Source: Spirochaetota bacterium
GTDB lineage: Bacteria; Spirochaetota; UBA4802; UBA5550
Reading direction: 5' to 3'
Assembly (NCBI GenBank): GCA_036848375.1
Contig: DAIUKG010000024.1
Coordinates: 126-64,125, forward strand
Length of the DNA stretch: 64,000 bases
The notes below the pieces were generated by a model. The model did no database searches. It was not told the origin of the DNA and saw only the letters and a list, made by a program, of their open reading frames with translations. The position numbers were made by a program, and so were the translations under genes. Positions 1 through 64,000 of the stretch are shown one piece after another. Position 1 is the stretch's first letter. Each line of letters begins with the position of its first letter.

Positions 1-27
1 ACTAAAACATGAACACTGGAGATTCAG

Positions 28-525
28 ATGAAAGCAATAAAACCTGAAAGCATAGAGGAGAACATCTTCAACCTTATCGCGAAAGACTGGTTCCTGGTGA
101 CCGCCGGAACCGAAAAATCATTCAACACCATGACTGCCGGATGGGGAGGGTTCGGTGTTCTCTGGAACAAAAAGGTGTGCTTCATCTATATACGGTCGAC
201 ACGCTACACCTTCGAGTTCCTTGAAAAAAACGAGACGTTCACGCTCAGTTTTTTCGGCAGCGGGCACCGGAAAATGCTGAACTATTGCGGGAGCCATTCG
301 GGCAGGGAAGTCGACAAGGCAAAGGAGACAGGACTAACGCCTGTTATAACGGAGAACGGATCGGTTTATTTCGGCGAGGCCCGGCTGGTTATTGAATGCA
401 AAAAAATCTACACCCAGGACCTCGATCCGGGCGCTTTTCTTGATCCCGGCATCGAAAAAAACTATCCGCAAAAGGACTACCACCGCCTCTATGTCGGCGA
501 AATCCTTCAATGCCTGGGAGGCTGA
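28..525 (+). CDS. Flavin reductase-like FMN-binding protein
   Basis: 165 aa; WFLVTAG..FNTMTAGWGGFG..FTLSF..CGSHSGREVDK..HRLYVGEI pattern of flavin reductase-like proteins; GGAG RBS upstream. Confidence 0.8.
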   Translation: MKAIKPESIEENIFNLIAKDWFLVTAGTEKSFNTMTAGWGGFGVLWNKKVCFIYIRSTRYTFEFLEKNETFTLSFFGSGHRKMLNYCGSHSGREVDKAKETGLTPVITENGSVYFGEARLVIECKKIYTQDLDPGAFLDPGIEKNYPQKDYHRLYVGEILQCLGG

Positions 526-569
526 ATTCTCACGCTAAAGTTTAATCCGGGACAGGGCCGGAGCGCTTA

Positions 570-2255
570 TCAGGGGACATGCTCAAAAGCGCCGGGGTCA
601 ACTGTCGAACCATAAGGCCGGGCGTTTCCGTCGCAATCGAAAAGCGGGGCCAGGGACGAGGTGCCGCTGTCGATTATGGTCGCGGCGTCGCTTCTCAGGT
701 GGAAATCAAAGTTGTCAGGGTCAACAAAATAATCGGCGTAGGTTTCCGGATCGGTTATCTGAAGATTGTGGTCCTGGATCGTGTCGTATACATAGCTCAG
801 GTTCCAGCATATGTTATTGCGGATCAGGCATTCCGAGCTCTTTGTGCCGTCCTTGTGCGCGGTGATCCTTATCCATATACTGTGCACCTGGTCCTGTACC
901 GGATACGGGTTAAGCACCGTGTTGTTGACGACCCTGCACTTCAGGGCCCCGTACAGGGAAATGCCGTGCCAGTGGTCCACGATGACCAGGTTGTTCTCGA
1001 TGATCCAGTTGATGTACCATCCGTCAAAACAGCCGATTCCCTGAAGCGTGCCTTTCAGCGGCTGACCGGGGTCCTCGTAGTTGATGATCGTGTTCCCGCG
1101 CAGCACCACCCGCTCCCAGGGAGGAGCGCCGTTCACTGAAAACGACTGGAACCCGTCGTCGTGGTTCCCGTTTTTGGAATCGATGCAGTTCTTGACCATA
1201 TTGCCTTCAAACGTCAGGTCATGAGCATTGCCGCGCATGCCGTCCCCGTCAAATGTATCGACGGTGTTGTCCTTCACCACGGTCCTGTTGCCGTCTACCG
1301 TGATGCCGAAATTCACGTTTTTCAGGTAATTGTTCCGGATCAGAACGTCCTCGGCCCCTGACATGATGCCGTTGCAGTCACGAGCGATCCAGTCGGCTTC
1401 GCTCCATGACGAGGCGTCATCGATCGAAGAAAGAGTGCAATCCTCGACAATGATGTCATGCGCGGGGCCTCCCCAGTTGCCGGGCTCAATGTACACCAGG
1501 GTGACCTGCGCGGGAGTCACTCCGGTCAGAGACTCTTCCTGGGTAATGGTGAGGCCGCGCAGCCTCCATCTCGACACCGACGTCATTTCGATGTTCGAGA
1601 GCACCGGTTTCTGGCCGTCATCGGCCTCTACGGTGATAAAGCGGTCGTTGTATCCACCGTGAAGCTCCATGATCCCGTGGTAACCGCTTCTGAGGCGGAT
1701 GACATCCCCCCCCTTGACCGGAGCCCCGGGGTTGACCGTTCCCATTTCACCCCCGCCCGATCCTGCCGGATGATCAACATAGTTTTTCATCTCGATAAGG
1801 CCGTTTTCAAACACCTCCTGAAGCGTGCTCCAGGGATGGTCGGACGAGCCGTCATTGCCCATGCTTCCCGTGGCAGGGTCCACGTAAAAGGTGCTCCCCC
1901 CCGGGTTTGTGGTCACCCTGACCGTGTTGGTGCATGCGCTCTCGCCTTCCTCGCCGCTGATGCACACCTGGTACTCTGCGGTCTGCTCCGGGTCAAGGCC
2001 CGCATCCGAATAATAATAATCGCCGGTTCTCGCCAGTTCAAAACCGTCGCGGCTCACCACAAATGATCTGGTCGTGGTCAGGTCGGTTGGCATGCACCAG
2101 GTAATACGAATTTCGGATGAGGAGAGCGCCTCCCCCCTGAGAGAAGAAGGAAACGGATTGTCATCCTCGACGTGAACCATGGGACAGTCGCATCCGGCGA
2201 GCACAAACGCCGCGGCGTAAAGCATCAGCACAAGGGACCTGGGCAAGGCGCGCAT
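570..2255 (-). CDS. Secreted lipoprotein: FN3-like domain + right-handed parallel beta-helix + choice-of-anchor-Q-like C-terminus
   Basis: Start moved to ATG 2255 (GGAGG RBS); lipobox FVLAGC; FN3-like segment (SSSEIRITW..YQV); beta-helix repeats (DVLIRNN, TVVKDNT, WIIENNLV); C-terminal DCDGNARP..VDPGAFE. Confidence 0.7.
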   Translation of the reverse strand: MRALPRSLVLMLYAAAFVLAGCDCPMVHVEDDNPFPSSLRGEALSSSEIRITWCMPTDLTTTRSFVVSRDGFELARTGDYYYSDAGLDPEQTAEYQVCISGEEGESACTNTVRVTTNPGGSTFYVDPATGSMGNDGSSDHPWSTLQEVFENGLIEMKNYVDHPAGSGGGEMGTVNPGAPVKGGDVIRLRSGYHGIMELHGGYNDRFITVEADDGQKPVLSNIEMTSVSRWRLRGLTITQEESLTGVTPAQVTLVYIEPGNWGGPAHDIIVEDCTLSSIDDASSWSEADWIARDCNGIMSGAEDVLIRNNYLKNVNFGITVDGNRTVVKDNTVDTFDGDGMRGNAHDLTFEGNMVKNCIDSKNGNHDDGFQSFSVNGAPPWERVVLRGNTIINYEDPGQPLKGTLQGIGCFDGWYINWIIENNLVIVDHWHGISLYGALKCRVVNNTVLNPYPVQDQVHSIWIRITAHKDGTKSSECLIRNNICWNLSYVYDTIQDHNLQITDPETYADYFVDPDNFDFHLRSDAATIIDSGTSSLAPLFDCDGNARPYGSTVDPGAFEHVP

Positions 2256-2395
2256 GGCATCCTCCTCTGCGGGCATCGGATGAATATAGGGACGGTAACG
2301 CGCTCGGTCAAGCCATTAATCAGCGATTATATTTTCCTTGAAAAAATTATATCGCCGCCTTATCCTATCCGGATTTCATCTCCCCGGAGGGCGCC

Positions 2396-3793
2396 ATGAA
2401 AAAACTGCTGTTACTGCTTTTTCCCCTGCTCCTGCAGTGCACCACCAATGACTGGAACGAGGAGAAACCGTACATCCCCTCACCTCCCGACTCGGCCGCG
2501 CTGGTGCTCACCAGTCATGGAATTTCATGGTACTTTGACCAGGAATACGAGCACGGCACGTTCGCCAACGGCGACCACTGGGTAGCCGGGGCCGTGCAGG
2601 TCATATTCATCGATCCGCCCTCATACACGTTTAAAGGCCGGACCCGGAACGGCTCCATGATAAACCCGTCTCCCACGCTGGGAACGACCCAGGGCTATGA
2701 CAGCAGCATGTATGGAGGCTACGCCTCGGATGACGATTACAGCGAAAGCCTGAACGTTTCGCTCGGAGTCTCTCCCGAATCGCCGCTGCAGCTTGCCCCG
2801 AATTCGTCCCTGGTCTCCGCAGTCAGCGTTGACGAAACGGGCGCCCGGCCGCAGCTTAAAACCGCGGCAATACTGACCGTGCTTGAAACAGCGCCCGCGC
2901 AGAACGATTTCTTCCGCCCTCCCTACTGCGGCACAGACAAAACACCTCTGTACCGGACCTCATCGCTTCTCACCGAAGAGCTCGCCGGACTGGCCCCGCC
3001 GGATGAAGGCGCGCCGGAGATCAGCGACGTGGCGGGCCTTTTCGAGCGGCCCTGGATCGACCACGTGCCCAACTGGATGGGGCGCTGCATCCACCCCTCG
3101 GACAACATGCCCGATTACGGAAGGGAAATAGCGACCGAAGTAAGCATCGGCGCGCTCATGCTGCACCTGAACATCCCCCTTGAAGACAAGATGGCCCTGC
3201 TGGTCCGCTATGTGCAGCTCGGCATCGACCTGTACGGCGTCATCGAGGACGGAGGCGAAGAAAACTGGGTGCCCAACGGCGGCCACGCGAGCGGCAGGAA
3301 ATGGCCCATACTCTTCGCGGGGATCATGCTCGACGATGCCGGGATGCGAAACATCGGACAGGGGGGCGCCGGGTTCGGCGAGGACGGCCAGACCTTTTAC
3401 GTTTCCCAGGCCGAGGTCGACATCACGCAGAACAGTGACGCGTGGGATCCTGACGAGCGGGCGGAAGAGTTCGCCCCCTACGAAGCGGCCGATATCGGGC
3501 TTCCCGAATGGGGCATTGTCCACTCCCTCAGGCCCGAGGCCGACAACAGGGGATGGATCACGCCGTACCGGCAGTGCTGCACCGCCTATTCCTGGGCCGG
3601 GTTCGTGCTCGCGGCGCACATCATGGACGCGGTCGGCCTGTGGAACCACGACGCCCTGTTCGACTACCAGGACCGGTACATGCAGGTAAGCTCGTCGGCC
3701 GGGGCGTATCCGGGATGGCGCTGCACGTCAGATTTCGTGGAGAACATGTGGGACCTGTACCGCGCCGGGTACGGGACGGTGTGGAGCGAGTAG
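2396..3793 (+). CDS. Hypothetical secreted lipoprotein, possibly carbohydrate-active
   Basis: 465 aa; GGAGG RBS; signal MKKLLLLLFPLLLQC; Trp/Tyr/His-rich; no family assigned with confidence. Confidence 0.6.
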   Translation: MKKLLLLLFPLLLQCTTNDWNEEKPYIPSPPDSAALVLTSHGISWYFDQEYEHGTFANGDHWVAGAVQVIFIDPPSYTFKGRTRNGSMINPSPTLGTTQGYDSSMYGGYASDDDYSESLNVSLGVSPESPLQLAPNSSLVSAVSVDETGARPQLKTAAILTVLETAPAQNDFFRPPYCGTDKTPLYRTSSLLTEELAGLAPPDEGAPEISDVAGLFERPWIDHVPNWMGRCIHPSDNMPDYGREIATEVSIGALMLHLNIPLEDKMALLVRYVQLGIDLYGVIEDGGEENWVPNGGHASGRKWPILFAGIMLDDAGMRNIGQGGAGFGEDGQTFYVSQAEVDITQNSDAWDPDERAEEFAPYEAADIGLPEWGIVHSLRPEADNRGWITPYRQCCTAYSWAGFVLAAHIMDAVGLWNHDALFDYQDRYMQVSSSAGAYPGWRCTSDFVENMWDLYRAGYGTVWSE

Positions 3794-3796
3794 GAG

Positions 3797-4579
3797 CTAC
3801 TTCCTGAGCCGGTCGAAGTTCTCGTACACCGCCTTTTCAAGCCGCGACATCGATTCGCCGCGGAGATCGGCGATAAACTGGTAGGTGTAGTGCACGTTGT
3901 GGGGACGGTTCTGCCTGCCGCGCATCGGGACCGGCGTCAGGAACGGGGAATCGGTCTCGACAAGGAGCCGGTCAAGAGGCACATAACGCGCCGAATCCTG
4001 AAGATTCTGGGCCTTCGGATAGGTGACATTGCCGGCGAAGGAGATATAAAATCCCATGTCAAGAAAGGATTTCGCGTCATGGGGGGTTCCCGAAAAGCAG
4101 TGGATGATCCCGCGGCCGGGCTTTTTGCGCCACAGCAGATTTATCGTTTCATCCATGGCGTTTCGCGAGTGAACAATCACCGGAAGATAGTACCTGAGCG
4201 CCAGATCAATCTGAAACTCAAATGAGCGAAACTGCGTCTCCCCGGACTGCCGCATGCGGTAAAAATCAAGCCCGCATTCACCGATCCCGAATAAAAGATG
4301 GGCGTCTTTTCCTGACATTACCTCGGTCGTAAAATTTTCAAGGGTGCGCAGCTCATCGTCCCCCGCATCTGACGAGGGATGGATCCCCAGGGTGAACAGG
4401 ATCCCCTTTGTGCGGTGCTTCACCGCGAACTCCCGCGACCAGGAAAAGCCGGCAGGATCAATGGAAACCTGTACCGCGTGGGTGACGTGGTGCTCTCCGA
4501 GCGCGGCAATAAGCTCGGATTCTGAAATGTCCCTGTTCTCAAGGGTCAGGTCGAAATGGGCATGGGAATCAACAAGCAT
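3797..4579 (-). CDS. tatD: TatD family hydrolase/DNase
   Basis: Start moved to ATG 4579 (MLVDSHAH); motifs DSHAH, GIHP, IGECGLDF, VHSR, HCFS, LLVETDSPFL. Confidence 0.92.
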   Translation of the reverse strand: MLVDSHAHFDLTLENRDISESELIAALGEHHVTHAVQVSIDPAGFSWSREFAVKHRTKGILFTLGIHPSSDAGDDELRTLENFTTEVMSGKDAHLLFGIGECGLDFYRMRQSGETQFRSFEFQIDLALRYYLPVIVHSRNAMDETINLLWRKKPGRGIIHCFSGTPHDAKSFLDMGFYISFAGNVTYPKAQNLQDSARYVPLDRLLVETDSPFLTPVPMRGRQNRPHNVHYTYQFIADLRGESMSRLEKAVYENFDRLRK

Positions 4580-4734
4580 GGTAAAACCTCTTATTAAACA
4601 TTTTTCCACATAAATGAGGGCCCTTCGGTTTTGCAAGAATAAAAATGCGTGAAATTCTTGACATTTAAACAGGTTTCTTCAATCAGTCATTTAACAGCAA
4701 ACACGTTTAACAGAATAATTCCGTTACAACCAAA

Positions 4735-5472
4735 ATGAAAGCGATAGTTTTAACACTTGCCCTTATGCTCATCGGGATTTTTACCGGGAACAATCAGCCC
4801 GCCGGGGATTATGTCGTGATCCTTCACGGCATTGCCAAAGGCCCCTCCTCGATGAAGCACATGGAGGGCTACCTGGCGCGCAGGGGATTTACCGTCATAA
4901 ACGACGGTTATCCGTCAACCGATTACCCGGTGCAGGTCCTGGCTGAAACATATCTGGCGAAAACCCTGAAGGAATGTCCGCCCAAATCCGGCCGCAAAGT
5001 GCATTTTGTCACCCACTCCCTGGGCAGCGTGGTATTGCGCTATTATTTAAAAGGCCATGTTGTAGAGAACATGGGGCGCGTGGTCATGCTTGCTCCCCCG
5101 GGAAGCGGAAGCTCTGCCGCGGATTTTTACATGGACGTGAGCCTGGTGCGCCTCTTCCTCGGCCCGGCGCTGGAACAGATCGGCACCGGGAAGAAAAGCA
5201 TTATCCCCGCGCTGGGGCCGCTGAATGTCGATACCGGAGTGATCGCGGGGACGTCCACAATCGACCCGTTTACCTCGCTGATCATTCCCGGCGAGGACGA
5301 CGGCAGGGTATCCGTTGAGGAAGCGCGCATCGACAACATGAAGGATTATATTACGGTCAGCGGCAGCCACACGTTCATCATGGACTCGGCTGAAGTCATG
5401 GAACAGACCTGCCATTTTCTGCAAAACGGATCATTCAAAAAAATCACCGGCGAGGACAAGGGAAACAGGTAA
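4735..5472 (+). CDS. Secreted alpha/beta hydrolase (lipase/esterase-like)
   Basis: Signal peptide; VVILHG oxyanion motif; nucleophile elbow HFVTHSLG; DDGRVS and GSHTFI for Asp/His of the triad. Confidence 0.8.
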   Translation: MKAIVLTLALMLIGIFTGNNQPAGDYVVILHGIAKGPSSMKHMEGYLARRGFTVINDGYPSTDYPVQVLAETYLAKTLKECPPKSGRKVHFVTHSLGSVVLRYYLKGHVVENMGRVVMLAPPGSGSSAADFYMDVSLVRLFLGPALEQIGTGKKSIIPALGPLNVDTGVIAGTSTIDPFTSLIIPGEDDGRVSVEEARIDNMKDYITVSGSHTFIMDSAEVMEQTCHFLQNGSFKKITGEDKGNR

Positions 5473-5523
5473 CCGGCTCTCTGGCTGCACAGGCGCCATA
5501 CATTCACCCAATTTTGATTATCT

Positions 5524-7314
5524 ATGAAAGGCAACAGACCACATTCCCCAAAAAGCACCCTGCTTTTATTGTCATCCTTCTTTGCCTTAATTTTCTTCTC
5601 CTGCGTGACCATGCCGCGTAAACCCGCTCGCCTGGAACCGGGAGATTATTCCTATCTTAAAGAGTACCTGTCATGGTACATACCGCGACAGATGGAAAAG
5701 CATGACATTGTCGGGCTCAGCATCGCGCTGGTTGACGGCAATGCAACGCTGTGGGAACAGGGCTTCGGTTTCAGCAACAGGGAATCACAAGTCCCCGCAA
5801 CGGAAAAAACACTGTATAAAGTTGCATCAATCACCAAACTCTTTACCGCAACCGCAATCATGCAGCTCGTTGAGGAAGGAAGGGTGAACCTTGACGCGCC
5901 GGTTACCGATTATATTCCCGAGTTTTCCATAAAATCACGTTTCAAAAAGACAGCAGCGATAACCGTGCGCATGCTGATGACGCACCACTCAGGAATCCCG
6001 TCTGACAAGGGGGAAGGTCTTTTCTCCGAAAATCCCGAGTCCTTTCATTCGGTGCTCGACTATCTCAAAGGACAATACCTGTCCTTCCCCCCGGGCCACA
6101 TGTTCTGCTATTCAAACCTCGGCGTCGCCCTTCTCGGCATCATCATTGAACGGGTGAGTGGCAGCGCATATCATGAATTCGTTAAGGAACGAATACTCGT
6201 CCCTCTTGAAATGAACGACTCGTTTCTGAATCCGGACGAAAAGCAGAAAAAACTCATTGCCGAAGAATATTCATGCGGAGAAAAAGCCCCCAGGCTTAAC
6301 GCGCGGGACGCGCCGTCAATAAGCCTGGTCTCATCAGCAGCAGACCTGAAGCGGTTCATGATGCTGGTGACCGACAACGAAACTGAAAAACAGCGGCCCG
6401 TGTTAAAAAAAGGGACCATTGACGAAATGCTGAAGCAGCAGAACGGGACCAATCCTCTCGATTTCGACAATAAAGTCGGCCTTATCTGGCACATGAGCAG
6501 ACAGAGCCTTGATTACCCCGGAAGGATCGTCATGCACCGCGGCATAGCGCTTCATCACCGAAGCACCATGGTCATCCTCCCTGACGAGAGGATCGGCGTT
6601 GTTATTCTCACGAACTCGGATACCGGGACCGAAGTGGCAAAAGATATCGCTGACCGGGCACTGATGCTCGCGCTTGAAACAAAAAAAGGCTTCAAACCGG
6701 TTAAGAAGAAAAGCTATAAAAAGATACCCCTTGACGATATGAGCAAAAAATTCCTTCCCGGGAGCTACGCAACGCTCAAGGGGCTGGTGAACATCAAACT
6801 GGTCGATTCGGTCCTGTGGGTCGAGATCATGGAAAAGACTTTTAAGATGATCCCGCATGAAGACGGCATGTTCGCGCTGCAGTATGTCTTCCTGGGCTTC
6901 ATTCCCGACAGCATCCGCATAGGCGTAACGTATATCAGGGGACGGAAGGTCCTCGTGCTCGAGCACTTCGGCCAGAAAACCGCAGTTGGCGAAGAATACC
7001 GCCTCAAGCCGTTATCTGAATCGTGGCAGAAGCGCTGCGGGAACTACCGCATCACAAACGGCGACTCCCGATTTCACCTTTTTGACAGCGACCTCAAGCT
7101 CTTTCTGCTGGACGGATCGCTTACCGCAAAAATCAATTCAAACAAGTTCTCAATCGGAAAACTGTTCCTGGTGCTGGACCCGTTGTCTGAAACAGAAGCA
7201 CAGGTCAGGGGCCTGGGGAGAAGCGCGGGCGAAACCTTCTTTGTCAGGAAACCCGGCCCGGACAGCGATGAACTCATTGAATACTCGGGATTTCTCTTCA
7301 AAAAAACAGATTAA
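5524..7314 (+). CDS. Serine hydrolase, beta-lactamase class C/AmpC-like, probable lipoprotein with C-terminal extension
   Basis: SxxK (ASITK), LMTHHSG, YxN (YSN), HRG; lipobox-like FFSC. Confidence 0.85.
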   Translation: MKGNRPHSPKSTLLLLSSFFALIFFSCVTMPRKPARLEPGDYSYLKEYLSWYIPRQMEKHDIVGLSIALVDGNATLWEQGFGFSNRESQVPATEKTLYKVASITKLFTATAIMQLVEEGRVNLDAPVTDYIPEFSIKSRFKKTAAITVRMLMTHHSGIPSDKGEGLFSENPESFHSVLDYLKGQYLSFPPGHMFCYSNLGVALLGIIIERVSGSAYHEFVKERILVPLEMNDSFLNPDEKQKKLIAEEYSCGEKAPRLNARDAPSISLVSSAADLKRFMMLVTDNETEKQRPVLKKGTIDEMLKQQNGTNPLDFDNKVGLIWHMSRQSLDYPGRIVMHRGIALHHRSTMVILPDERIGVVILTNSDTGTEVAKDIADRALMLALETKKGFKPVKKKSYKKIPLDDMSKKFLPGSYATLKGLVNIKLVDSVLWVEIMEKTFKMIPHEDGMFALQYVFLGFIPDSIRIGVTYIRGRKVLVLEHFGQKTAVGEEYRLKPLSESWQKRCGNYRITNGDSRFHLFDSDLKLFLLDGSLTAKINSNKFSIGKLFLVLDPLSETEAQVRGLGRSAGETFFVRKPGPDSDELIEYSGFLFKKTD

Positions 7315-7394
7315 CGAACCGGCCTATAATTCAATTTTTTAATTGAATTATTATTTTCATGATTATAGAATTGCCCGTTCACAAGGAGAGCCCG

Positions 7395-8090
7395 ATGAAA
7401 ATCTTCGCCATATCGGATCTGCACGGGGATTATAAATATCTCTGCTACGCGCAGGAAAAAATAAAGGATGCTGACCTGGTCACCATTTCAGGAGACATCT
7501 CGCGCTCGGGCAAAATAGACAGCGCGCAGAAAATCATCGAATACATTGAAAAACTCAACCGGAACATCCTGGCAGTGCACGGAAACTGGGACAGGGCGGA
7601 AGTTCTGGACCTGCTCGAGGAAAAGGGCTACAGTATTCACGCTTCAGGCAGGGTAATCGGTGAATTCGGCTTTTTCGGGGTCGGAGGGTCAAATCCCACA
7701 CCGATGAAAACATCCTCTGAATACAGTGAAGATGAAATTCTGGACTTTCTGAAACAGGGATTCCAGTCCGTTAAAACAGCGAAAAAAATCATCCTGGTTT
7801 CGCACACCCCTCCCCTGAACACCAGGGACAGGACCTTTCTCGGGCTCAGGGGAGGAAGTCAGGTGATACGGGACTTTATAACAGACCATGGGATTTATCT
7901 GTGCCTGTGCGGGCACATTCATGAGGCCAAGGGTACGGCCCGGCTGAACAGCTGCACCGTGGTTAATCCGGGTTCATTTAAAAAAGGGAAATACAGCATT
8001 GTGACCTTCTCCGGAGAGTTTCCCGTTATGGTCGATCAGGGCAAAATCAAAAGACCGATTCTGCACCGCTTCACGAAAAAAAATAATTAG
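7395..8090 (+). CDS. Metallophosphoesterase (calcineurin-like, Icc-related)
   Basis: Start moved to ATG 7395 (AAGGAG RBS); SDLHG, SGDI, HGNWD, SHTPP, CGHIHE motifs. Confidence 0.88.
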   Translation: MKIFAISDLHGDYKYLCYAQEKIKDADLVTISGDISRSGKIDSAQKIIEYIEKLNRNILAVHGNWDRAEVLDLLEEKGYSIHASGRVIGEFGFFGVGGSNPTPMKTSSEYSEDEILDFLKQGFQSVKTAKKIILVSHTPPLNTRDRTFLGLRGGSQVIRDFITDHGIYLCLCGHIHEAKGTARLNSCTVVNPGSFKKGKYSIVTFSGEFPVMVDQGKIKRPILHRFTKKNN

Positions 8091-8148
8091 GTGCCTGTTC
8101 TCCGAACCATTTAAATCACAACCTGATCCGGCAGCCTTTCAAAGTCTC

Positions 8149-8177
8149 TTGACAAGGAGGCTTATATCTCTCATAAT
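8149..8177 (+). promoter_or_regulatory. Sigma70-type promoter of the HAMP-TSUP operon
   Basis: TTGACA (8149-8154), 17-nt spacer, CATAAT (8172-8177), upstream of ATG 8200. Confidence 0.6.
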
Positions 8178-8199
8178 ATTAAGTCCACAGGGCCAGGAC

Positions 8200-8976
8200 A
8201 TGATACTGCTCAATAAAAAACCGACATCCCGACTAAAGAAGAAACTTCTTCTTTACTTTCTTCTGATTTCAATCGTGTCTATTTCAGTCAGCGCGGAAAT
8301 CATTTTTGAAGTGAGTTCATCAAGGTTTAAAAACTCGATTAAAGATTCCTTTTATTCCCAGTGCGATAAAAAGATTCCCGCAAAAGACCTTGAATCGATA
8401 AAAAACAAAATGGATGATGACGTGCTTTTCTCCGCCATCAACGACCTCCGCAACAGGATGATCCTTCTTCTGCTGGTAATCTCCGCCAGTATCGTGGCAG
8501 CACTCATCCTGTTCACCAGAGACATCGTATCACCCATGGATGACATGGTTGAAGCAACAAAGAAAATCGCGGACGGAGACCTGACCGTGTCGGTACCGGT
8601 CATCAGCAATGACGAGATCGGCCAGATCGGGGACCTGATCAACAGCATGAACGAAAAACTCCTGGACATGATCATACAGGTCAAACAGGACCTGAACCGC
8701 CACAAGGACAAAATGAAAGTCGCGGCCAGCATGATCAACGACCTTATTGGCAGCAAAAGGACGGGGCGCATTATGGAGAATAAAAAAATGCGCCTCAGCG
8801 ATTTCAGAACAATAATCAAAGCGGGCAGGGACATGGTCAACCTGCTTGAAATAATGTCATCCGACCTGACGTCGCTTCAGAACTTTGTCAATATGTACAA
8901 GACCTACACCCTGAAAACGGAACTCTCCCAGGATGAGATTGAAGACGCGATCAAGGACTATGAAACAAGAACATAG
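8200..8976 (+). CDS. Two-TM HAMP-domain protein with no kinase or MCP output domain (copy A)
   Basis: TM1 LLLYFLLISIVSISV; TM2 MILLLLVISASIVAALILF; HAMP SPMDDMVEATKKIADGDLTV..DEIGQIGDLINSM; about 100-aa helical tail; no H-box. Confidence 0.8.
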   Translation: MILLNKKPTSRLKKKLLLYFLLISIVSISVSAEIIFEVSSSRFKNSIKDSFYSQCDKKIPAKDLESIKNKMDDDVLFSAINDLRNRMILLLLVISASIVAALILFTRDIVSPMDDMVEATKKIADGDLTVSVPVISNDEIGQIGDLINSMNEKLLDMIIQVKQDLNRHKDKMKVAASMINDLIGSKRTGRIMENKKMRLSDFRTIIKAGRDMVNLLEIMSSDLTSLQNFVNMYKTYTLKTELSQDEIEDAIKDYETRT

Positions 8977-8999
8977 AGACGAACCAGAGGCCTGAAAAA

Positions 9000-9776
9000 A
9001 TGAGTTTTGAATACTGGTACATGTTTCCCGTGTCTATCGTTATCGCCATTCTGGCGAATTCATCGGGGTTTTCGGGAGGGGTTCTTTTCCAACCAATATA
9101 CAACCTCCTTCTGCACATTCCCATCCAGAACGCCGTAGCGACAGGGATCGCCACCGAAACCGTGGGCATGACCAGCGGCGCGATCCGGTATATCTGGTAT
9201 AAGATGGTGGAGCTGCCCATAGGCTTCACGATGATCATGCTCGCGATCCCCGGCATCGTTATCGGGAACCACGCGCTTCTTGTTATTAATGGAGACCTGC
9301 TCAAACTCACGCTCGGGGTTATCATCCTGGGAATCGCGACCATGCAACTCGTGAACGCGCTGCGCCACCATTTCGGGACCAGGGAAAACATCCCCATTGA
9401 AGACATTTACGGATACATGTGGGTGCCGCCAATCAGCGGATTTTTCTCGGCGACAACCGGAACAGGGATATGCGAACTGTCACAGCCCGTTCTGGAAAAA
9501 GGCCTGAATATAAAAACCAAACGGGCGAACGCGACCGCAATCCTGATTGAAGCTACCGCCGACTGGATAATAACCATTCTAAACCTCCACGCGGGACTTA
9601 TCATGTGGGAGCTGTGGGTCTTTACCGGGACCGGCGTCATAATAGGCGGTCAAATCGGCCCGTATGTTTCACGTTACCTGCCGGAAAAATTAATAAAAAT
9701 CATCTTCTCAATAGCTATAATTGTAATCGGGATATTTTATGTTTACAAAGGCATAATGTGGATAGTTACTCGATAA
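9000..9776 (+). CDS. TSUP (sulfite exporter TauE/SafE family) permease (copy A)
   Basis: 258 aa, highly hydrophobic; SSGFSGGVLFQP and second-repeat GFFSATTGTG; GGQIGP near C-terminus. Confidence 0.85.
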   Translation: MSFEYWYMFPVSIVIAILANSSGFSGGVLFQPIYNLLLHIPIQNAVATGIATETVGMTSGAIRYIWYKMVELPIGFTMIMLAIPGIVIGNHALLVINGDLLKLTLGVIILGIATMQLVNALRHHFGTRENIPIEDIYGYMWVPPISGFFSATTGTGICELSQPVLEKGLNIKTKRANATAILIEATADWIITILNLHAGLIMWELWVFTGTGVIIGGQIGPYVSRYLPEKLIKIIFSIAIIVIGIFYVYKGIMWIVTR

Positions 9777-9819
9777 TGGGCCCGATCAAAGGCTTCAAAC
9801 AAAAAATACGGATTAAACC

Positions 9820-10470
9820 ATGATAAAGGGCCGCAGCAACAAAGACAAATCAAAAGGCACCAGCCTCAGGAAGAAAATGATTTTCTATTTTCTGTTAATC
9901 GCCATTGCGAATATTTTCGTGGCAGGGGAAATCCTCTGGGAAATAAAAAGCGCCGATTACCGCACGAACGTCGCCCAGGAGGTCACCCTCATAAAAGAAG
10001 GCGCCAAACCGGTCACCCATGTTTATATGATTCTCGACAACCTGTCCCGGAAATTCGTGATCATGATTCTCATTCTCATTGTGGTTTCCGCCGTGGTGCT
10101 CTTTCTCTTTGTATGGCAGATCGCCTCACCGATCCAGTACATGATAAACCAGGCGGAAAAAATGGCCGATGGAGACCTGAGCATCCGTATTGATATTAAA
10201 TCAAAAGATGAAATGGCGGTGCTGGGAAAACTGGTCAATGAACTGTCGATTAACCTTCAGGAAGTGCTGGCCCAGCTTGAACGCATGACCGCAGACATGC
10301 ACCTTGCGATTGAGCTTTTCAAGGAAGACCTCGGGCAGAAGCCGATAAGGCTCTCAACGATTAATCAGAACATCGCGAAAATCGAAAGCCATCTTAAAAA
10401 ACTCGACATACTCAAGGACATGTTTGTCCTTTATACGATTGAAAGTTTCAAAAAAAACATCGACAGCTGA
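9820..10470 (+). CDS. Two-TM HAMP-domain protein with no output domain (copy B)
   Basis: TM1 MIFYFLLIAIANIFV; TM2 FVIMILILIVVSAVVLFLFV; HAMP SPIQYMINQAEKMADGDLSI..DEMAVLGKLVNEL; paralog of 8200-8976. Confidence 0.8.
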   Translation: MIKGRSNKDKSKGTSLRKKMIFYFLLIAIANIFVAGEILWEIKSADYRTNVAQEVTLIKEGAKPVTHVYMILDNLSRKFVIMILILIVVSAVVLFLFVWQIASPIQYMINQAEKMADGDLSIRIDIKSKDEMAVLGKLVNELSINLQEVLAQLERMTADMHLAIELFKEDLGQKPIRLSTINQNIAKIESHLKKLDILKDMFVLYTIESFKKNIDS

Positions 10471-10503
10471 CAAATAAAAAAAGCAATCAGGTTAAACCGA
10501 CAC

Positions 10504-11274
10504 ATGGAAAACTGGGTCCTTATACCAATCGGCATCACCATCGCAAGCTTCGCGTCTCTGATCGGCATCGGCGGCGGCCTGCTGTGGGCCCCCTATTTCA
10601 TCCTCTTCAGGGGGTTTGACCCGCAGAAGGCGATCCTGTTCTCGTTTCTGATACAGTTCGTCGGCATGGGTTCAGCGACATCCTGGAACGTACGGCACAG
10701 GAATATTTACTGGAAACTGGTCCTCTTTTTTCTTCCGGTCATCGTTGTCGGAGTAGTTATCGGGGCATTTCTCAATCAGCGCGTGGCAGACCCGCGGCTG
10801 CTTAAAGGCATACTCGGCGTTGTGAGCATTTTCGTGTCACTATACTTCGCCTTTCAGACCGAAAGGTATGATACGGTTCTCACCCTGGACAAATCCACCA
10901 AGCCCACGGTACAGCAGCAGGGGCAGAGCCTGTTTTTCGGGATACTGTCCGGCCTCTTCTCGGTAGGAATCAGCGATTTTCTGGTCCCGGTCATGAGGAG
11001 CAAGCTGAAGATTCCGATGAAGTATTCGATCGGGACCAGCCTGTTTCTGAACTTCTGCCTTGCTCTCACCGGCGCGTTAACGCATCTTTCGTTTACCTCT
11101 CACACCCTGAACAGGGAAACGATGAGCATCCTCCTGTTCAGCTGGATCGGTGTTTTTATCGGCGGGCAGCTTGGCCCGAAGCTGGCCAACATCATCGAGG
11201 AAGGGCGGCTGAAAGAAATTTTTATCTTCACCCTGCTGCTTATAGGCATACACCTGATCTATAAAACACTTTAA
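10504..11274 (+). CDS. TSUP (TauE/SafE family) permease (copy B)
   Basis: LIGIGGGLLWAP, GILSGLFSVG, GGQLGP motifs; about 8 hydrophobic segments. Confidence 0.87.
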   Translation: MENWVLIPIGITIASFASLIGIGGGLLWAPYFILFRGFDPQKAILFSFLIQFVGMGSATSWNVRHRNIYWKLVLFFLPVIVVGVVIGAFLNQRVADPRLLKGILGVVSIFVSLYFAFQTERYDTVLTLDKSTKPTVQQQGQSLFFGILSGLFSVGISDFLVPVMRSKLKIPMKYSIGTSLFLNFCLALTGALTHLSFTSHTLNRETMSILLFSWIGVFIGGQLGPKLANIIEEGRLKEIFIFTLLLIGIHLIYKTL

Positions 11275-11325
11275 TATGCTGTAAATTGAAAAAGGTAGCA
11301 GTATAATTTTGAGGGTAACGTAGTT

Positions 11326-11439
11326 TTGTCATTCCGGTTTTGCATCTTCCGAGTTTGCAAATACCGGAATCTCATGCGATAAATTCATGAATATTTTCTA
11401 TGAGATCCCGGTATTACCTTCGGTAAACCGGGATGACAA
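11326..11439. repeat. Palindromic cloverleaf (REP/RPE-like) element, copy 1
   Basis: TTGTC-[ATTCCGG..CCGGAAT]-[CTCAT..ATGAG]-[ATCCCGGT..ACCGGGAT]-GACAA; same architecture as 60658-60746. Confidence 0.8.
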
Positions 11440-11517
11440 CAAAATGTGTTATGAAACGGTTGCCCCTAAAAATAATTTACTACCATTGAAAAACAAAACC
11501 CCGGGCAAATATTTCGT

Positions 11518-11547
11518 TTGACATTTTAATCGCATTAATTTTACTAT
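11518..11547 (+). promoter_or_regulatory. Putative sigma70 promoter of pyrB-pyrC (near-leaderless transcript)
   Basis: TTGACA 11518-11523, 18-nt spacer, TACTAT 11542-11547; ATG at 11558; no Shine-Dalgarno. Confidence 0.5.
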
Positions 11548-11557
11548 AACTTTCGGT

Positions 11558-12511
11558 ATGAGTTCACTTAACAGAAAAGACCTCCTTGATATCCAGTCGC
11601 TTTCAACTGAAGAAATTAATTTAATCTGTAATTCTGCCAGGTATTTCAAAGACATCTTCACCAGGTCGGTGAAAAGCGTGCCCGTTCTCAGAGGGAAAAC
11701 CGTGTGCACGCTCTTTTACGAACCGTCTACCCGGACAAGGATCAGCTTTGAACTGGCGGCCAAACGTCTGTCAGCGGACATGATCAACGTATCGGTCTCC
11801 ACGTCAAGCGTGGTGAAAGGAGAGTCTCTCATTGATACGGTGCATACGCTGGAGGCCATGAAGGCTGATTATATTGTAATGAGACATGCGGCGTCACTGG
11901 CGCCGCATTTTTTATCTAAAAACATTAAAGCTTCGGTCATCAACGCCGGCGACGGCTTCCATGCGCATCCGACACAGGCCCTGCTTGACGCGTATTCAAT
12001 TCTTGAAAGAAAGGGAACCCTCGAAGGGCTCCGCATCGGCATAATCGGAGACATCAGGCATTCGAGGGTCGCGCGGTCAGACATCGAGGTGTTCAAAAAA
12101 CTCGGCGCCAGTGTTGTTCTGTGCGGGCCGCCGACCCTGGTCCCTGACGAGTTCAAGGTCTACGACGTGGACATCTCATACAATCTCGATGACATCCTTC
12201 CCGACCTCGATGTCATAAACATGCTCCGCATACAGAAAGAACGGCAGAAGGGGTCGCTGTTCCCCTCCCTGAGGGAGTATCACCGCCACTTCGCCCTGAC
12301 CGAGGACAGGCTTAAAAAATGCAAAAGCGACATCATCCTGATGCACCCGGGCCCGATCAACCGGGGAATAGAAGTCGACAACTCCGTGGCTGAAAGCCCC
12401 AATATCATCATGAACGAACAGGTCACCAACGGTGTCGCGGTGAGGATGGCGATATTCTACCTGCTCGCCGGAGGGGCGCCGCTTGAAGACATGAAAGAGG
12501 AACAGTCCTGA
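11558..12511 (+). CDS. pyrB: Aspartate carbamoyltransferase catalytic subunit
   Basis: [42 protein letters not shown] motifs. Confidence 0.97.
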
Positions 12512-13788
12512 TGGATATAGTCATAAAAAACGGACGGGTAATCGACCCCGCATCAGCAACCGACGACACCCTGGACGTCCTCATCAGGGACGACCGGATC
12601 GAGGACATCGACAAGAAGATATCATTCTCGGACGGGGACGGGGTTATCGACGCAGCGGGGTGCCTGGTGCTTCCGGGCCTGATCGACATGCATGTCCACT
12701 TGAGGGAGCCGGGCCGCGAGGATGTTGAAACGATTATCGGCGGTTCACAGGTCGCCGCGAAATCGGGCTACACCGGAGTGTGCACCATGCCGAACACAAG
12801 CCCGGTGATCGACAACCAGGCGCTGGTGCGGTTCATCAAGCTCGAAGCGGAAAAGGGCCCCATCAACGTGTATCCCATGGCAACCATAACCAAAGGCGGG
12901 AAAGGGGAAGAGATATCCGAGATGGGAGAGCTTATCAAGGCCGGAGCGGTCGCTTTTACCGATGACGGGCTCCCGGTGATGAGCTCCATCCTGATGCGCC
13001 GCGCCCTTGAGTATTCGCGGATGTTCAATGTCCCCATCGTGACCCACTCTGAAGACCTGCTGCTCACGGACGACGGGATCATGAACGAAGGGATCAATTC
13101 GACACTGCTCGGGCTCAAGGGAATTCCGAAAGAATCAGAAGAGACCATGATCGCGCGCGACACGATTCTCACGCGCCTTACCAAGGGTAGGCTTCACGTG
13201 TGCCACGTGTCTTCCGCCGGGTCTGTGGAGATCATCGGGATGGCAAAAAAAAGCGGCATAAATGTCACCTGCGAAACCGCGCCGCACTATTTCGCCCTGA
13301 CTGACGACGCTGTTGCCGAATGGATGTCAATGGCGAAGATGAAGCCGCCGCTGCGCAGCGGGGAAGACCGGAAGGCCATAATTGAGGGACTGAAAAGCGG
13401 CGTGATTGACGTCATAGCAACCGACCACGCGCCCCATTCCCTGAACGAGAAAATGCAGGAAATGGAATACGCGCCGTTCGGGATCGTGGGCCTTGAAACG
13501 GCAGTGCCCCTGATCATCACGATCCTGGTGCGCGAAAACAATTTCAGCTACCTGCAGGCTTTTGAAAAAGTGACGGTCAACCCGGCGAAAATACTCAAAA
13601 TCGACCGCGGCACGATCGAGAAAGGAGGCGCCGCGGACATCACCATAATCAATCCGGACGCGGCCGTGGACATCACCAACGAATTCATGCTGTCGCGCTG
13701 TAAAAATTCCCCCTTTATCGGCCGCAGGCTGTACGGCAGGATTGAATACACCATCTGCGGCGGCAACATCGTGTATTCATCCCGCTGA
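12511..13788 (+). CDS. pyrC: Dihydroorotase (type I, multifunctional-complex type)
   Basis: PGLIDMHVHLREPG, CTMPNT, HSED, HVCHVS, ATDHAPH; TGATG overlap with pyrB stop. Confidence 0.95.
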   Translation: MDIVIKNGRVIDPASATDDTLDVLIRDDRIEDIDKKISFSDGDGVIDAAGCLVLPGLIDMHVHLREPGREDVETIIGGSQVAAKSGYTGVCTMPNTSPVIDNQALVRFIKLEAEKGPINVYPMATITKGGKGEEISEMGELIKAGAVAFTDDGLPVMSSILMRRALEYSRMFNVPIVTHSEDLLLTDDGIMNEGINSTLLGLKGIPKESEETMIARDTILTRLTKGRLHVCHVSSAGSVEIIGMAKKSGINVTCETAPHYFALTDDAVAEWMSMAKMKPPLRSGEDRKAIIEGLKSGVIDVIATDHAPHSLNEKMQEMEYAPFGIVGLETAVPLIITILVRENNFSYLQAFEKVTVNPAKILKIDRGTIEKGGAADITIINPDAAVDITNEFMLSRCKNSPFIGRRLYGRIEYTICGGNIVYSSR

Positions 13789-13789
13789 A

Positions 13790-14629
13790 TCACTCAACCT
13801 GATACGCAACGACCCTGTTATTAAAAAATGTCGGAACCAGCAGCATCTTTTCGGACGCGATGTACTCCATGTCCGCGGCATTAATGTTCCGGTCAGTCGT
13901 GTTTTGTAAAAGGACCGAAGGCCTGCCCGGCGCGATCAGATGGATTTTGCCCTTCCAGTCGCTGACAATGAAGCGGTCGCTGCCAAAAGACCTCAGCCCG
14001 TCTATGCCTCCGGCGTGGGGGACAAACAGGGAGACATCGCCGATCCCCGGCTTGATCCTCAGAAGCCCCTGGTCGGTCCCGGTGAACAGGTCCCCTTCAC
14101 ACATGAGCATGCCGTTCACGCCGGTGTAGTTCCTGAGCTCCAGCCACACCGAAAGCGAGCCATTCTTGAGCGCATAGATCCTGTTCGCGGCCATGTCCGA
14201 GACATATACCGTGCCCGAATGGTCAATCGCGATGTCATTAAGGAACTGCGCGCCTTTCGCGGCATGAAATTTCACGATCTTCCCTTTGGGAATGCTTACT
14301 TCCGCGAGCCGGTCAATATCGGTAACAAAAAGGGTTTCACCCTTAAGGCCCATTCCCTTGGGGGCGTTCAGGCCGCTGACCCACTTCCCGGTCAGGATCT
14401 CTCCGGCAAGGGAAACCCGCGAAAGATATCCGGCCCCGTTTTTTTCAGTAGGCATGCCGTTGATGTTTGACACATACAGGACATCCCGCTTTTCATCATA
14501 ATAAACCGATTCAGGGACCTGGAGCTTATCGGGAGTTGACCATTTTTCGGTGAGCACGGGGTTGCTGTTTTTACACATAACAAAGACTGTTGCGGTCAGC
14601 AGAGCCAGGAAGAGGGCCGTGTTTTTCAT
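13790..14629 (-). CDS. SMP-30/gluconolactonase-like beta-propeller lipoprotein
   Basis: Start moved to ATG 14629 (AGGAGG RBS); lipobox-like FVMC; PESV, LNAPKGM, FLNDIAID, GIDGL, NAADM repeats. Confidence 0.78.
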   Translation of the reverse strand: MKNTALFLALLTATVFVMCKNSNPVLTEKWSTPDKLQVPESVYYDEKRDVLYVSNINGMPTEKNGAGYLSRVSLAGEILTGKWVSGLNAPKGMGLKGETLFVTDIDRLAEVSIPKGKIVKFHAAKGAQFLNDIAIDHSGTVYVSDMAANRIYALKNGSLSVWLELRNYTGVNGMLMCEGDLFTGTDQGLLRIKPGIGDVSLFVPHAGGIDGLRSFGSDRFIVSDWKGKIHLIAPGRPSVLLQNTTDRNINAADMEYIASEKMLLVPTFFNNRVVAYQVE

Positions 14630-14751
14630 AATGACCTCCTTTAACAAGCATGTTGACCCGGGCATTTCCGGGAATACTGTTTGACATCGAAGCTTTCTCA
14701 ACGGTACCGTGGAGGATGAAAATTGCAAGATATTAATAATGCGATGCATTC

Positions 14752-15942
14752 ATGATGCTGAAAAACCCGGCAGAGGTAAAAATTTTTCATACAAAATATT
14801 TACTTGTACTGGCCGTAGTGGCGCTATCTGCTCTCATCCTCTCGATAACAGCATGCATTTCGATGAGCAGAAAAAAATTTGAAGGGGAACACAGGATGAA
14901 AATTATTTCTTCCCCGAACTACCGCAACGGAAAGTTCGAAAACCTGACCGGTACGGAACTCAACCTGGGCCGTTCTTTCTGCTCATTGATGAAAGAATAT
15001 TTGTGGGGAAAACAGGAGCGCGTCCCGAAATCGCCGCTTCCCTTTGTCAGGCTCAGGTCCGGTTCATTCACCCCCGTGAGCCGGGGGCTGCGCGTGACCT
15101 GGCTCGGGCATTCCTCCGCCGTGATTGAAATCGAGGGCCTTCTTCTCATTCTGGACCCGGTGTTCAGCACCTGGGCTTCGCCCCTTCAGGGGGCAGGGCC
15201 GCGAAGGTTCACGAAGGAAATTCCTCTTGTTCCCGAAGACATGCCCGGTGTGGACGCGGTGATCATCTCCCATGACCACTATGACCACCTCGATTACCCT
15301 ACCATCAAAAAAATACATCACCGGGCAGCGCGCTTTCTCGTCCCCCTCGGCGTGGGCGCCTACCTTGAAAAATGGGGCGTTCCGGGAGAAAAAATCTCCG
15401 AGTTCGACTGGGGCGAACACCTTGACATCGGCGGCGTGCGGATCACCGCAGCCCCGGCCCGCCATTTTTCGGGAAGGGGGCCGGCGAACCGCAACCAGAC
15501 CCTGTGGGCATCCTGGATCATTAAGGGAAAAAATTTCAGTGTCTATTACAGCGGCGACTCGTCATACTCGCCGTCTTTCAAAGATATCGGTGACAGCTAC
15601 GGGCCGTTTAACGTCACCCTGATTGAAACCGGCCAGTACAGCCCCTACTGGCCCGAGGTGCACATGACTCCCGAGGAATCGCTCCAGGCGCACATTGACC
15701 TCAGGGGGGATGTCATGGTCCCGGTGCACTGGGGATCATTCTGCATCTCGTTTCACGACTGGTTCGAGCCGGTCGAGCGCCTGGTCAGGGCCGCGGATGA
15801 AAGGAAACAGACCGTGGCAACGCCGGTCCCTGGTGAGCGAATTACCTGCGGGCAGGATCTGCCGCTGAAAAGATGGTGGAGGGAAGGAAGGCAGTCACTC
15901 ACGCATAAAAGTGTCCCTGACCCTGAACCGGCGGGGATGTGA
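14752..15942 (+). CDS. MBL-fold metallo-hydrolase (RomA/NAPE-PLD-like)
   Basis: TWLGHSS, ISHDHYDHLD, PARHFSGR, YYSGDS, PVHWG. Confidence 0.88.
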   Translation: MMLKNPAEVKIFHTKYLLVLAVVALSALILSITACISMSRKKFEGEHRMKIISSPNYRNGKFENLTGTELNLGRSFCSLMKEYLWGKQERVPKSPLPFVRLRSGSFTPVSRGLRVTWLGHSSAVIEIEGLLLILDPVFSTWASPLQGAGPRRFTKEIPLVPEDMPGVDAVIISHDHYDHLDYPTIKKIHHRAARFLVPLGVGAYLEKWGVPGEKISEFDWGEHLDIGGVRITAAPARHFSGRGPANRNQTLWASWIIKGKNFSVYYSGDSSYSPSFKDIGDSYGPFNVTLIETGQYSPYWPEVHMTPEESLQAHIDLRGDVMVPVHWGSFCISFHDWFEPVERLVRAADERKQTVATPVPGERITCGQDLPLKRWWREGRQSLTHKSVPDPEPAGM

Positions 15943-15952
15943 ACCTCTCCGA

Positions 15953-16609
15953 TCAATTGTCCTGCATTTCATCAGACTCGTGGATGTGCACACCGGGAAT
16001 ATTCATCCCCGCGCCTTTGAGCATTGAGCGGGCTACCCTGTCCGCGCTGATCGCGCGGTATTTCTTCAGCGGCCCTCCCATCAGCGGTGAAACGGCCCTC
16101 ATGACCACGGAGGCGATTACCTCGCCGGGCCGTGACTCATCCCTTTGTCCGAGAAGAAGAGAAGGCCTGAAAATATGAAGCGCGTCAAACCCGACATTCC
16201 TGAGATCCTGTTCGACAGTTCCTTTAACGCGGTTGTAAAATATCTTTGAAGCCGGGTTTGCGCCCATTGCCGAGATGACCAGAAAAACCCCGGCGCCATG
16301 AGCGCGGGCGGCACGGGCAACAGCGAGAACGTAGTCATGGTCAACTTTGATGAAATTCTGTTGCGTGCCGGCCTTTTTTATGGTGGTACCCAGACAGCAG
16401 AAAACATCATCCCCCGTCATTTCAGATAAATGATTTTCCAGGTCATCAAAATTTACCCGCAGTTCGTTCAGTTTCCGGTGAGACAGGCCCGTTGGCCTTC
16501 GCACAAGGACCGTGACCCGTTCATAGCGGTCACTTTCAAGAAGCAGTTGCAGGCACTTTCCGCCAACAAGGCCGGTGGCCCCCACAAGGAGGGCCGTTTT
16601 CTGTTTCAT
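15953..16609 (-). CDS. NAD(P)-binding Rossmann protein (TIP30/YraR-like atypical SDR)
   Basis: LLVGATGLVG, FCCLGTTIKKAG, YNRVKG, RPSLLLG. Confidence 0.88.
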   Translation of the reverse strand: MKQKTALLVGATGLVGGKCLQLLLESDRYERVTVLVRRPTGLSHRKLNELRVNFDDLENHLSEMTGDDVFCCLGTTIKKAGTQQNFIKVDHDYVLAVARAARAHGAGVFLVISAMGANPASKIFYNRVKGTVEQDLRNVGFDALHIFRPSLLLGQRDESRPGEVIASVVMRAVSPLMGGPLKKYRAISADRVARSMLKGAGMNIPGVHIHESDEMQDN

Positions 16610-16611
16610 GG

Positions 16612-16887
16612 TTAATTCCCCGAACAGTATCCCTTGCCAAAACTGTTTTTTTCGCAGGACCCGGAACCGATGCAGTCCGAATCAACATTGCACGGCTTGC
16701 CGGTTTTGCCGGAACTGCCGAAATCGAAAGCCTTTTCCTTTACGCAAACTCCGTCATTGCATTCCAGGCCAAAACCGCATTCTGAATCGCTGAAACACTT
16801 GTCGCCCTTGCTTTTGCTGTCCGCGTTATGGGTTAACAGCACCGCAACAAACAGCAATGAGATTGAAAGAATGGAAATTTTATACAT
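16612..16887 (-). CDS. Small secreted Cys-rich protein with two C-x2-D-x-[ED]-C modules
   Basis: 91 aa; signal peptide; CFSDSECGFGLECNDGVC and CNVDSDCIGSGSCEKNSFGKGYC; AGGAG RBS. Confidence 0.7.
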   Translation of the reverse strand: MYKISILSISLLFVAVLLTHNADSKSKGDKCFSDSECGFGLECNDGVCVKEKAFDFGSSGKTGKPCNVDSDCIGSGSCEKNSFGKGYCSGN

Positions 16888-16949
16888 ACTGTCTCTCCTC
16901 GGATAATTTTTACACTACCCTATAGAGCTATTTCGTATAAAGTCAATTC

Positions 16950-17996
16950 TTATTTTAGCTCGTATTTTTCTATTTCAGGTCTGGCCCTGTCAAAATTTAC
17001 ATCATCAAGAATTTTTTTGGACTTTTCGCCGTACGCTCCCATGATCCGGTCTACAGCTTTATTGAAGTCATCCTTCAGCGCCTGTATCTGCGCGTGGCTC
17101 TTCTGCTGGACCTCGTTGACCCGGTCAGCTTCCTTTTTTATGCGCTCAAATTCGCGGTACACCGTGTCGCGGCGCTTTTTGCAGTCGCTGATAATGATTT
17201 CCAGGGCGCTTGCGGCTGTTTCAGTCAGGATTATATTGTCCTCAAGGTTCTCTTCGGCAGCGTCAATGGCGCGGCCTGCCCGGTTCAGGTCATTGCTGTT
17301 TTTTGCTGAAGCAACCATTTTCCCGGCGCTCTTGATATCGTTCTTGGTACCGTCATTTTCTTTTCCCAGGCTCTGTACATACTCGTCATATCTCTTCGCG
17401 TTGTCCGACGGTGACTTTTCCAATTCCCCTTCTTTTTCCTCGAGCCACTGCGCAAGTTCCTGTTTGGAATCCTTTTCCGGTTTTTCTGAAACAACAGCTT
17501 CGGCCCGCTCTCCTTTTTGCAGCGAGACCTCCCCGTCAGGATTTGAGACCTCGACAACCCCTTCTTTTACCTCGACCCGCGAATCCCCGTTTTCGGCAAC
17601 CGCAACGTCGAATTCGGTTCCCCGCACCGCACAAACCGCGGAGGTGCCGTATATCTTATGGCTCCCGTGCGCGATTTTCTGGGACTTGCCGGTAACGCTG
17701 CCGAGAATCAGGGCCGGGTTTTCCGATTTTTTCAGCGAAGGGCTGCCGATCCGCACCGTGCTTTTCTCCCTGACGATCACTTTGCTGTTATCGCTGTATA
17801 CGATCTCAACCATTCCGTTGGACCCGGTTTTAATGATATCGCCGCTCTGAAGCTGGATGCCGGTCGTGATCCGGACCGCCTTTCCCTGGCGTATTATTTT
17901 CACATCGCCCACGTAAAACGAAACCTGTATGGCATGAGCCATGACTGAAAACAGCATGACAAAAGAAAAAACTAAAACGACCTTTTTAAACTGCAT
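16950..17996 (-). CDS. FecR-domain secreted protein with C-terminal coiled coil
   Basis: Start moved to ATG 17996; signal peptide; GDIIKTG, AVRGTEFDV, VEVKEGVVEV FecR-like motifs; charged helical C-terminal half. Confidence 0.78.
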   Translation of the reverse strand: MQFKKVVLVFSFVMLFSVMAHAIQVSFYVGDVKIIRQGKAVRITTGIQLQSGDIIKTGSNGMVEIVYSDNSKVIVREKSTVRIGSPSLKKSENPALILGSVTGKSQKIAHGSHKIYGTSAVCAVRGTEFDVAVAENGDSRVEVKEGVVEVSNPDGEVSLQKGERAEAVVSEKPEKDSKQELAQWLEEKEGELEKSPSDNAKRYDEYVQSLGKENDGTKNDIKSAGKMVASAKNSNDLNRAGRAIDAAEENLEDNIILTETAASALEIIISDCKKRRDTVYREFERIKKEADRVNEVQQKSHAQIQALKDDFNKAVDRIMGAYGEKSKKILDDVNFDRARPEIEKYELK

Positions 17997-18092
17997 AAGG
18001 CCCCCCTTCTTCATTCAGTAATGTCCGCGGGAAAACTATATAAAACGCAATTTAACACTACACGGGAACATGAAAAAAACAAGTAAAATATG

Positions 18093-21000
18093 CTACCTGC
18101 AGGGGAAACCGGGCAAGAAGAGCCGTATTCCCTGCCAGGAGGCAGGATGTTTCATCCTGTCTTTTCCGTACACGTTCATCAACGCAGAACGGAAGGCAGC
18201 GCTGACCGGAATATTTTTCACCAACCCCGCATAATATGATTCAGTAAAGACCGGGCAGTTTATTCCCTTTTCCGGGGCCAGGTTCGCGACAACCGGGCTT
18301 TTCCTGCAGAAAAACAGTGCCGCACGATAACAGGACTTCCCCGCGTCATTCATGTCGCCGGAAAAATAGACGCTCCGTAATGCGGCAGTGCGCCCGCAGG
18401 CGTCAGAAAGGGCCCGGTCCAGCGCCGGGGTTTGATCCAGAAAATGAAGCAAAGACGTTACCCTGCCGCACTCATCTGTGAGGGACATCCCCGCCTCGCG
18501 CAGGGCCGCTGCTTCAAGAATCCCCTGTACCGAATCTCTTTTGCCTGAAACGGTCACCGCATCAGTCCCGCGCGAACGCCCCCGGTCCGGGCAATAACTC
18601 GTCAGCGATGAAAGAAACACAAGGGGACGCTGTATCCCGAGCATAGGCCCCCGGCCCGCGACCTCGAAAGGAACCGTGAAAAGGTCCCGGTCACTCATGA
18701 GGTAAAGGGTCCCGGAGCCGCTGTCCCTGACAAGATCAGGGAACAGCTCTTCCAGGCCCGAAGATATGTCATCCACACTTCCCAGCTCTTTAACGGTCGC
18801 ATAATAGCGGTCCGCAAGATCCCTGGCCCGGGTGAATCCGCCCTTAATGATGACGGCCTTTTTCGCGTTTTTTGAAACAAGCCAGAAAAAGACATCATCA
18901 TTGTTTCGAGCCATGCACGCGAACGTATCACCGGGCTGAAGACGGGTATCCAGGGACGAGGTGATCTTTTCAATGTCCGGGCCCGAAATTTTTTCATCAC
19001 CGGAGAGCAGAAGGTTTTTTTCCGTAAATGCGGCAAGCGCCCGGGAATAGTGTCCCGTGGCCATGTTAAAGCGAATGTACTCATCATGCAGCCGCGCGGT
19101 AATTTCGGCCATTCCCGGAAACGCGATTACCGAACGGTCCTGGTTGAGCATTTCCCGGGCTTCGAGAAACATCCTCTCAAAGGCAGCACCCTCAGCCGCT
19201 GTGGCGGCCGGAAGCTTCGCCAGGCGCGCGAGTTCCATGCGCATCCTGATGGTGTCGAGCCAGTACCGGTCAGCGGTGTCCGCAGGGGGATCAAGGGCTT
19301 TGACGCGGGTCCCGGCACTGCTGAACAGGCCGCCCGAGGCCTCTATTTCAGCCAGCAGCAGCTCATAGCGCGCGCTGTCCTCAGGCAGTAGCGCAAGAGC
19401 GGCCCCCTCTTTCGCCAGAGAATAAGCCTTTTCATGCATTCCGTAAGCGGCAAGGGCCCTTGAAACAGCGAAGAACATCCTTGCCCTGAGCAGCGGAAGA
19501 GGCAGGGCGCGGATGTTTGCAACGAGTGGTTCTCCCCGGTTATCGCTGCTCACCTTCGTATGAAACGTGCCATCCTTCACTGACTCGTGAATGCCGAAAC
19601 AGAAATCGAGCCAGAAAGCCCCGTCGCGGACCGGGGCCTTTGCCTCCTGTTCAGTGCCGGCAACTTTTATCCCGGTCAGGGACGACCAGGCGGCCTGCTC
19701 CCTCGTGCTCATGGGGAAAGCCTTTATTCCCTGAAGAATGCCCCGCGACGCGGACACGTGGCCGAACGCGGCACAATACCGCGACAGCAGCAGCGCGAGC
19801 CTTCCCTGTTCAACCAGGCAGTTTTTTTTCACGGCATGGTTTTCTTTCATGCCTTCAGGAACCGATCCTGTTTCACCCAGGGCGAGTACCGGGGAATAAT
19901 AATCAGGGTCACCGAAACCCTGTAGATGCGGTGCGTTCAGGGACATGAATTCACGTGCCTGGCCGCAGCTTCCCTGCGCAAGCAGCAGATATATCTTCAG
20001 CGACAGGAGCTTGCGGTAATACCGGTTTCCGGGCTGGAGTGTTTCAAGGCCGGATGAAACCGCTTCCAGGGCCCGGTCGTACCGCGAAAGAATCATATAC
20101 ACGCGGGCAAGCTCAGCCGAAAGCGAAGCCCTTTCAGACCGGGGCAGGGCCCTGATATGCCGCATGAGCGCCGCCAGGGCGTCATCCGCGCGGCCGGACG
20201 CGAGCAGCTGTTCCGCGCGCTCAGTTGCCTGCGCGCGCGCCTTATCGTCCGCGCCTGCCGGCGCACCCGCGGATGCGCAGCCTCCAAGGACCGCGGTAAA
20301 GCCGCCTGCCGGAACCCGGCGCAGGGCCTCCGCCGCACCTGCGGCGGCAATGTCACTGATCAGTGCCCGCGCCGCGTTCAGATCGTTCCCGGAAACAGTA
20401 ACCGCGCAGGGGATACCCGCATACCGTGCCGCGCTGGCAAACAGCAGCAGGTCCCGAAACGATGGTTCTTTTACCCGCGCCACAAGGCACTCGGGCCTGA
20501 AATACCTGACGCGGAACAGCATCTCGGCAACAGCCGCGGCATCCCCGGTCTGTGTTATCGCTGATGATACCGGGAGAAGGGACTCATCGCCGCTGAATTC
20601 CGGGTCGCTGAAAAGCTTTTCGTTCTCCGTATAAACTGTGGCTTCGCCGCCGCAGGGGTAACCGTCCCCGCCGGTGACGTCTTGTATATCTTCCAGGCCG
20701 GCGACGAGCTGCACCGGGGAAGCGGTCACATTCATGGCCGGTCCCTTTTTCAGCAGATCAAACAGGGTGCTGTTCAGCACCAGGAAGCGCTTCGTCGCCT
20801 GCTCAGGGAACGTAACGAACGGGGTTTCGGCCGCGGTTGACAGTTTCCCGGCCTGCAGTTTTCCCTGGAACAGGGTGAGCACAGAGCGGGTGTTTCCGAC
20901 GTCGATGATCCGACTAACAGCGGCGTCACGGTACACGGGAAGATTCGGCAAGCGGGCGGGCACGGCATACGGGCACCGTCTGCCTTTCAGTCTGAGCTGA

Positions 21001-24000
21001 GAATAAAGGGCGTTCAGATGCGCGCGCGCATCACGGTAGTTCCCGGCAAGGCGCTGATACCGGTCAGACTCTTCATCATCCCCCCTGATACGGGCTTCAG
21101 AGAGCACGGAGCCTGATTCGATCAGCGCGTTCTGGGCCCTGACATAACTGATGTAGCCATTCCTGTCTTCTTCCGCAGCGAGCTCCGGGCCTGACACGTA
21201 AAACATGAGCACGCTGACCAGGGCGTTTTTATGATCGCACATCAGGAACGCGGCCGGATAGTTCCCCTCTTCGAGAAGGATGTTCACGTAAGCATCGCAG
21301 AGCTGTTCAACCATTGAAACAGAGCTCCTGAAAAGAAGCGGCGTTTCGGCGACCAGGGCCAGGGCTTTGTCAAAGTGTTCGGCCGCGGCTTCGCGAAAAT
21401 CATCCCCCTCCACGATTCTTCCCGGCCCGGCAAGGAACATGCCTGTCTGAAAACAGGCCTGAAACATCAACTGCGGGTCGGCGATCCTCTCGCTGAGGTC
21501 CCTGGCGTCGATATACGCGGTGTATGCCTCGTCGTGCATGAAAATCTTTTCATGGCAGGTGCCCGCGTTGAGCAGAAGCTTTACCTGCAAACGAAGGTCG
21601 CCTTTTTCTTGAGCGGCTTTTACGGCGTCGTTAAAAAGGGCCAGCGAGGACGAATAAAGCCGGTAGCGCTCCTGCTCGCGCCGCAGGTACTCGCCGGTCG
21701 GCAGCGGGGCCTGCCCTGGCGCGGAGCCGGGCGCGAGCTCGGCCCGGTAAAAATTCAGCACCGCGAGCGCCACGGAAATCGAAAAGTTTTTCTCGCTTCC
21801 TTCCTGCGCGATTTTTTCCTCCAGGGAGTTGATCTCGGCAGCGGCTACTTTTCTCTTTTCAGACTTCGCTTTTTTCTCGAGCAGTTTGCGCTCTTCTTTC
21901 ATGCGCATATCGTAAAAGTTCTGTTTATAGGATTCCAGGGCCAGCGCGAGGCGGTCAATCGCATCCAGGGGATTTTCCGCCAGAGTGATATTGTTGTCTA
22001 TTGCTGAAGCATAGCAGTTCACCAGGTTCATGGTTGAGGTGAAGATCCCTTCCTGGCTGTCGTGTTTCAGCGCGTCGTTTCTGGCCCTGGTAAAGTATTC
22101 CAGCGCCGCGGCATATTTGCCTCTCCGGTAATAGTTATATCCAATATTGTTCAGGCATGCCACCGCACCATCCAGGTCCATGTCCCGGCCCGACCGGCGC
22201 AGGAGCCGTTCCTTCTGTTCAAGGTAGCGGGACGATTTTTTCAGGCTGCCCCGCTTCTCCGCGAGCTCGGACTGAAGCGAGAGGTTCAGGAGTTTCTTGT
22301 CCGTGGTGTCCAGGGGCTGAAAGATCCTGCTTTCGCCGATGACCACTGAATCAAGCGAGAGGTTCCAGAGGGGAAGAGGTCCCAGGCCGAAAAATTTGAT
22401 CAGCAGCGGGTATTTCCTTCTGTCATTCGGATACCGGGAGAGCAGGTCCCATGCGGTCGAAAGATATTTCTCGGAACCCGCATAATCGCCGGTCTGCATG
22501 CGGCAGAAGGCCATCTCCTGGTAATAACGCGCCCGGTCGATCGCCAGCGAGTACCGGTCAGCCAGTTCGATGATCCTGCCGTACCAGTCGAGAGCCTTCG
22601 CGTATTCTCCCTGCACACGCTTGAACAGGGCACTATAACGGTACAGGAGATACAACTGCTCTGCGTTGCGCCTGCCGCTCCCGGCTATATTCGTGGATGA
22701 ATAGGCCTGGAGCACCCGCTCCATTATTCCCGCGGCCTGCTTTTCCTCCCCCTGCTGCCACAGGCTGTAGGCAAGGTGATAGTTAAAAAGCGCTTCTTCG
22801 GTGAGCGAAGAAAACCGCTTTTTCAGCTCCGAGCTCTTGCGGTAATGGAAAAGTGAGCGGCTGTAATTCCTGAGCAGAAAATACGTGTTGGCCAGGTTGA
22901 GGTGGATGTCCCCCTCCTTATCCGGGTCACGGCCTTCACTGTTCATCTCAAGGGCCTTTTCAAGCAGGGGGATGTTCTTTTCAAGCAGGTGTGCGGGAAA
23001 ATGTCTGCTTATGGTGGTGTCGTCATCGGCGGAGCTTTCACGTTTCAGGTCAAGGTACTGATACATCCAGCACTGGAGGATGAACGAATCCACAAAGGAA
23101 TCGTCAATGAAAATCGACCAGTTGCAGTGCAGCAGCGACTCTTTCATAAAAGCGACCAGGCCCGCGGTGCCGACCTTTTCGGAAGGGGTGGAGCCGATGT
23201 TCTTCTTTTCCTGGACAAGGGCTTTCTGGCACAGAATATAGGCGAGCCCGTAAAGGTGCGCTTTGTCGAAATCCATGCGCGCCTTTGCAAGGTTTTCCCG
23301 GTACGCGGTTTCAACATCGTCCAGGCCCTTTTCCCCGGTTTCCCGTACCGCGTCGATATACAGGACATGGGCCCTGGGAGCGTGAAGGTTGTACAGCTCC
23401 TCGAACCTGCCCAGGCGGTGGATATAGCCCATGAGCGAGGTGTAATCCCGGTACAGAGCGGCCGCGTCAGAGTACCTGCCGGCTTCCCTGAATTCACGGC
23501 CCCTTTCCTCGTAATAGCGTATCAACCGGTCAAGCCGCCCGGTTATTTCAGGGTCTTTCCATTCGTTGCGGTACCGGTACAGCGCGTTGTAATAATCAAC
23601 CGCTGCCCGGTCATTCTCGCCGGCCTTCAGGTCAATGTCACCCAGAAGAATATTGGCCAGGTAACCCACAAGGGTCGTGGGACGCGCCTGGCCGAGCGCC
23701 TCAACAAGCAGCGCCCTGGCCCCGGCAGAGTCTCCCTGTTCAAACAGGGCCCTGGCCTGGCAGTAGTGCAGGAGCGGCCTGACCTGCCGGTCATCGCCGT
23801 GTTCCCGGAGTTTTTTCACGAGCATGGCGCGCCTCTTCGCCGGGTCCCTGACCGCTTCGGCAAGGGCGCATGTTTTCAGGATTACTTCATTGACCTGGTA
23901 ATACTTCCCCTTTTCCAGAACTACAAGCGATGACGGTGAAAGCGCGTGTTCGAGGTCTTTTTCAATTATTGACGCGCATTTCCGGTGGATGCCCGCCATA

Positions 24001-25526
24001 CGTTCAAAGGAAACATGGCTGTCGGTGATTTCCCGGTACAGCCTGAGTGCTTCTACCCGACGGCCGGTAGAGTAATAATAATCACCCAGGTCTTCAAGCG
24101 CATAGGGCAGCAGATCATCCCCCGCCTGCCGGGCCTTTTTCACATGCGATTCAAGAATTCTACCGCCCGCACCGGGGTCAGAGCGCGAGCCGAGAAAACG
24201 CAGCATCACGCCCGCGTAGCTGCTTTTACCCGCGCTGAGCAGTTCCAGCTTTGAAACCGCTGATTCATAGCCGCTGACGTCCCCGGTGCGGCCGCAGTAG
24301 AGGCCCGCGGAGACCAGGGCCCGCGCGGTGTACACCCGGGACCGGAGGTCGCTGTTCGCACCGAAGTGGTCATACACGCTCAGAAGGCAGGCCACATAGC
24401 GGTCGGGGTCATCCTCCTCCTGTAAAAACTTGTTGGCCAGTTCCAGCTGCGACTCCGCGCCGGTTTTTACCGGAATAATACCCGTATCGGGCAGAAGCGC
24501 GAGGTTGATGTTGCTCCCGTTCTGGGTCGAGTAGATGACTATTCCGCGGTACTGTTCGGTGCCGTAAACCGGGTACCACCTTCCCGCGAAACACGACTGC
24601 GAGGGAAGGGTAAGAGGATATGACTGATTTTTTTTGAGGTCAATATAATACAGGCGCGCCGCGTCCCTGAGGTCAAGGGCGCCGTTGCCGTCGCTGTCCC
24701 GTTCGATTGCCGTATAAATAATTTCGTTGCCGGACATAAACACCGGGTACATCGTGATCCGCCCCGGGGCCGGGACGAACGTCTCACGGTTCGACGTCAG
24801 GTCGTGGATGCACAGGTCCCCGCTCCGGCTGTTCTTATATGATATGTAGACAATCCTTCCGCCGTCAGGTGAAAAGCAGGGGTACACGCCTCCGTCACGC
24901 GTCACCTGCACCGCGTTTTTGCCGTTGCGGTCAATAAGCCAGATATTTTCAGAGCCGCTTCTGTTGGATGAAAAAGCGATCCGCGACCCGTTCGGGGACC
25001 ACACCGGGTCGTGGTCGCTGACCAGGCGGACAGACCCGGTGTCTTTTTCCCTCAGCGAGCTTATGTTCACTGATTTGAGTTTATAGTCGAGGATGTCCTT
25101 TTTCTCCGCTTCTTCAATTATGGACTCGGGGTCGATGTCCGCAAGGTACACGTCTCCCTCGGGGTCTTCCCTGGTCGAAATAAAGGCAAGGGTCCTGCCG
25201 TCCGGCGACAGCGACGGAGAGATGTCCGCCGAGGGATGAACCGTGATCCTCACCTGGGTGATATCGCTGATCCGGCGGAGGTACAGGTCGAAGTTGCCGT
25301 CCTGGCGGTCTGATGAATAGATGAGGAATTTCCCGTCGGGAGTGATGATCCCGTCCCGCTCAACCGAACTCTCGACCGTGAGCGGGATCTCCTTTCCGGT
25401 ACCGAACCTGAACTCCTCGTTGAGAAGGGCCCTGTAGCTGAACAGGACCTCAACCGGGGATTTCCCGCTGTCACAGGCCGCGGCCAGCACCAGAAAAAGC
25501 GTTACGACAAGGCATGCCCGTTTCAT
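18093..25526 (-). CDS. Giant 2477-aa lipoprotein: PD40/TolB-like propeller + TPR solenoid + degenerate CHAT-like C-terminus
   Basis: Lipobox LAAAC; PD40 repeats (TPDGKFLIYSSDR, SPDGRTLAFIST, SPNGSRIAFSSNR, SPDGGRIVY); TPR-like (HLNLANTYFLLRNY, CLNNIGYNYYRRGKY); CHAT-like LFTVPFEV..HPASWQGIRL. Confidence 0.75.
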   Translation of the reverse strand: MKRACLVVTLFLVLAAACDSGKSPVEVLFSYRALLNEEFRFGTGKEIPLTVESSVERDGIITPDGKFLIYSSDRQDGNFDLYLRRISDITQVRITVHPSADISPSLSPDGRTLAFISTREDPEGDVYLADIDPESIIEEAEKKDILDYKLKSVNISSLREKDTGSVRLVSDHDPVWSPNGSRIAFSSNRSGSENIWLIDRNGKNAVQVTRDGGVYPCFSPDGGRIVYISYKNSRSGDLCIHDLTSNRETFVPAPGRITMYPVFMSGNEIIYTAIERDSDGNGALDLRDAARLYYIDLKKNQSYPLTLPSQSCFAGRWYPVYGTEQYRGIVIYSTQNGSNINLALLPDTGIIPVKTGAESQLELANKFLQEEDDPDRYVACLLSVYDHFGANSDLRSRVYTARALVSAGLYCGRTGDVSGYESAVSKLELLSAGKSSYAGVMLRFLGSRSDPGAGGRILESHVKKARQAGDDLLPYALEDLGDYYYSTGRRVEALRLYREITDSHVSFERMAGIHRKCASIIEKDLEHALSPSSLVVLEKGKYYQVNEVILKTCALAEAVRDPAKRRAMLVKKLREHGDDRQVRPLLHYCQARALFEQGDSAGARALLVEALGQARPTTLVGYLANILLGDIDLKAGENDRAAVDYYNALYRYRNEWKDPEITGRLDRLIRYYEERGREFREAGRYSDAAALYRDYTSLMGYIHRLGRFEELYNLHAPRAHVLYIDAVRETGEKGLDDVETAYRENLAKARMDFDKAHLYGLAYILCQKALVQEKKNIGSTPSEKVGTAGLVAFMKESLLHCNWSIFIDDSFVDSFILQCWMYQYLDLKRESSADDDTTISRHFPAHLLEKNIPLLEKALEMNSEGRDPDKEGDIHLNLANTYFLLRNYSRSLFHYRKSSELKKRFSSLTEEALFNYHLAYSLWQQGEEKQAAGIMERVLQAYSSTNIAGSGRRNAEQLYLLYRYSALFKRVQGEYAKALDWYGRIIELADRYSLAIDRARYYQEMAFCRMQTGDYAGSEKYLSTAWDLLSRYPNDRRKYPLLIKFFGLGPLPLWNLSLDSVVIGESRIFQPLDTTDKKLLNLSLQSELAEKRGSLKKSSRYLEQKERLLRRSGRDMDLDGAVACLNNIGYNYYRRGKYAAALEYFTRARNDALKHDSQEGIFTSTMNLVNCYASAIDNNITLAENPLDAIDRLALALESYKQNFYDMRMKEERKLLEKKAKSEKRKVAAAEINSLEEKIAQEGSEKNFSISVALAVLNFYRAELAPGSAPGQAPLPTGEYLRREQERYRLYSSSLALFNDAVKAAQEKGDLRLQVKLLLNAGTCHEKIFMHDEAYTAYIDARDLSERIADPQLMFQACFQTGMFLAGPGRIVEGDDFREAAAEHFDKALALVAETPLLFRSSVSMVEQLCDAYVNILLEEGNYPAAFLMCDHKNALVSVLMFYVSGPELAAEEDRNGYISYVRAQNALIESGSVLSEARIRGDDEESDRYQRLAGNYRDARAHLNALYSQLRLKGRRCPYAVPARLPNLPVYRDAAVSRIIDVGNTRSVLTLFQGKLQAGKLSTAAETPFVTFPEQATKRFLVLNSTLFDLLKKGPAMNVTASPVQLVAGLEDIQDVTGGDGYPCGGEATVYTENEKLFSDPEFSGDESLLPVSSAITQTGDAAAVAEMLFRVRYFRPECLVARVKEPSFRDLLLFASAARYAGIPCAVTVSGNDLNAARALISDIAAAGAAEALRRVPAGGFTAVLGGCASAGAPAGADDKARAQATERAEQLLASGRADDALAALMRHIRALPRSERASLSAELARVYMILSRYDRALEAVSSGLETLQPGNRYYRKLLSLKIYLLLAQGSCGQAREFMSLNAPHLQGFGDPDYYSPVLALGETGSVPEGMKENHAVKKNCLVEQGRLALLLSRYCAAFGHVSASRGILQGIKAFPMSTREQAAWSSLTGIKVAGTEQEAKAPVRDGAFWLDFCFGIHESVKDGTFHTKVSSDNRGEPLVANIRALPLPLLRARMFFAVSRALAAYGMHEKAYSLAKEGAALALLPEDSARYELLLAEIEASGGLFSSAGTRVKALDPPADTADRYWLDTIRMRMELARLAKLPAATAAEGAAFERMFLEAREMLNQDRSVIAFPGMAEITARLHDEYIRFNMATGHYSRALAAFTEKNLLLSGDEKISGPDIEKITSSLDTRLQPGDTFACMARNNDDVFFWLVSKNAKKAVIIKGGFTRARDLADRYYATVKELGSVDDISSGLEELFPDLVRDSGSGTLYLMSDRDLFTVPFEVAGRGPMLGIQRPLVFLSSLTSYCPDRGRSRGTDAVTVSGKRDSVQGILEAAALREAGMSLTDECGRVTSLLHFLDQTPALDRALSDACGRTAALRSVYFSGDMNDAGKSCYRAALFFCRKSPVVANLAPEKGINCPVFTESYYAGLVKNIPVSAAFRSALMNVYGKDRMKHPASWQGIRLFLPGFPCR

Positions 25527-26110
25527 TTCTTCCTGCTCCAGGTCCCGTTCCTGTTCTGAAGCCAGTCACCCCTGGCGGCGGTCCGCGCCTGTTCCACGGC
25601 GAATGAGCGCCCGGCCCGCAGGATGTCTTCTTCGGCCGGCTCGATTCCCGTCTGCGCGGCGCTGCGGCTAAAAATGATCCTCCGCGCCCTGTTCTCCTCT
25701 TCGATCACGGCAAGCAGCTTTTTCTTTTCTTCCGGATTTCTTTCATACCGGCCAACTCCCCGGTATGAGATCAGGCCGGTGCTGGCCTCTCCCAGGGCCC
25801 CTTCGTCCTTGTACTTCCTTATCTTTTCGTCATGATATTCCCGGAGCCGCAACGCGGCCATGAGCCCGCCGTCGCCCGTCTCCCCGGCAGTGCGTGCTCT
25901 GACCCCGTACACCGGGGTCTTCACCGTGGAGATGACCCAGGCGTTCTTTTCAAGCTCGCGGTACTCTCCCACGATCTGCCGTTCTATGGCTGTTTTCTCC
26001 CCGGTGATGGCAATGTCCGGAGGGACCACGGTCAGACAGCTCGCGCACCCGGTACAGGCGCAGAGCATGACGCACGAGGTCCATTTCGCAAGATGTCGTC
26101 CCAGAGGCAT
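25523..26110 (-). CDS. YdbL/DUF1318-like lipoprotein with YnbE-like N-terminus
   Basis: Cys-containing signal; PPDIAITGEKTAIERQIVG; GALGEASTGL..VIEEENRAR..ARGDWLQNRNGTW resembles DUF1318; 4-bp overlap with the giant gene. Confidence 0.7.
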   Translation of the reverse strand: MPLGRHLAKWTSCVMLCACTGCASCLTVVPPDIAITGEKTAIERQIVGEYRELEKNAWVISTVKTPVYGVRARTAGETGDGGLMAALRLREYHDEKIRKYKDEGALGEASTGLISYRGVGRYERNPEEKKKLLAVIEEENRARRIIFSRSAAQTGIEPAEEDILRAGRSFAVEQARTAARGDWLQNRNGTWSRKK

Positions 26111-26112
26111 GG

Positions 26113-28893
26113 CTATTCCTCCCTGGCAATTTTTTTCAGGTATTCCTGCAGGGGCAGGCGGTCAAAAGAGACCACGTTGTTTTCGACTCCGGCGATGAAG
26201 CCGAATATCCCGGGCTTCAGGGGCACGGTCGTGTACACCAGGCCCCTGTCCAGGGTAAAATTGAACCCCCTGACGCGCATGAAATTGTCCATAACGAACT
26301 GGCCCAGGCTCCCCAGCTTTGACTTGCCCTTCTCGGTGCTCAGGCCCCGCATGAGCCTGCTGGCGAATTTCTTTCCGATCTTGTGGATGTTGACATAGCC
26401 CGTAGCGGTCAGCTCCCGGTTCACATTCACGCCCCTGCCGCTGAAACTCGCGTTCAGGGAAAGGCTCGCGTCCCGGTCACGCTCTTTCCGGTCGGGGTCG
26501 TCAAGCAGCGCGATGTTCATATTGGTCACGTCCGCGGCCATGCGGTACTCGATCCTCCCGGTGAGGTTTTTCATCCCCGAGCCGGCCGGGTCAAGGCTCC
26601 CCAGGTTTACGGCGATCTGCCGTCCGTAAAGCGCGCCTTCCATGACATGGGCCCTGAGGTCGGTTATGGTGAATACATTGTTTTCAAACGTCATGACCGC
26701 TGAAAGGTCGCGCAGGTATTGAAACGTAAAATCGCGGGACGGATGTTTTGCTTTCACCGACCCCACGAAGAAATTCGGCTTCTTTTTAAAAAATTCATTG
26801 GTGATGATCTCTTCCTTTCCTGAAACAAGAAGGGATTCAGCGGCCATGTCCGGGCTGAACATGACTTCAAAGGGATAGTCGCACGCGACTTCAGCGACCT
26901 CGAGGCCGCTGTCCCGGTTTTTGATATTCATCCCCTTGATGAACAGCGTGCCCCATGAGCGTCCCCGGGAGAGGTTCCCCTTGAGCGACGCGTTCATGCT
27001 CACCAGCCCCTGATAGAGCCACGGCCCGTAAACATTCTTCTCACGCGGCGAGTTGAACTTCAGCGAAAGATTCATGTCCGCATCCGAAACGGTCTTTCCC
27101 GACAGTTCAAGCATTCCCTTGACGGCCAGGTCAAGGTCCCACGCCCGGCTTGACAGACGCGTCCTTTCCAGATTGAGCCTTTTTCTCGCGGTGTCAAAAC
27201 GCGCCGCGATCGTGAGGCTCAGGTCATTGAGCCCGTAATCGGGGACTGCCGCGGCAAGAGAACATCCGCCCGAAGCAGCGGTGCCGTCAAGGCCGAACGA
27301 TATGGTTCCGGAAATGCTGACCGGTTTTGTAACGGCAAGTTTCGCGACCTTCTCCCTGAACCGGGGGGGGAGCATGCCTTCAAGCGGGGCCTTGTTCACA
27401 ATACATTTTCTGATCGCGACGTTTCCCGCAAGCGGCTTCAGCCGCGCGCCGGCGTCAGCGCCGAGCGACAGGACCGCGGCCCCTGACCGGGGATCAAAAA
27501 AATTCAGGATGAAATCCCTGACCGTAAACGCGGCAAATCCGGGCCCGGTTGCGGCCCTGCACGAAAGGGAAAGCCCGTTGGGGCCTGACCTGCTGCCCTG
27601 CACCGTATAGGTAAAAGCCGCGGCCCTGAGCGCGGCAGCGACTTCACCCCTGCCTTCGCGCACGCCGCCTGCAACATCAATGGTTGCCAGCGGAAGGGAA
27701 AGTGAATTTTCCCTGACCTTGACAAACAGGTCGCGCGCCGTCAGCTTCCCGGTTATGGCCAGGTCTGAGGCGTCTCCCCTGATACTCCAGGGAGCGAGCG
27801 ACAGCGTGCCGGCCGCGCGCGTGCGCGACAGCGATGCCAGGGACCTGACGTAATGATCGATATCGGTCAGCGAAATATCACTTTCCGTGATGCTGATGTC
27901 GGCAAAGGGCCGGCGTGACAGCGAAGAGACCGATCCGGTGAGCCTGATCCATGTTTTATTCTTGCACCGCACCAGCACATGGCTGATATCAAGCCGGTCC
28001 TTTTTCGGATCGCACGAAACATCATAGGAGACAAGAAAATCAAACGGGGCCAGCAGGATGTTCCGGTAACGCGCGGACCCGGTGCCGCCAAACTTAAAAA
28101 AACTGGAAAAGCCCGCCTTAACGTTCCTGTCAAAAACCAGGCCCCAGGTGAGATGCAGGGGGGGATGGGCCGACAGGTCCCTGGATGAATAGCGCGCGTC
28201 GATCGTTTCCTGCGGATTTACAATAAAATTTATTTTCCGTAAAATATCAACGGCGTCAGGGGAAAAGGGGATGGTTCTGAAGCGCCCGGTTTCCGCGGCG
28301 AGACGGACCGTGACGCCCCTGAGCGAAGATGAATATTCGCTGCTGTCGGCCTGGACCTGGAGGTTTTTGACCAGAAAATTCAGCGATGCCTTTACCGGAA
28401 CCGGAAGCGACAGCAGGGTGTCGCTTTTTTCAGCGGGCTCATCCTCTTCGTCCTGTTCTTTCCTGCCGGGAAGAATGATCCTCCGGACGTTCCACACGCC
28501 CTGTTTCCGGCGCAGTATCACGACCGGTTCATCTATTGTGGCCTCAATGATATTCAGGTGCCCGGCAAGCAGCGACAGAAAATCATACCGGAACACGATC
28601 TTTTTGATCTTCAGTAATGGCAGGCGGTCAAAGTCATCCCCGCTTTTTACGACCATGTCGCGGATGATGACCGCGCTCAGCGGGCTGAAACGCTCGACCT
28701 TCAGGGAAAGGGAACCCGTGCTCAGCGTGGAAAATACTGATACCGCGAGCCTCTCGGCCCGCTGGGGAGTGAGAAAAATTCCTGCTGCGAGAACAACAAC
28801 GAAAACGAGGGTCAGACATGCAACCGGGATCCAGAGAAAAAGAACGCGGCAGGATTTTTTCACGATGACCGCTGTTTTTCCGGGTTCACCCAT
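26113..28893 (-). CDS. AsmA/YdbH-like periplasm-spanning protein
   Basis: 926 aa; single N-terminal TM then beta-rich repeats (RYDFLSLLAGHLNIIEATIDEPVVILRRKQGVWN; LRAHVMEGALYG); upstream of YdbL-like gene. Confidence 0.65.
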   Translation of the reverse strand: MGEPGKTAVIVKKSCRVLFLWIPVACLTLVFVVVLAAGIFLTPQRAERLAVSVFSTLSTGSLSLKVERFSPLSAVIIRDMVVKSGDDFDRLPLLKIKKIVFRYDFLSLLAGHLNIIEATIDEPVVILRRKQGVWNVRRIILPGRKEQDEEDEPAEKSDTLLSLPVPVKASLNFLVKNLQVQADSSEYSSSLRGVTVRLAAETGRFRTIPFSPDAVDILRKINFIVNPQETIDARYSSRDLSAHPPLHLTWGLVFDRNVKAGFSSFFKFGGTGSARYRNILLAPFDFLVSYDVSCDPKKDRLDISHVLVRCKNKTWIRLTGSVSSLSRRPFADISITESDISLTDIDHYVRSLASLSRTRAAGTLSLAPWSIRGDASDLAITGKLTARDLFVKVRENSLSLPLATIDVAGGVREGRGEVAAALRAAAFTYTVQGSRSGPNGLSLSCRAATGPGFAAFTVRDFILNFFDPRSGAAVLSLGADAGARLKPLAGNVAIRKCIVNKAPLEGMLPPRFREKVAKLAVTKPVSISGTISFGLDGTAASGGCSLAAAVPDYGLNDLSLTIAARFDTARKRLNLERTRLSSRAWDLDLAVKGMLELSGKTVSDADMNLSLKFNSPREKNVYGPWLYQGLVSMNASLKGNLSRGRSWGTLFIKGMNIKNRDSGLEVAEVACDYPFEVMFSPDMAAESLLVSGKEEIITNEFFKKKPNFFVGSVKAKHPSRDFTFQYLRDLSAVMTFENNVFTITDLRAHVMEGALYGRQIAVNLGSLDPAGSGMKNLTGRIEYRMAADVTNMNIALLDDPDRKERDRDASLSLNASFSGRGVNVNRELTATGYVNIHKIGKKFASRLMRGLSTEKGKSKLGSLGQFVMDNFMRVRGFNFTLDRGLVYTTVPLKPGIFGFIAGVENNVVSFDRLPLQEYLKKIAREE

Positions 28894-28923
28894 AATATCA
28901 CGCGCACATGAATAAAAGGTATG

Positions 28924-29988
28924 TTACCGCTTTTTTACTATGTCCACTACTTTTCTCACGTCCTGTGACGAATCCTTGTTTATGACCAGAATTTCATCCC
29001 CGGCCTGAACAACCACGATATCGGAAAGCCCCACGACCGATATCCGGAGGCCCTCTGAAAACACCGAACAGTTGCTGCTGCCCACGAAAACCCCCTTTTC
29101 CCGGTCCGGGGCCCTGTTGCCGTCAGGGTCAGGGGCAAGGATGTCGTCAATGGATTTCCAGCTTCCCAGATCGGCCCACCCGAAATCAGCGGGGATCACG
29201 ACCACATTGTCCGATTTCTCCATAATACCGTAATCAATGGACACAGAGTCGAGCGCGTTGAAGATGCCGTTCTTGATGTCCCAGACATCAGGTGAATCTG
29301 AGCATATCTCGCCGGGAGAAAATTTCGTCAGGGGCGCGAAGATCTCGATAAAATGCGGCAGGTATTTTTTAAAGGCATCAAGGATGGACGAGACCCTCCA
29401 CAAAAAGATGCCGCTGTTCCAGTAATAGCCGCCTGCCGAGACATATGATTTCGCCTTTTCCAGGTCGGGCTTTTCAACGAAACGGTCCACGGTGCGGACG
29501 TTTCCTTCATTTTCGAGGGCCTTGATATAGCCGTACCCGGTTTCCGGGTATGAAGGCAGGATGCCGATCGTGACCAGGTGCCCTTTTTCAGCCTCGGCCA
29601 CGCCGGTCCTTAAAACATCCGCGAAAGTTTCCCGCTGTTTGATGTAATGGTCCGCAGGGAGGATAATCATTACCGCGTCACCCCCGATGCTGCGCTCGCA
29701 GTACAGCGCCGCGTAAAGGACCGCGGCCGCGGTATTCCGGGGCCTGGGCTCGCACAGGACCACGCCGTTAAGGCCGCATTTTTTTATCTCGTCTTTAGAA
29801 AGCGCTTCATATTTTTTGGACGTGACAACCACGAGATTCTCCGGTTTAAGGGAAAAAAGACGCGCGATGGTCTCCTCAAGCAAAGTCCCTTTTCCCGAAA
29901 GGTTCAAAAACTGTTTGGGCTTCTCGTCCCTGCTCATGGGCCACAGCCTGGTGCCGGCTCCGCCGGCCATTATTACGGGTATAATCAT
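28924..29988 (-). CDS. manC: Mannose-1-phosphate guanylyltransferase
   Basis: IMAGGAGTRLWPMSR..PKQF, EPRPRNTA, PADH, ETGYGYI, FVEKP, WNSGIF, SIDYGIME, WADLGSW; no cupin PMI domain. Confidence 0.95.
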   Translation of the reverse strand: MIIPVIMAGGAGTRLWPMSRDEKPKQFLNLSGKGTLLEETIARLFSLKPENLVVVTSKKYEALSKDEIKKCGLNGVVLCEPRPRNTAAAVLYAALYCERSIGGDAVMIILPADHYIKQRETFADVLRTGVAEAEKGHLVTIGILPSYPETGYGYIKALENEGNVRTVDRFVEKPDLEKAKSYVSAGGYYWNSGIFLWRVSSILDAFKKYLPHFIEIFAPLTKFSPGEICSDSPDVWDIKNGIFNALDSVSIDYGIMEKSDNVVVIPADFGWADLGSWKSIDDILAPDPDGNRAPDREKGVFVGSSNCSVFSEGLRISVVGLSDIVVVQAGDEILVINKDSSQDVRKVVDIVKKR

Positions 29989-30148
29989 AATAATAACTCC
30001 AGCAAGAATGATTCCTTTATATGCAGTGCAGCGGACAGGCAGTCAACACAAATTCTCTGATAATTTCCGGGGAACCGCACTCGAGAAGATAAGTTTTTGT
30101 TGCTTTTCACCCGAGAATATTATTGAATGTGTTTAAGAAGGTGGGCCC

Positions 30149-33100
30149 GTGGTCGGAGAAAAAAGCTTTTTACAGACAATCAAAATGGAAATCAGCCGAA
30201 ACTTCAGGCTGGTCCCCTATGAACGCATCGCTTTTCATAAAATTCTCGCCATTTTAAAAACCGAAAACGGCCGCACCATCCTTTTAAAAGAACTCGAAAA
30301 AACCGACAGCATCCGCACCAGCGCCATCGAGACCCTTGTCCAGTTTGACGACCCCTCGGTCATTGATGCGTTAACCGGCCTCTTTAAAACAAACATTACC
30401 GATAAGGAAAAAATACTCATCCTCGGCTGCATCAGGAAAAGCCAGACGGGAAAAGAAATCCCCTTTTTAATGGATCTAATTGAGCAAAACAAGGAAACCC
30501 CGTTATCTCCCCCGGTGATGCAAAAAACCTTCAGGGTGCTCAAAAACGCCGGCAGAGATTCAGAGGAAGTAAGGGACTATTTGCTTTCCCTGATCAAAGA
30601 CGAAAAAGTGCATGAATCACTGGTCCCCCTGGCGGTCACCGCGCTTTCATCTTTTGCGGTCATATCACCGTATGAAGACCTGCTCAAGCGCAACGACGAA
30701 AAAATAACCTATGCCGTATACCGGGCCCTTTTCATGCTCGGCTGCGACCTTGACGAATCGTCCAGAAAGGCAAATACCGACCCGGAAGGTTTTTACACCT
30801 ACTCCCCGGAAAATGAAGACAAGTCAATCCTTGACATCAGGGTGCTGCTGGGAAAAATGGCGCCCCGGTTCGACTCCTATTCCAGGCAGGTAAAAGTCGC
30901 TTTTATAAGCGCGATGATCGCCTGCAACCACCGGGAATTTCTCGTATACATAATGAAAGCCCTCACCTCTCGGGACCAGGAGCTGGCCAAAATGGTCATG
31001 TACACGATATATTCCAATATCAGGCGCCTTAAAGACCCGGACAAGCTTCTGCGCAGCCTCATAGCGCTCTCAACCGAAACCGAGGGAGAGAACGAGCTTA
31101 TAATCGATATTTTCATCAAATACTTTTCCCAGGACATCAAGACACGGCAGTTCCATATCCTCAGGGACAAGCTCTTCAATTACATCATTGTCACGCTGGA
31201 ATCATATTTCGAGATGTTCCGCAAGGAGTTCATGATCCGCGAAGTGATCGAAAAGAGCTACCCCGAATCATTCCAGCGCATCAGGAGCTTGATCCTTGAA
31301 AAATTCACGCCGGAAATCAAAAAGAACATCATTTCATTCCTGCTCAACGAAAACGTATCGTCAATAAAGGGAGTGTTTATCGACATCGCGAAATGGGTCA
31401 CCTATATCAGCGAAACCGAAGAGGAAGACCTCGCCCTTCTTCTTCAGGTGCTCTATGACAGCGATAAAAAATCCCGCGAGAACTCGGCCACACGAATCGA
31501 CGACCTCAGGTTCGAAAAACGGTATCTCAGAAAGAGAATAATCAGGCTCTGCAGAATCATCGAGGGGCTGATGATCAATGAAGCGGCCTCGACCCTGGTG
31601 AACATCTACAATTACCTGAAGAAATACCCTGATGAGGAGCTGCTTGCCGCGTCAATACACGCGCTGTCAGTGCTCAACTATTCATACATGCTCGGTGAAG
31701 TTGAAGTCATGCTCACCACCGGTTCAGAGGACGACCAGAAGACCGCGCTTAACCTTCTCTCACTGTTTCATGAACAGCGCTCCATGAACATAATCATTGA
31801 TTACCTGAATCCCCGTGTCGCGGAATCGACACCCACGCTGAAATCCCTGCTCGCCATTCTGCTGGAGCGGGACATAGCGGGAAACGCCACCATAAACGGC
31901 ATCCTGAAAAAAATCATTGAAAGCAACACTGACCAGGAAATGCGGAACATGGCGGTCCTCGGCATAGGAAAAGGGGGTTTCGATGGCGACATCGAGTATC
32001 TCAACGACCTGTTCTCCACTTTTGAAAAAAACCAGCCTAAAGACGTGATCATCAGGGCGATGGGAAGCATCCTGTCCCTGAACGCTGACATAAACAAAAG
32101 AATCATGATACGGCACCTTCAGGAATATCTTAAAGACCCCGGAATCAAAGTGCGCATCTATGCCTGCCTTCTTCTGGTAAAACTGGGGGACCGGGACGCG
32201 GTCCGATTCGTGCGCGACATGCTCATCATTAAAAACAAGGTGATCCAGCGCGACATTCTCACGATCATGGGAGAGCTCCGTTCGGTCGAGTTCGCATTCT
32301 TTCTTATATCACTGCTCAAAGAAGAATACGGGATGTCGGGCGATATCATCCCCATTATCGAAAAACTTCCCGAGGAAGACCTCAAGGAAATCGACAATTT
32401 CGTGGTGAACATCTTCAGAAAATTCGACGCGACCGATATCGATATCTTGGTACAGCAGCGCGATAAAGACAAAGCCGAGCCGCCCATCCCGACCAGTGAA
32501 GTCACCCTCCTGACCATTGATCTGTTCAAGATCAAGGATGAGACCGAATACAACCTGACCGAGCGCATCAACCTCAACATGCGGCTGAAATCGCTGGTTT
32601 CGTCAATTGTCGAGGAAAACAAGGGAATTATTTCGCAGATCGCGAGCAGAAAAATCATGGCCTATTTCGCGGAACCCGGCCAGGCAATCAACGCCGCTGC
32701 AAAGATATCGAAAAATTTCAAGAATTACAATTATACAAGAATTTCGGAACTGCAGATCAATGTTCAGGCATATATAACAACAACAAGAGTGAAAATACTC
32801 AATGAGGAGATCATTCAGTTCCCTGATGAGATGATAATCAACGCTGACTGGCTTCCCTTCTCGTGCGACATTTTCTGCAACAGCAAAACCAATTCCCTAA
32901 TGCATGACCAGTATACCATGCTGACTATTCCGGAAGATGTTTACCAGGAAAGGGGCCTCTTCACCCGGCTCTATGATGTGATACAACCCGTCAACTTCAA
33001 CATCGTTTCCGAAAGAATATTCAACAAAATCATCAAGGATGAAGAAGAAAAGATCCGCATGCAGATGCAGGTTGAAGCTGACATGAAAAAAATGAGGCGT

Positions 33101-33301
33101 GAAAGCAGGCCCGCATCCTCAATGGCCATTGCGCGCGACCTTGAAGACATCGGAGACCACCTCAAGGCGCAGCTTGACGAGATCGAGCGCTACATTCAGA
33201 GGAGGTCAACCGACCGGGAAATGATAAAAAACGTCAGAAAAATGCTTAAAAACCTTCACAACCTTTACAAAGTCGAAATATCACGTATAATTATTGAATA
33301 A
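30149..33301 (+). CDS. HEAT/ARM-repeat protein with degenerate class III nucleotide cyclase-like domain
   Basis: 1050 aa; all-helical HEAT-like region (DPGIKVRIYACLLLVKLG); VTLLTIDL..KGIISQIASRKIMAYFAEPGQAINAA segment. Confidence 0.65.
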   Translation: MVGEKSFLQTIKMEISRNFRLVPYERIAFHKILAILKTENGRTILLKELEKTDSIRTSAIETLVQFDDPSVIDALTGLFKTNITDKEKILILGCIRKSQTGKEIPFLMDLIEQNKETPLSPPVMQKTFRVLKNAGRDSEEVRDYLLSLIKDEKVHESLVPLAVTALSSFAVISPYEDLLKRNDEKITYAVYRALFMLGCDLDESSRKANTDPEGFYTYSPENEDKSILDIRVLLGKMAPRFDSYSRQVKVAFISAMIACNHREFLVYIMKALTSRDQELAKMVMYTIYSNIRRLKDPDKLLRSLIALSTETEGENELIIDIFIKYFSQDIKTRQFHILRDKLFNYIIVTLESYFEMFRKEFMIREVIEKSYPESFQRIRSLILEKFTPEIKKNIISFLLNENVSSIKGVFIDIAKWVTYISETEEEDLALLLQVLYDSDKKSRENSATRIDDLRFEKRYLRKRIIRLCRIIEGLMINEAASTLVNIYNYLKKYPDEELLAASIHALSVLNYSYMLGEVEVMLTTGSEDDQKTALNLLSLFHEQRSMNIIIDYLNPRVAESTPTLKSLLAILLERDIAGNATINGILKKIIESNTDQEMRNMAVLGIGKGGFDGDIEYLNDLFSTFEKNQPKDVIIRAMGSILSLNADINKRIMIRHLQEYLKDPGIKVRIYACLLLVKLGDRDAVRFVRDMLIIKNKVIQRDILTIMGELRSVEFAFFLISLLKEEYGMSGDIIPIIEKLPEEDLKEIDNFVVNIFRKFDATDIDILVQQRDKDKAEPPIPTSEVTLLTIDLFKIKDETEYNLTERINLNMRLKSLVSSIVEENKGIISQIASRKIMAYFAEPGQAINAAAKISKNFKNYNYTRISELQINVQAYITTTRVKILNEEIIQFPDEMIINADWLPFSCDIFCNSKTNSLMHDQYTMLTIPEDVYQERGLFTRLYDVIQPVNFNIVSERIFNKIIKDEEEKIRMQMQVEADMKKMRRESRPASSMAIARDLEDIGDHLKAQLDEIERYIQRRSTDREMIKNVRKMLKNLHNLYKVEISRIIIE

Positions 33302-33315
33302 CCAAGGAGGCCCTA

Positions 33316-34224
33316 GTGAAGGGAGCATCAATCCTTTCGACAATTATATTTTTAACCCTGATATCCCTCTCCATTCCCCTGCTCGCACAGGAAGCCGGCC
33401 CCGAGCTTCAGCCTCCTGCCCGGGACTCAGCAGAAGAAACCGCCGCGCTCCCGAATGACAGACCGGAGCGGTCCATAGCATCAGTTCTGTTCTCACTCGA
33501 TCCCCTGAAAAAGAAGGGCCCTGACGAAAAAAAAATAACCTCGTCGATAAGCGCGGGCCTTATCAAAAATTTCGGCAACAGCGATGTCTTTTCCATCAAC
33601 GGCTCGGCTTCGGTCAGTTACAACAACGGCATCACCGCGTTGAGCCTGCATTACGAGACCTTTTACGGTGAGAGCGGTTCGGTCCTGAGCGAGCACAAAG
33701 GCCAGGGCATAATCAACCTGGACCACTATGTGCATCCGAGGATCGAGATATTCATCTTTTCAACCGGTGAATTCAACGAGATGAGCAGGCTCCTGTTCAG
33801 GAACAACACCGGCGCGGGAGCGAAGCTGGTCATATTCAGGAACCGGTACTGGGCCCCGGACTTCAGCGCCGCCCCGGTGTACCAGTACGAAAAATATTCG
33901 GCGCAGAAAGAAGAGCACGAGGCCAGAGCGTCGTTCCGGTTCAGGCTCAAGGTCACGCCGGTGGACCCGCTCCTGCTGCAGTTTGTCGCCTTTTATGTTC
34001 CCGCGTTTGACGACGGCGAAAACTACCGGTTTAATATCGACACGTTTCTGCAGGTCAAAATAACATCCTTCACCATTCCCGGAGTAAAAGACACGGAAAC
34101 CGGGTGCGGCAAAAGCGGCCTGTACCTGATCGGCGGATATAAGCGGGAATTCAACAACCGGGTTCCTGACGACACGAAAAAACTCGATCAGACCCTGTAT
34201 TTCAGGATATCATTCCTCATCTGA
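33316..34224 (+). CDS. DUF481-like outer-membrane beta-barrel protein
   Basis: GTG start with AAGGAGG RBS; signal peptide; alternating beta strands, GNSD near N-terminus, aromatic C-terminal strand LYFRISFLI. Confidence 0.65.
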   Translation: MKGASILSTIIFLTLISLSIPLLAQEAGPELQPPARDSAEETAALPNDRPERSIASVLFSLDPLKKKGPDEKKITSSISAGLIKNFGNSDVFSINGSASVSYNNGITALSLHYETFYGESGSVLSEHKGQGIINLDHYVHPRIEIFIFSTGEFNEMSRLLFRNNTGAGAKLVIFRNRYWAPDFSAAPVYQYEKYSAQKEEHEARASFRFRLKVTPVDPLLLQFVAFYVPAFDDGENYRFNIDTFLQVKITSFTIPGVKDTETGCGKSGLYLIGGYKREFNNRVPDDTKKLDQTLYFRISFLI

Positions 34225-34226
34225 AG

Positions 34227-35141
34227 CTATTCCCTGGTCGCCAGCCGCCTGCTTATCTCGAGCTTGTGTTTGATCAGGGCAGGCGAATTGGTCAGAAAAA
34301 AACGGTCGTTGCGGTTTTTCAGAAGGATGTCATAGTGTTCGGCAGCGGTCCTGTAGTCCCTGAGCTTGAAAGAGGACTCGGCAAAATAATAGTGCAGGGC
34401 TTTGTCATAAGGGCGTGATGTGTCGATTGACTTCAGCATCACGATTGCCTTGATGTACTGGCCCCTCCTGAAATAAATCTTGCCCCTGCCCAGAAGCGCA
34501 TTGGGGTACCGGTGGTCAACGCGGAGGACCGTATCAAAATATTTCTGCGCCATTTCGAGCTGGTTGCGTTTGAAATACACGTCCCCGATCATCACAAAAG
34601 TCTCAAGCTCCTTGATGTTTCTCCTCAGCGCCTCCCTGAAATATTCAATCGCCTCGCTGTCCCGGTCCCACTGCTGGTAGATCAGGCCGATCTGAAGGTA
34701 CGTTTTCGAAAATTCCGGGACCACGAGTTTTGCCTTCTGGAAATTAAGCATGGCCCTTTTAAGATCAAGCAGACGCACGTAACAGGTCCCCAGATTATAC
34801 CTGAAGGGGAAAAACAGCGCGGCCTCCGCCAGCGACGATTCAAAGATATCCGCGGCTTTCCGGTATTCACCGGATTCCATGAACGAAGCGGCGCGGTTGT
34901 TTTCACGGGCGGCCCTGCCCGTTCCGGTGCAGTAGAGAATATCATCCTTCAGGTAAATATTTTCCCGGGCCTTTTCTTCTACCGGGTTTTCCCTGGCGAT
35001 GCGGAGCAGCTCCTCAAGCCGGTCGACTTCATCATACGAAGCAAGGGGGGCAGACAGCAGGGGGATGACAAAAAGCAACGCGGCCGCGATCTGCAGTGAT
35101 TTTATTATCGCGCCGTTCTTTATGTTATTGCGCAGGGCCAT
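34227..35141 (-). CDS. TPR-repeat secreted protein
   Basis: Signal peptide; TPRs (RYNLGTCY, YLQIGLIY, LLGRGKIY). Confidence 0.8.
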   Translation of the reverse strand: MALRNNIKNGAIIKSLQIAAALLFVIPLLSAPLASYDEVDRLEELLRIARENPVEEKARENIYLKDDILYCTGTGRAARENNRAASFMESGEYRKAADIFESSLAEAALFFPFRYNLGTCYVRLLDLKRAMLNFQKAKLVVPEFSKTYLQIGLIYQQWDRDSEAIEYFREALRRNIKELETFVMIGDVYFKRNQLEMAQKYFDTVLRVDHRYPNALLGRGKIYFRRGQYIKAIVMLKSIDTSRPYDKALHYYFAESSFKLRDYRTAAEHYDILLKNRNDRFFLTNSPALIKHKLEISRRLATRE

Positions 35142-35154
35142 TCACCGGCTCCTT

Positions 35155-36102
35155 TCAGTAAAGGTGGCACCGTACGCGAGATGACCCGACTTCCTTTTCG
35201 CCGGGATATTCCTGCCTGCATATGTCCATCGCATGGGGGCAGCGGGGATGAAAATGGCATCCTGAGGGCGGATTTTCCGGAGAGGGGATTTCCCCCCTGA
35301 GAACGGCGAAACCGTGCTTCTGCGGCCTTACATCGGGTATGGACCGCATCAGGCTTTTCGTGTACGGATGAAGCGGCTCGGCTGCCAGGACCTCCTTGGG
35401 CGCGTCCTCGACAATCCTGCCCAGGTACATGACCACAATGCGGCTGCTCATATGTTCGATCACCGCGAGATCATGGGCCACGAAGAGGTATGTGAGGCCG
35501 AGCCTGTCCTGAAGCTCGTTGAGCAGGTTCAGAAGCTGGCCCTGGATCGAAACGTCGAGGGCCGACACCGGCTCGTCAAGGATGATAAACTTCGGGTTGA
35601 GCGCTATAGCACGCGCGATGCCGATACGCTGCCTCTGGCCCCCGCTGAATTCATGCGGATAGCGGTCAAGGTGTTCCCTGCCCAGGCCGACCAGGTTCAG
35701 CAGTTCCCTGGTGCGGTCCCTCAACTCGGCCTTCCCGAGCGCGGTGTGTATGCTCAGGGGCTCTGAAACAATGGCGCCCACGGTCATGCGGGGGTCAAGC
35801 GAACTGTAAGGGTCCTGAAACACCAGCTGCATGTTTCTGCGGAACACGCGCAGCTCATTGCGGTCAAGGGCGTGCACCCCGGTCCCGTCCACGAGTATGG
35901 TCCCGGCATCGGGCTCCACCAGCCGGAGCATCGCGCGCGCCGCGGTCGTCTTGCCGCTGCCGCTTTCCCCGACCATGCCCAGGGTCGTGCCGCGGGCAAT
36001 GCTGAAGGAGACATCATCAACCGCCTTTACGATGCCGGGACGGTCGAACAGGCCCTTCTTGCGCGTTTTAAAATGTTTTTGCAGCCCCCTTACTTCAACC
36101 AT
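35155..36102 (-). CDS. Oligopeptide/dipeptide ABC transporter ATP-binding protein (OppF/DppF type)
   Basis: Walker A GESGSGKT, FQDPYSSLDP, FSGGQRQR, Walker B ILDEPVSALD, oligo_HPY motif HPYT, C-terminal CHFHPRC. Confidence 0.93.
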   Translation of the reverse strand: MVEVRGLQKHFKTRKKGLFDRPGIVKAVDDVSFSIARGTTLGMVGESGSGKTTAARAMLRLVEPDAGTILVDGTGVHALDRNELRVFRRNMQLVFQDPYSSLDPRMTVGAIVSEPLSIHTALGKAELRDRTRELLNLVGLGREHLDRYPHEFSGGQRQRIGIARAIALNPKFIILDEPVSALDVSIQGQLLNLLNELQDRLGLTYLFVAHDLAVIEHMSSRIVVMYLGRIVEDAPKEVLAAEPLHPYTKSLMRSIPDVRPQKHGFAVLRGEIPSPENPPSGCHFHPRCPHAMDICRQEYPGEKEVGSSRVRCHLY

Positions 36103-36497
36103 TACTGCGCCCCGGCCTCCTTCTGTTTTAACAGTTTTATGGTGAGATAAAGCTGCGCCGCTGAGACAATAAAAATCGCGTTAATGATACCGGATGAAAA
36201 ACCGGTGACGAAATAGCCCTTTCCCAGGACCGCGTGCAGAAAGAAATGGGCCATGCCGAAGCACGCCATGACCAGCGAGATCATCAGGCCCTGCCTGCGA
36301 TGCAGATTGGCCATGCCCCAGAAAACGGCCGGCAGTATCAGAACATGGGCAAGGATGAAAACCATAAGCCCCGGGTAATCCCTGGTGATCCCGAAAAGCT
36401 CCCACTCCTTCCAGTACACCGCGTCCATTTCATGAAGTATGAAACCGGTAGTGGTCGCCATGTACGCGTAAAAAAGGATGTTTTTCGTTGTCTTCAC
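36102..36497 (-). CDS. Small 4-TM membrane protein with HEMD motif (DUF6713-like)
   Basis: 131 aa hydrophobic; ILHEMDAVYWKEWELF. Confidence 0.6.
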   Translation of the reverse strand: MKTTKNILFYAYMATTTGFILHEMDAVYWKEWELFGITRDYPGLMVFILAHVLILPAVFWGMANLHRRQGLMISLVMACFGMAHFFLHAVLGKGYFVTGFSSGIINAIFIVSAAQLYLTIKLLKQKEAGAQ

Positions 36498-36500
36498 CGC

Positions 36501-37025
36501 CTATTCTCCCGGCTTCATCTTTAAGTCATAATACGAGGCCAGAAAATGGGCGACCATGAAGTTAAGCCCGAAGAAAACAGCCGCGATCAGGGAAAAAATC
36601 AGCACATGCCGGTAAAACAGAAGGCCGTTGAGGAAAAGATATTGCAGCGCGTACATCGAGTACACTCCGGCAATAAGCGTGCTGACAATTACGGGCGCGT
36701 AGCGTTTGATGAGAATGACCTGCGCGGCATGGACGATAAGATGGACCATGAAGACCAGCTGCACAGCCGCGAACACGTTGAAAAGCTCAAATTCCGCGCA
36801 GACCAGGGTTACAGCCGAAAGGAGGAGGAATTCCTCGGCAACGACCAGAGTATAGGCCGGCGTTGACAGCCCGTCGATATGGGCCATCACCCTGGCAAAA
36901 AAGGGGAACGCTTCCGCCAGAGATTCCTTATTGCGCCTGAGCCAGGGTTTCAGAAAAATCACCTCTTCGAAATCGTGGATCATAAAGATCACCGGGAAAA
37001 GCCAGAGCAGGGTCTCAATTTTCAT
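36501..37025 (-). CDS. HXXEE-domain membrane protein
   Basis: Start moved to ATG 37025 (AAGGA RBS); FMIHDFEE motif; HLIVH; YAPVIVS. Confidence 0.85.
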   Translation of the reverse strand: MKIETLLWLFPVIFMIHDFEEVIFLKPWLRRNKESLAEAFPFFARVMAHIDGLSTPAYTLVVAEEFLLLSAVTLVCAEFELFNVFAAVQLVFMVHLIVHAAQVILIKRYAPVIVSTLIAGVYSMYALQYLFLNGLLFYRHVLIFSLIAAVFFGLNFMVAHFLASYYDLKMKPGE

Positions 37026-37035
37026 TTCAGTTTCC

Positions 37036-38535
37036 TTATAAACGCTGGCGAATCTTTTTGGCCTCTTCAGCCGCATAAGTGTCGCTGTATTTTTCAAGAA
37101 GATAATCCAGTACTGCCCTTGCCTCTTTGCTATTGCCCATGAGAAAATGGGTCCGCGCGAGGCCGTAGTAGGCTTCGGCCCTGGTCATCGTGTCAGGGTA
37201 GCGGTTAACCAGCGCGGTAAACGTGGCAAGCGCATCCCTGTAACGCTTGAGATTGATCATCTCAATGTGGCCCTTGCGGTAATAGGCGCTGTCCGCGTCG
37301 CTCGTGTCGCCATAGGCATCGATAAACCTGCTGTAGGTGTCAACCGCTTCCTCCCATTTGCCCGCCTTTTCGTACAGGTATGCTTCTTCGATCAGTTTCA
37401 TGCTCAGGGGAGCGAGCTCGATCCTTCTGACTTCGATTTCCCGCGGTTTGATCTCAACCTGTTCCCGGTGCGTTTCGTACCCGCTCTGCCGGACCATGAT
37501 CGAATGAAATCCGCGGGGAAGGGCGATGACCAGGGGCGCCGCTCCGGAGGGCTCGTCATTAATGAATACTTCAGCCCCTTCGGGCACGCTCTCGAGTTTC
37601 AGGGTCCCGATGCGGTTGTTCAGCAGGTCTTCAACGGTCAGCGCTATATCCAGGGCGGCGGGCCTGAGGCCTGCGGCTGAAGCGATTTCCCGCGTTCCCA
37701 GGTGTATGACCCTTCCCTCTACCGTGTCATGGACGCGGTAGTTCACGCAGATCATATCATCAAAAACATTGATCTCGCCGGTGAGCTTGTACTGGATTCC
37801 CTGAAGGCTGAAGCTTGAATCAGACCCGTCATTTTCTATGACACCGGCCATTTCGAGCATCTTTTCATTCACGAGGGCCTTGGTGTAGGTGCGTTCCACC
37901 GTGGTGATCAAATAAAACGAACCCAGGTTGCTGTTTAAAATTTCGGCAAAAGCACCCCCGTACCCGGTTTTTGCCGCCAGATGATTATCGTCCCTGAATT
38001 TGTGTACCGTGACAACAGGCCTGGTCACGGTTGATTCATCACGCTGCCGTACATAGTCCGGCGTAAACTGCCTGTCAATATACCATACGATATCGTCAAC
38101 GCCGTTGCTGATGCTGTACATGCTGCATCCCCGGGCATGGATTATCTTCCAGGTATTTATATTAATGGTCCTCACATCAATCTCATAGCGGTCGCCGAAA
38201 CGGGAGACCGTTCCCACGGTCAGATAGTCGATTTTAAGGTCCCGGGATGATGTCTTCAGCATGTCCGGCTGTGCGAGCCCGAGCTGGACCCGCGCGATGC
38301 TGTCAAGATAATCGCCGATAGCGTCGCGGTCGCGCACGTAAAACCGGTCTATCCCGGAATATTTCTGTTCCAGTATCGAGGTCACCGCAGATCCTGCCCT
38401 GATATTTTCAGAGGCCAGGGTGAGCGAATCATCGAACTGGGCAACAGCGAGCCGAATTTTCCCTTCATCCGAATAAAGAACCGCGAATGAGACAACCAGC
38501 AGCAGGATTATGATCAATGATTTCTTCATGCTCAC
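37036..38535 (-). CDS. Secreted protein with two CsgG/FlgO-like domains, PEGA domain and TPRs
   Basis: Signal peptide; LAVAQFDD and VTVHKFRD repeats; PEGA LKLESVPEGAEVFIND..IMVRQSGYE; C-terminal TPR AEAYYGLA. Confidence 0.68.
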   Translation of the reverse strand: MSMKKSLIIILLLVVSFAVLYSDEGKIRLAVAQFDDSLTLASENIRAGSAVTSILEQKYSGIDRFYVRDRDAIGDYLDSIARVQLGLAQPDMLKTSSRDLKIDYLTVGTVSRFGDRYEIDVRTININTWKIIHARGCSMYSISNGVDDIVWYIDRQFTPDYVRQRDESTVTRPVVTVHKFRDDNHLAAKTGYGGAFAEILNSNLGSFYLITTVERTYTKALVNEKMLEMAGVIENDGSDSSFSLQGIQYKLTGEINVFDDMICVNYRVHDTVEGRVIHLGTREIASAAGLRPAALDIALTVEDLLNNRIGTLKLESVPEGAEVFINDEPSGAAPLVIALPRGFHSIMVRQSGYETHREQVEIKPREIEVRRIELAPLSMKLIEEAYLYEKAGKWEEAVDTYSRFIDAYGDTSDADSAYYRKGHIEMINLKRYRDALATFTALVNRYPDTMTRAEAYYGLARTHFLMGNSKEARAVLDYLLEKYSDTYAAEEAKKIRQRL

Positions 38536-39272
38536 CCGCCGAGGCTTTCTATCCAGGATTTGACCAGCCTGCGGTCATGGCTGTTAGGGCGCAGCTCCAG
38601 GTATTTGCGGTACTGGGCAATGGCAGACGAGCGGTCTTTAAGATATATATCATAGATGATTCCCATGTTTTTATATGGCTGCGGAAAGTCGGGCCTGGCC
38701 GCCACCGCTTTCCGGAAAGCCTGAAGGGACGCATTCTGGTTGCCCAGCAAGCTCTGGATCACGCCGGTATTGTTATGGGCCATATAATGAGCGGGTTCCA
38801 GATCGACCGTAATTTCGTATTCCTCAAGGGCCTTCTGGTACAACTTTTTGCGGTAATAAGCATTACCCATCTCAAAATGGGCAGGTGCATATGACGCGTT
38901 TAAATCAATGGAAACGAGGAGTTCCTTTTCAGCTTCATCGACGCGGTCCGCTGCGAGGTAGGACCTTCCCAGAAGATAGTGGGAGCGGTGCTGGTTCGGC
39001 TGGAACTTGATCGCCTGCCTGGAGCTCTTCTGGCAGGAAGAGTGGTCCCCTTTTTCTGATTCAATGGACGCGATATCGGTATATATTTCAGCGCGCTGGA
39101 AATCGGTCTCAGCGTCATCGAGCCTGTCCTTTAAGGCTGCGATCTTTTTGTTCAGCCCTGAGCTGGCGGCGAGTTTCATTTCCTGGGACAGAAGTTCCTT
39201 ATCGGTTTTTTTGCACCCATAAGAAAAAAACATCAGACTGATAATAATGACGGATAAAACCGGTGTTCTCAT
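38532..39272 (-). CDS. TPR-repeat lipoprotein
   Basis: Lipobox FSYGC; TPRs (SHYLLGRSY, AHFEMGNAY, AHNNTGVI, PYKNMGIIY). Confidence 0.82.
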   Translation of the reverse strand: MRTPVLSVIIISLMFFSYGCKKTDKELLSQEMKLAASSGLNKKIAALKDRLDDAETDFQRAEIYTDIASIESEKGDHSSCQKSSRQAIKFQPNQHRSHYLLGRSYLAADRVDEAEKELLVSIDLNASYAPAHFEMGNAYYRKKLYQKALEEYEITVDLEPAHYMAHNNTGVIQSLLGNQNASLQAFRKAVAARPDFPQPYKNMGIIYDIYLKDRSSAIAQYRKYLELRPNSHDRRLVKSWIESLGG

Positions 39273-39385
39273 TATTTACTCCGCGTAATGCTCTATTCAG
39301 TAATGCTGACAACGCCTTAGTCAAGTAATAAAATTGCGATGCCGCCAATAATTCAATCGGGGATGCTTGTGACATTATAAGTTAT

Positions 39386-39496
39386 GGGCACCTCTAAAAA
39401 TCAGGAGTTTCATTATTATTAAATATGATAACTCCTGATTTTATCAGATATTGTGCCCACAAGGGAACATCAAAAATGTAATTTATAGAGGTTCCC
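39386..39496. mobile_element. MITE-like 111-bp element
   Basis: Imperfect 15-bp terminal inverted repeats GGGCACCTCTAAAAA / TTTATAGAGGTTCCC (13/15); flanking TTAT direct repeats; internal perfect 13-bp stem AAAATCAGGAGTT/AACTCCTGATTTT. Confidence 0.6.
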
Positions 39497-39609
39497 TTAT
39501 ATTATACCTCGTAAAAAAATAACAACTGAAAACTACACTAATATTTCGCTTGACCGGCCCGCCATTTTTAGTAATTCTTTTTCAATCAAATAAAAAAAGG
39601 GTATTCATC

Positions 39610-41142
39610 ATGACGGAAACAACTGACATACCACAAGTTCCTGTTGAAAATCAGAAAAAACCGGGTAAAGCCGCGTCGTTTTTTTTTCATGCGATAGCGA
39701 TAAAGGCGCTTATTCTGTTCCCCCTTTTCATGCTCACGGCCCTTCTGATCTTCCTTTTGACCTCCAGTGATTTTTACACGGGCATATTAAAAAACTCGGA
39801 TCTTATCGCAACGTTCGTTAAAGCAACACGATGGGACCTTGAAACCAGAATTAAAAATGAAATTGAAGAGCAGGTCCAGCTCGATTCATACAGGCGCCAG
39901 TATCAGAGCGTAAAAAGCGATTATGAAGAAAAAAAAGACTACTACCAGCATATCAATAAAACAGAACGATTTGATGCTCTCACTTCCCAGCGAAACGAAC
40001 TGTCACGGCTTACCTGGAAAAAAGCGCCGGATGTCTTTAAAAACGAAAATGAATTTAAAAACTATAAAAAAATCGAACTTGAAAAACTGGACTCCCTTAT
40101 TGATGAAGTAAAAACATACCGAAAAGAAAATAGGGATGTCATATACCAGGCAGAAGACGACCTGGATGATGCCGAAGAAATTTTTGAGGACACCGCAAAG
40201 ACCCTGCAGAAGAAAGAGGAACAGGCTCAGAAAATAATCATGTCCCATGAGAATTCGCTTCTGGGAAAAATCTATTCCGATCTTGATATAGTCAGCCCGA
40301 TCCTTTCCGATGAACTGAACACAAAAGTCATTGAAAAGGGGATGAAAACTGAAATAGAAAAGATGATCTCTTTTATGACTACATACCGGGACCAGGTAGA
40401 GGCCGGGAATGTTGCCAGAAACCCCTTCAATATCAACCTGCCCATGTTCATGGACACATTAAGAATTGCACTGCCCGAGCTGAGGGTAAGCCTCTGGATA
40501 GAGGAGGAAGTTAACGGCATACGCCAGAAACGGCACCTGTTAAGTGAAATATTCGTCGATAAGATACAGGAAATCCCTGACCTTCAGAAAAGGGATGTGT
40601 TTGTCAATCTATTCAAATTTTCCGAATCCGGGCTTGCCGAAAGCCTGGGAAGGTCATACCTCGATAAGATCAATCTCTCCATCCAGGACGGGATCGTCAG
40701 GATGAAGCCCGTTGCGCTCACCGGCAAATCCGCTGAAACAATGGAAATAGTAATGATCGCGGCAACATGCGCGCAGTATGCAAAATATGCGCTCCTGGCA
40801 GCGGCGCTGATCTTTATCGCGGTAATCGCACTCTTTCCCTTTGAAAAAAGAAAAAAAGCGGCCTGGCTTTCACGGATACTGATTTATCCTTCGGTTATCA
40901 TGCTGGTCGCTGCAGTCGGAGCGATTGTTGCCACGTTCAATGCGGGAACGATATTCCCTGAACTGGCATCAAAGCCGGTGTTCAAGATTTATTCCGAGGA
41001 AATACTCCCGGTTTTTATACTGCACATCATGATACCGGTCGCAGCGATGTTTACCGTGTTCACGGCAGCGGGAACGGTCATAAAAATAAAAAACAGGCCG
41101 CCCGAAAAAAAGGCTGAAGAGATCAGTCCCCAATCTGCCTGA
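39610..41142 (+). CDS. Hypothetical membrane protein (N-terminal TM, long coiled coil, 3 C-terminal TMs)
   Basis: Start moved to ATG 39610; charged heptad region; hydrophobic termini. Confidence 0.7.
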   Translation: MTETTDIPQVPVENQKKPGKAASFFFHAIAIKALILFPLFMLTALLIFLLTSSDFYTGILKNSDLIATFVKATRWDLETRIKNEIEEQVQLDSYRRQYQSVKSDYEEKKDYYQHINKTERFDALTSQRNELSRLTWKKAPDVFKNENEFKNYKKIELEKLDSLIDEVKTYRKENRDVIYQAEDDLDDAEEIFEDTAKTLQKKEEQAQKIIMSHENSLLGKIYSDLDIVSPILSDELNTKVIEKGMKTEIEKMISFMTTYRDQVEAGNVARNPFNINLPMFMDTLRIALPELRVSLWIEEEVNGIRQKRHLLSEIFVDKIQEIPDLQKRDVFVNLFKFSESGLAESLGRSYLDKINLSIQDGIVRMKPVALTGKSAETMEIVMIAATCAQYAKYALLAAALIFIAVIALFPFEKRKKAAWLSRILIYPSVIMLVAAVGAIVATFNAGTIFPELASKPVFKIYSEEILPVFILHIMIPVAAMFTVFTAAGTVIKIKNRPPEKKAEEISPQSA

Positions 41143-42484
41143 TAAAGTTAAAGATAAACACAAGCAGAACCAGTATCGGCGACACAAACTTTATGGTAAA
41201 CGCCCAGAGCTCCTTCAGGGAAATAATCCTGGTGTCGGGGTCCAGCTCGTGCATTGTCTTATCCAGGCCGTATTTCCACCCCAGGGCAATGGCTATAAAA
41301 AATCCGCCTATGGGAAGCATGAAATTCGACGTCAGCTTATCCATGAAATCAAAAAAATTATTACCAACGAAAACAGTGATGTTCTCCATGACATTAAAGG
41401 AAAGCGCTGAAGGAACACCCAGCAGAAATATCACCGTCCCGAAAATCAACACCGCCTTTTTTCTGCTCCATCCCTTCTCATCGGTGATGTAGGCAACCAC
41501 AACTTCGAGCAGGGATATGCCAGAGGTCAGGGCAGCGATAAAAAGCAGCATGAAAAACAGCGTGGCAAAAACACCGCCATAAGCCATGTTCGCGAATACC
41601 GCGGGGATGACGTGATAGATCAGGCCGGGCCCGCTGTTGGGATTGAGCCCCATGGCAAACACCGCGGGAAAAATCGCGAGCCCTGCCATGATCGCGATCA
41701 CGGTATCAAGAATGACAATATATATTGCCGAATGGAGGATTTTGTCCTCACGGGACAGATAGCTTCCATAGGTGATAATAGCGCCCATGCCAAGGCTGAG
41801 ACTGAAAAAGGACTGCCCCAGAGCGGACAGAACGGAATCGGTGTTTATTTTGGAAAAATCAGGTTTAAGGAAAAAAGCCACTCCGTCAATAGCGCCATCC
41901 ATTGACAGGCCCCTGACAATCAGCACAATAATTATTATAAAAAGCAGCGGCATGAGCACCTTGCTCCACTTTTCAATTCCGTTTTTAATGCCCCTGATCA
42001 CTATAAAAACACAGGCGGCGATAAACAGAAAATGATATAAAACGACCATAACGGTGTCATGCGTAAACTCATTAAAAGCGACTTTGGCAGTCCCAACGTC
42101 TTTAAGCGAAGAGGTCAGGCCGGTAATGCTGTTCACAATATACCCCAGAGTCCATCCGCCTATGACACTGTAAAAAGAAAGAATGAAAAATCCCGAAAGA
42201 ACGCCCATATACCCGATGATGACCCATCCCGTGCCGCCAAGCATTGCCTTGAACGCGCCGACCGGGTCTTTTTCCGTGTGCCGGCCGATAACCAGTTCCG
42301 CGATCATAATCGGAAGCCCCAGGAGCACCACAGAAATGAGATAGATGAGAACAAAGGCCGCTCCGCCGTTTTCACCGGTTACATAGGGGAACTTCCAGAT
42401 ATTTCCCAGTCCTATGGCTGAACCGGCAGCCGCCAGGACAAAACCGACTTTAGATCCCCATTGTTCTCTCTTTTGTTCGCTCAT
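41123..42484 (-). CDS. Sodium-dependent transporter, NSS/SNF family
   Basis: REQWGSKVGFVLAAAGSAIGLGNIWKFPY, GQSFFSLSLG, LTSGISLLE. Confidence 0.95.
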   Translation of the reverse strand: MSEQKREQWGSKVGFVLAAAGSAIGLGNIWKFPYVTGENGGAAFVLIYLISVVLLGLPIMIAELVIGRHTEKDPVGAFKAMLGGTGWVIIGYMGVLSGFFILSFYSVIGGWTLGYIVNSITGLTSSLKDVGTAKVAFNEFTHDTVMVVLYHFLFIAACVFIVIRGIKNGIEKWSKVLMPLLFIIIIVLIVRGLSMDGAIDGVAFFLKPDFSKINTDSVLSALGQSFFSLSLGMGAIITYGSYLSREDKILHSAIYIVILDTVIAIMAGLAIFPAVFAMGLNPNSGPGLIYHVIPAVFANMAYGGVFATLFFMLLFIAALTSGISLLEVVVAYITDEKGWSRKKAVLIFGTVIFLLGVPSALSFNVMENITVFVGNNFFDFMDKLTSNFMLPIGGFFIAIALGWKYGLDKTMHELDPDTRIISLKELWAFTIKFVSPILVLLVFIFNFIRQIGD

Positions 42485-42594
42485 GGATTCCCCCGGAACT
42501 TTTTGTACCCAGATGAAGGCAAATCGGCAGCTTTTGTCAAGAATATAACATATATTATCCCTGAATCATCCGGTGAGGGGCTATGCGGCAATGA

Positions 42595-44139
42595 TCAAAA
42601 GTCCAGGCTGGCAAGGAAAAGATCGTTAAAATCCTGGCGGGATGAAAGCTCAATTATCCTGATCCGGTCGCGAAGCTGCCGCGCAAGCCGCCTGAATGCA
42701 TCGTCACAGCAATATGCCTCCGCGGCAGCAAGGCTTGTATTCCCCAGAAAATGCCATCGCGCTTCAGGGAATGCCGGCAGAAATGAAAGGAGCCTGAAAT
42801 TGTCCAGGTCGAGGTGTTCGCCAAACGCGCCGGCAATAAACACATCCTTGATATCTTCAGCAGGCATTCCCGATTCGCGCACAAGAATTTGAGCCGCTGC
42901 CAGGCTTGCGCCTTTCGCGAGCTGCACCTGGCGGATGTCTTTCTGGCTGACTGAAACGCGTTCAGCAAGGCGGATGACGCGCGCGCCCGGATCATATGCG
43001 CCAGCCGCAGAGGATTGATCGCCTGAAAACGACCCGTCCCGGTCAATCACCCCCAGGCCGAGCATCACAGCGATCGCATCAATCAGGCCGGTGCCACTGA
43101 TACCGACCGGCTCCTTCTGCCCTATGACAGAACAGATGAAACGGCCCTGATCAAACCTGACATGGTCAACCGCCCCGTCAGCCGCGGTCATGCCGCATGA
43201 AATGTTCATCCCTTCAAGGGCAGGACCCATGGCGCACGAAGTCGCGAAGACGTCGCCCCTGGCGTCCAGGAGAAACATCTCGCCATTGGTCCCGATATCG
43301 ATAAAAAAAGCCCGTTCACGGATTCCCTGTTCATGCACCAGCGCGAGCCCTCCCACCAGATCGCCTCCCAGAAAAGCAGAGGCCGCGGGCAGCGCCAGTA
43401 ATTCCGTTTCAGGGTTTATGCCGCTCTCAACAGGCAGGCCCTTCATGCCATCGTCAAAATCAAGAACCGCGGCGCGATACGGGTGCGCACCCAGTGGCGC
43501 GCAGTCCAGCCCGAGAAGCAGGTACATCATGGTGGTATTCCCCGAAAACACCATGGTACTGATATTTTTTTCAGAAAGTGAATATCGGCCCATCACTGCC
43601 CGCACAAGCCTTTTCAGCTCATTGCGGAGAAGACCGGACATTTTTCGGGCGGACGCCGGGTCAGACGCGGCCGCTATTCGGGATATCACGTCATGGCCGA
43701 AACGCCGCTGAGGATTGAGAAATGACGCCAGGGGAAAGCGCTCCCGGCTCTCAGTGTTCACCAGGGATGTCTTGACCACTGTGGTCCCGATATCAACCGC
43801 GATGCAGTATGCCGCTGCCCTGTCCAGCTCAAGTGAAGGCAGATGCAGGACGGCCTCATCCTTCGGCATATCAACAACAACATCCCCCTGTACCCGCGCC
43901 ATGCAGGAAAGCCGCAGAGACCGGTCGTGAAGCAGCTCTTCTTCAGCCCGGCTTACGGGAGAAAGGGCGCCCTCTGCCCTGATGCCACATTTGCCGCACC
44001 GGCCCCTGCCGCCGCAGGGCGCGGACACGGGGTAACCCCCGTCTTCAAGGACATCCAGCAAAAGGGCATCCGGCGAACAGGAGATTGTATCCCCCGCGGG
44101 GAGCACCGTTACAGTGTAATATTTTTCCTGCTTGTTCAT
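42595..44139 (-). CDS. ASKHA-domain 2Fe-2S protein (RACo/DUF4445, corrinoid reductive activator-like)
   Basis: CGGRGRCGKC..LSC ferredoxin; DIGTT, NPQRRFGHDVISRI, GNTTM, FLGGD, IDIGTNGE, GPALEG, AGAFG, GNTSLA; start approximate. Confidence 0.9.
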   Translation of the reverse strand: MNKQEKYYTVTVLPAGDTISCSPDALLLDVLEDGGYPVSAPCGGRGRCGKCGIRAEGALSPVSRAEEELLHDRSLRLSCMARVQGDVVVDMPKDEAVLHLPSLELDRAAAYCIAVDIGTTVVKTSLVNTESRERFPLASFLNPQRRFGHDVISRIAAASDPASARKMSGLLRNELKRLVRAVMGRYSLSEKNISTMVFSGNTTMMYLLLGLDCAPLGAHPYRAAVLDFDDGMKGLPVESGINPETELLALPAASAFLGGDLVGGLALVHEQGIRERAFFIDIGTNGEMFLLDARGDVFATSCAMGPALEGMNISCGMTAADGAVDHVRFDQGRFICSVIGQKEPVGISGTGLIDAIAVMLGLGVIDRDGSFSGDQSSAAGAYDPGARVIRLAERVSVSQKDIRQVQLAKGASLAAAQILVRESGMPAEDIKDVFIAGAFGEHLDLDNFRLLSFLPAFPEARWHFLGNTSLAAAEAYCCDDAFRRLARQLRDRIRIIELSSRQDFNDLFLASLDF

Positions 44140-44242
44140 CAGCTCTGACAATAAACTCCTGAAGGCATTATTCAATAACAATTTTTTTATTGATTTTTTT
44201 ATTATCTGATAATGTCATGAAGGATAAATTTTCAGGACCACC

Positions 44243-45403
44243 ATGGACAACGTTACCATAATATCCTATCCGGCACCCAGGGACAACTCGCTGCTGTCCC
44301 TTACCGACGGCAGGTCACGCTATATGCTGCCCTTCGGCGGAAGGTTCAGGATCATTGATTTTACCCTGCGCAACTCCTTTTCTGCCGGAGCGCGAACGAC
44401 CATCATCTACAGCAATGAAGAGGACAGCCTCGATGAATATGTTGACCGGTATGGCCCCTTTACCGGCATGAAATTCCCCCCGGTCAAAGTGATAACCAGG
44501 GAATATTCCGATATAAATACCTGCTATCATCTTATCATGGACAGCAACACGCGCTACTACGTCATATACAACGGCGATATCCCCTCAATAATCGATTTTA
44601 AGGACCTGATTAAAAAATACCGCTCAGCGAAAACAAAGGCCCTGCTCTTTAAAATCCAGGTCGCGGACAGGGCAAGCATGGCCTACAAGGTGCTCGTGAT
44701 TGACCAGAAATCCCTGCTCAAGATCGTCAACCAGGCCATTCACGAAAAAAGAACGTCCCCCAATATTTTCGAGATGGTGATCAACACCATGGTCAATAAG
44801 GGCGTTAAAACATCCACCATAAAGGCCCTGTACTGGCCCCTTAAAAACATTCCCGAATACTACGACCTTCACTGGCAGATAATTTTTGACCCGCGCATAT
44901 TCAACCTGCTCTATGAAGAAAAAATCATCCAGAGCAAAATAAACGCCGAGGGGTTCGCTTCCATCGGGTCCGCGGCAAAAGTCAGCGCCTCGTTTATTTC
45001 CGATGCCTGCATCATCAACGGAACCGTGACCAATTCGATCATTTACCCCGGAGTTCACGTCGCTGAAGGCGCGGTGGTCAAAGATTCGATCATCCTTCCC
45101 CATGTCAAAATAGGCCCTGAAGCCCGGATATACCATTCCATTTTCGATGAGCGCACCGATATCAACCCCGAAAACGCCTACTACAACATTGAAGGGAACT
45201 GCAGGGTCGGCAATGAAAACCATCTCATTAAAAACAATGACTTCCCTGAATCGCTCTTTGCGGGCATCACCCTGATCGGCAAAGACTGCCGGATACAGAA
45301 CGAGGCCCGTATCGGCGGAGGCTGCTATGTGGCTTCAGGACGCGGCGGAGAATACTTCGCGCAGAAAAAATTTCTCTATGACGGAACATCGGCGGTGAAA
45401 TAA
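44243..45403 (+). CDS. Glucose-1-phosphate adenylyltransferase-like protein with degenerate catalytic motif (GlgD-like)
   Basis: LPFGGRFRIIDFTLRN retained but GGxGxRL loop replaced; C-terminal left-handed beta-helix (NSIIYPGVHV..DSIILP). Confidence 0.75.
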   Translation: MDNVTIISYPAPRDNSLLSLTDGRSRYMLPFGGRFRIIDFTLRNSFSAGARTTIIYSNEEDSLDEYVDRYGPFTGMKFPPVKVITREYSDINTCYHLIMDSNTRYYVIYNGDIPSIIDFKDLIKKYRSAKTKALLFKIQVADRASMAYKVLVIDQKSLLKIVNQAIHEKRTSPNIFEMVINTMVNKGVKTSTIKALYWPLKNIPEYYDLHWQIIFDPRIFNLLYEEKIIQSKINAEGFASIGSAAKVSASFISDACIINGTVTNSIIYPGVHVAEGAVVKDSIILPHVKIGPEARIYHSIFDERTDINPENAYYNIEGNCRVGNENHLIKNNDFPESLFAGITLIGKDCRIQNEARIGGGCYVASGRGGEYFAQKKFLYDGTSAVK

Positions 45404-46044
45404 TGCTCCTTCCCTATAAAGACGTCAACCCGACCAGGCACTTCCCCTTTATGACCATTATACTCATACTGGCCAATATCGCGGTATTCCTGTACCAGGT
45501 TTTCGGCCCCTATGGGTTTGACGTTATCAGCAGGCAGTTCGCGCTTATTCCCTATGAACTGCACAAGGGGAACCTGCCTGACTCAACCTGGATACCGCCC
45601 TTTCTCTCGCTGGGGACCTATATGTTTCTCCATGCCGGTCCCGGACACCTGGCTTTCAACATGCTCTTTCTGTGGATATTCGGAAACAATATTGAAGACC
45701 GGATGTCGCCGTTCAGTTTCCTGGTCTTTTATCTGCTCACCGGAGTCATAAGCGCGCTCGCTTTTGAAGCGATATTTCCGGGATCAGACGTCAACCTGGT
45801 CGGGGCTTCGGGCGCGATATCAGCGGTTCTGGGGGCCTATCTTTTTCTTTTCCCCAGGGCGCAGGTGCACGCGCTCCTCTTCATTTTCCCGGTAAGAATG
45901 TCCGCTCTGGTGTTTTTAATCATCTGGTTTATCATGCAGATTTCCGGGTTCCTTGGCCAGGAGGGCTCGGTCGCGTGGATATCCCATATCACCGGTTTCG
46001 TTTCAGGGATCATTCTTCACCGCTTTTTTCTGAAGAGAAGATAA
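45403..46044 (+). CDS. Rhomboid family intramembrane serine protease
   Basis: MFLHAG..HLAFNMLFLWIFGNNIED, LVGASGAIS (catalytic Ser), VAWISHITG (catalytic His); TAATG overlap. Confidence 0.92.
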   Translation: MLLPYKDVNPTRHFPFMTIILILANIAVFLYQVFGPYGFDVISRQFALIPYELHKGNLPDSTWIPPFLSLGTYMFLHAGPGHLAFNMLFLWIFGNNIEDRMSPFSFLVFYLLTGVISALAFEAIFPGSDVNLVGASGAISAVLGAYLFLFPRAQVHALLFIFPVRMSALVFLIIWFIMQISGFLGQEGSVAWISHITGFVSGIILHRFFLKRR

Positions 46045-46308
46045 TGACGCGCGTATAAATCCCTCACAAAACCGGCATCCGTTGAAGTGCCCGTAACCCG
46101 GAAATACCTGAAAAATTTTTTTATATCGTTTTTATAAAACCTGCTATAATAATCATTAATTCAATAATTGGATGTGATTTTCACCGGTTCAATGATAAAT
46201 TTATTTTGACAAAACTTCATTTTTAACGGTATTATCGCATTCGATACGCCATGGTCAGGAAAAACCGCCCTTCCCCCCATCTGGCATACATAATACAAGG
46301 AGGAAACA

Positions 46309-46842
46309 ATGTTAATCCCGAAAAGAAAAAAAATCCGCGGTGTCAGAATATACCGGCCGGTTAAAATCAGCGGAATCAATAATATTGAATTTGGAAACAA
46401 TATTATTATTGACTCATTCTGCTATATATATGCAAACAAGCAGATGAAGATCGGTAATAATGTTCACCTTGCCAGCTTTGTTTTCATCAACGGGGCTGAT
46501 ATCCTTGAAATCGGGGATTTCGCGGGTATATTTCAGGGCGTTAAAATATACACGAGCAACGACGATTTTAAAGGCTGCGGTTTCGGCAATCCCACAATTG
46601 ACGACAAGTACCGCAACACGTATCGGGCTCCGATCATTATCGGCCGGTTTTCAGTTATTGGCGCCAACAGCGTCGTGCTCCCGGGAGTGACCATTGGAGA
46701 GGGAGCATCCGTGGGGGCCTGTTCCGTTGTTACCCGGAACCTTGATCCCTGGGGAATTTATATCGGCAACGAAAAAGTAGGCGAACGAAATCGCGATGCC
46801 GTACTCCAGAACTATAAAAAATATCTCGAAGAACAGAACTGA
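46309..46842 (+). CDS. Hexapeptide-repeat O-acyltransferase
   Basis: Left-handed beta-helix repeats; IGANSVVLPGVTIGEGASVGACSVV; AAGGAGG RBS. Confidence 0.88.
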   Translation: MLIPKRKKIRGVRIYRPVKISGINNIEFGNNIIIDSFCYIYANKQMKIGNNVHLASFVFINGADILEIGDFAGIFQGVKIYTSNDDFKGCGFGNPTIDDKYRNTYRAPIIIGRFSVIGANSVVLPGVTIGEGASVGACSVVTRNLDPWGIYIGNEKVGERNRDAVLQNYKKYLEEQN

Positions 46843-46867
46843 GATCATCCTTGCATAAAGCCGAAAA

Positions 46868-47785
46868 ATGACCGTGAACAGGCGTGAACCATCATACAGG
46901 AAAAGCATTGCCGTTTCATATAAACTGATCCCCTTTTACGGCGATTTAATAAAAGTCAAGCAGACACTCCTCCTCGTGTTTTCCGGCGTTTTCTCCTGGC
47001 TTATCAGTTCATGGCCTTCTTTGTCGCTGATCCCGCTGCTCTGGATTCTGACTGCCCTGTTCCTGTCAATTTCAGGGTCAACCCTTCTTAACATGTATAT
47101 TGACCGCGACATTGACGCGGTAATGGAACGCACCAGGCACCGGGCACTTCCCAGCGGAAAACTGCATCCTGCATCCGTGCTGGCAAGCGGGGCCCTGCTC
47201 TCAATCGCCGGAGTGGTTCTTGCGGGATTATACATCAACACAATAACCATGATCGTTATCTTTCTCGGCCTTTTTTTTGACGTTGTGGTGTATTCAATCC
47301 TTCTGAAAAGGCGGACGCGCTTTTCCATAATATTCGGCGGCATTTCCGGCGGGCTCCCGGTCCTGGCGGGCCGAACTGCCGTGACCGGGAACATAGACCT
47401 GCTCGGCCTGCTCATGAGCGTTTTTGTGCTGTGCTGGATCCCCATGCACATCCTCACCCTCGCGATGATACCCGAGAACCTGGAAAACTACCGAAAAGCG
47501 GGGGTTCCCATGTGGCCGGTGGTAAGGAGCAGGGAGGAAACCGTAAAAGTGATCACCCTTTCCGGGATATTAAGCGGGGTGATCATTATCGGCATAGCCC
47601 GGGCAATGAACCTGTCTCATGTACTGATGGCGCCGGTATACGCCCTGAGCGCGTACATGATTTTCCTGGCAATGGGCAATATTAAAAACCCGTCCTTTGA
47701 CCGGATTTTCCTTCTCTTCAAGGTCGCGTCCATTTTCATGGCGTTTTCGTTTTTCTGGCTGTTCCTTGCGACGGTCATTAAATAA
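46868..47785 (+). CDS. ctaB: Protoheme IX farnesyltransferase (heme o synthase), UbiA superfamily
   Basis: NMYIDRDIDAVMERTRHRALPSG, YSILLKRRT, FGGISGGLP, WIPMH, YRKAGVPMWPVV. Confidence 0.88.
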   Translation: MTVNRREPSYRKSIAVSYKLIPFYGDLIKVKQTLLLVFSGVFSWLISSWPSLSLIPLLWILTALFLSISGSTLLNMYIDRDIDAVMERTRHRALPSGKLHPASVLASGALLSIAGVVLAGLYINTITMIVIFLGLFFDVVVYSILLKRRTRFSIIFGGISGGLPVLAGRTAVTGNIDLLGLLMSVFVLCWIPMHILTLAMIPENLENYRKAGVPMWPVVRSREETVKVITLSGILSGVIIIGIARAMNLSHVLMAPVYALSAYMIFLAMGNIKNPSFDRIFLLFKVASIFMAFSFFWLFLATVIK

Positions 47786-47787
47786 CG

Positions 47788-48942
47788 CTAAACCTTCCTG
47801 CCCGACATCAGCTTGAGTACCGTCGCGACCGTGCCGACAAACCCTTTCTTGTTGAAAAGAATCTTTGTGTACAGATGACGTGAATTCCGGGGGGGACGTT
47901 TTTTCTTTTCTTTTTCATGCAGGATGATCGCATTTTTTTTGCAGAATTCCACGCAATTGCCGCACCCTATACACCGGTCCAGGTCAACTGCCCCCTTTTC
48001 ATTAACCAGGCTGATCGCGTCCATCTGGCAGCGGGTTACGCACCTGCCGCAGCCGTTGCAGAGCGAAGGGACGATTTCGGCGTAATAGTTTGACTGAAAG
48101 TACTGTGACGGCCTGGGCAGCCTTTTATATCCGCGGATGACGTTGCAGCAACACCCGCAGCAGACACAGAGAAAGCCCGGCTTTCTGTTGTTTGCCGGCT
48201 GAAGAATAAACCCGATCTTGCGAAACGTATCGATCATGCGCAGAAGCTCATCCCGGCTGACCCTGCGCGCGGAAGGGACCTTCCTTTCAAGAAAAAATCG
48301 GGCGGTGTCTCCGAACATGATGCAGTTGCTGCGGACATCCGATAGCCTGCACGGCTCTTTGAGAATGTCTCTGGTTTCCTTGCACACGCAGTCCATGACC
48401 GCAATGGGCTCATCCGCGCCCGCGATGATGCTGCCGATATCATCATAGGTCGCGATGTTCTTCTTGCCGGTTAGCGCGGCATTGACCGGGACGGTGCGCA
48501 GCTGAACAGGCCGTTTTTCATGAAAAAATTCAGAAGCCAGGGCCTCGTTGTGATATGCTTCGGCAAGCTGCGCGAATTCAGGCGTCTGACGGTTGACCTG
48601 GAATTCGTAGATGCCAACGGCGAACTGTGCAAGGCTGTAGCGCACGTTATCTGACTCAAGGTCATCCCCCATTATCAAACCTTTTGTGACCATGGAATCG
48701 AGCACTTCCCTCAGCGCCGGCTCATTTATCCGCAGCCCGTTTTTCTTAAGGCGCCGGTGTATCTTTTTTATTCTTTCAGGAAGGATGCTTAAATGTATCG
48801 CTATGCCGGCTTCTTCAGGCGTGAAAAGGGATGCTAAAATCCTGACCGCGGCATCGTCATCTCCGGGCGGCATTCCGACAGGCATGCGTTCATCAATTTC
48901 TTTCCGCAGCTGATAATACACTTTATCAATCATTATATTCAT
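47788..48942 (-). CDS. 4Fe-4S dicluster-binding protein with N-terminal helical domain
   Basis: CNGCGRCVTRC and CIGCGNCVEFC plus CVCCGCCC and CVCK motifs; start approximate (48933-48966). Confidence 0.85.
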   Translation of the reverse strand: MNIMIDKVYYQLRKEIDERMPVGMPPGDDDAAVRILASLFTPEEAGIAIHLSILPERIKKIHRRLKKNGLRINEPALREVLDSMVTKGLIMGDDLESDNVRYSLAQFAVGIYEFQVNRQTPEFAQLAEAYHNEALASEFFHEKRPVQLRTVPVNAALTGKKNIATYDDIGSIIAGADEPIAVMDCVCKETRDILKEPCRLSDVRSNCIMFGDTARFFLERKVPSARRVSRDELLRMIDTFRKIGFILQPANNRKPGFLCVCCGCCCNVIRGYKRLPRPSQYFQSNYYAEIVPSLCNGCGRCVTRCQMDAISLVNEKGAVDLDRCIGCGNCVEFCKKNAIILHEKEKKKRPPRNSRHLYTKILFNKKGFVGTVATVLKLMSGRKV

Positions 48943-48962
48943 TTGCAAGTCCCGGAAAATAC

Positions 48963-50405
48963 TCAATAACTGCGCGGATGATTTTCACGGCGCGGCCCCG
49001 CGAAAAAATAATAATAAACCAGGCCCGTTGACGTAAGGGCAAGGCCGAGCACTGAAGGGACAAACGCCGTGACCAGTGTTATTGCCAGGTAGATGAAATA
49101 GAAAACGATGACCAGCATAACACTCCAGGGATAGAACCATGCCTTATACGGGCGGCTCATGTCCGGAAATTTCTTCCTGAAAATAATCACTGACGCGAAG
49201 GTCATGATGTTAAAGATCGTCCCGGTCGCAGAAAAAAAATCGATAATGGCTTCGTAGGATGACTCGGCAAGAGCGGCAAATATCAGAAGCACCGACGCCC
49301 ACAGCCCCTGGGCGATGAGCGAACGGTTCGGGGTTTTATAGCGGGGATGTATGGTGCCCATGGTCCTGAAAAACAGCCCGTCAGCGGCCATTGCCTGCCA
49401 GGTTCGCGCCTTGCACAGTATCTGCGTGCTCACGTTGCCGAAGGTGTTGAGCATGACCGCGGCCGAGATAAGGATGCCTCCGGTCGCGCCAACCGCGACG
49501 TTCATCGCCTCAGTGGCCACCCAGTTTGACGCCGCGACCGTAGCGGGAGGAAGAAGGTAAAGATAGGCCCCATTGGCGCCCGCGTAAAGAAACAACACCC
49601 CGGTTATTCCCAGAAACAGCGACAGCGGAAGGTTCCTTCGCGGGTTGCGCACCTCTTCGGCAACATAGGTCGCGCCTTCCCATCCGCTGAAAGCAAAAAA
49701 CGAATAGCGCAACGCGGCGCCGACTGCGAGGATAGATGACCACGAAAAATCGGCGGGCCATAAAGGATTCATGAAATTGTTCGAGGACCCTTTTGTTGAT
49801 GAGACAGCGACAACAATGATACCGGATACGGCAACGATCTTTATCGTACTGAAAATGTTCTGAAACACCCCGCTGAGGAAAACGCCGAAAAGATTTATGC
49901 TGGTTAAAGCCCATATGGTTGCGAAAGCTATGAGCAGTACACCCAGCTGCGGGCAAGGATAGCCGAAAACAGCTACTTCAGGAAAAGACGAGCCGGTGAC
50001 AATACGGTACAGGGCATGGGAATATTCTGCGAAAACAAGGGCGACCGCGGCGATGGCCCCGGTTTCAGCGACAAAAAACATCGCCCACCCACGAAGAAAG
50101 GACCACAGTGGCCCGTATGCGGCTTTAAGATAAACATAGGGCCCGCCTGATTTAGGCATCATCGCTACCAGCTCCGCATAACAGACCGCGCCAAATATAG
50201 TGATAAGCCCGCCAAACACCCAGACCAGGCCGAACAGGGAAGTGCATCCGACAAGCGCCATAATCGGACCGGGTGTTCTGAATATACCGGAGCCGATAAT
50301 TCTCCCTATAACAATGGAAACCGCTTCGACAGGGCCGAGGTCCCTGCGAAATTCAGTGTCTTCGGTAAAAATATCGGTGCAGCATTGTGTTTCTGGAGTA
50401 TTCAT
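48963..50405 (-). CDS. APC family amino acid permease
   Basis: Start moved to ATG 50405; IIGSGIF, YAELVAMMPKSGGPYVY, FSGWE, EEVRNPRRNLP, IHPRYKTP. Confidence 0.93.
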   Translation of the reverse strand: MNTPETQCCTDIFTEDTEFRRDLGPVEAVSIVIGRIIGSGIFRTPGPIMALVGCTSLFGLVWVFGGLITIFGAVCYAELVAMMPKSGGPYVYLKAAYGPLWSFLRGWAMFFVAETGAIAAVALVFAEYSHALYRIVTGSSFPEVAVFGYPCPQLGVLLIAFATIWALTSINLFGVFLSGVFQNIFSTIKIVAVSGIIVVAVSSTKGSSNNFMNPLWPADFSWSSILAVGAALRYSFFAFSGWEGATYVAEEVRNPRRNLPLSLFLGITGVLFLYAGANGAYLYLLPPATVAASNWVATEAMNVAVGATGGILISAAVMLNTFGNVSTQILCKARTWQAMAADGLFFRTMGTIHPRYKTPNRSLIAQGLWASVLLIFAALAESSYEAIIDFFSATGTIFNIMTFASVIIFRKKFPDMSRPYKAWFYPWSVMLVIVFYFIYLAITLVTAFVPSVLGLALTSTGLVYYYFFAGPRRENHPRSY

Positions 50406-50538
50406 GTATCTTCTGGATAATAATTTCCGCAGATTTACACACAGACCTGCTTTTGGAAAGTATTTTTTATTGTTAAAATACTGTACTTGTGAAATAATAA
50501 AAGGATCAATGACATCATTAAATAAACAGGGTTCGCGT

Positions 50539-50898
50539 ATGAGTTTTAAAAATTGGCCTAAGAGAAAAATAGACACTTTAATCAGAATTTATCCCTATTA
50601 TTCCGACCAGAAACTTTCAGAAATAGTGGGGTGTTCTGTTGAAGAGATCAATGAATTCCGGAGATCATTCCCGAGAATAAACAAGGAGCTGTTAAAAAAA
50701 GCGAGCAGGAAAAATTCAGATTCGAGAATAAAAAAACATCTGCAGTTAAACGATAGCAAGAACAATCATTTCTACATTAAAAATGAAGGCTCAGACTTCT
50801 ATCTCTACTGCAATGAAGAAGTTCTTTTCAGAACCTGTTCCGAAGAGCGGATGAAGAAATACCTGAAAGAAAAGAACATCCAGATTAATCACTCATAA
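50539..50898 (+). CDS. Small basic hypothetical protein with N-terminal HTH-like segment
   Basis: 119 aa from ATG 50539; WPKRKIDTLIRIYPYYSDQKLSEIVGCSVEEINEFR; fills the gap between the permease and panB; 10-bp convergent overlap with panB. Confidence 0.55.
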   Translation: MSFKNWPKRKIDTLIRIYPYYSDQKLSEIVGCSVEEINEFRRSFPRINKELLKKASRKNSDSRIKKHLQLNDSKNNHFYIKNEGSDFYLYCNEEVLFRTCSEERMKKYLKEKNIQINHS

Positions 50899-51716
50899 AC
50901 ATTTTCAGAGCCCGGGAACTTTTTATTTTTAACATCATCATTGTATTCATTTACCGCATTGAATGTCAGAGTAAAAAGATCCGCGTACTTTTTTAAAAAT
51001 TTCGGTTTAAAAGATTCATCAAGCCCGAGCATATCATTGAGAACCAGTACCTGCCCGTCGCAATACCGTCCCGCGCCGATACCGATAGTGGGGACCGAGA
51101 TGCTTTCAGAAATCTCCCGCGCAAGAGATTCCGGCACCTTCTCCAAAACAAGAGCAAAAATCCCCGCATCCTCGAGAATTTTTGCGTCCTCAAGAATCGT
51201 TTTCCGTTGCTCCTCTCCGCGTCCCTGCACCGAATATCCGCCGAATTTATGTACTGACTGAGGAGTAAGCCCGAGATGCCCCATCACCGGAATAGATGTC
51301 TTCACCAGTGCCTGTACGGTCGCGCTGAAATCTCTTCCTCCTTCAAGTTTCACCGCGTTGGCGCCGCTTTCTTTTATCATACGGCCGGCATTGCGCAGAC
51401 TGTCCTCCACTGATACGTGATAGCTCATAAACGGCATATCAATTACCACAAATTTTGACGGGGCGCCCCTTTTGACAATTTCGGTATGATAGATCATCTG
51501 GTCAACCGTTACCGGGATTGTATTGCTGTACCCCGCTATTACATTCCCCAGAGAATCACCAACAAGCAGCACATCGATATCCGTTTGTTCAAGAATTCTG
51601 GCAAAGGCGTGATCGTAACAGGTAATCATGGAAATTGGGAGTTTCTTTTCTTTGGATGTTTTAAAATTATTAATGGTAAAAGTTTGTTTCTTGCTGGTAT
51701 TCGTGAGACTGCTCAT
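50889..51716 (-). CDS. panB: 3-methyl-2-oxobutanoate hydroxymethyltransferase
   Basis: TCYD, LLVGDSLG, DMPFMSY, VKLEGG, GHLGLTPQ, IGIGAG..DGQVLV. Confidence 0.97.
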   Translation of the reverse strand: MSSLTNTSKKQTFTINNFKTSKEKKLPISMITCYDHAFARILEQTDIDVLLVGDSLGNVIAGYSNTIPVTVDQMIYHTEIVKRGAPSKFVVIDMPFMSYHVSVEDSLRNAGRMIKESGANAVKLEGGRDFSATVQALVKTSIPVMGHLGLTPQSVHKFGGYSVQGRGEEQRKTILEDAKILEDAGIFALVLEKVPESLAREISESISVPTIGIGAGRYCDGQVLVLNDMLGLDESFKPKFLKKYADLFTLTFNAVNEYNDDVKNKKFPGSENVYE

Positions 51717-51954
51717 ATCATCCTCCTTATGTCAGAATCGATTAAAAGAAAAGATCATATATCACGAAAGTCAACATTTTTTATTAAATTTTTAACGAAA
51801 AAACGCTATTTTTTTATAAAATTTTATATTTTTCGTAAAAATTAATTGATTTATCTGCAATATTATTTCAAATTTATCTCACTGGATCAGATATACAATA
51901 TTTTGCCAATTTAGAGAACTCATTAAATCTCTCTAACAATAGTGGACACTGCAT

Positions 51955-52446
51955 ATGGACAATGATTCAAAAAAAATTTTAAAAAGAAAAAAACTTGATG
52001 AAATCGACACTCAACTCATCAGCCTTCTTCAACGTGATGGAAGGCTTACTAATACTGATATCGCTAAAAAAATGAAAATATCCGAAGCGACAGTAAGAAC
52101 GAGGCTCAAAAAACTGATTGATGAAGAATATATTCAGATTGTTGCGGTGAGCAATCCGTATAAACTTGGGTTCGCAATAACCGGGGATATTTACATATCC
52201 AGTGAACCGCAAAAAATCGAGAAGGTCATTTCAGAATTAAAAAAAATCAAAGAGCTGTGGTTTATTGTGACCACAACCGGCCCTGCCAATATCAATGCTG
52301 AATTCATTGTTAAAGACAGGGATCAGCTCAACGAGCTGATCCACGATAAAATCAATACTATTGACGGAGTGACCGAGGTTGAAACCGAGATTATTCTGGA
52401 ATACAAAAAACGAAAATACGATTTCGGTACCGCCTATAATGATTAA
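51955..52446 (+). CDS. Lrp/AsnC family transcriptional regulator
   Basis: LDEIDTQLISLLQRDGRLTNTDIAKKMKISEATVRTRLKKL HTH; C-terminal RAM/AsnC domain. Confidence 0.92.
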   Translation: MDNDSKKILKRKKLDEIDTQLISLLQRDGRLTNTDIAKKMKISEATVRTRLKKLIDEEYIQIVAVSNPYKLGFAITGDIYISSEPQKIEKVISELKKIKELWFIVTTTGPANINAEFIVKDRDQLNELIHDKINTIDGVTEVETEIILEYKKRKYDFGTAYND

Positions 52447-52455
52447 TACAGGCAA

Positions 52456-53883
52456 CTATTCACGGTCATCATTAAATACGATTGTTGCCCCTCCAACATC
52501 AAGGACATCGCCAGACTCAAGAACACGCTTCTTCACTGGTTTATTGTTCACGGTTATTTCCCCATCGCAGATAACGGTATAGTTTTTCTTTTGTTTATCA
52601 AAAACAATTGTGGCATGATTTTCTTTTACCGGAACAGGGCCTCCGATTATTGTCATATCAGCCCTGGTACTTCCTCCAATAACCGTCCTGCCTTTATTCA
52701 GCGTGAACATCTTTGTAACAGCCTTTGTCTGGCCGGCATTGAGTACTTCAAGGAAGGCCTCTTTTCTTTTATTTTTAAAACTGATTTGTGACAATATCCA
52801 TGCCAGGCATAATGAAGCCAACAGTGGAATAAGCATAAATAGACTGAAATTCTTCATGGGAAGACCGAAAACTGTGCTTGAAAAATAAAATCTCGAGGCC
52901 TCTTTCTTAAGCGGCCCGGAACCGTATACAACCTTTACAAACTTTTTATCAGCAGGTGCCATTGTTGCCGGATAATCAATCATATATTCATTAACGATCT
53001 GGTCAGCAATCCTGGAATAGACATTTCTGAGTTCAGACTCATCCCGCGCATCAAAGAGAGCGCCCCCTGTTTCATAAGCAATTTCTTTAAGATGCCGTTC
53101 TTTCCTTTCACGGGGGTCGCCGAAATTAATCGCAAAGACTGAAATTCCTTCCTCCTGGCAATAACGAACAGGCTCAGTATAACTGAACGTTTTAGTCCCG
53201 AAATCGGGATGAACTTTTTTTGTGTTTAAAAAGTAAGGCCTGTTCTCGCCATCCGAAAGTATTATCAGCGCCTTTCTTCCCTTTACCTGCTTGAATTCTT
53301 CAACCGCCCTGAAGAGGCTTGCATATATTTCAGTATACCCGGCCTCGCCTTCAGGCTTTTGAATTTCAGAGAGCTGACGGGTAATCTTCGCTTTGTCTTT
53401 AACAGGATCCGACAGGCACTGGTAATAAGTGTTATAAACCGCAATCCCGACTGTGTCTTCGGGGTTAGACACACTCTCAAGAAAAGTCGCGACCGCATTC
53501 TTCGCATGCTGAATCTTTGTGCTCTTCAGAAATTTTCCCCTGGCTTTCATTGACCGGTACATACTCCCGGAATTGTCTATCAAAAGTAAAAAATTTATCC
53601 CGGATTCATAATTCGCCCTGGGGTTGAATGCTGTTATTTGTGGTATCCTTGTGTAGGTTTTGCCGTCCTGTGATTCAAATAGTGAAAAATTATCGGCTGT
53701 ACAGCCAGTTATCGGTAAACCCTTGTTATCAGAAAGACCGACGTACAACCTCACATTCTGATTAATTAAAAGTGACGATGTATCTATCTGGGATATGCGC
53801 ACTGACTGGGCCAGGACAGGCACCGAGCAAAAAATCAATATTGTAAAAACAAATATTCTTTTTAAAACAGTTAATATCTTCAT
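52456..53883 (-). CDS. Membrane protein: exported VWA domain + TM + cytoplasmic FHA-like domain
   Basis: Start moved to ATG 53883 (GAGGGG RBS); signal peptide; intact MIDAS (DNSGSM, T, LSDG); TM FSLFMLIPLLASLCLAWIL; FHA-like TVIGG..NHATI..ITVNNKPV..LESGDVLDVG. Confidence 0.85.
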   Translation of the reverse strand: MKILTVLKRIFVFTILIFCSVPVLAQSVRISQIDTSSLLINQNVRLYVGLSDNKGLPITGCTADNFSLFESQDGKTYTRIPQITAFNPRANYESGINFLLLIDNSGSMYRSMKARGKFLKSTKIQHAKNAVATFLESVSNPEDTVGIAVYNTYYQCLSDPVKDKAKITRQLSEIQKPEGEAGYTEIYASLFRAVEEFKQVKGRKALIILSDGENRPYFLNTKKVHPDFGTKTFSYTEPVRYCQEEGISVFAINFGDPRERKERHLKEIAYETGGALFDARDESELRNVYSRIADQIVNEYMIDYPATMAPADKKFVKVVYGSGPLKKEASRFYFSSTVFGLPMKNFSLFMLIPLLASLCLAWILSQISFKNKRKEAFLEVLNAGQTKAVTKMFTLNKGRTVIGGSTRADMTIIGGPVPVKENHATIVFDKQKKNYTVICDGEITVNNKPVKKRVLESGDVLDVGGATIVFNDDRE

Positions 53884-53906
53884 AAATGTTCCCCTCACTG
53901 CTCGAC

Positions 53907-54800
53907 TTACTTATAGTGATAAAGCAGCTTTGCTGTCCCGATCTTTATAACATCCCCGATCTTCAATCTATGGCTGCTGATTTTATCATCGTTCACAAAT
54001 AATGGCGCACGTCCATCCCCTGAGGACTTTATGAAAACTTCGTCTTTCTTGACATGGACCTTCGCATGCATGGGATTGACTTCCCTGTAACCCTTTAAAA
54101 CGATATCACAGGAATCACTGTCGCCGACATCAAGCCTCCTCTGGTTGACAAGAAAATCCTTTCCCTTGTATCTTCCGTTAAGGAGGGTGAAGACACCGAA
54201 TGAAAGACGTGCCTCGGCAAAACCGTACATAATTCCAATGCACACGCCCAGGATGAGAAGCCCTGTAAGGCGTGCGAGCATAATATCAGGGAAAATTATT
54301 CGTGCATACTCAAGAGCGAGACCGCCCAATAAACCACCTGATAAACCGCCAATAATTCCGACACGTATTTTCTCAACTGAACGCGCCCGTATCCCTTCAG
54401 CAACGCCGGCGAAAAGGCCAAGCAGCGACCATCCCAGCGCCCGTGAAACCGGCAAACCAATGCGATTGAACTCTTTCATTGAGTGGAGAAGATACTCTCC
54501 GGCAATAAACAGCACGGCCTGCCCGGTTAAAAATCCCAGGACCCCACCCAGTGCCCCAAACAGTATTCCGTGAATGATGCCGGTACGAATCCGGTATTTA
54601 TTGGACATGATTATCCCGTCGCTGCTTCCGAAAAATCCTCCCATTATACCGCCAAACACGCCGCCTAGCGAAAGTGTAAAAACCAAATAAGAAGGAAAAT
54701 CAACCTGAAAGCATAAAATCATCTCTGCAACCGACCATGCTCCAAGCCCGGCGCAAATCCCGATTAAGCATAAAAATATTCTTCTTTTTAACAATGACAT
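53907..54800 (-). CDS. Polytopic Gly-rich membrane protein with C-terminal FHA-like domain
   Basis: About 6 Gly-rich TMs; LDVGDSDSCDIVL..MHAKV..LFVND..LKIGDVIKIG. Confidence 0.82.
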   Translation of the reverse strand: MSLLKRRIFLCLIGICAGLGAWSVAEMILCFQVDFPSYLVFTLSLGGVFGGIMGGFFGSSDGIIMSNKYRIRTGIIHGILFGALGGVLGFLTGQAVLFIAGEYLLHSMKEFNRIGLPVSRALGWSLLGLFAGVAEGIRARSVEKIRVGIIGGLSGGLLGGLALEYARIIFPDIMLARLTGLLILGVCIGIMYGFAEARLSFGVFTLLNGRYKGKDFLVNQRRLDVGDSDSCDIVLKGYREVNPMHAKVHVKKDEVFIKSSGDGRAPLFVNDDKISSHRLKIGDVIKIGTAKLLYHYK

Positions 54801-54818
54801 TGGCTGTTCCGTCCTTGA

Positions 54819-56762
54819 TTAAAGTATTGTAAAGTTTATGGATTTCTCCTGTTTGTCTCTCCCGACAATCACCCGGGTATATTTCCCTGACTCAATATCG
54901 ACTGACCGGGTCTCCTTTACTCCATCACCGTCGACTGAAAGAATATAGGTTCCGGGGGCAAGTATAATTCTCTGATATTTCCCGGACAGAGGCTTAAGAG
55001 TTTTTGCTACACTTCTATTGCCACCCTGGATATAGGATGTTGAATTATTAATCTTTATAACCATGGACTCACCCGCACTTTTAACTATCAATGTCCCGGG
55101 ATAAGGGACGATATCAGCATTGATAAAGACGCAGGATTGATGAGGCTCAACAGTGACCGATAGAATTTTTTTATAGTATTTATTCTTTTGAATTTTAATA
55201 TAAAAGGTCTTCCCGCTCGTTAAAAAAGCGGCTGAATCACGGATATCAGAAAAATCCTTCCAGCGGACCCATTGCCTTCTGAAATAAATATAGATGTCAG
55301 CCTCATCGGTCATATCCAGCCCGGTATGTGCATCATATATTGAATAATGAAACGTCACCGGTATTTCACCTGCCGGATTATGAGTGAAAACAACAATATC
55401 AACACCGTCATCACCACGTTTTTCTTTCTGAATATCTCGCGATAAAATATCGAGATCATTAATATAAAGGACATTGTCAACGTCAAGGAGCAGGCGATAC
55501 TGCGCTGTGTTAACATACGCTCTCTGCGTTTTATAAACCAGCGGACCTCCCACTTGCACGTCATCGCAGTGAAAGCCAAGTTTCACGTTTTCAGCGGGGA
55601 TGAATTTATTTCTCACTTTCTTTAATAGTTGTGCATTAATGTATCGGGGACGCAGTTCAGGCCTGTTTTCTTTGAAATGCACTTCTACCTGAAAAGCGCC
55701 ATACCGGTCACTCTGATACCACTCATGATAGTATCCGGTAACATAAAGATACCCGAGAAGGGATCCGCCAATTCCACCCAGGAACAATAGTGATGCTGCC
55801 GCCTGTTTTATCCTTCCTGTCGCTTTCGTGTGACCAGTTTTGGATGAGATTTTATTTTTTTTATCGATGATTTTATCTTCATCAATATAAGTACGCAATA
55901 TTTCTCTGGACGTCTTCCCGTAACGCTGCATTTTAAAACGCTTTTCCAGCAGTTTAATGATATCATCAAGATCGCGGTAGCGCCTTTTAATGTTATGATG
56001 CATTGTTTTTTTTATTATCTTCAGAAGTACCGGTGAAATCCTGGGGTTAATTTTTCTGGCCTTTATATATTTTCCTTTCTGGATCGCATTTATGGTTTCA
56101 GGAGTGATCGAACCGGGAAATGGCGATTTTCCGGTCACCATTTCATACAGGACCACCCCCAGGGAATAAATATCCGCCCTTTTATCAACACTGCTGCAGT
56201 CTGTAATCTGTTCGGGTGACATATATGCCGGAGTTCCCAGCGTCATTTCCCTGGTGAGGCATTGATCAGTTGAATCCTTTGACGTGGCAATGCCGAAGTC
56301 AGTCAGCTTAACCGCGCCTTCATGCGAGATTAAAACATTGTCAGGCTTGATATCACGGTGAATAACACCATTGTCATGGGCATACTTCAACGCCTGGCAT
56401 ATCTCATACAGAATGAGTCTGGCAATTTCACCGGGCAGATATCGTTTCTTGGCAATCAGCCGCGAAAGCGTGATACCATTGACGTATTCCATTGCAATAT
56501 AGTAAAACTGCCCTTCCTTGAAATGATCATAAACCTGAACAATGCGGTCATTATGAAAATCCATCATAAGCTTTGCTTCCCGCTTGAAGCGTTCAGTAAT
56601 ATTTCTACCGCTACCCAGAGCCAGGCGTTTGAGAATAATTTCCCGGTTCAGAGTGGGATGTTTAGCTTTAAAAATGTCTCCCATCCCACCGGAAGCAATT
56701 TTTTCAACAACAGTGTATTTACCAACTGATCGTTTCATCATGATTAAAACTCTCTTCTTCAC
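54819..56762 (-). CDS. Hanks-type Ser/Thr protein kinase with TM and exported C-terminal domain
   Basis: IASGGMGDIF, IILK, HRDIKPDN, DFG, GTPAYMSPEQ, DIYSLG; TM LLFLGGIGGSLLGYLY; GTG start overlaps the phosphatase stop (alternative ATG 56741). Confidence 0.93.
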   Translation of the reverse strand: MKKRVLIMMKRSVGKYTVVEKIASGGMGDIFKAKHPTLNREIILKRLALGSGRNITERFKREAKLMMDFHNDRIVQVYDHFKEGQFYYIAMEYVNGITLSRLIAKKRYLPGEIARLILYEICQALKYAHDNGVIHRDIKPDNVLISHEGAVKLTDFGIATSKDSTDQCLTREMTLGTPAYMSPEQITDCSSVDKRADIYSLGVVLYEMVTGKSPFPGSITPETINAIQKGKYIKARKINPRISPVLLKIIKKTMHHNIKRRYRDLDDIIKLLEKRFKMQRYGKTSREILRTYIDEDKIIDKKNKISSKTGHTKATGRIKQAAASLLFLGGIGGSLLGYLYVTGYYHEWYQSDRYGAFQVEVHFKENRPELRPRYINAQLLKKVRNKFIPAENVKLGFHCDDVQVGGPLVYKTQRAYVNTAQYRLLLDVDNVLYINDLDILSRDIQKEKRGDDGVDIVVFTHNPAGEIPVTFHYSIYDAHTGLDMTDEADIYIYFRRQWVRWKDFSDIRDSAAFLTSGKTFYIKIQKNKYYKKILSVTVEPHQSCVFINADIVPYPGTLIVKSAGESMVIKINNSTSYIQGGNRSVAKTLKPLSGKYQRIILAPGTYILSVDGDGVKETRSVDIESGKYTRVIVGRDKQEKSINFTIL

Positions 56763-57823
56763 GCCTCAAGCGACACTTCATCAATATCATATAAAAAAGG
56801 GGCCTCAGCGATTTCAATTAGATCCTCATCAGGATTAATGTCTTTTCCATTTTTAATGACAAGCATCAGGCACTTTTCCGGATTATGCATTTGAACATAT
56901 TTTCCTTTAGCTCGCAAGGAATATTTCCCTGACACAGCCCGGTGCCCTCCAAAGTATAAGCTCTTTTCCAAATTTTTTTCATCGATATATTCTTCAAGCA
57001 TGAGCATCACGCTCCCTTCCTCTGATTGGCCGTCCGCTGTCCACGTCAGACCTTCAATAACCTCTGGATCATAGCGGTAATTGATAACGCGCTCTCTATC
57101 AAAAAAATTAGCAGGTTCTGCATGTGAAGCAAGGAAATCTTTTCCTGCGGCAACGAGCGGAAGATTTTTCTCGAATTTATAATAATCTTCTTCAAAGTCA
57201 ATGCCATAAAATTTTTTAACATAAAATGCGACCATCTGCCCCTCAAAAGCATATTTCATGAAAGCATGGTTTCCGTCACCTGACTCATTCCTTATGTTCT
57301 CATGGTTCCCTTTCAAAAAATGAAAATTATCGGGGCAGGCCCGTTTTAATTCCATCACTGCCTCCATGACTCCGAAACTTTCTCTCATTTCTTCATCCAT
57401 GAAATCATGATTTTTATAACCCTTTAAAAACTCCCGGTATGCCTGCTCCCACCGCCGTGAAGCCCGGCCTTCTCCGTGCATACCATCGCCGAGACAAATA
57501 ATCTGCACCCTCCCGTCAACAAGGTTGCGCAGATTGCTTGAACCATTCTCGGATTGATAGAACAATATCGTGAGAAAATCAAAAAGGCGGCCATGAAGAT
57601 CGGGGATGATTATCGAATCAATATCATGCCGCAGAAGCACCAGCCCGCCCGGCAGGTTGTTCCGGTCACGGGGCCTTATTGCAGAATTCTCGTTAGCCAG
57701 AACTTCACAGACGCCCCGGACCCTTACTTCAATAGTGAAAGGGTCAGGGGGGGCGTCTCTGGAGTAAATCTCCAGCAGGCTGTCTTTAACTTCTGTGAAG
57801 AGTTTATCTGTCTGTTTCATCAT
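56759..57823 (-). CDS. Calcineurin-like metallophosphoesterase, putative protein phosphatase
   Basis: Start approximate (57820-57832), directly after the upstream stop; PDLHG, LGDGMH, KGNHE, SHAEP, GGHR. Confidence 0.82.
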   Translation of the reverse strand: MMKQTDKLFTEVKDSLLEIYSRDAPPDPFTIEVRVRGVCEVLANENSAIRPRDRNNLPGGLVLLRHDIDSIIIPDLHGRLFDFLTILFYQSENGSSNLRNLVDGRVQIICLGDGMHGEGRASRRWEQAYREFLKGYKNHDFMDEEMRESFGVMEAVMELKRACPDNFHFLKGNHENIRNESGDGNHAFMKYAFEGQMVAFYVKKFYGIDFEEDYYKFEKNLPLVAAGKDFLASHAEPANFFDRERVINYRYDPEVIEGLTWTADGQSEEGSVMLMLEEYIDEKNLEKSLYFGGHRAVSGKYSLRAKGKYVQMHNPEKCLMLVIKNGKDINPDEDLIEIAEAPFLYDIDEVSLEA

Positions 57824-57833
57824 ACCTAACATG

Positions 57834-58367
57834 CTAAGCATTGCTGATGCATGTTTTGTTGATATCAATAAAATCTTTTGTGAGGGCCAGGGTCGCTCTT
57901 GTAAGCACCTTTTCCTGGTCATCGGCTTCAAGGGAATCATTATAAACCGCGATTTTATAAACCGCTGACGTCTTCCTGACCGGGCCTTTTTCGAACTGAA
58001 CCTCCTCATCAATAAGCACATCGCTTGAAAGAGACGAGGCATCTTCCTCTGCTGCGTCAGGGACATCCTTTCGCAGGCCAATACTTGTATAACTTGTCTT
58101 TCTTTTTTCACCAACAACCGGTCCGATATTGACCAGGGACCCGGAATAAGTCATGACAAGCGCTCCCCGATTGTCGTCTTTTTCAAGATAATCGACTTCA
58201 TCCATGCCTGCGGAATCGATTTCCTTTTCAAACGCATTCTTCTTTTCAATCCAGGCTTCGGCCATTCTTTCAAGCGATTCGTCTGAATTATCAAGGCCCG
58301 ATATCTTCACTATGTCACGCAAATGTTCCTGAACCGTTTCCGGTATCTGATTTAAGTATTCTCCCAT
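57834..58367 (-). CDS. Hypothetical protein, stand-alone domain X (TYSGSL family)
   Basis: Start moved to ATG 58367 (AGGAGG RBS); 177 aa; collinear similarity to the N-terminal part of 58607-59473. Confidence 0.78.
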   Translation of the reverse strand: MGEYLNQIPETVQEHLRDIVKISGLDNSDESLERMAEAWIEKKNAFEKEIDSAGMDEVDYLEKDDNRGALVMTYSGSLVNIGPVVGEKRKTSYTSIGLRKDVPDAAEEDASSLSSDVLIDEEVQFEKGPVRKTSAVYKIAVYNDSLEADDQEKVLTRATLALTKDFIDINKTCISNA

Positions 58368-58606
58368 CTTCCCCTCCTGTAATAAAATCATATATGAGTA
58401 ATAAAAAAATTCCCGATCGTCAAATTTTCCGGCACTTTTTTTTAAGTTATATGCTTTCTTTTGTAATTTTTTTGCCTTCAGGGTTTTTCTTTCCATATTA
58501 AACACGAAAAGGCAATAAAATGAATATTTTTTCGGTTTAAGTTTGTCATTCCTGTCTTTTTATTGTATCTATATACGATTGCAACAAAAACCTTGAGGAG
58601 GTTCCT

Positions 58607-59473
58607 ATGGATTCTTTGCACATCTCTCTTCCTGAACAAATTCAGGAACATTTAAAAACCCTGATACCGGAATCCCCGGCCGCTGACAGAGAAAAATTCC
58701 TGGAAGAACTGAAAAAAAACTGGAACTCCAAACACGAGCTTTTTAATGCGCAGATAAAATCCCTGGACATGATTTACGCCGATAATTTCGAAAGTGAAGA
58801 CCCTTCCGCCGCTTTAATGCTCACCTATTCCGGTTCCCTTATTGGCTTCAGCACCGTAAAAAAATCTCATCGTCGCATTGAATATTACAGCATTAAACTC
58901 AGGGCGGATGTCCCTGAAGCAATGAAAATCGAAGAAACACAAATTAAAGGCCAAGCGGCTGTGGGCAAAGTGCTTGAGTTAAATAGTGGCGCTCTTCAGA
59001 AAACATCCGCCCTTTTTAAAATTGCCCGATTCAAAGAAGGGGTTTCTGAAGATGAACAGAATATTCGTGTTGAAGAAGCGATAATTTTTCTCACCGATGG
59101 CTTTGTAAAAATCAATCAAGAGTTGAATCTTAATAGCTCGCCTGAACCGGGTCAGTTTACTATAAAATCAATCATTACTCAAATCGCCCATAAAAATGAT
59201 TTATCCCGGAAACAGATAAAAACAATTCTTGATGATTACTGGAACATTATCGAGAAAGGAATTCTTATGGGAGAAAAAATACCGCTCGGGAAAATCGGAA
59301 AAGCCTATCTTAAAATGCGGCATTCCCGGAAAGCGAGAATTGGAAAAAACTTAATTACCGGAGATGATGTTACCATCCGCGCAAAACCGGAAATGGCAGT
59401 TCCCAAAATGTCATTCAGCTCCTACATCAAAAACAAAGCCCAGGGGATTTCGATAGACCACGATCTGGATTAA
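58607..59473 (+). CDS. Domain X fused to a C-terminal HU/IHF-like DNA-binding domain
   Basis: GAGGAGG RBS; aa 184 onward TIKSIITQIAHKNDLSRKQIKTILD..IPLGKIG..RKARIGKNLITGDDVTIRAK..PKMSFS matches the HU fold. Confidence 0.8.
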   Translation: MDSLHISLPEQIQEHLKTLIPESPAADREKFLEELKKNWNSKHELFNAQIKSLDMIYADNFESEDPSAALMLTYSGSLIGFSTVKKSHRRIEYYSIKLRADVPEAMKIEETQIKGQAAVGKVLELNSGALQKTSALFKIARFKEGVSEDEQNIRVEEAIIFLTDGFVKINQELNLNSSPEPGQFTIKSIITQIAHKNDLSRKQIKTILDDYWNIIEKGILMGEKIPLGKIGKAYLKMRHSRKARIGKNLITGDDVTIRAKPEMAVPKMSFSSYIKNKAQGISIDHDLD

Positions 59474-59625
59474 GGATTAAAAATACAGATTCTTTATATT
59501 GCAATTGCTATTTTTTTATTGATTTTCTGTACATTTGATGGATGAGTGACACATCATTCTATTTCCAGAAAAAAATAAATGAATACTCTTAATCACCGTT
59601 TTTTTCAGGAAATGATTATTTTTTG

Positions 59626-59655
59626 TTGAAAATTATTGATAATTTTCAATACTAT
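59626..59655 (+). promoter_or_regulatory. Perfect 11-2-11 palindromic operator overlapping a putative sigma70 promoter of the XRE gene
   Basis: TTGAAAATTAT-TG-ATAATTTTCAA (59626-59649); TTGAAA-N18-TACTAT. Confidence 0.55.
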
Positions 59656-59703
59656 AGTTAAATTACTAAAGGTTAACACTATTAAAGACAACATAGAGGT
59701 AAT

Positions 59704-60138
59704 ATGAGTGCTAATATTGAGACAAGACAAAGTAAATACACAGAAAGGTACAAAGATCATCAGGTTCTAGCAGAGGATATTCTGAATGATGCACAGGAAG
59801 CTGATTTTTTTAAACAAATCAGACTTCGCCTTAAAGAAGTGAGAAAAGAACTTAAAATGACGCAAAGAGAGTTCGGGGAGTCTTCAGGAATTGACAGGCG
59901 ATATGTTGCTAAAGTTGAATGCGGTTCACAGAATCCTTCGTTTAAATTTTTACGAAGCATTTCCATTAAACACAAGATATCACTTGACTGGCTTCTGTAT
60001 GGCGTAGGTGACAAATACGTTGCTGCAGAGGAACAGAGTTATGGAAGTGAACTTGCCGTTTTTAAAAAACTTCTTGATAACGCCTCTCAGGATGATATTG
60101 ATGTTGTCGTCAAAATGATAAAAAAGATTCTTGGCTGA
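59704..60138 (+). CDS. XRE/Cro-C1 family HTH transcriptional regulator
   Basis: RLKEVRKELKMTQREFGESSGIDRRYVAKVECG..PS..SLDWLLYG; AGAGG RBS. Confidence 0.9.
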   Translation: MSANIETRQSKYTERYKDHQVLAEDILNDAQEADFFKQIRLRLKEVRKELKMTQREFGESSGIDRRYVAKVECGSQNPSFKFLRSISIKHKISLDWLLYGVGDKYVAAEEQSYGSELAVFKKLLDNASQDDIDVVVKMIKKILG

Positions 60139-60180
60139 TATTCCAGGAATGCAATAAAACATTATTCATATGGGCATAAG

Positions 60181-60204
60181 GGGTACCGAAGGTACCCTTT
60201 TTTT
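60181..60204 (+). terminator. Rho-independent terminator between convergent genes
   Basis: GGGTACC-GAA-GGTACCC stem-loop followed by a T7 run, downstream of the XRE gene. Confidence 0.7.
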
Positions 60205-60559
60205 AGTGGTGGACGATATATACTATTTCAAGATTTGCATTCAGCTCATGCAAATCATTTAATGAATGAGCCTGCCATTGAATGTATTTTGATGCATAGA
60301 TAACAATTTTTCGATTATGCTCCGAATCTCTGAGTTTGACCAGAAAAAGTCCCAGTGAAGCGATACCTGAACTATTGATTATTTCCAGCCGGGTAAAATC
60401 TAAAATCAGAGGCTCAGCAGTGCTCATAGCATGATGCATGGTAAAATTAATTATTTCATCATAGCTTTCGATTGACTGAAGCCGAAGATTCCCTGAAAAC
60501 ACGATTTTATTATCATCTTTCTGGTACTCTACGCTATATGTTTCACCCTTAATTTTCAT
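60203..60559 (-). CDS. STAS-like protein resembling the slr1659 family
   Basis: Start moved to ATG 60559; MKIKGETYSV..FSGNLRL..LILDFTRLEIINSSGIASL..IQWQAHSL; STAS phospho-Ser region INSSG. Confidence 0.7.
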   Translation of the reverse strand: MKIKGETYSVEYQKDDNKIVFSGNLRLQSIESYDEIINFTMHHAMSTAEPLILDFTRLEIINSSGIASLGLFLVKLRDSEHNRKIVIYASKYIQWQAHSLNDLHELNANLEIVYIVHH

Positions 60560-60657
60560 AACCTGTCTGATATAATCAGTATACCTATTATGACATTTAT
60601 CGTACAATTATCTGCTTAGTAAATTTATAGCGGTTAACGATTAAATTAAAGCATTTT

Positions 60658-60746
60658 TTGTCATTCCTGCGCATGCAGGAATCTCATAGGATAGTCTTTT
60701 TGTATGAGATTCCGGTACTTCGCTAACGCTACGACCGGAATGACAA
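60658..60746. repeat. Palindromic cloverleaf (REP/RPE-like) element, copy 2
   Basis: TTGTC-[ATTCCTGC..GCAGGAAT]-[CTCATA..TATGAG]-[ATTCCGGT..ACCGGAAT]-GACAA. Confidence 0.8.
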
Positions 60747-60991
60747 TGTACTAATTGTTTCGTGATCTGCTATAGTATAATTAAAAAAATGTTATTCAAG
60801 GAAACAGGTATAGTTGGCTGAATCTCTTTTTCTTTCATCACATTGAGTATTATATTCTTTGTCAAGATTATATTATTTCATGACAGTTTTTTAATTCTCA
60901 ATTAAAATTTTTAATTGCCAATTACAGCTTAGTTTTTAAAGTACCTGTTTAAAAATAGATGATATTGTAAATCACGATAAAGGAGGGTCCC

Positions 60992-62170
60992 ATGCCAATT
61001 GCCCATGATATAGCACAATCAATTGAGAAATCATCCTGGATCCGCAAAATGTTTGAAGAGGGCACTAAACTCAAAGCTCTTTATGGTGCGGAGAATGTCT
61101 ATGACTTTACTTTAGGCAACCCCGATGTAGAACCTCCTGAACAATTTTTTGATGAATTAAAAAAACTATCCGACACCCCTCAGAAGGGTATTCACGGGTA
61201 TATGTCAAATGCGGGCTTCCCTGATGTCCGTAAATCAATAGCTGAAAAAGTATCACGTGAACAGAGCTGTATCGTTTCCATGGATGGCATTATCATGACC
61301 TGCGGTGCTGCCGGTGCAATGAACGTCGTTCTGAAAACGATCCTCGATCCCGGGGATCAGGTTATTGTTCCAAAACCCTATTTTGTTGAGTATGGATTTT
61401 ATGCCAAAAACCATGGAGGAGAAATGGTCCTGGTTGATACGAACGGGGACTTTTCACTCAATATAGAAAATATTGAAAAAGCGGTAACGGATAAAACACG
61501 GGCAATTATTATTAATTCGCCCAATAATCCTACCGGAGCAGTTTATTCTGAAGAAACAATTAAATCTCTGGCGGATTGTATCATAAAACATTCAAAAAAA
61601 AGAAGCATATATTTAATTTCTGATGAACCTTACCGGGATATAGTTTACAATAACAAAACTGTCCCTGGAATTTTTAATTATTGTCCACAATCAATAATTG
61701 CCACATCTTACTCAAAAAGCCTGTCAATCCCGGGAGAGCGTATCGGTTACTGCGCGGTCAATCCGGCATGCAAAAATTTTGATACATTGATGGCCGGGTT
61801 AATTCTGAGCAACAGGATTCTTGGTTATGTCAATGCGCCCGCGTTAATGCAAAGGGTGGTCGGTTCATTAAATGATGTTGTTGTTGATATAACTCCCTAT
61901 GAAAAAAGGAAAAACCTTTTTGTTAATGGACTTAAAGAAGCAGGATATTCTTTTACGGAGCCTGATGGGGCATTCTATATTTTCTGCAAAGCTCCTGGCG
62001 GTGATGATGTCGCGTTTGTAAAACACCTTCAGAAATACAATATACTTATTGTCCCTGGCGTAGGCTTCGGCGGACCGGGCTATTTCAGGATAGCTTTCTG
62101 CGTGTCAGAAGAAAGCATAAAAAAGGCCCTTCCAATTTTTAAAAAGGCCTTACAGGAATACAATCCCTAG
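60992..62170 (+). CDS. PLP-dependent aminotransferase class I/II (aspartate aminotransferase-like)
   Basis: FTLGNP, INSPNNPTG, SDEPY, SYSKSLSIPGERIGY (PLP Lys); AAGGAGG RBS. Confidence 0.93.
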   Translation: MPIAHDIAQSIEKSSWIRKMFEEGTKLKALYGAENVYDFTLGNPDVEPPEQFFDELKKLSDTPQKGIHGYMSNAGFPDVRKSIAEKVSREQSCIVSMDGIIMTCGAAGAMNVVLKTILDPGDQVIVPKPYFVEYGFYAKNHGGEMVLVDTNGDFSLNIENIEKAVTDKTRAIIINSPNNPTGAVYSEETIKSLADCIIKHSKKRSIYLISDEPYRDIVYNNKTVPGIFNYCPQSIIATSYSKSLSIPGERIGYCAVNPACKNFDTLMAGLILSNRILGYVNAPALMQRVVGSLNDVVVDITPYEKRKNLFVNGLKEAGYSFTEPDGAFYIFCKAPGGDDVAFVKHLQKYNILIVPGVGFGGPGYFRIAFCVSEESIKKALPIFKKALQEYNP

Positions 62171-62182
62171 AAACAGATCAAT

Positions 62183-62941
62183 CTACTGAATATCCTGCTG
62201 GTGAGTATTAATATTCAGCAAATTGTCCTGAATTACACTGTTGTCTGAAGAAAAACTTTTTGCTTTTTCGATATATTCTTTGGCTTTCTGGTAATTACCA
62301 AGAACTTCATAACTTCTTGCCAGATTATTCAGTATTTCTGGTGATTGAGGTCTTAACGCAATGGCAACTGAAAAAGCAGTATTAGCCTCGCTATACTTCT
62401 TTAAATTCATTAAAGTAATACCCAGGGCATTATACGAAATATAAAGTTCAGGATTCAAGGAATTTACTTTTTCAAATAAAGCTTTGGCCCTCCAGTAGTT
62501 TTTCCGTATTAAAGCAATTTTACCTAAAAGATAGTACAGCAATGGTTCGTTACTGACTTTCAATCCCCTTGACGCAATAGTTTCTGAATAGCCGTAATCT
62601 TTTATATCATACGCAAAAAACGACAAGTCTATGTATGGCTCAACAGCCTCCTTCTTTATCTGCATGCATTTCTGGAAATGGGCTATAACTGACTGCGTGT
62701 TCCCCAGCTTCCAGTGACAATGAGCGGCTAAATAGCGTAAATTATAATTGGGAGAATCAGGGGTCATGTCTTCGGCAGGGTTTAACTCTTCAGCCAGGAT
62801 CTTGAGTGATCCTGCATAATCCTTTTCCTGATACAACTTGAGAGCATCCTCATAAGAAGCCATCACAGGAGCATAAATAACAAGCGCCATTATCAGAGAT
62901 AACAGTCCTTTTATACATATGCCGGTCTTAGTGCTCTTCAT
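62183..62941 (-). CDS. TPR-repeat secreted protein
   Basis: Signal peptide; TPRs (YYLLGKIA, SYNALGITL, ILNNLARSY). Confidence 0.8.
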   Translation of the reverse strand: MKSTKTGICIKGLLSLIMALVIYAPVMASYEDALKLYQEKDYAGSLKILAEELNPAEDMTPDSPNYNLRYLAAHCHWKLGNTQSVIAHFQKCMQIKKEAVEPYIDLSFFAYDIKDYGYSETIASRGLKVSNEPLLYYLLGKIALIRKNYWRAKALFEKVNSLNPELYISYNALGITLMNLKKYSEANTAFSVAIALRPQSPEILNNLARSYEVLGNYQKAKEYIEKAKSFSSDNSVIQDNLLNINTHQQDIQ

Positions 62942-63002
62942 AATTGTGCTCCAGATTACGTTTAGTGTCTGCAGCAGGGGCTTCCCCCTGCTGCAGTGTT
63001 AT

Positions 63003-64000
63003 CTATTTTTTATATTTTGCTTTTGGTGCTTTAGCTTTCGCAGGTGCCTTCTTTTTCGGCGCCTTTTTTGCTGCAGGCTTTTTAGGGACTGCCTTTTTTG
63101 CCGGTTTCGCTTTTACCGCAGCTTTTTTCGCAGCCGCCTTCTTCGCAGGTTTCACTTTTGCAACTGCTTTTTTCGCAGATTTCGCAGAACTCTTTTCTGT
63201 TAATGCAGCCTGCGCTGCAGCCAGACGCGCTATGGGAACGCGGAAAGGCGAACAGCTTACATAATTCAAACCGACATTATGGCAAAATTCAACTGAACTC
63301 GGCTCACCGCCATGCTCTCCGCATATGCCGACTTTAAGGTTTTTCCTCACGCCGCGCCCTTTCTGGACAGCCATTTCGATAAGCTGGCCAACGCCTTCAC
63401 GGTCCAGTATTCTGAACGGGTCACTGGGAAGGATCTTCTTGGCTACATACTCCGGCAGGAAAGAACCCGAATCATCCCGGCTGTATCCGAACGTCATCTG
63501 GGTGAGGTCATTGGTCCCGAACGAGAAGAACTCGGCTTCACGGGCAATCAGATCAGCGGTAAGCGCTGCTCGCGGCACTTCAATCATGGTACCAACCTGA
63601 TACTCGACTTTCACTCCGGTTTCTTTCATGACCATAGTAGCGGCCTCGATGATAATTTTCTTCTGGAGTTCAAGCTCTTTAACCGTCCCCACAAGAGGAA
63701 CCATTACTTCAGGGCGAGCATCCACACCTTCTTTCTTGAGCTGGCATGCGGCCTCGAAGATCGCGCGCGCCTGCATTTCAGTGATTTCCGGATAGGTATT
63801 CCCGAGGCGGCATCCCCTGTGGCCGAGCATCGGATTAAATTCATGAAGAGCCTCAACCTTCGCCTTCACCTGGTCAACGGAAATGCCCAATTCCTGAGCC
63901 ATTTCGCGCTGGTTCTCTTCTTCATGGGGGACGAATTCATGCAGCGGCGGGTCAAGAAGCCGTATGGTAACGCCATAGCCTTCCATGGCCTTTAATATTC
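63003..64000 (-). CDS. ppdK: Pyruvate, phosphate dikinase (3' part, truncated by the window edge) with Lys/Ala/Pro-rich tail
   Basis: [58 protein letters not shown]. Confidence 0.96.

Follow-up and report, generated by a model that had tools for sequence, protein, structure and literature searches.

A HAMP-only membrane protein encoded with a TSUP permease: a probable transporter-linked sensory module in Spirochaetota

HAMP domains are normally studied as relays within a single polypeptide chain. Sensory rhodopsin II/HtrII of haloarchaea includes a separate transducer with two transmembrane (TM) helices and a membrane-proximal HAMP domain, which reads its polytopic partner within the membrane. 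In Af1503 of Archaeoglobus fulgidus, the extracellular domain is sizeable and the chain stops directly after the HAMP domain; we know of no conserved hairpin tail, and of no TSUP partner, for this protein. TSUP permeases are among the least understood of the widespread transporter families, and the characterised TauE/SafE/TsaS members are stand-alone permeases encoded in sulfonate or sulfite metabolism clusters. NpHtrII is mentioned in PMC13446029; BceS, which operates with BceAB, is a transporter-controlled, intramembrane-sensing kinase (bioRxiv 10.1101/2020.02.28.969956); and the TauE/SafE/TsaS family of TSUP proteins has the number TC 2.A.102 (Shlykov et al. 2012, cited in PMC11582611).

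The locus described here lies in a window of 64,000 nucleotides (the whole stretch of DNA that was analysed) and comprises four open reading frames on the + strand, all confirmed in the window, in the order HAMP-A (258 aa; 8200..8976), TSUP-A (258 aa; 9000..9776), HAMP-B (216 aa; 9820..10470) and TSUP-B (256 aa; 10504..11274), separated by gaps of 23, 43 and 33 bp. Each HAMP protein is followed by its cognate TauE/SafE (TSUP) permease. Upstream, a candidate promoter, TTGACA-N17-CATAAT, occupies 8149..8177 (+); it is a candidate by consensus match only, agreeing with a sigma-70-like consensus at 11 of 12 positions, and ranked first among the 13 promoter-like sites counted between 7300 and 11700 (shuffled sequence mean 6.3). 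The gene order, promoter-like site and gaps of 23-43 bp given by the first-pass annotation were all recovered from the reading frames and sequence. The start coordinate 8149 was not: the HAMP-A frame was listed as 8149-8976, but its TTG is where the -35 hexamer begins. Translation probably starts at the ATG at 8200, which gives the same 258 aa product as the program gene call. A scan of 8000-11700 against Rfam returned no match. A known anti-phage defence system was rejected, since none of the four proteins matched a PADLOC defence model at E ≤ 0.01.

Compared with sensory rhodopsin II/HtrII, HAMP/TSUP pairs show the same separately encoded 2-TM HAMP protein with almost no extracellular part, a polytopic partner and a link to chemotaxis. 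However, HtrII carries a full MCP signalling hairpin in its own chain, whereas HAMP-A and HAMP-B end after a hairpin of ~100 and ~65 aa, respectively; the partner is a rhodopsin in the one case and a TSUP permease in the other, and contact between HAMP and TSUP proteins is putative. The likeness to BceS/BceAB lies in a 2-TM HAMP sensor with a minimal extracellular loop (conservation 0.42 in HAMP-A) and an adjacent transporter gene (at a median distance of 9 bp); in that system the activity of the BceAB transporter is the signal. BceS differs in that its chain includes DHp and catalytic domains and that it works with a cognate response regulator, while HAMP-A and HAMP-B lack a kinase module, and BceAB is an ABC-type transporter rather than a TSUP protein. 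Like Af1503, the HAMP proteins are membrane receptors whose HAMP domain is canonical and in which no output domain can be recognised; unlike Af1503, as far as is known, they have a hairpin tail and a TSUP partner. Finally, TSUP-A and TSUP-B match the TauE/SafE/TsaS family model over its full length, but differ from characterised members in having an obligatory HAMP partner and, at the loci examined, no neighbours from sulfur metabolism.

Pfam identified HAMP as the sole domain of both HAMP-A (PF00672, 46.2 bits, residues ~108-160, 8521..8679) and HAMP-B (43.3 bits, residues 96-148), well above the cutoff of 25 and directly after a TM helix. HAMP-A begins with a basic N-terminal motif (SRLKKKL), followed by TM1 (~17-38, ending in E33-x-x-x-E37), a short periplasmic loop (~39-82), TM2 (~83-107), the HAMP domain and a family-specific helical-hairpin tail without a Pfam match (residues 161-258; 8680..8973). 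An AF2 model (pLDDT 78) placed helices at 11-38, 78-124, 139-184, 199-231 and 244-257, with the HAMP domain after TM2. HAMP-B has the same plan with a shorter tail and a shorter loop (~33 aa, against ~44 aa in HAMP-A); the suggestion that the two are paralogues was confirmed by 29% identity over 182 aa (E = 3e-23). An alignment of 22 HAMP-A sequences showed that P112, G126, D138, E139, I140 and G141 of the HAMP domain are invariant, as is an F-x-x-M-Y-K-T motif in the tail, and that His168, also in the tail, is not. Mean column identity was 0.94 for the N-terminal motif, 0.85 for TM1, 0.81 for TM2 and 0.82 for the HAMP domain; it was lowest in the periplasmic loop (0.42), and the tail (0.48-0.65) was the least conserved cytoplasmic part.

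Four HAMP subfamilies could be recognised, A and B together with delta-1 and delta-2, which have in common the S/T-x-L-[KR]3-[LM] motif, the E-x-x-x-[ED] at the end of TM1, and the P, GD and DEIG signatures of the HAMP domain. Their tails showed only weak homology to one another: HHalign probabilities were 12-18% when A was compared with B or delta-1, and 86% between delta-1 and delta-2. Being barely alignable, the four tails would be odd candidates for docking on one shared Che partner.

Several methods were applied to HAMP-A and HAMP-B, and none produced an output domain. Pfam gave no match to HisKA, HATPase, GGDEF or MCPsignal in either protein, the last being absent even at E ≤ 1. NCBIfam returned partial matches to the HAMP region only, with kinase models scoring 18-49 bits against cutoffs of 194-1000. 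When PDB sequences were searched with a HAMP-A profile, matches were confined to the HAMP regions of Tsr, Af1503 and EnvZ chimeras. For the tail, Foldseek yielded only weak HAMP-DHp and MCP matches (E > 0.05). The tail profile matched 24 representatives among 1.84 billion proteins; none exceeded 334 aa, none was an MCP and none had the tail fused to an output or any other domain. A hidden output domain in the tails was therefore rejected on the combined evidence of Pfam at E ≤ 1, NCBIfam, the PDB profile, AF2 with Foldseek, and the tail profile. Neither protein has the PF00015 hairpin that an MCP carries in the same chain, nor the HisKA domain with phospho-accepting His and the HATPase_c domain of a sensor histidine kinase.

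These results also dispose of an origin of the HAMP genes by truncation or pseudogenisation of an MCP or histidine kinase. Many homologues are labelled 'methyl-accepting chemotaxis protein' by JGI, which would suit such an origin, but the data refute it. All 120 homologues listed, of 237, have a HAMP-only architecture, and their length is conserved (118 at 249-311 aa, and one fragment of 190 aa); the C-terminal motif is invariant; matches to MCPsignal, HisKA and HATPase are absent; no longer protein contains the tail profile; and a full-length permease gene starts 23-43 bp downstream. Thus, the description of the HAMP proteins as lacking an output was upheld, and frameshift-truncated MCPs, which had been named as the finding that would overturn it, were not what was found.

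The two permeases have TauE (PF01925) as their sole domain, at 109.8 bits for TSUP-A and 137.9 bits for TSUP-B (cutoff 32.6), with the match running from profile position 1-2 to 236-237 of 237 in both; NCBIfam matches were all far below cutoff. The AF2 model of TSUP-A is all-helical and polytopic (pLDDT 78, pTM 0.75). Both proteins thereby conform to the TSUP/TauE-SafE family, with a full-length profile match, a polytopic all-helical character and a length of ~250 aa. They were said to be strongly diverged from each other, and this was so (25% identity, E = 3e-14). Across Spirochaetota loci, TSUP-A is 70-87% identical where HAMP-A is 38-77% identical, and TSUP-A homologues fell in 120 clusters at 75-90% identity among the matches listed, which were those of at least 75% identity. 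A sequence search of the PDB found no solved TSUP structure, and the best fold match, to BacA/UppP (TM 0.55-0.57, E 0.02), was not significant.

The sulfur-oxyanion substrate originally proposed for these permeases was derived from the Pfam family name. No sulfur-metabolism gene was found beside the pair in any locus examined; that the substrate is sulfite, a sulfonate or some other small anion is no more than a guess at the level of the family.

A gene-neighbourhood search, which had been put forward as a check on the association of HAMP-only and TSUP genes, showed strict conservation. TSUP-A followed HAMP-A in each of the 52 related loci where the sequence was long enough, with a median gap of 9 bp (range -5 to 98 bp), an arrangement far beyond chance. 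The gene for the 2-TM protein with HAMP domain and family-specific hairpin always directly precedes that of its own TSUP permease. No paper on a pairing of HAMP-only and TSUP proteins was found in the literature.

The two pairs are differentiated and form an ancient ordered quartet, HAMP1-TSUP1-HAMP2-TSUP2, which is common to Spirochaetota and Deltaproteobacteria/Thermodesulfobacteriota. The TSUP tree united the first permeases of the two phyla in one clade and their second permeases in another (39% versus 23% identity), and TSUP-B fell with the second TSUP from the delta quartets and not with TSUP-A. Because the tree splits A from B rather than phylum from phylum, and because the quartet occurs in both phyla, the A/B duplication is old. 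Orthologues of HAMP-B with 54-78% identity were present in five loci (L001, L002, L006, L007 and L016), and others in metagenome loci L068-L073.

Conservation of the ordered quartet in two phyla, the differentiation of the A and B lineages and the tight gaps in the window would all be expected if HAMP-A and HAMP-B heterodimerised and the four proteins formed one obligate complex, much as the first-pass annotation had envisaged. However, pair A occurs without an adjacent pair B in 40 of 46 Spirochaetota species loci, a count that concerns the locus only; pair B stands on its own in L069 and L072; it is inverted relative to pair A in L002; and the quartet has decayed in L059. An obligate system of four components, or one built on an A+B heterodimer, is therefore very unlikely. 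Given that pair B is found alone, and pair A without an adjacent B, each pair looks self-sufficient, despite the antiquity of the ordered quartet.

The genomic surroundings of the pairs in relatives pointed repeatedly to chemotaxis. In seven full delta loci (L056, L057, L058 and L064-L067), the quartet sits between cheY and cheA of a che operon with the order CheB-CheR-CheW-MCP(dCache-HAMP-MCPsignal)-CheY-[quartet]-CheA; a partial locus (L055) contained CheW, MCP and HAMP-1 before the contig ended. Neighbours in Spirochaetota were counted at the 46 species loci that extend at least 1.5 kb downstream, and an MCP-type gene abutted pair A in 32 of these. One orthologous MCP of ~565 aa lies directly 3' of TSUP-A in 27 of the 46, and occupies 7552-9249 in L003, for example. 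Its N-domain is polytopic and scores 330-381 bits against an HMM of its own, and it has an MCPsignal domain (90 bits) and no HAMP domain. In three loci an MCP-like C9 gene directly follows TSUP-A, and in two (L041 and L053) an MCP lies directly upstream of pair A; L052 has MCPs on both sides. The flanks around the trio of HAMP-A, TSUP-A and MCP vary, both upstream (metallophosphoesterase, radical SAM, a LuxR-type regulator or Lgt) and downstream (pyrB, C9 or others).

Placement in or beside che or MCP genes in independent lineages, as is characteristic of a Che accessory, is thus a property of the relatives and not of the window. No MCP or che gene was detected by tblastn anywhere in the 64 kb, where the HMM of the N-domain of the ~565 aa MCP also had no match, and no such gene adjoins the quartet in the window or in other Spirochaetota quartet loci. 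The chemosensory link of the window locus is therefore by homology only. In addition, most of the Spirochaetota loci come from one order-level group, and part of their synteny may therefore have been inherited rather than selected.

Together, these observations suggest that the HAMP/TSUP pair is probably an undescribed transporter-linked sensory module, and not a plain sulfite exporter. The reading developed here, held tentatively and with slightly less than even confidence, is that each pair is a transporter-coupled, two-protein transducer that talks to chemoreceptor arrays. The permease would be the ligand-handling element; the short, variable periplasmic loop of the HAMP protein probably offers no ligand site. 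The HAMP protein, presumably a homodimer, would dock on the permease through its highly conserved TM helices and the juxtamembrane motif at its N-terminus; a HAMP-TSUP complex within the membrane would be consistent with how well TM1 and TM2 are conserved. From there it may read the conformational or transport state of the permease, as HtrII does with sensory rhodopsin II, or BceS with BceAB. As the HAMP protein has no output of its own, its hairpin would pass the signal in trans, and chemoreceptor arrays are the putative recipient because the pairs of relatives sit beside MCP genes or inside che operons. Signalling in trans was among the options first suggested, and the MCP and che-operon neighbourhoods in two phyla lend it real support. 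The absence of an MCP or che neighbour in the window, and at the other Spirochaetota quartet loci, sits awkwardly with array signalling here.

The MCP that accompanies the pair in Spirochaetota is a polytopic protein lacking HAMP. A more elaborate form of the same idea, which we regard as doubtful, would have a chemoreceptor split over three proteins, with TSUP handling the ligand, the HAMP-only protein acting as relay and a separate MCP controlling the kinase; the flux of a small anion would then direct taxis, and pairs A and B would bring two specificities into one array.

The signal might instead travel in the opposite direction. The HAMP protein would then regulate from the inside out, with the permease as effector of a signalling pathway: a signal from the cytoplasm, for example CheY-P, the state of an MCP or c-di-GMP, would act on the tail, and the HAMP domain would relay it to the TM helices that gate TSUP transport. 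In all full delta loci, the gene directly preceding HAMP-1 encodes a single-domain CheY; in L010, L016 and L027, the gene directly preceding HAMP-A encodes a PilZ protein; and a hybrid kinase with a LuxR-type regulator is found upstream in five loci; the very strong constraint on TSUP-A is also what would be expected of a working transporter. However, HAMP polarity usually runs from membrane to cytoplasm, the part that would receive the signal is the least conserved cytoplasmic region of HAMP-A, and the constant neighbour in Spirochaetota is an MCP, that is, an input protein and not a response regulator. This direction of signalling is considered unlikely, although LapD provides a precedent for inside-out signalling by a HAMP domain (PMC4359373).

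A simpler role was also considered, in which the HAMP protein regulates or stabilises its own TSUP permease with no tie to chemotaxis in the window organism, and MCP adjacency in relatives reflects co-regulation or inherited synteny. Pairing is the sole universal feature, and no signalling neighbour is present in the window, in the other Spirochaetota quartet loci or in six further Spirochaetota loci that have housekeeping neighbours only. Yet this role leaves unexplained the independent embedding of the quartet, in a second phylum, between cheY and cheA, the MCP-type genes that abut pair A so often in Spirochaetota amid otherwise variable flanks, and the polytopic HAMP-SpoIIE phosphatase gene that adjoins pair B in L069. 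A role confined to transport is accordingly judged slightly less likely than inside-out regulation.

If the transducer reading is true, HAMP/TSUP pairs would represent a new bacterial route by which the state of a transporter is fed into chemotaxis, and would give TSUP proteins a role in signalling. They would also offer a natural case of trans signalling from a HAMP domain to a partner protein, and would correct the routine annotation of these genes as 'methyl-accepting chemotaxis protein' and 'sulfite exporter TauE/SafE'.

The window contained four co-directional genes on the forward strand: HAMP-A (8200–8976, in an ORF open from 8149), TSUP-A (9000–9776), HAMP-B (9820–10470) and TSUP-B (10504–11274), separated by 23, 43 and 33 bp. 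The ORF listing and Pfam (HAMP and TauE, respectively) bore out the alternating order given by the first-pass annotation. The two HAMP proteins shared 29% identity (E = 3e-23) and the two permeases 25% (E = 3e-14). The gene start previously placed at 8149 was revised, since the TTG opening the first ORF there is base 1 of the TTGACA box in the top promoter-like site within 7300–11700 (TTGACA-N17-CATAAT, 8149–8177, forward strand, 11 of 12 consensus positions). HAMP-A most likely begins at the ATG at 8200, giving 258 aa, and from this codon it is identical to a public gene call (P0001). Genes for a beta-lactamase-family protein and a metallophosphoesterase preceded the quartet (i.e., pairs A and B in order), which was followed by a 283-bp spacer, then pyrB and pyrC with their own promoter-like site.

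Between the TSUP-B stop codon and the pyrB promoter-like site (11518–11547), the interval 11275–11460 was strongly structured. Its RNA MFE was -56.8 kcal/mol (z = -5.0 relative to shuffled sequence), and it had two hairpins rich in GC (~11328–11375 and ~11404–11437) and no T-run. It had no Rfam match and occurred once in the window; in the close relative L001 the gap at this position was just 88 bp. The structured spacer may be an operon terminator, an insulator or an inserted element. Elsewhere in the window, a 2477-aa ORF (18093–25526, reverse strand), preceded by a FecR-domain gene, gave weak or faint Pfam matches to Tricorn_N, PD40 and TPR; it bears no relation to the HAMP/TSUP finding.

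Pfam identified HAMP as the sole domain of HAMP-A and HAMP-B, while NCBIfam kinase and MCP models aligned to nothing but the HAMP region and scored far under their cutoffs. In a search of 5.8 billion proteins, 237 HAMP-A homologues came up; in each of the 120 matches listed PF00672 was the only domain, lengths were 249–297 aa (except one of 311 aa and a 190-aa fragment), and the named sources were Spirochaetota MAGs. A profile of the tail alone, run against 1.84 billion representatives, found only 24 proteins, none longer than 334 aa, and so the tail is family-specific and never fused to an output domain. The earlier description of these proteins as output-less was therefore upheld by Pfam, NCBIfam, at least 120 HAMP-only homologues and the tail profile. 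Truncated or frameshifted genes were excluded, the homologues being HAMP-only and the tail profile finding no longer protein; the HAMP proteins form a genuine family of complete proteins. They belong by profile to the HAMP family, as the permeases do to the TSUP family, and fall outside the MCPs and histidine kinases because the signalling hairpin and kinase domains were tested for and absent.

Alignment of 22 HAMP-A sequences showed (near-)invariant positions in the N-terminal S-R-L-K-K-K-L, TM1 (…SVSAEIILE…), TM2, the HAMP signatures and the C-terminal F-x-x-M-Y-K-T, around a variable periplasmic loop of ~44 aa. Mean column identity was highest in the N-motif (0.94), followed by TM1 (0.85), HAMP (0.82) and TM2 (0.81), with lower values in the tail (0.48–0.65) and the loop (0.42). 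In all four HAMP subfamilies the N-motif and the HAMP signatures recurred and TM1 ended in E-x-x-x-[E/D]; a C-terminal F-x-h-[Y/F] was also common to them, beyond which their tails were barely alignable. The AF2 model of HAMP-A (pLDDT 78) predicts a HAMP domain with a helical hairpin: TM1, a small helical loop, TM2 continuous with AS1, AS2 extending as a long helix (139–184), a return helix (199–231) and a short terminal helix. Foldseek with this model gave only weak matches to MCP or HAMP-DHp structures (all E > 0.05), and PDB profile matches were confined to HAMP regions. The delta HAMP-1 proteins, i.e., those of the first pair in Deltaproteobacteria/Thermodesulfobacteriota loci (L057:4679–5509, L064:10001–10825, L067:3058–3879), began with an additional cytoplasmic extension rich in Arg and Lys, which contained W-D-G-x-D-R-R-K and repeats of E-R-R-K and was missing in Spirochaetota proteins.

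TSUP-A and TSUP-B each comprised a full-length TauE domain alone, and TSUP-A was much more conserved (70–87% identity) than its partner HAMP-A (38–77%). No curated NCBIfam model covered the HAMP or TSUP proteins, no TSUP structure was found in the PDB by sequence, and the nearest fold, BacA/UppP, was not a significant match. No sulfur-metabolism genes were seen beside any pair.

A scan that took one genome per species yielded 59 loci. A TSUP-A orthologue lay directly 3' of HAMP-A on the same strand in every locus with enough sequence (median gap 9 bp, range -5 to 98 bp, n = 52), and the proposed pairing is therefore conserved in related genomes. Complete ordered quartets occurred in Spirochaetota (L001, L006, L007, L016, L054; pair B was inverted in L002) and in MAGs labelled Deltaproteobacteria or Thermodesulfobacteriota (L056–L058, L064–L067), with a partial delta locus labelled Candidatus Zymogenus (L055). 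Both pairs were also present in metagenome loci L068, L070 and L073, the last two ending within or just after HAMP-B. Pair B occurred without pair A in L069 and L072, and L071 had HAMP-B with no adjacent TSUP-B detected. An obligate A+B complex, a strong form of the four-component system originally proposed, is distinctly unlikely, since in most genomes pair A stands by itself at this locus.

In a neighbour-joining tree, the permeases fell into two clades, with the first permeases of both phyla in one and the second permeases in the other; spirochaete-1 and delta-1 permeases shared 39% identity, against 23% for spirochaete-1 and spirochaete-2. This split indicates that the A/B duplication is older than the spread of the module across two phyla. 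HAMP-1 showed the same pattern, and cognate pairs have been kept together since the duplication. A decayed quartet was observed in a Spirochaetota MAG (L059:6001–6763), with a frameshift in the HAMP-A N-terminus and a deletion fusing the HAMP-A TM2 region to the C-terminal half of TSUP-B; this remnant lies between a metallophosphoesterase gene and pyrB, and the module has therefore been lost in some lineages.

All neighbouring ORFs in Spirochaetota were clustered, and the 46 species loci with at least 1.5 kb downstream were counted. An MCP of ~565 aa followed TSUP-A directly in 27 of them, L005 included, with gaps of a few bp (e.g., L003:7552–9249; MCPsignal 90 bits, without HAMP). Its conserved, polytopic N-domain of ~230 aa has no Pfam family; an HMM of this domain scored 330–381 bits on all 27 and matched nothing else in the loci or window, so these MCPs constitute one orthologue group. 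This MCP was found solely directly after HAMP-A/TSUP-A. Three other loci had a divergent MCP-like gene (C9) after TSUP-A (MCPsignal 29.6 bits, under cutoff), an MCP lay immediately upstream in L041 and L053 and on both sides in L052 (94–106 bits where scanned), and in two loci an MCP was 2.6–2.7 kb away. The remainder included six quartets and six loci with housekeeping neighbours only. The flanks of the HAMP-TSUP-MCP trio varied, both upstream (metallophosphoesterase, B12-radical-SAM gene, LuxR-type regulator plus hybrid kinase, or Lgt) and downstream (pyrB, C9 or others), a variability which suggests that the trio as such is under selection.

Other signalling neighbours were observed. An 858-aa polytopic HAMP-SpoIIE (PP2C) phosphatase lay directly 3' of the stand-alone pair B in L069 (7565–10141), a second kind of signalling neighbour. 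A small PilZ-domain protein (cluster c37; PF07238, 42.5 bits; L010:5528–5890), hinting at a c-di-GMP link, lay immediately 5' of HAMP-A in L010, L016 and L027, and a hybrid kinase (REC-HisKA_3-HATPase; L032:3282–5785) with a LuxR-type response regulator did so in L032, L033, L037, L038 and L048.

Delta operons were read by Pfam in loci extending far enough. Their order was (REC)-CheB-(REC-PatA_N-REC-CheB)-REC-CheR-CheW, an MCP (dCache-HAMP-MCPsignal) and CheY, then HAMP1-TSUP1-HAMP2-TSUP2, then CheA (Hpt-HhH-dimerisation-HATPase-CheW), CheB and a ParA-like gene. Association with MCP or che genes was thereby documented in two phyla, alongside the architecture, strict cognate pairing and ancient quartet. 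The delta CheA (L058:8972–12388, L064:13173–16709) had a helix-hairpin-helix insert (HHH_5/HHH_2) between its Hpt and dimerisation domains, and the che operon in these loci encoded three CheB-type proteins and a ParA-like ATPase. A serious if rather improbable rival reading, in which a Che or other signal would gate the permease via the HAMP protein, is favoured by the position of cheY directly 5' of the delta quartets and by the PilZ and response-regulator genes that neighbour some Spirochaetota pairs.

The leading but tentative reading is that the HAMP protein reads the state of its permease and signals in trans to chemoreceptor arrays. Conserved TM helices, a polar TM1 face with an acidic pair and a variable loop suggest contact with the cognate permease inside the membrane; permease state would then be converted to a conformational signal in the hairpin, which would act in trans on the arrays. 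No MCP or che genes occurred within the 64-kb window, which fits the HAMP protein being an accessory to transport only, an unlikely explanation overall. A link to chemotaxis has good support at the family level, and for the window locus we can only infer it. Transporter-coupled signalling of this kind would most resemble SRII/HtrII or BceAB/BceS in its working. Literature searches found no description of HAMP/TSUP pairing; the feature is real and conserved, apparently undescribed, and the pair would be a new form of transporter-coupled sensing.

Follow-up and report, generated by a model that had tools for sequence, protein, structure and literature searches.

In the T6SS pathway PpkA-PppA-Fha1, a membrane Hanks kinase is encoded with its cognate PP2C phosphatase and an FHA protein, and PpkA carries a periplasmic VWA domain. 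The actinobacterial FhaA/FhaB-PstP-PknA/PknB system is likewise a conserved operon that encodes a phosphatase and FHA proteins alongside a receptor Hanks kinase; its phosphatase PstP is of the PP2C type, its FHA domains are canonical, its ectodomain is built of PASTA repeats and RodA and PbpA are its neighbours. Phosphorylation of mycobacterial HupB by STPKs is a precedent for a Ser/Thr-phosphorylated HU-type protein, although HupB is not encoded with the kinases. The TerY-P and YegI-YegK-YegL triads combine a kinase, a PP2C phosphatase and a soluble vWA protein in one genetic unit, often in stress or conflict contexts, and a kinase/phosphatase/vWA triad has been reported in actinobacterial systems (PMC7159879). 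A preliminary description of the locus studied here stated that known sets of this kind use PP2C phosphatases. This holds for the systems above but is incomplete, because the archaellum network of Sulfolobus acidocaldarius, formed by ArnA (FHA-ZnF), ArnB (vWA), the Hanks kinases ArnC and ArnD and the phosphatase Saci-PP2A, uses a PPP enzyme; the ArnA/ArnB FHA-vWA pair, the kinases and PP2A act at a promoter (PMC5007285).

The window analysed here is a stretch of 64,000 nucleotides from a Spirochaetota bacterium. It contains a six-gene membrane signalling cassette, whose gene order is kept across free-living spirochaetes (Table 1). With the Arn network the module has in common FHA and vWA domains, a Hanks kinase, a PPP phosphatase and, in the model proposed below, an output at DNA, a likeness for which no orthology is claimed. 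The Arn proteins, however, are soluble and archaeal, a single operon does not encode them all, the FHA domain of ArnA binds phosphorylated ArnB, and the network has no X domain, HU fusion, membrane anchoring or extracytoplasmic VWA. The module shares with the T6SS pathway the kinase/phosphatase/FHA gene set and a VWA outside the cytoplasm, which here sits on a separate TM-FHA protein. It differs from that pathway in that its surroundings hold no conserved genes of a T6SS or another machine, the phosphatase is PPP and not PP2C, the FHA domains are without phosphothreonine-binding residues, and X and X-HU are unique to the module. The TerY-P and YegI-YegK-YegL triads resemble it in encoding kinase, phosphatase and vWA protein as a unit but have no FHA, X or HU, and HupB has no X domain. 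The module had been proposed as undescribed, and full-text literature searches and surveys of the HU superfamily and of vWA systems indeed yielded no description of it.

Table 1 Features of the module (positions in the window).
Feature	Position	Strand	Remarks
VWA-TM-FHA protein	52456..53883	-	475 aa; alternative GTG start 53898 gives 480 aa
Polytopic TM-FHA protein	53907..54800	-	297 aa; C-terminal FHA domain, YscD-like, non-canonical
Hanks Ser/Thr kinase, receptor-type	54819..56762	-	647 aa
PPP-family (PP1/PP2A/PP5-like) metallophosphatase, divergent, cytoplasmic	56759..57841	-	360 aa
Domain X, stand-alone cytoplasmic protein	57834..58367	-	177 aa
Divergent intergenic region X / X-HU	58368..58606	.	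239 bp
X-HU	58607..59473	+	288 aa; X paralog 1 to ~175, HU/IHF-type domain 186-277

All six ORFs, five co-directional and X-HU divergent, were found where the preliminary description had placed them, and the gene junctions were read from the sequence. The stop of X overlaps the start of the phosphatase by 8 nt (ATGCTTAG), and the phosphatase stop overlaps the kinase GTG start by 4 nt (GTGA). The predicted translational coupling at these two junctions counts for a single signalling module. An in-frame ATG seven codons downstream of the kinase GTG is an alternative start, used in one public gene call. The gaps given as about 20 bp were 18 nt between kinase and TM-FHA, and 23 nt between TM-FHA and the VWA-TM-FHA ATG, which has a GAGGGG ribosome-binding site (8 nt to the upstream GTG). 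The X start, ATG 58367, is preceded by a GGAGGGG site and lies exactly 239 bp from the X-HU start, as had been described. This spacer presumably holds the promoters of both X and X-HU. It had no Rfam match, promoter-pattern scans of it were at background level only, and no operator-like k-mer besides ribosome-binding sites was common to 41 divergent X/X-HU spacers.

Conservation was assessed in 62 related Spirochaetota loci, each with a downstream flank of 6.5 kb or more. The order X-(phosphatase)-kinase-TM-FHA-VWA-TM-FHA was kept in all of them; kinase, TM-FHA and VWA-TM-FHA were each found in 62/62 loci, and the phosphatase adjoined X, with X immediately upstream, in 55. Since the same gene order recurs in every locus, the arrangement is far beyond chance. 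Identity of X among the syntenic loci was just 45-60%. Of 53 loci, 35 have X-HU within 10 kb, 30 of them with X-HU divergent from X and the remaining 5 with X-HU convergent to the operon; in the other 18 it was not found within this distance. No other conserved neighbour gene family was detected around the module in the 62 loci. We tentatively regard it, with somewhat less than even confidence, as a transmembrane Ser/Thr phospho-signalling module of free-living Spirochaetota, restricted to the phylum and inherited vertically, with a mechanism that is inferred. The presence of vWA, kinase and phosphatase genes in one cluster could also point to a role in phage defence or biological conflict, as in TerY-P-like triads and vWA ternary systems, and the kinase domain scores against the PADLOC defence kinases PD-T4-6 and mad6. 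This is highly improbable, however: the PADLOC matches concern the generic kinase domain only, with none for the other five proteins, the module is syntenic phylum-wide and diverges at host pace, it has neither variable effector domains nor an island context, its phosphatase is PPP rather than PP2C, and its VWA is membrane-anchored outside the cytoplasm.

The kinase (Pkinase, E 1.9e-55 in Pfam) contains the HRDIKPDN, DFG and SPE motifs, and 18 homologs share without exception its catalytic Lys, HRD Asp, Asn, DFG Asp and activation-loop Thr170. A cytoplasmic catalytic domain is followed by a single TM helix at about residues 321-339 and by an extracytoplasmic domain, roughly 300 aa long, which had no Pfam family match except a weak CarboxypepD_reg in one of the 18 homologs. 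With every catalytic residue and the TM helix found, the intact membrane Hanks kinase noted earlier is confirmed. The phosphatase barely exceeded the Pfam cut-off for Metallophos (21.6 bits versus 21.5, E 3e-4), and all 47 matches in a profile search of the PDB were PPP Ser/Thr phosphatases (best E 0.006). Its AlphaFold (AF2) model (pLDDT 89.9, pTM 0.90) was best matched in Foldseek by PP5, PP2A and PP1 (E 3e-11 to 1e-9; target-normalised TM-score 0.57-0.70), and D81, H83, D119, N179, H180, H240 and H300 are invariant. Judged by profile search and fold match, the enzyme first called calcineurin-like belongs to the PPP (calcineurin) superfamily and not to PP2C; it has the PPP fold, is cytoplasmic and retains all metal and catalytic ligands.

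PP1, PP5 and PP2A catalytic subunits rely on regulatory partners. The resemblance of the phosphatase to these subunits, the position of X immediately upstream of it and their 8-nt overlap, which suggests stoichiometric co-production, would all fit X being a regulatory or targeting subunit of the phosphatase, and perhaps of the kinase too, rather than a substrate. The two would then form a holoenzyme as with eukaryotic PPP regulatory subunits, and X-HU would recruit this enzyme to DNA for action on DNA-bound proteins. We consider this unlikely, as X is kept with its invariant motifs in a clade that has lost the adjacent phosphatase (L005, L010, L012, L017, L021, L025, L036 and L056), and is also kept in the VWA-TM-X locus described below, which has no PPP gene.

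X is predicted to be a compact, confidently folded domain (AF2 pLDDT 91.8, pTM 0.88) of two N-terminal helices, eight strands and a long C-terminal helix. It had no match in Pfam, NCBIfam or PADLOC and no significant fold match in the PDB (best Foldseek E 0.17, TM-score at most 0.28), and among 1.84 billion representatives it was found in only 226 clusters (50% identity). As had been proposed, X and X-HU are paralogous: residues 8-171 align at 32% identity over 164 ungapped residues (BLASTP, E 3e-31), and both carry the same invariant residues. The invariant motifs are (M/L)TYSGSL and YxSIxLRxDVP; the Thr of TYSGS lies within a well-ordered hairpin of the AF2 model (pLDDT ~96). The domain occurs only stand-alone, fused to HU or, rarely, in a VWA-TM fusion. 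The last form was found on eight contigs of one lineage, where X replaces the FHA domain, which puts it on the cytoplasmic side of the membrane-anchored VWA protein. This fusion adjoins a TM-FHA ortholog and has no Hanks kinase within 8 kb; a HAMP and class III cyclase gene lies about 0.5 kb (gap ~540 nt) upstream of TM-FHA.

The cyclase in a locus without a kinase would fit X being a small-molecule or nucleotide sensor with a phosphate-binding pocket, with the output enzyme of the TM-FHA/VWA-TM pair interchangeable between kinase and cyclase. In that case, a ligand would control DNA binding by X-HU in a one-component manner, and might itself be turned over by the metallophosphoesterase. The invariant residues of X (T, S, G, S, R, Y, S, R, K) are of the kind found in phosphate-binding sites. 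The helix/eight-stranded sheet/helix order is compatible with a ligand-binding cup, and the weak, non-significant Foldseek neighbours of X are lipocalins and PYR/PYL receptors. These matches, however, have TM-scores of about 0.2, the phosphatase model best matches protein phosphatases and not nucleotide phosphodiesterases, none of the 62 canonical loci has a cyclase gene, and the variant-locus cyclase is separated by its gap and confined to one lineage. A ligand sensor is therefore, in our estimation, quite unlikely.

The VWA-TM-FHA protein (Pfam VWA_2 2.8e-15, VWA 4.9e-13, FHA 1.4e-4) has TM segments at 4-36 (N-terminal signal or anchor) and 350-374, giving an extracytoplasmic VWA, one TM helix and a cytoplasmic non-canonical FHA. 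The VWA had been described as MIDAS-intact, and its DNSGS motif and conserved Thr and Asp proved invariant in 58 homologs. In the FHA domain of this family, the GR Arg was never found, and Lys or Arg mostly stands in place of the SxxH Ser. The TM-FHA protein (Yop-YscD_cpl 1.1e-13, FHA 6.3e-9) has multiple hydrophobic segments from residue 7 to 199 before its C-terminal cytoplasmic FHA; compared with GarA, GD replaces GR and N replaces the SxxH Ser, and the canonical Arg and Ser were found in only 12 and 7 of 52 family members, respectively. By alignment, both membrane FHA domains in the window are without the canonical Arg and Ser, so they are not assumable as phosphothreonine readers. The signalling idea first put forward stands in part. 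It is plausible in that X, whose co-occurrence with the kinase, FHA and VWA genes had been set as its test, co-occurs with them in 62/62 loci, but it needs changing with respect to these domains, which are probably phospho-independent scaffolds, to the loci where X occurs without phosphatase or kinase and to those with no X-HU nearby. The phosphorylation of X, the heterodimerisation of X with X-HU and the effect on the nucleoid that it supposes are putative.

In other phyla, the control of envelope growth is a common task of Hanks kinase/FHA operons, e.g. PknB/FhaA/FhaB. By analogy, the five-gene operon may regulate or scaffold an envelope process (wall growth, division or surface assembly) through phospho-independent FHA scaffolds; the membrane FHAs are degenerate and in Pfam resemble the cytoplasmic domain of T3SS YscD most closely. 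X-HU, unlinked in 18 of 53 loci, would then be a frequent neighbour, a nucleoid protein that recruited the same domain, and not the pathway output. This appears less probable again than a ligand sensor: no conserved envelope, division or secretion gene was found beside the module, the linkage of X-HU in 35 of 53 loci and in two orientations argues for selection on linkage, and in many loci X-HU shares its transcription unit with a small canonical FHA gene.

In the phospho-signalling model, the kinase and the two FHA membrane proteins would form a membrane complex, in which the VWA/MIDAS domain and the kinase ectodomain may detect an envelope or external cue. Between them, kinase and phosphatase would determine how far the complex and the X-type domains are phosphorylated, with the TYSGS hairpin as a candidate acceptor or recognition site. 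The state of X would control whether X and X-HU are located at the membrane complex or on DNA, and altered DNA binding by X-HU would hence change gene expression or local nucleoid structure. In favour of the model are the synteny, the overlapping junctions, the paralogy and common invariant residues of X and X-HU, the linkage of X-HU in two orientations, the VWA-TM-X fusion, the canonical FHA genes beside X or X-HU in relatives, the protein-phosphatase fold, the invariant kinase and MIDAS residues, the conserved HU arm and the functional precedent of the Arn network. Against it stand the degenerate membrane FHAs, the well-ordered hairpin around the TYSGS Thr, where three invariant hydroxyl residues and Gly resemble a binding site no less than an acceptor loop, the loci with unlinked X-HU, the occurrence of X without phosphatase or kinase, and the absence of a conserved operator in the spacers compared. 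A role of X-HU as a transcription regulator is uncertain, given that DNA binding by HU-type proteins is often not sequence-specific. Its HU part (Bac_DNA_binding, E 1.3e-12 in Pfam) keeps an intact DNA-binding arm: among 40 sequences of the HU family alignment, R55 was found in 34, R58 in 38, N62 in 38, P63 in 34, T65 in 39, G66 in 38 and K86 in 34, and the window X-HU has Leu at P63. The true phosphothreonine reader, where one is used, may be a small canonical FHA protein encoded beside X or X-HU. New here, besides the non-canonical membrane FHAs and the VWA-TM-X fusion lineage, is precisely this additional stand-alone FHA gene, which was found in either transcription unit in 23 of 80 relatives.

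Reading the sequence directly, together with the ORF listing, bore out the gene arrangement given in the preliminary description, and the public gene calls for the same contig, DAOSXK010000009.1 of MAG GCA_035380405.1, agree with the six-gene layout. The phosphatase ATG overlaps the stop codon of X, the 177-aa protein of a new domain family, by 8 nt (ATGCTTAG), and the kinase GTG start overlaps the phosphatase stop codon as GTGA. An in-frame ATG lies 7 codons downstream of this GTG and is used in one public gene call. Likewise, the VWA-TM-FHA protein (VWA domain, TM helix and FHA domain) would be 480 aa long if started at an upstream GTG. Rfam gave no match in the module region or in three related loci, and promoter and terminator pattern scans of the region found no more than background. 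The AsnC/Lrp, HTH_3 and slr1659-type regulators that flank the module were excluded from it because none of them is conserved in the related loci.

Coordinates of the module genes, their neighbours and selected genes of related loci (L numbers)
Feature	Position	Strand	Description
X	57834-58367	-	177 aa; ATG start with GGAGGGG ribosome-binding site ahead
Phosphatase	56759-57841	-	360 aa; ATG start
Kinase	54819-56762	-	647 aa; GTG start
TM-FHA	53907-54800	-	297 aa; 18-nt gap after kinase
VWA-TM-FHA	52456-53883	-	475 aa; 23-nt gap after TM-FHA; GAGGGG site ahead
X-HU	58607-59473	+	288 aa; separated from X by 239-bp spacer
HTH_3 (Xre-type) regulator	59704-60138	+	adjoins X-HU
slr1659-superfamily regulator	60203-60607	-	near X-HU; NF047705 E 4e-27, just below cut-off
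Pyruvate phosphate dikinase	63003-64000	-	in window
Pyruvate phosphate dikinase, full gene	L081:1450-4347		965 aa
Small FHA gene	L038:9525-9893	-	beside X/X-HU
Small FHA gene	L046:5044-5388	+	beside X/X-HU
VWA-TM-X fusion gene	L084:8001-10106	+	also L085, L086
Second stand-alone X paralog	L042:6690-7220	+	between RecJ and prolyl-tRNA synthetase genes

A word-index search found 120 homologs of X, nearly all from Spirochaetota metagenome bins; the sole named cultured carrier among them was Alkalispirochaeta sphaeroplastigenens, at locus AU468_12290. A scan of one genome per GTDB species gave 231 stretches encoding a relative. The best 80 of these 231 were examined as loci, and all 80 belonged to Spirochaetota (Leptospirales, Leptonemataceae, Spirochaetaceae, Spirochaetales and Spirochaeta). 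The window proteins were compared with these loci by tblastn, and gene order was counted where at least 6.5 kb was available downstream of X (n = 62). In 62 of 62 loci, X was followed by co-directional genes for the kinase, the polytopic membrane protein TM-FHA and VWA-TM-FHA, always in this order, as expected if X belongs with the kinase, FHA and VWA genes. The identity of X across loci was only 45-60%; therefore, the gene order is maintained by selection. The phosphatase gene lay between X and the kinase in 55 of the 62 loci. It was missing from this interval in L005, L010, L012, L017, L021, L025, L036 and L056, and was relocated downstream on the opposite strand in L029 and L032. Judging from isolate names, the phosphatase-less group looks like soda or salt-lake bins. 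When all ORFs of the 80 loci were clustered, no other gene family was conserved within 10 kb on either side. The module is real and strongly conserved, forming one translationally coupled unit. A defence system, a reading to which we give hardly any credence, was rejected on the synteny data and on PADLOC, which matched only the generic kinase domain and none of the other five proteins.

Linkage of the X-HU gene (X paralog fused to an HU domain) was more variable. Among the 53 loci with adequate flanks, X-HU was divergent and upstream of X in 30, convergent and just beyond VWA-TM-FHA in five, and not within 10 kb in 18. The frequency of this linkage bears on whether the module is an envelope scaffold to which X-HU is incidental, a reading that we consider quite improbable. 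A k-mer search of 41 divergent X/X-HU spacers revealed no shared operator, only ribosome-binding sites; an additional k-mer motif was rejected as an operator, being coding sequence of a small FHA gene. A second stand-alone X paralog with no kinase nearby was found in L042, from the MAG that also contains L031, where no X-HU is linked to the module.

X aligned without gaps to residues 8-171 of X-HU (32% identity, E 3e-31). Therefore, the paralogy of the two proteins, noticed in the preliminary description, is real. X showed no match in Pfam, NCBIfam or PADLOC. The same invariant set emerged from an alignment of 27 stand-alone proteins and from one of 39 sequences that took in HU fusions: W40, K43, F47, T74, S76, G77, S78, L79, R90, Y94, S96, I97, R100, V103, P104, G129, S135 and F167 (alignment numbering, one higher than that of the 177-aa protein). 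These residues make up the motifs (M/L)TYSGSL and YxSIxLRxDVP. The AlphaFold2 model built from the X alignment was confident (pLDDT 91.8, pTM 0.88) and comprised two N-terminal helices, eight strands and a long C-terminal helix. Foldseek found no relative of this model in the PDB (best E 0.17; TM-score about 0.2, at most 0.28), and its lipocalin and PYR/PYL matches were discarded as not significant. A sequence profile search of the PDB gave a single, spurious match to a proteasome protein (E 0.013). A HMMER profile search that covered 1.84 billion representative proteins exhaustively (E up to 1e-3) detected only 226 clusters containing X, in two length classes of about 176 aa and about 280-305 aa. 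Apart from stand-alone X and X-HU, it uncovered one VWA-TM-X form and no distant family. Given these few clusters and the lack of structural or sequence matches, X is a narrow, lineage-specific domain without a detectable relative or an assigned fold. One X homolog, P0154 (242 aa), carries a low-complexity insertion of about 70 aa, rich in Gly, Ala, Ser and Glu, that separates the TYSGSL hairpin from the YSSIGLR motif, indicating that the surface loop of X at this position tolerates large insertions.

The C-terminal part of X-HU (residues 186-277) matched Bac_DNA_binding (PF00216, E 1.3e-12), in agreement with the HU-like fusion first noted. Residue positions follow the E. coli HupA sequence. 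On this numbering, the HU arm is well kept among 40 X-HU proteins: R55 in 34, R58 in 38, N62 in 38, P63 in 34, T65 in 39, G66 in 38 and K86 in 34. In the window protein, P63 is replaced by Leu and R61 by Lys. The conserved arm residues make it likely that X-HU binds DNA.

The kinase (Pkinase E 1.9e-55) has the fold and catalytic motifs of Hanks-type Ser/Thr kinases. HRDIKPDN, DFG and SPE are all present, and all of 18 homologs retain K45, D137, N142 and D155. The single TM helix of the kinase lies near residue 330. For its ectodomain, about 300 aa long, no family match was obtained except a weak CarboxypepD_reg match in one of the 18 homologs.

The phosphatase scored barely above the Metallophos cut-off (21.6 versus 21.5 bits). 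In family alignments, D81, H83, D119, N179, H180, H240 and H300 were invariant, within the motifs PDLHG, GDGxHxEGR, GNHE, SHAEP and GGHR. We compared these with the PPP signature (GDxHG, GDxVDRG, GNHE and two distal metal-binding His). The metal ligands all appear to be present, and the second motif, GDGxHxEGR against GDxVDRG, has its Asp-Arg pair rearranged. A PDB profile search returned 47 matches, all to PPP Ser/Thr phosphatases and all marginal (E 0.006-0.05). An AlphaFold2 model built from database homologs (pLDDT 89.9, pTM 0.90) had PP5, PP2A and PP1 as its top Foldseek matches (E 3e-11 to 1e-9; target-normalised TM-score 0.57-0.70). In all, 170 matches reached E 1e-3 or lower. As modelled, the phosphatase is a divergent bacterial PPP-fold enzyme, the model settling the fold. 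Its substrate may be a protein or a nucleotide, the latter, as in ApaH-like relatives, being compatible with the sequence.

In VWA-TM-FHA, a VWA domain (E 3e-15) lies between an N-terminal signal/anchor and a TM helix at 350-374, according to hydrophobicity. This arrangement places the VWA domain outside the cytoplasm and the FHA domain inside. The MIDAS motif DNSGS is at residue 108. As proposed in the preliminary description, the MIDAS is intact: the DNSGS motif, the Thr of GYTE and the Asp of SDG are invariant in 58 homologs. The homolog search revealed no wider VWA-TM-FHA family, only near-full-length spirochaete relatives. TM-FHA matched Yop-YscD_cpl (E 1.1e-13) and FHA (E 6.3e-9), and the FHA match of VWA-TM-FHA was weak (E 1.4e-4; 22.6 bits against a cut-off of 20.7). 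The two proteins thus match FHA profiles, as had been claimed, and lack the canonical pThr-binding residues. In HMMER alignments, the window TM-FHA has GD in place of the GR of GarA (2kkl) and N in place of the SxxH Ser, and the window VWA-TM-FHA has GG and K at the GR Arg and SxxH Ser positions of FhaA (3po8). When the families were counted against a GarA reference, which matches the PDB alignment, the GR Arg was found in 0 of 58 VWA-TM-FHA and 12 of 52 TM-FHA proteins, and the corresponding counts for the SxxH Ser were 4 and 7; neither family has the NG Asn. From their sequences, the membrane FHA domains resemble phospho-independent YscD-type FHA domains and are, for the present, best treated as scaffolds, which alters the picture drawn in the preliminary description.

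A small stand-alone FHA gene (114-163 aa), of which the window has none, stands beside X or X-HU in 23 of the 80 loci. Its product shows the canonical GR...SxxH...N signature in full, with Pfam FHA E-values of 5e-15 and 3e-22. The gene lies in the interval separating X-HU from X, oriented like X-HU (e.g. L038, L040, L049, L055, L060 and L063), immediately upstream of X and co-directional with it (L044, L046, L047 and L068), or within the X-HU transcription unit where X-HU is elsewhere (L039, L045, L051, L014 and L027). Therefore, a pThr reader has been repeatedly recruited to X and X-HU. This recruitment is the best indirect support for threonine phosphorylation reaching the two proteins.

In the VWA-TM-X fusion (P0190, 701 aa, eight contigs), X replaces the FHA domain, and about 120 aa of unassigned sequence extend the protein at its C terminus. 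The fusion places X at the cytoplasmic face of a VWA membrane protein. A TM-FHA ortholog (50% identical) is encoded directly upstream, and some 0.5 kb beyond it there is a HAMP plus class III cyclase gene. On the other strand, a 7TMR-DISM/PP2C gene lies 2 kb downstream. A radical-SAM/SPASM gene also lies further upstream. No Hanks kinase or PPP gene occurs within 8 kb, showing that X can function where no Hanks kinase is linked to it. This keeps alive readings of X as an adaptor, regulatory subunit or ligand sensor. X might be a regulatory subunit of the phosphatase or the kinase; we hold this to be unlikely. That X is a ligand sensor with interchangeable output enzymes seems to us rather less likely still.

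We are far surer that the six genes are functionally linked than that the phospho-switch step takes place, and the mechanism by which a signal would reach DNA through the module is a good hypothesis, not a result. In the overall picture, in which our confidence comes close to an even balance without reaching it, the three membrane proteins would form a sensory complex. The kinase and the phosphatase would set the phosphorylation state of this complex and of the X-type domains, and the state of X would govern how X and X-HU are divided between the membrane complex and DNA. More specifically, and only tentatively, X may be an unrecognised phospho-acceptor or switch domain, a Ser/Thr-kinase counterpart of the two-component receiver that occurs both alone and fused to HU. 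On this reading, DNA binding or nucleoid organisation would be under the direct, one-step control of the receptor Hanks kinase and the PPP phosphatase, and the circuit would also include degenerate FHA membrane scaffolds and an optional canonical FHA reader.

To our knowledge, most Hanks-kinase pathways of bacteria have no dedicated DNA-binding output encoded alongside them, such as histidine kinases have in their response regulators. In this module, a domain of new fold that is also found fused to HU keeps synteny with a receptor kinase, with FHA/VWA membrane partners and with a eukaryote-like PPP phosphatase. If X is a switch, the module would be a compact, tractable case of direct Ser/Thr signalling to a nucleoid-associated protein and would establish a new domain family as well. 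A natural series for dissection is offered by lineages that have or lack the phosphatase, lineages that have or lack the canonical FHA reader, and one lineage with VWA-TM-X. The degenerate FHA domains would, in their provisional scaffold role, be membrane scaffolds outside type III secretion.

The closest functional analogue of the module is the Sulfolobus network of ArnA (FHA), ArnB (vWA), ArnC and ArnD (Hanks kinases) and PP2A (PPP), which acts at the flaB promoter (PMC5007285). This network already combines the FHA-vWA-kinase theme with a PPP phosphatase, as the module does, so that the earlier statement that known sets use PP2C enzymes is incomplete. Further analogues are the actinobacterial Fha/PstP/Pkn operon and the T6SS PpkA-PppA-Fha1 pathway, but no T6SS gene cluster is conserved in or within 10 kb of the module in the 80 loci. 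The TerY-P/YegIKL triads (PMC7159879) have a PP2C enzyme and a soluble stand-alone vWA protein, whereas the module has a PPP-fold phosphatase and an FHA-fused VWA domain flanked by a signal/anchor and a TM helix. None of these systems has X, the X-HU fusion, two membrane FHA proteins or the gene order of the module. No description of the module was found in full-text searches of the literature or in the surveys of the HU superfamily (PMC5499826) and of vWA systems (PMC7159879), and NCBI names its parts only as "hypothetical protein", "metallophosphoesterase" and "VWA domain-containing protein". The module is thus apparently undescribed. It varies the known Hanks kinase/phosphatase/FHA/VWA signalling theme and is built around a new domain family.

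The G+C content of the window ranges from 37% to 60% (2-kb windows); it is 37-45% in the last 14 kb, which include the module, and 50-60% in much of the first 36 kb. The pyruvate phosphate dikinase encoded at the end of the window has a Lys/Ala-rich, histone H1-like C-terminal tail, which is unusual for this enzyme.

Follow-up and report, generated by a model that had tools for sequence, protein, structure and literature searches.

A paralogous domain pair, one copy fused to HU, probably links a Ser/Thr-kinase pathway to DNA in spirochaetes

What is the role of two divergent paralogues in a spirochaete, only one of which carries an HU DNA-binding domain, when the other heads an operon encoding a Ser/Thr kinase? 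The window (the whole 64-kb stretch of DNA that was analysed) contains such a pair: X-only, which consists of the shared domain (domain X) alone, and X-HU, in which domain X is followed by an HU domain. The pair and its surroundings comprise the following features.

52456-53898, minus strand: VWA-FHA protein, 480 aa, last cistron of the operon (PF13519/PF00092, VWA E 2.8e-15; PF00498)
53907-54800, minus strand: polytopic membrane protein with a C-terminal cytoplasmic FHA domain, 297 aa (PF16697, PF00498)
54819-56762, minus strand: Hanks-type Ser/Thr protein kinase, 647 aa (PF00069, E 1.9e-55)
56759-57832, minus strand: calcineurin-like (PPP-type) metallophosphatase, 357 aa, second cistron (PF00149, 22.7 bits against a cut-off of 21.5)
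57834-58367, minus strand: X-only gene, 177 aa, pI 4.4 (acidic), domain X alone, first cistron of the kinase operon
58368-58606, no strand: divergent intergenic region, 239 bp, 30% GC, with A/T tracts
58607-59473, plus strand: X-HU gene, 288 aa (domain X, aa 1-172; low-confidence linker, aa 176-181; HU, aa 186-277)
58607-59122, plus strand: domain X of X-HU, paralogous to X-only (32% identity, E 4e-31)
59162-59437, plus strand: HU/IHF-type DNA-binding domain of X-HU (PF00216, Foldseek matches to HU/IHF, alignment to S. aureus HU)

Both open reading frames lie where the earlier note had placed them, and their products align over 164 residues with zero gaps (53 identical, 32%; 55% positives; BLASTP E 4e-31), which establishes the paralogy that it had proposed; the motif pairs it had quoted all fall inside this alignment. 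The longest minus-strand reading frame at X-only spans 57834-58505, but the start was assigned to the ATG at 58365-58367 (177 aa) because all ~52 homologue clusters are ~176 aa long and begin at MGxY..., and because AGGAGG lies 5 nt upstream. The same hexamer stands 5 nt before the ATG of X-HU and was the most enriched k-mer over 45 orthologous intergenic regions, in agreement with the strong ribosome-binding sites already claimed for both genes. An identical X-HU protein was found on 19 contigs of independent assemblies, with its neighbours unchanged. The X-only and X-HU clades are reciprocally monophyletic, with 26-51% identity between them, and a recent duplication or gene conversion is thereby ruled out. 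Downstream of X-HU lies a gene for an XRE-type HTH protein (59704-60138), which is not conserved beside X-HU at other loci.

The C-terminal part of X-HU (aa 186-277) matched PF00216 (Bac_DNA_binding) with 48.2 bits (E 1.3e-12, cut-off 22.4) over profile positions 3-88 of 90, and the same family is carried by 39 of 39 X-HU relatives. In the AlphaFold model this part shows the elements of HU (helices 186-197 and 201-220, strands within 231-270 and a helix at 272-279; pLDDT ~90), and a Foldseek search with the X-HU model returned HU/IHF chains only (best E 1.4e-6, TM to target 0.66-0.86); the HU/IHF-like domain suggested at about 59156-59440 is thus borne out, with slightly narrower limits. The basic beta-arm is kept (R241, K242, R244 and K247), with R241, R244 and K247 falling opposite the arginines in the arm of S. 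aureus HU as basic equivalents of R55/R58/R61, and R244 recurs in 37 and K/R247 in 31 of the 39 relatives. The N-x-x-T-G arm tip is kept as well. Leu249 (GKNLITG) occupies the usual position of the intercalating proline, so that the R-N-P-x-T-G form is absent here; across the 39 relatives this position is P in 19, F in 12, R in 4, L in 3 and I in 1. DNA bending by X-HU may be atypical because of this replacement, and intercalation may persist, since Leu249 is hydrophobic. The model PF18291 of the HU-HIG clade, which is marked by an additional hairpin at the N terminus and an additional strand at the C terminus, scored 22.4 bits against X-HU, below its cut-off of 26.2, and also appears among the precomputed Pfam matches of 3 of the 39 relatives.

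Domain X is an unclassified, spirochaete-restricted alpha/beta domain. The two window proteins gave no match for it in Pfam at E <= 0.1 or in NCBIfam up to E 1, and 52 family members gave only scattered sub-threshold matches in these collections; the X profile found only a proteasome subunit among PDB sequences (E 0.011, noise), and a Foldseek search of PDB and BFVD with the X model returned no fold match (best BFVD E 0.019, TM 0.13). The description of the shared domain as unrecognised therefore stands for Pfam, NCBIfam, PDB sequences, PDB folds and BFVD folds. Among 1.84 billion representative proteins searched with the profile there were only 216 matches, whose lengths fit X-only, ~300-aa fusions (X-HU, X-Y) or fragments, together with one VWA fusion, and there was no sign of a wider X superfamily among them. 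The AlphaFold model of X-only is confident (pLDDT 87.8, pTM 0.85), with the topology alpha-alpha-beta(8-9)-alpha, and the predicted secondary structures of domain X in X-HU follow in the same order. Beyond the start Met, 25 positions hold the same residue in at least 90% of both clades, among them K42, T73, S75, G76, S77, R89, Y93, R99 and S134, and no clade-discriminating column was found in the X-only/X-HU alignment. A common binding partner is therefore expected for X-only and X-HU.

X-only is the first of five genes, in the order X-only, metallophosphatase, Hanks Ser/Thr kinase, membrane FHA protein and VWA-FHA protein, with gaps of 1, -4, 18 and 8 nt. The ATG of the metallophosphatase lies 1 nt past the X-only stop codon and the kinase start overlaps the phosphatase stop (GTGA); by these first two gaps X-only is translationally coupled to phosphatase and kinase. 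Catalytic motifs are visible in both enzymes, namely DxHG, GDxxxxG and GNHE in the phosphatase, for which a sequence search found no relative among solved structures, and HRD, DFG and SPE in the kinase, which has one predicted membrane span and a ~300-aa extracytoplasmic C-terminal region. The VWA-FHA protein, judged from its sequence, would consist of a signal or transmembrane segment, an extracytoplasmic VWA domain, a further transmembrane segment and a cytoplasmic FHA domain. Kinase, phosphatase, FHA and VWA components are thus encoded in one operon, the gene order is the same in relatives, and X-only is its first gene in every linked relative.

X-HU adjoins this operon at 52 of 81 spirochaete species loci, convergently at 6, co-directionally at 2 and head to head at 44, so that the layout from which the earlier note had started is a conserved one. 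Linkage was also seen at two further loci, L083 and that of the cultured Alkalispirochaeta sphaeroplastigenens, which has the same head-to-head pair. The divergent arrangement is present in several deep subclades, and linkage is kept across four different arrangements; because it outlasts rearrangement, these patterns argue for selection for linkage between X-HU and the operon. X-HU also occurs with no operon nearby at 15 loci having at least 5 kb of flank on each side, and ORF clustering revealed no conserved neighbours of these unlinked genes. At 17 of 90 loci there are separate small FHA genes no more than 600 bp away from X-HU, which corresponds to 2.29 FHA genes per 10 kb near X-HU versus 0.05 in the flanks (~49-fold; Poisson P 3e-23, a value not corrected for relatedness and inflated by it, as 10 of the 17 loci belong to one Spirochaetaceae subclade). 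These genes occur in at least five configurations, among them two loci (L063 and L076) at which X-HU lies away from the kinase operon, and there are also FHA-GerE and FHA-GGDEF variants; in the window, no additional FHA gene adjoins X-HU. A third architecture, X-Y, in which Y is a helical domain, exists beside X-only and X-HU. In one fusion protein (P0152; 8 contigs from independent samples) X-Y is joined to a VWA domain, a transmembrane segment and a truncated FHA domain, and the X-Y proteins of locus L093 show no linkage.

The earlier view of a nucleoid protein with an HU-less partner keeps its paralogues, its HU domain and its conserved head-to-head layout, but not a free-standing partner, as X-only heads a five-gene operon. 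Since X-only is part of the operon, X-HU is linked to it and FHA genes join X-HU, the frame is Ser/Thr phospho-signalling and not simply a nucleoid protein and its antagonist. We give roughly even odds (a probability of about 0.5) to the reading in which domain X serves specifically in one phospho-threonine signalling pathway, with X-HU as the arm of that pathway that binds DNA, and the pair probably links a Ser/Thr-kinase pathway to DNA in spirochaetes. Translational coupling, persistent linkage, the FHA genes, the P0152 fusion as a Rosetta stone, the residues common to both clades, the catalytic motifs and the basic HU arm speak for this reading; the 15 unlinked loci, the X-Y proteins of L093, the kinship-inflated FHA count, the lack of an FHA neighbour of X-HU in the window, Leu249 and an ordered hairpin in domain X speak against it. 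This hairpin is the invariant T73-Y-S-G-S77 motif, which AlphaFold models as a well-ordered beta-hairpin (pLDDT ~92) and not as a disordered segment, and whose +3 residue is Gly. Kinase substrates are typically phosphorylated in disordered segments, and Gly at +3 is not the classic FHA preference; a loop that binds a ligand or phosphate is an equally possible reading of the motif.

The mechanism that we propose has X belonging to a trans-envelope Ser/Thr phospho-signalling module made up of the Hanks kinase, the PPP-type phosphatase, the membrane FHA protein and the VWA-FHA protein. An old duplication gave rise to two X proteins, one (X-only) co-translated with kinase and phosphatase as the first cistron, the other (X-HU) combining domain X, a flexible linker and an HU DNA-bending domain. 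The kinase/phosphatase/FHA machinery would act through X, which would either accept phosphate or offer FHA domains a docking site, and X-HU would be the DNA-binding output, with phosphorylation state switching either where X-HU is located or its binding to the nucleoid or to promoters. X-only would compete with X-HU for a shared partner, or buffer it, because the conserved surface is common to both. The analysis shows the paralogy, the HU fold, the organisation of the operon, the conserved linkage, the FHA-gene enrichment and the variant fusions; phosphorylation of X or its binding by FHA domains, regulated DNA binding and the direction in which X-only acts are what we infer.

An alternative interpretation, compatible with the phospho-signalling reading and somewhat unlikely as the explanation of the locus, is that X mediates homo- or hetero-oligomers and X-only is an HU-less, dominant-negative partner of X-HU, the two being balanced through a bidirectional promoter with the operon merely downstream. 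Both transcription units must have their promoters in the intergenic region 58368-58606, and among the 44 head-to-head loci intergenic lengths range from 64 to 564 bp, with many of only 64-116 bp, which would force the promoters to overlap. Such a balance would also suit the positions conserved in both clades and the opposite charge of the acidic X-only (mean pI 4.6) and the basic HU part (mean pI 9.7). However, X-only is translationally coupled to phosphatase and kinase, and this view leaves unexplained the linkage of X-HU to the complete operon where the two are convergent or co-directional, the FHA genes that accompany X-HU and the fusion of X with a VWA membrane protein. Within the intergenic region of the window no sigma-70-like site was called, the repeats are imperfect inverted repeats only, and Rfam gave no match there or at locus L025; k-mer enrichment across the 45 orthologous regions gave, in place of an operator motif, only the ribosome-binding site and clade-specific sequence. 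The ~480-bp regions of one subclade, first taken as plain intergenic DNA, proved to encode a small FHA protein.

It is unlikely that X is instead a sensor of a small molecule or nucleotide, bound through K42/T73/S75/G76/S77/R89/Y93/R99/S134, such that X-HU would be ligand-gated and X-only would signal to kinase and phosphatase. These polar and basic residues do lie in ordered elements, and the modelled Ser-Gly-Ser hairpin resembles an anion-binding site; an FHA-GGDEF gene stands beside X-HU at L076, and an adenylate/guanylate cyclase gene beside the VWA-X-Y fusion at L084. The top Foldseek matches of X are ligand-binding helix-grip proteins (PYL, Bet v 1), but they are weak and not significant (E >= 0.1, TM < 0.25), and a START / Bet v 1 / PYL helix-grip fold was rejected (best match 9gnm_A, E 0.1, probability 0.21, TM 0.19, rmsd 15.7 A). 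Nor was a riboswitch or a ligand-metabolism gene consistently linked, either among X-HU neighbours or by Rfam on the window and L025. That X-HU is a housekeeping HU with a lineage-specific N-terminal extension, next to X-only as a relic of duplication, is very unlikely: it accords with the sources' annotation of X-HU solely as a nucleoid DNA-binding protein, with the absence of a second HU gene from the 64-kb window and with the 15 unlinked loci, yet the duplication is old and linkage has nonetheless persisted and re-formed in other orientations, and FHA genes co-localise with X-HU even without the operon.

A more specific version of the phospho-signalling reading is tentative. It would make X a new fold that serves as phospho-switch and FHA-docking domain and couples an HU bender to a trans-envelope kinase-FHA-VWA sensor, X-only a partner-switching competitor that sets a threshold, and the C-terminal output (none, HU or Y) exchangeable; the result would be a short signalling route from envelope to nucleoid that is specific to spirochaetes. 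To our knowledge, gene regulation and nucleoid organisation of spirochaetes are poorly understood, and in the Hanks-kinase pathways of bacteria a DNA-binding output hard-wired beside the kinase has rarely been identified. If correct, the phospho-signalling reading would provide a defined, testable route by which an envelope sensor reaches transcription or the architecture of the chromosome, would be an example of a general nucleoid protein, HU, that has become an effector under signal control, and would add a new protein domain, probably with a new fold, worthy of its own entry among protein families. Experiments are feasible because the cultured A. sphaeroplastigenens carries the head-to-head pair.

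Compared with classical HU/IHF proteins (PF00216), the C-terminal 92 aa of X-HU have the same fold, basic arm and N-x-x-T-G tip and score above the family cut-off, but X-HU is a 288-aa protein with a 172-aa globular N-terminal domain of no known family, its intercalating proline is Leu (and variable in relatives), and a kinase operon is linked to its gene. Additional modules by which the function of HU is modified or redirected are known from multi-domain HU clades (HU-HIG, HU-CCDC81) and from mycobacterial HupB with its basic tail (PMC5499826, PMC5676037). There they are C-terminal (wHTH, Ig, a Gly-rich motif, TM with SPOR/LysM, basic repeats; PMC5499826, PMC5676037), and the only N-terminal additions in the main text of the HU clade survey are the transmembrane helices of haloarchaeal HUs, with no globular N-terminal domain in spirochaetes among them (PMC5499826), whereas the module of X-HU is N-terminal and globular. 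The X-HU architecture is not described in the main texts of the surveys of HU clades (PMC5499826) and of vWA ternary systems (PMC7159879).

The signalling components have counterparts in the archaellum network of Sulfolobus, in which ArnA (FHA), ArnB (VWA), the kinases ArnC/D and PP2A form phosphorylation-dependent complexes that control gene expression (PMC7472852). The four-part toolkit of Hanks kinase, PPP-family phosphatase, FHA and VWA is the same, and beyond these shared domains the likeness is one of logic only: the Arn network is archaeal, cytoplasmic and without X or HU, whereas in the spirochaete system the membrane anchors FHA and VWA proteins and an HU fusion is the presumed output. 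In Deinococcus radiodurans, the operon DRA0331-DRA0334 likewise joins VWA, Ser/Thr kinase, FHA and Ser/Thr phosphatase genes in a bacterium, with FHA domains as phospho-docking switches (bioRxiv 10.64898/2026.01.23.701218), but its phosphatase is PP2C, not calcineurin-like, and it has neither an X-domain gene nor a linked HU. Hanks-kinase control of the DNA binding of a nucleoid protein has precedents in M. tuberculosis Lsr2, phosphorylated by PknB (PMC6906086), and in HU of D. radiodurans (PMC9900698). In both, the DNA-binding protein is itself phosphorylated and is genetically unlinked to the kinase, whereas the spirochaete pair has a dedicated extra domain and a paralogue hard-wired beside the kinase operon.

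Two divergently oriented ORFs stand head to head in the window: a minus-strand gene coding for a domain here called X (X-only), and a plus-strand gene coding for X followed by a C-terminal HU domain (X-HU). X-only opens an operon of five genes on the minus strand, which was absent from the earlier note:

58607-59473, plus strand: X-HU, 288-aa ORF
58368-58606: divergent intergenic region, 239 bp, 30% GC
57834-58367, minus strand: X-only, 177 aa, start set by homologues
56759-57832, minus strand: calcineurin-like metallophosphatase, operon gene 2
54819-56762, minus strand: Hanks Ser/Thr kinase, operon gene 3
53907-54800, minus strand: polytopic membrane protein with a C-terminal FHA domain, operon gene 4
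52456-53898, minus strand: VWA-TM-FHA protein, operon gene 5

In order, the operon genes are separated by 1 nt, overlap by 4 nt (GTGA), and then stand 18 nt and 8 nt apart; HRD, DFG and SPE motifs are intact in the kinase sequence, as are DxHG and GNHE in that of the phosphatase. Because X-only homologues are all ~176 aa long and begin at an MGxY motif, the real X-only gene is 57834-58367 (177 aa); the longest minus-strand ORF there, 57834-58505 (223 aa), is a spurious upstream GTG extension. Public gene calls give a 220-aa form in some cases and the 177-aa form in others. A 452-aa ORF (56759-58117, minus strand) is likewise spurious: it lengthens the phosphatase gene on its upstream side and runs across X-only in another frame.

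The pair is real and conserved. The two products align over 164 aa without a gap (32% identity, E = 4e-31, BLASTP), an alignment that takes in every motif pair on which paralogy had been proposed, and the strong ribosome-binding sites described in the earlier note are AGGAGG motifs 5 nt before each ATG. Independent assemblies carry an identical X-HU protein with the same neighbours, on 19 contigs in all; therefore, the locus is not an assembly artefact. No other HU gene or X gene was found elsewhere in the 64-kb window. The window has 47-60% G+C over its first 50 kb and 37-45% from about 50 kb to its end, the part in which the X pair and its kinase operon lie; the change may reflect an island or ordinary heterogeneity. 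An AsnC/Lrp-family regulator (51955-52446, plus strand) converges with the operon 9 bp from its 3' end, and downstream of X-HU are an XRE-type HTH_3 regulator (59704-60138, plus strand; E = 3.5e-11) and a 134-aa protein (60203-60607, minus strand) with a faint STAS-like match only (E = 0.087); neither of these last two genes is conserved beside X-HU in other loci.

The HU-like domain reported for the plus-strand protein was borne out by a match of residues 186-277 to PF00216 (48.2 bits, cut-off 22.4) and weakly to NCBIfam HU/IHF equivalogs, and a Foldseek search of the PDB with the X-HU model returned HU/IHF chains only. Assignment as HU-HIG was rejected, the protein scoring under that model's cut-off. 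Alignment to Staphylococcus aureus HU shows that basic arm residues R241, R244 and K247 are kept, while the arm-tip proline of HU/IHF, the intercalating residue of R-N-P-x-T-G, is replaced by Leu249; among 39 relatives, this position is P in 19, F in 12, R in 4, L in 3 and I in 1. DNA binding is likely retained, and the bending geometry may be atypical. Mean pI is 9.7 for the HU part (basic), 5.6 for X of X-HU (mildly acidic) and 4.6 for X-only (strongly acidic).

That X is an unrecognised domain held up in every comparison made. The X regions of both window proteins had no match in Pfam or NCBIfam, 52 X-only family members scanned one by one gave scattered sub-threshold matches only, and the family profile found only noise among PDB sequences. 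The AlphaFold2 model of X-only, built with the family alignment, is confident (pLDDT 87.8, pTM 0.85), with two N-terminal helices (10-23 and 29-52), then 8-9 beta-strands that form a meander (55-142), and at the C terminus one long helix (148-173); the X-HU model has the same order of elements, then a low-confidence linker (176-181) and the HU fold. Foldseek returned nothing significant for X-only in the PDB (best E = 0.1, TM 0.19, weak PYL/Bet v 1 matches) or in BFVD. X is an unclassified domain, and its predicted fold is likely new relative to those in PDB and BFVD.

Beyond the start Met, 25 positions carry the same residue in at least 90% of both X-only and X of X-HU (H15, S31, W39, K42, F46, E57, T73, Y74, S75, G76, S77, L78, R89, Y93, S95, I96, R99, V102, P103, F125, G128, S134, I139, F166 and N170), and no alignment column tells the two clades apart. 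Of these, the invariant T73-Y-S-G-S77 hairpin together with K42, R89 and R99 are candidates for functional sites. Since the hairpin is well ordered in the model (pLDDT about 92), it may bind phosphate or a ligand instead of serving as phospho-acceptor. The loop past the TYSGSL hairpin tolerates large insertions, because some X-only and X-HU relatives, such as P0113 and P0137 from outside the window, carry long Gly/Ser/Pro/Ala-rich low-complexity insertions there.

Searching 1.84 billion representative proteins exhaustively with an HMM gave only 216 matches, whose lengths group near 175 aa and near 290-300 aa, and a word-indexed protein search gave about 40 X-HU and about 52 X-only clusters, named only 'nucleoid DNA-binding protein' or 'hypothetical protein', all named sources being Spirochaetes. 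A scan of one genome per species gave 173 stretches with relatives. Of the best 80, nearly all have Spirochaetota in the title (the exceptions being two 'uncultured bacterium' and one 'metagenome'), and MAGs with the labels Leptospirales, Treponema, Spirochaeta and Sediminispirochaeta are among them. In a neighbour-joining tree, X-only (52/52) and X of X-HU (39/39) are reciprocally monophyletic, with X identities of 34-99% within and 26-51% between clades, so the duplication is old, and gene conversion is ruled out. A third architecture, X-Y (about 300 aa), carries after X a C-terminal part of about 125 aa that is helical, not HU, and unmatched in Pfam:

L084/L085, 8001-10106: X-Y
L092, 4694-5596: X-Y
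L093, 3083-3988: X-Y

In L084/L085 and L092, X-Y has a 7TMR-DISM/SpoIIE (PP2C) phosphatase gene at a distance of 2-4 kb. One lineage carries a 701-aa fusion (P0152; 8 contigs from independent samples) in which VWA, a TM segment and a truncated FHA domain precede X-Y.

Linkage of X-HU to the operon was counted by tblastn of the window proteins against 81 species-level X-HU loci. X-HU was divergent from, and head to head with, the X-only operon in 44/81, convergent at the operon 3' end in 6/81 (including L049, added by hand, whose contig stops inside the kinase gene, short of any X-only gene), co-directional in 2/81 and alone, with at least 5 kb of flank on both sides, in 15/81; the remaining 14 were too short to judge. 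Operon gene order was the same throughout linked loci, and the divergent pair also occurs in cultured Alkalispirochaeta sphaeroplastigenens; in L083, all six genes point one way. In L001, L052 and L079 the operon has no metallophosphatase gene and the kinase directly follows X-only. On the X-HU tree, the divergent state appears in several deep subclades and the unlinked, convergent and co-directional states group together; thus, head to head is probably the ancestral layout.

A shared bidirectional promoter had been proposed for the window's divergent region. A simple scan found no sigma-70 site within it, its inverted repeats are imperfect and it has no Rfam match; orthologous regions span 64 to 564 bp and have the RBS motif alone in common. 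In the many loci where the spacing is only 64-116 bp, a shared regulatory region is physically necessary, and the two genes may be co-regulated.

In one Spirochaetaceae subclade, 'intergenic' regions of ~480 bp hold a small FHA gene of its own, immediately upstream of X-HU and in the same orientation, its stop overlapping the X-HU start. With a custom FHA HMM run over all loci, excluding the two operon FHA proteins, extra FHA genes lay within 600 bp of X-HU in 17/90 loci (same-strand upstream 13, same-strand downstream 2, opposite-strand downstream 1, divergent FHA-GerE 1), two of which (L063 and L076) have X-HU away from the kinase operon. Extra-FHA density was 2.29 per 10 kb near X-HU versus 0.05 per 10 kb over the rest of the flanks (Poisson P = 3e-23, inflated by relatedness; at least five independent configurations). 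Some FHA neighbours are fused to output domains, a hint of parallel outputs of the same pathway:

L076, 7689-8639: FHA-GGDEF (diguanylate cyclase), beside X-HU
L083, 8264-8842: FHA-GerE (LuxR-type HTH), beside X-HU
L066, 8558-9133: FHA-GerE, a further case at about 870 bp from X-HU

Four lines of association link X to phospho-threonine signalling: X-only's operon membership, the persistent linkage of X-HU in several layouts, FHA recruitment beside X-HU and the VWA-TM-X fusion. We infer, as the most economical mechanism, that X would be acted on by the kinase, phosphatase and FHA proteins, with X-HU as the output through which the pathway would bind DNA. X-only shares the conserved surface, so it could bind the same partner and thereby compete with or buffer X-HU, which keeps the proposed HU-less antagonist alive in a more specific form. 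The earlier observation is correct; its interpretation is partly supported, and was incomplete in missing the kinase-operon context.

The toolkit of the X-only operon parallels those of the Sulfolobus ArnA(FHA)/ArnB(VWA)/ArnC/PP2A network (PMC7472852) and the Deinococcus DRA0331-0334 VWA-STPK-FHA-PP2C operon (bioRxiv 10.64898/2026.01.23.701218), and Lsr2 (PMC6906086) and Deinococcus HU (PMC9900698) are earlier cases of nucleoid proteins under kinase control. The HU domain of X-HU belongs to PF00216, yet it is not a stand-alone protein of ~90 aa; a published survey of HU architectures reports, in its main text, fusions at the C terminus and, in haloarchaeal HUs, N-terminal TM helices, and no N-terminal globular domain in spirochaete HU (PMC5499826). 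The X system builds on known kinds, multi-domain HU and Hanks-kinase/FHA/VWA signalling; what is new is domain X, its occurrence in two paralogs of which one is HU-fused and the other HU-less, and its fixed place at the kinase operon.
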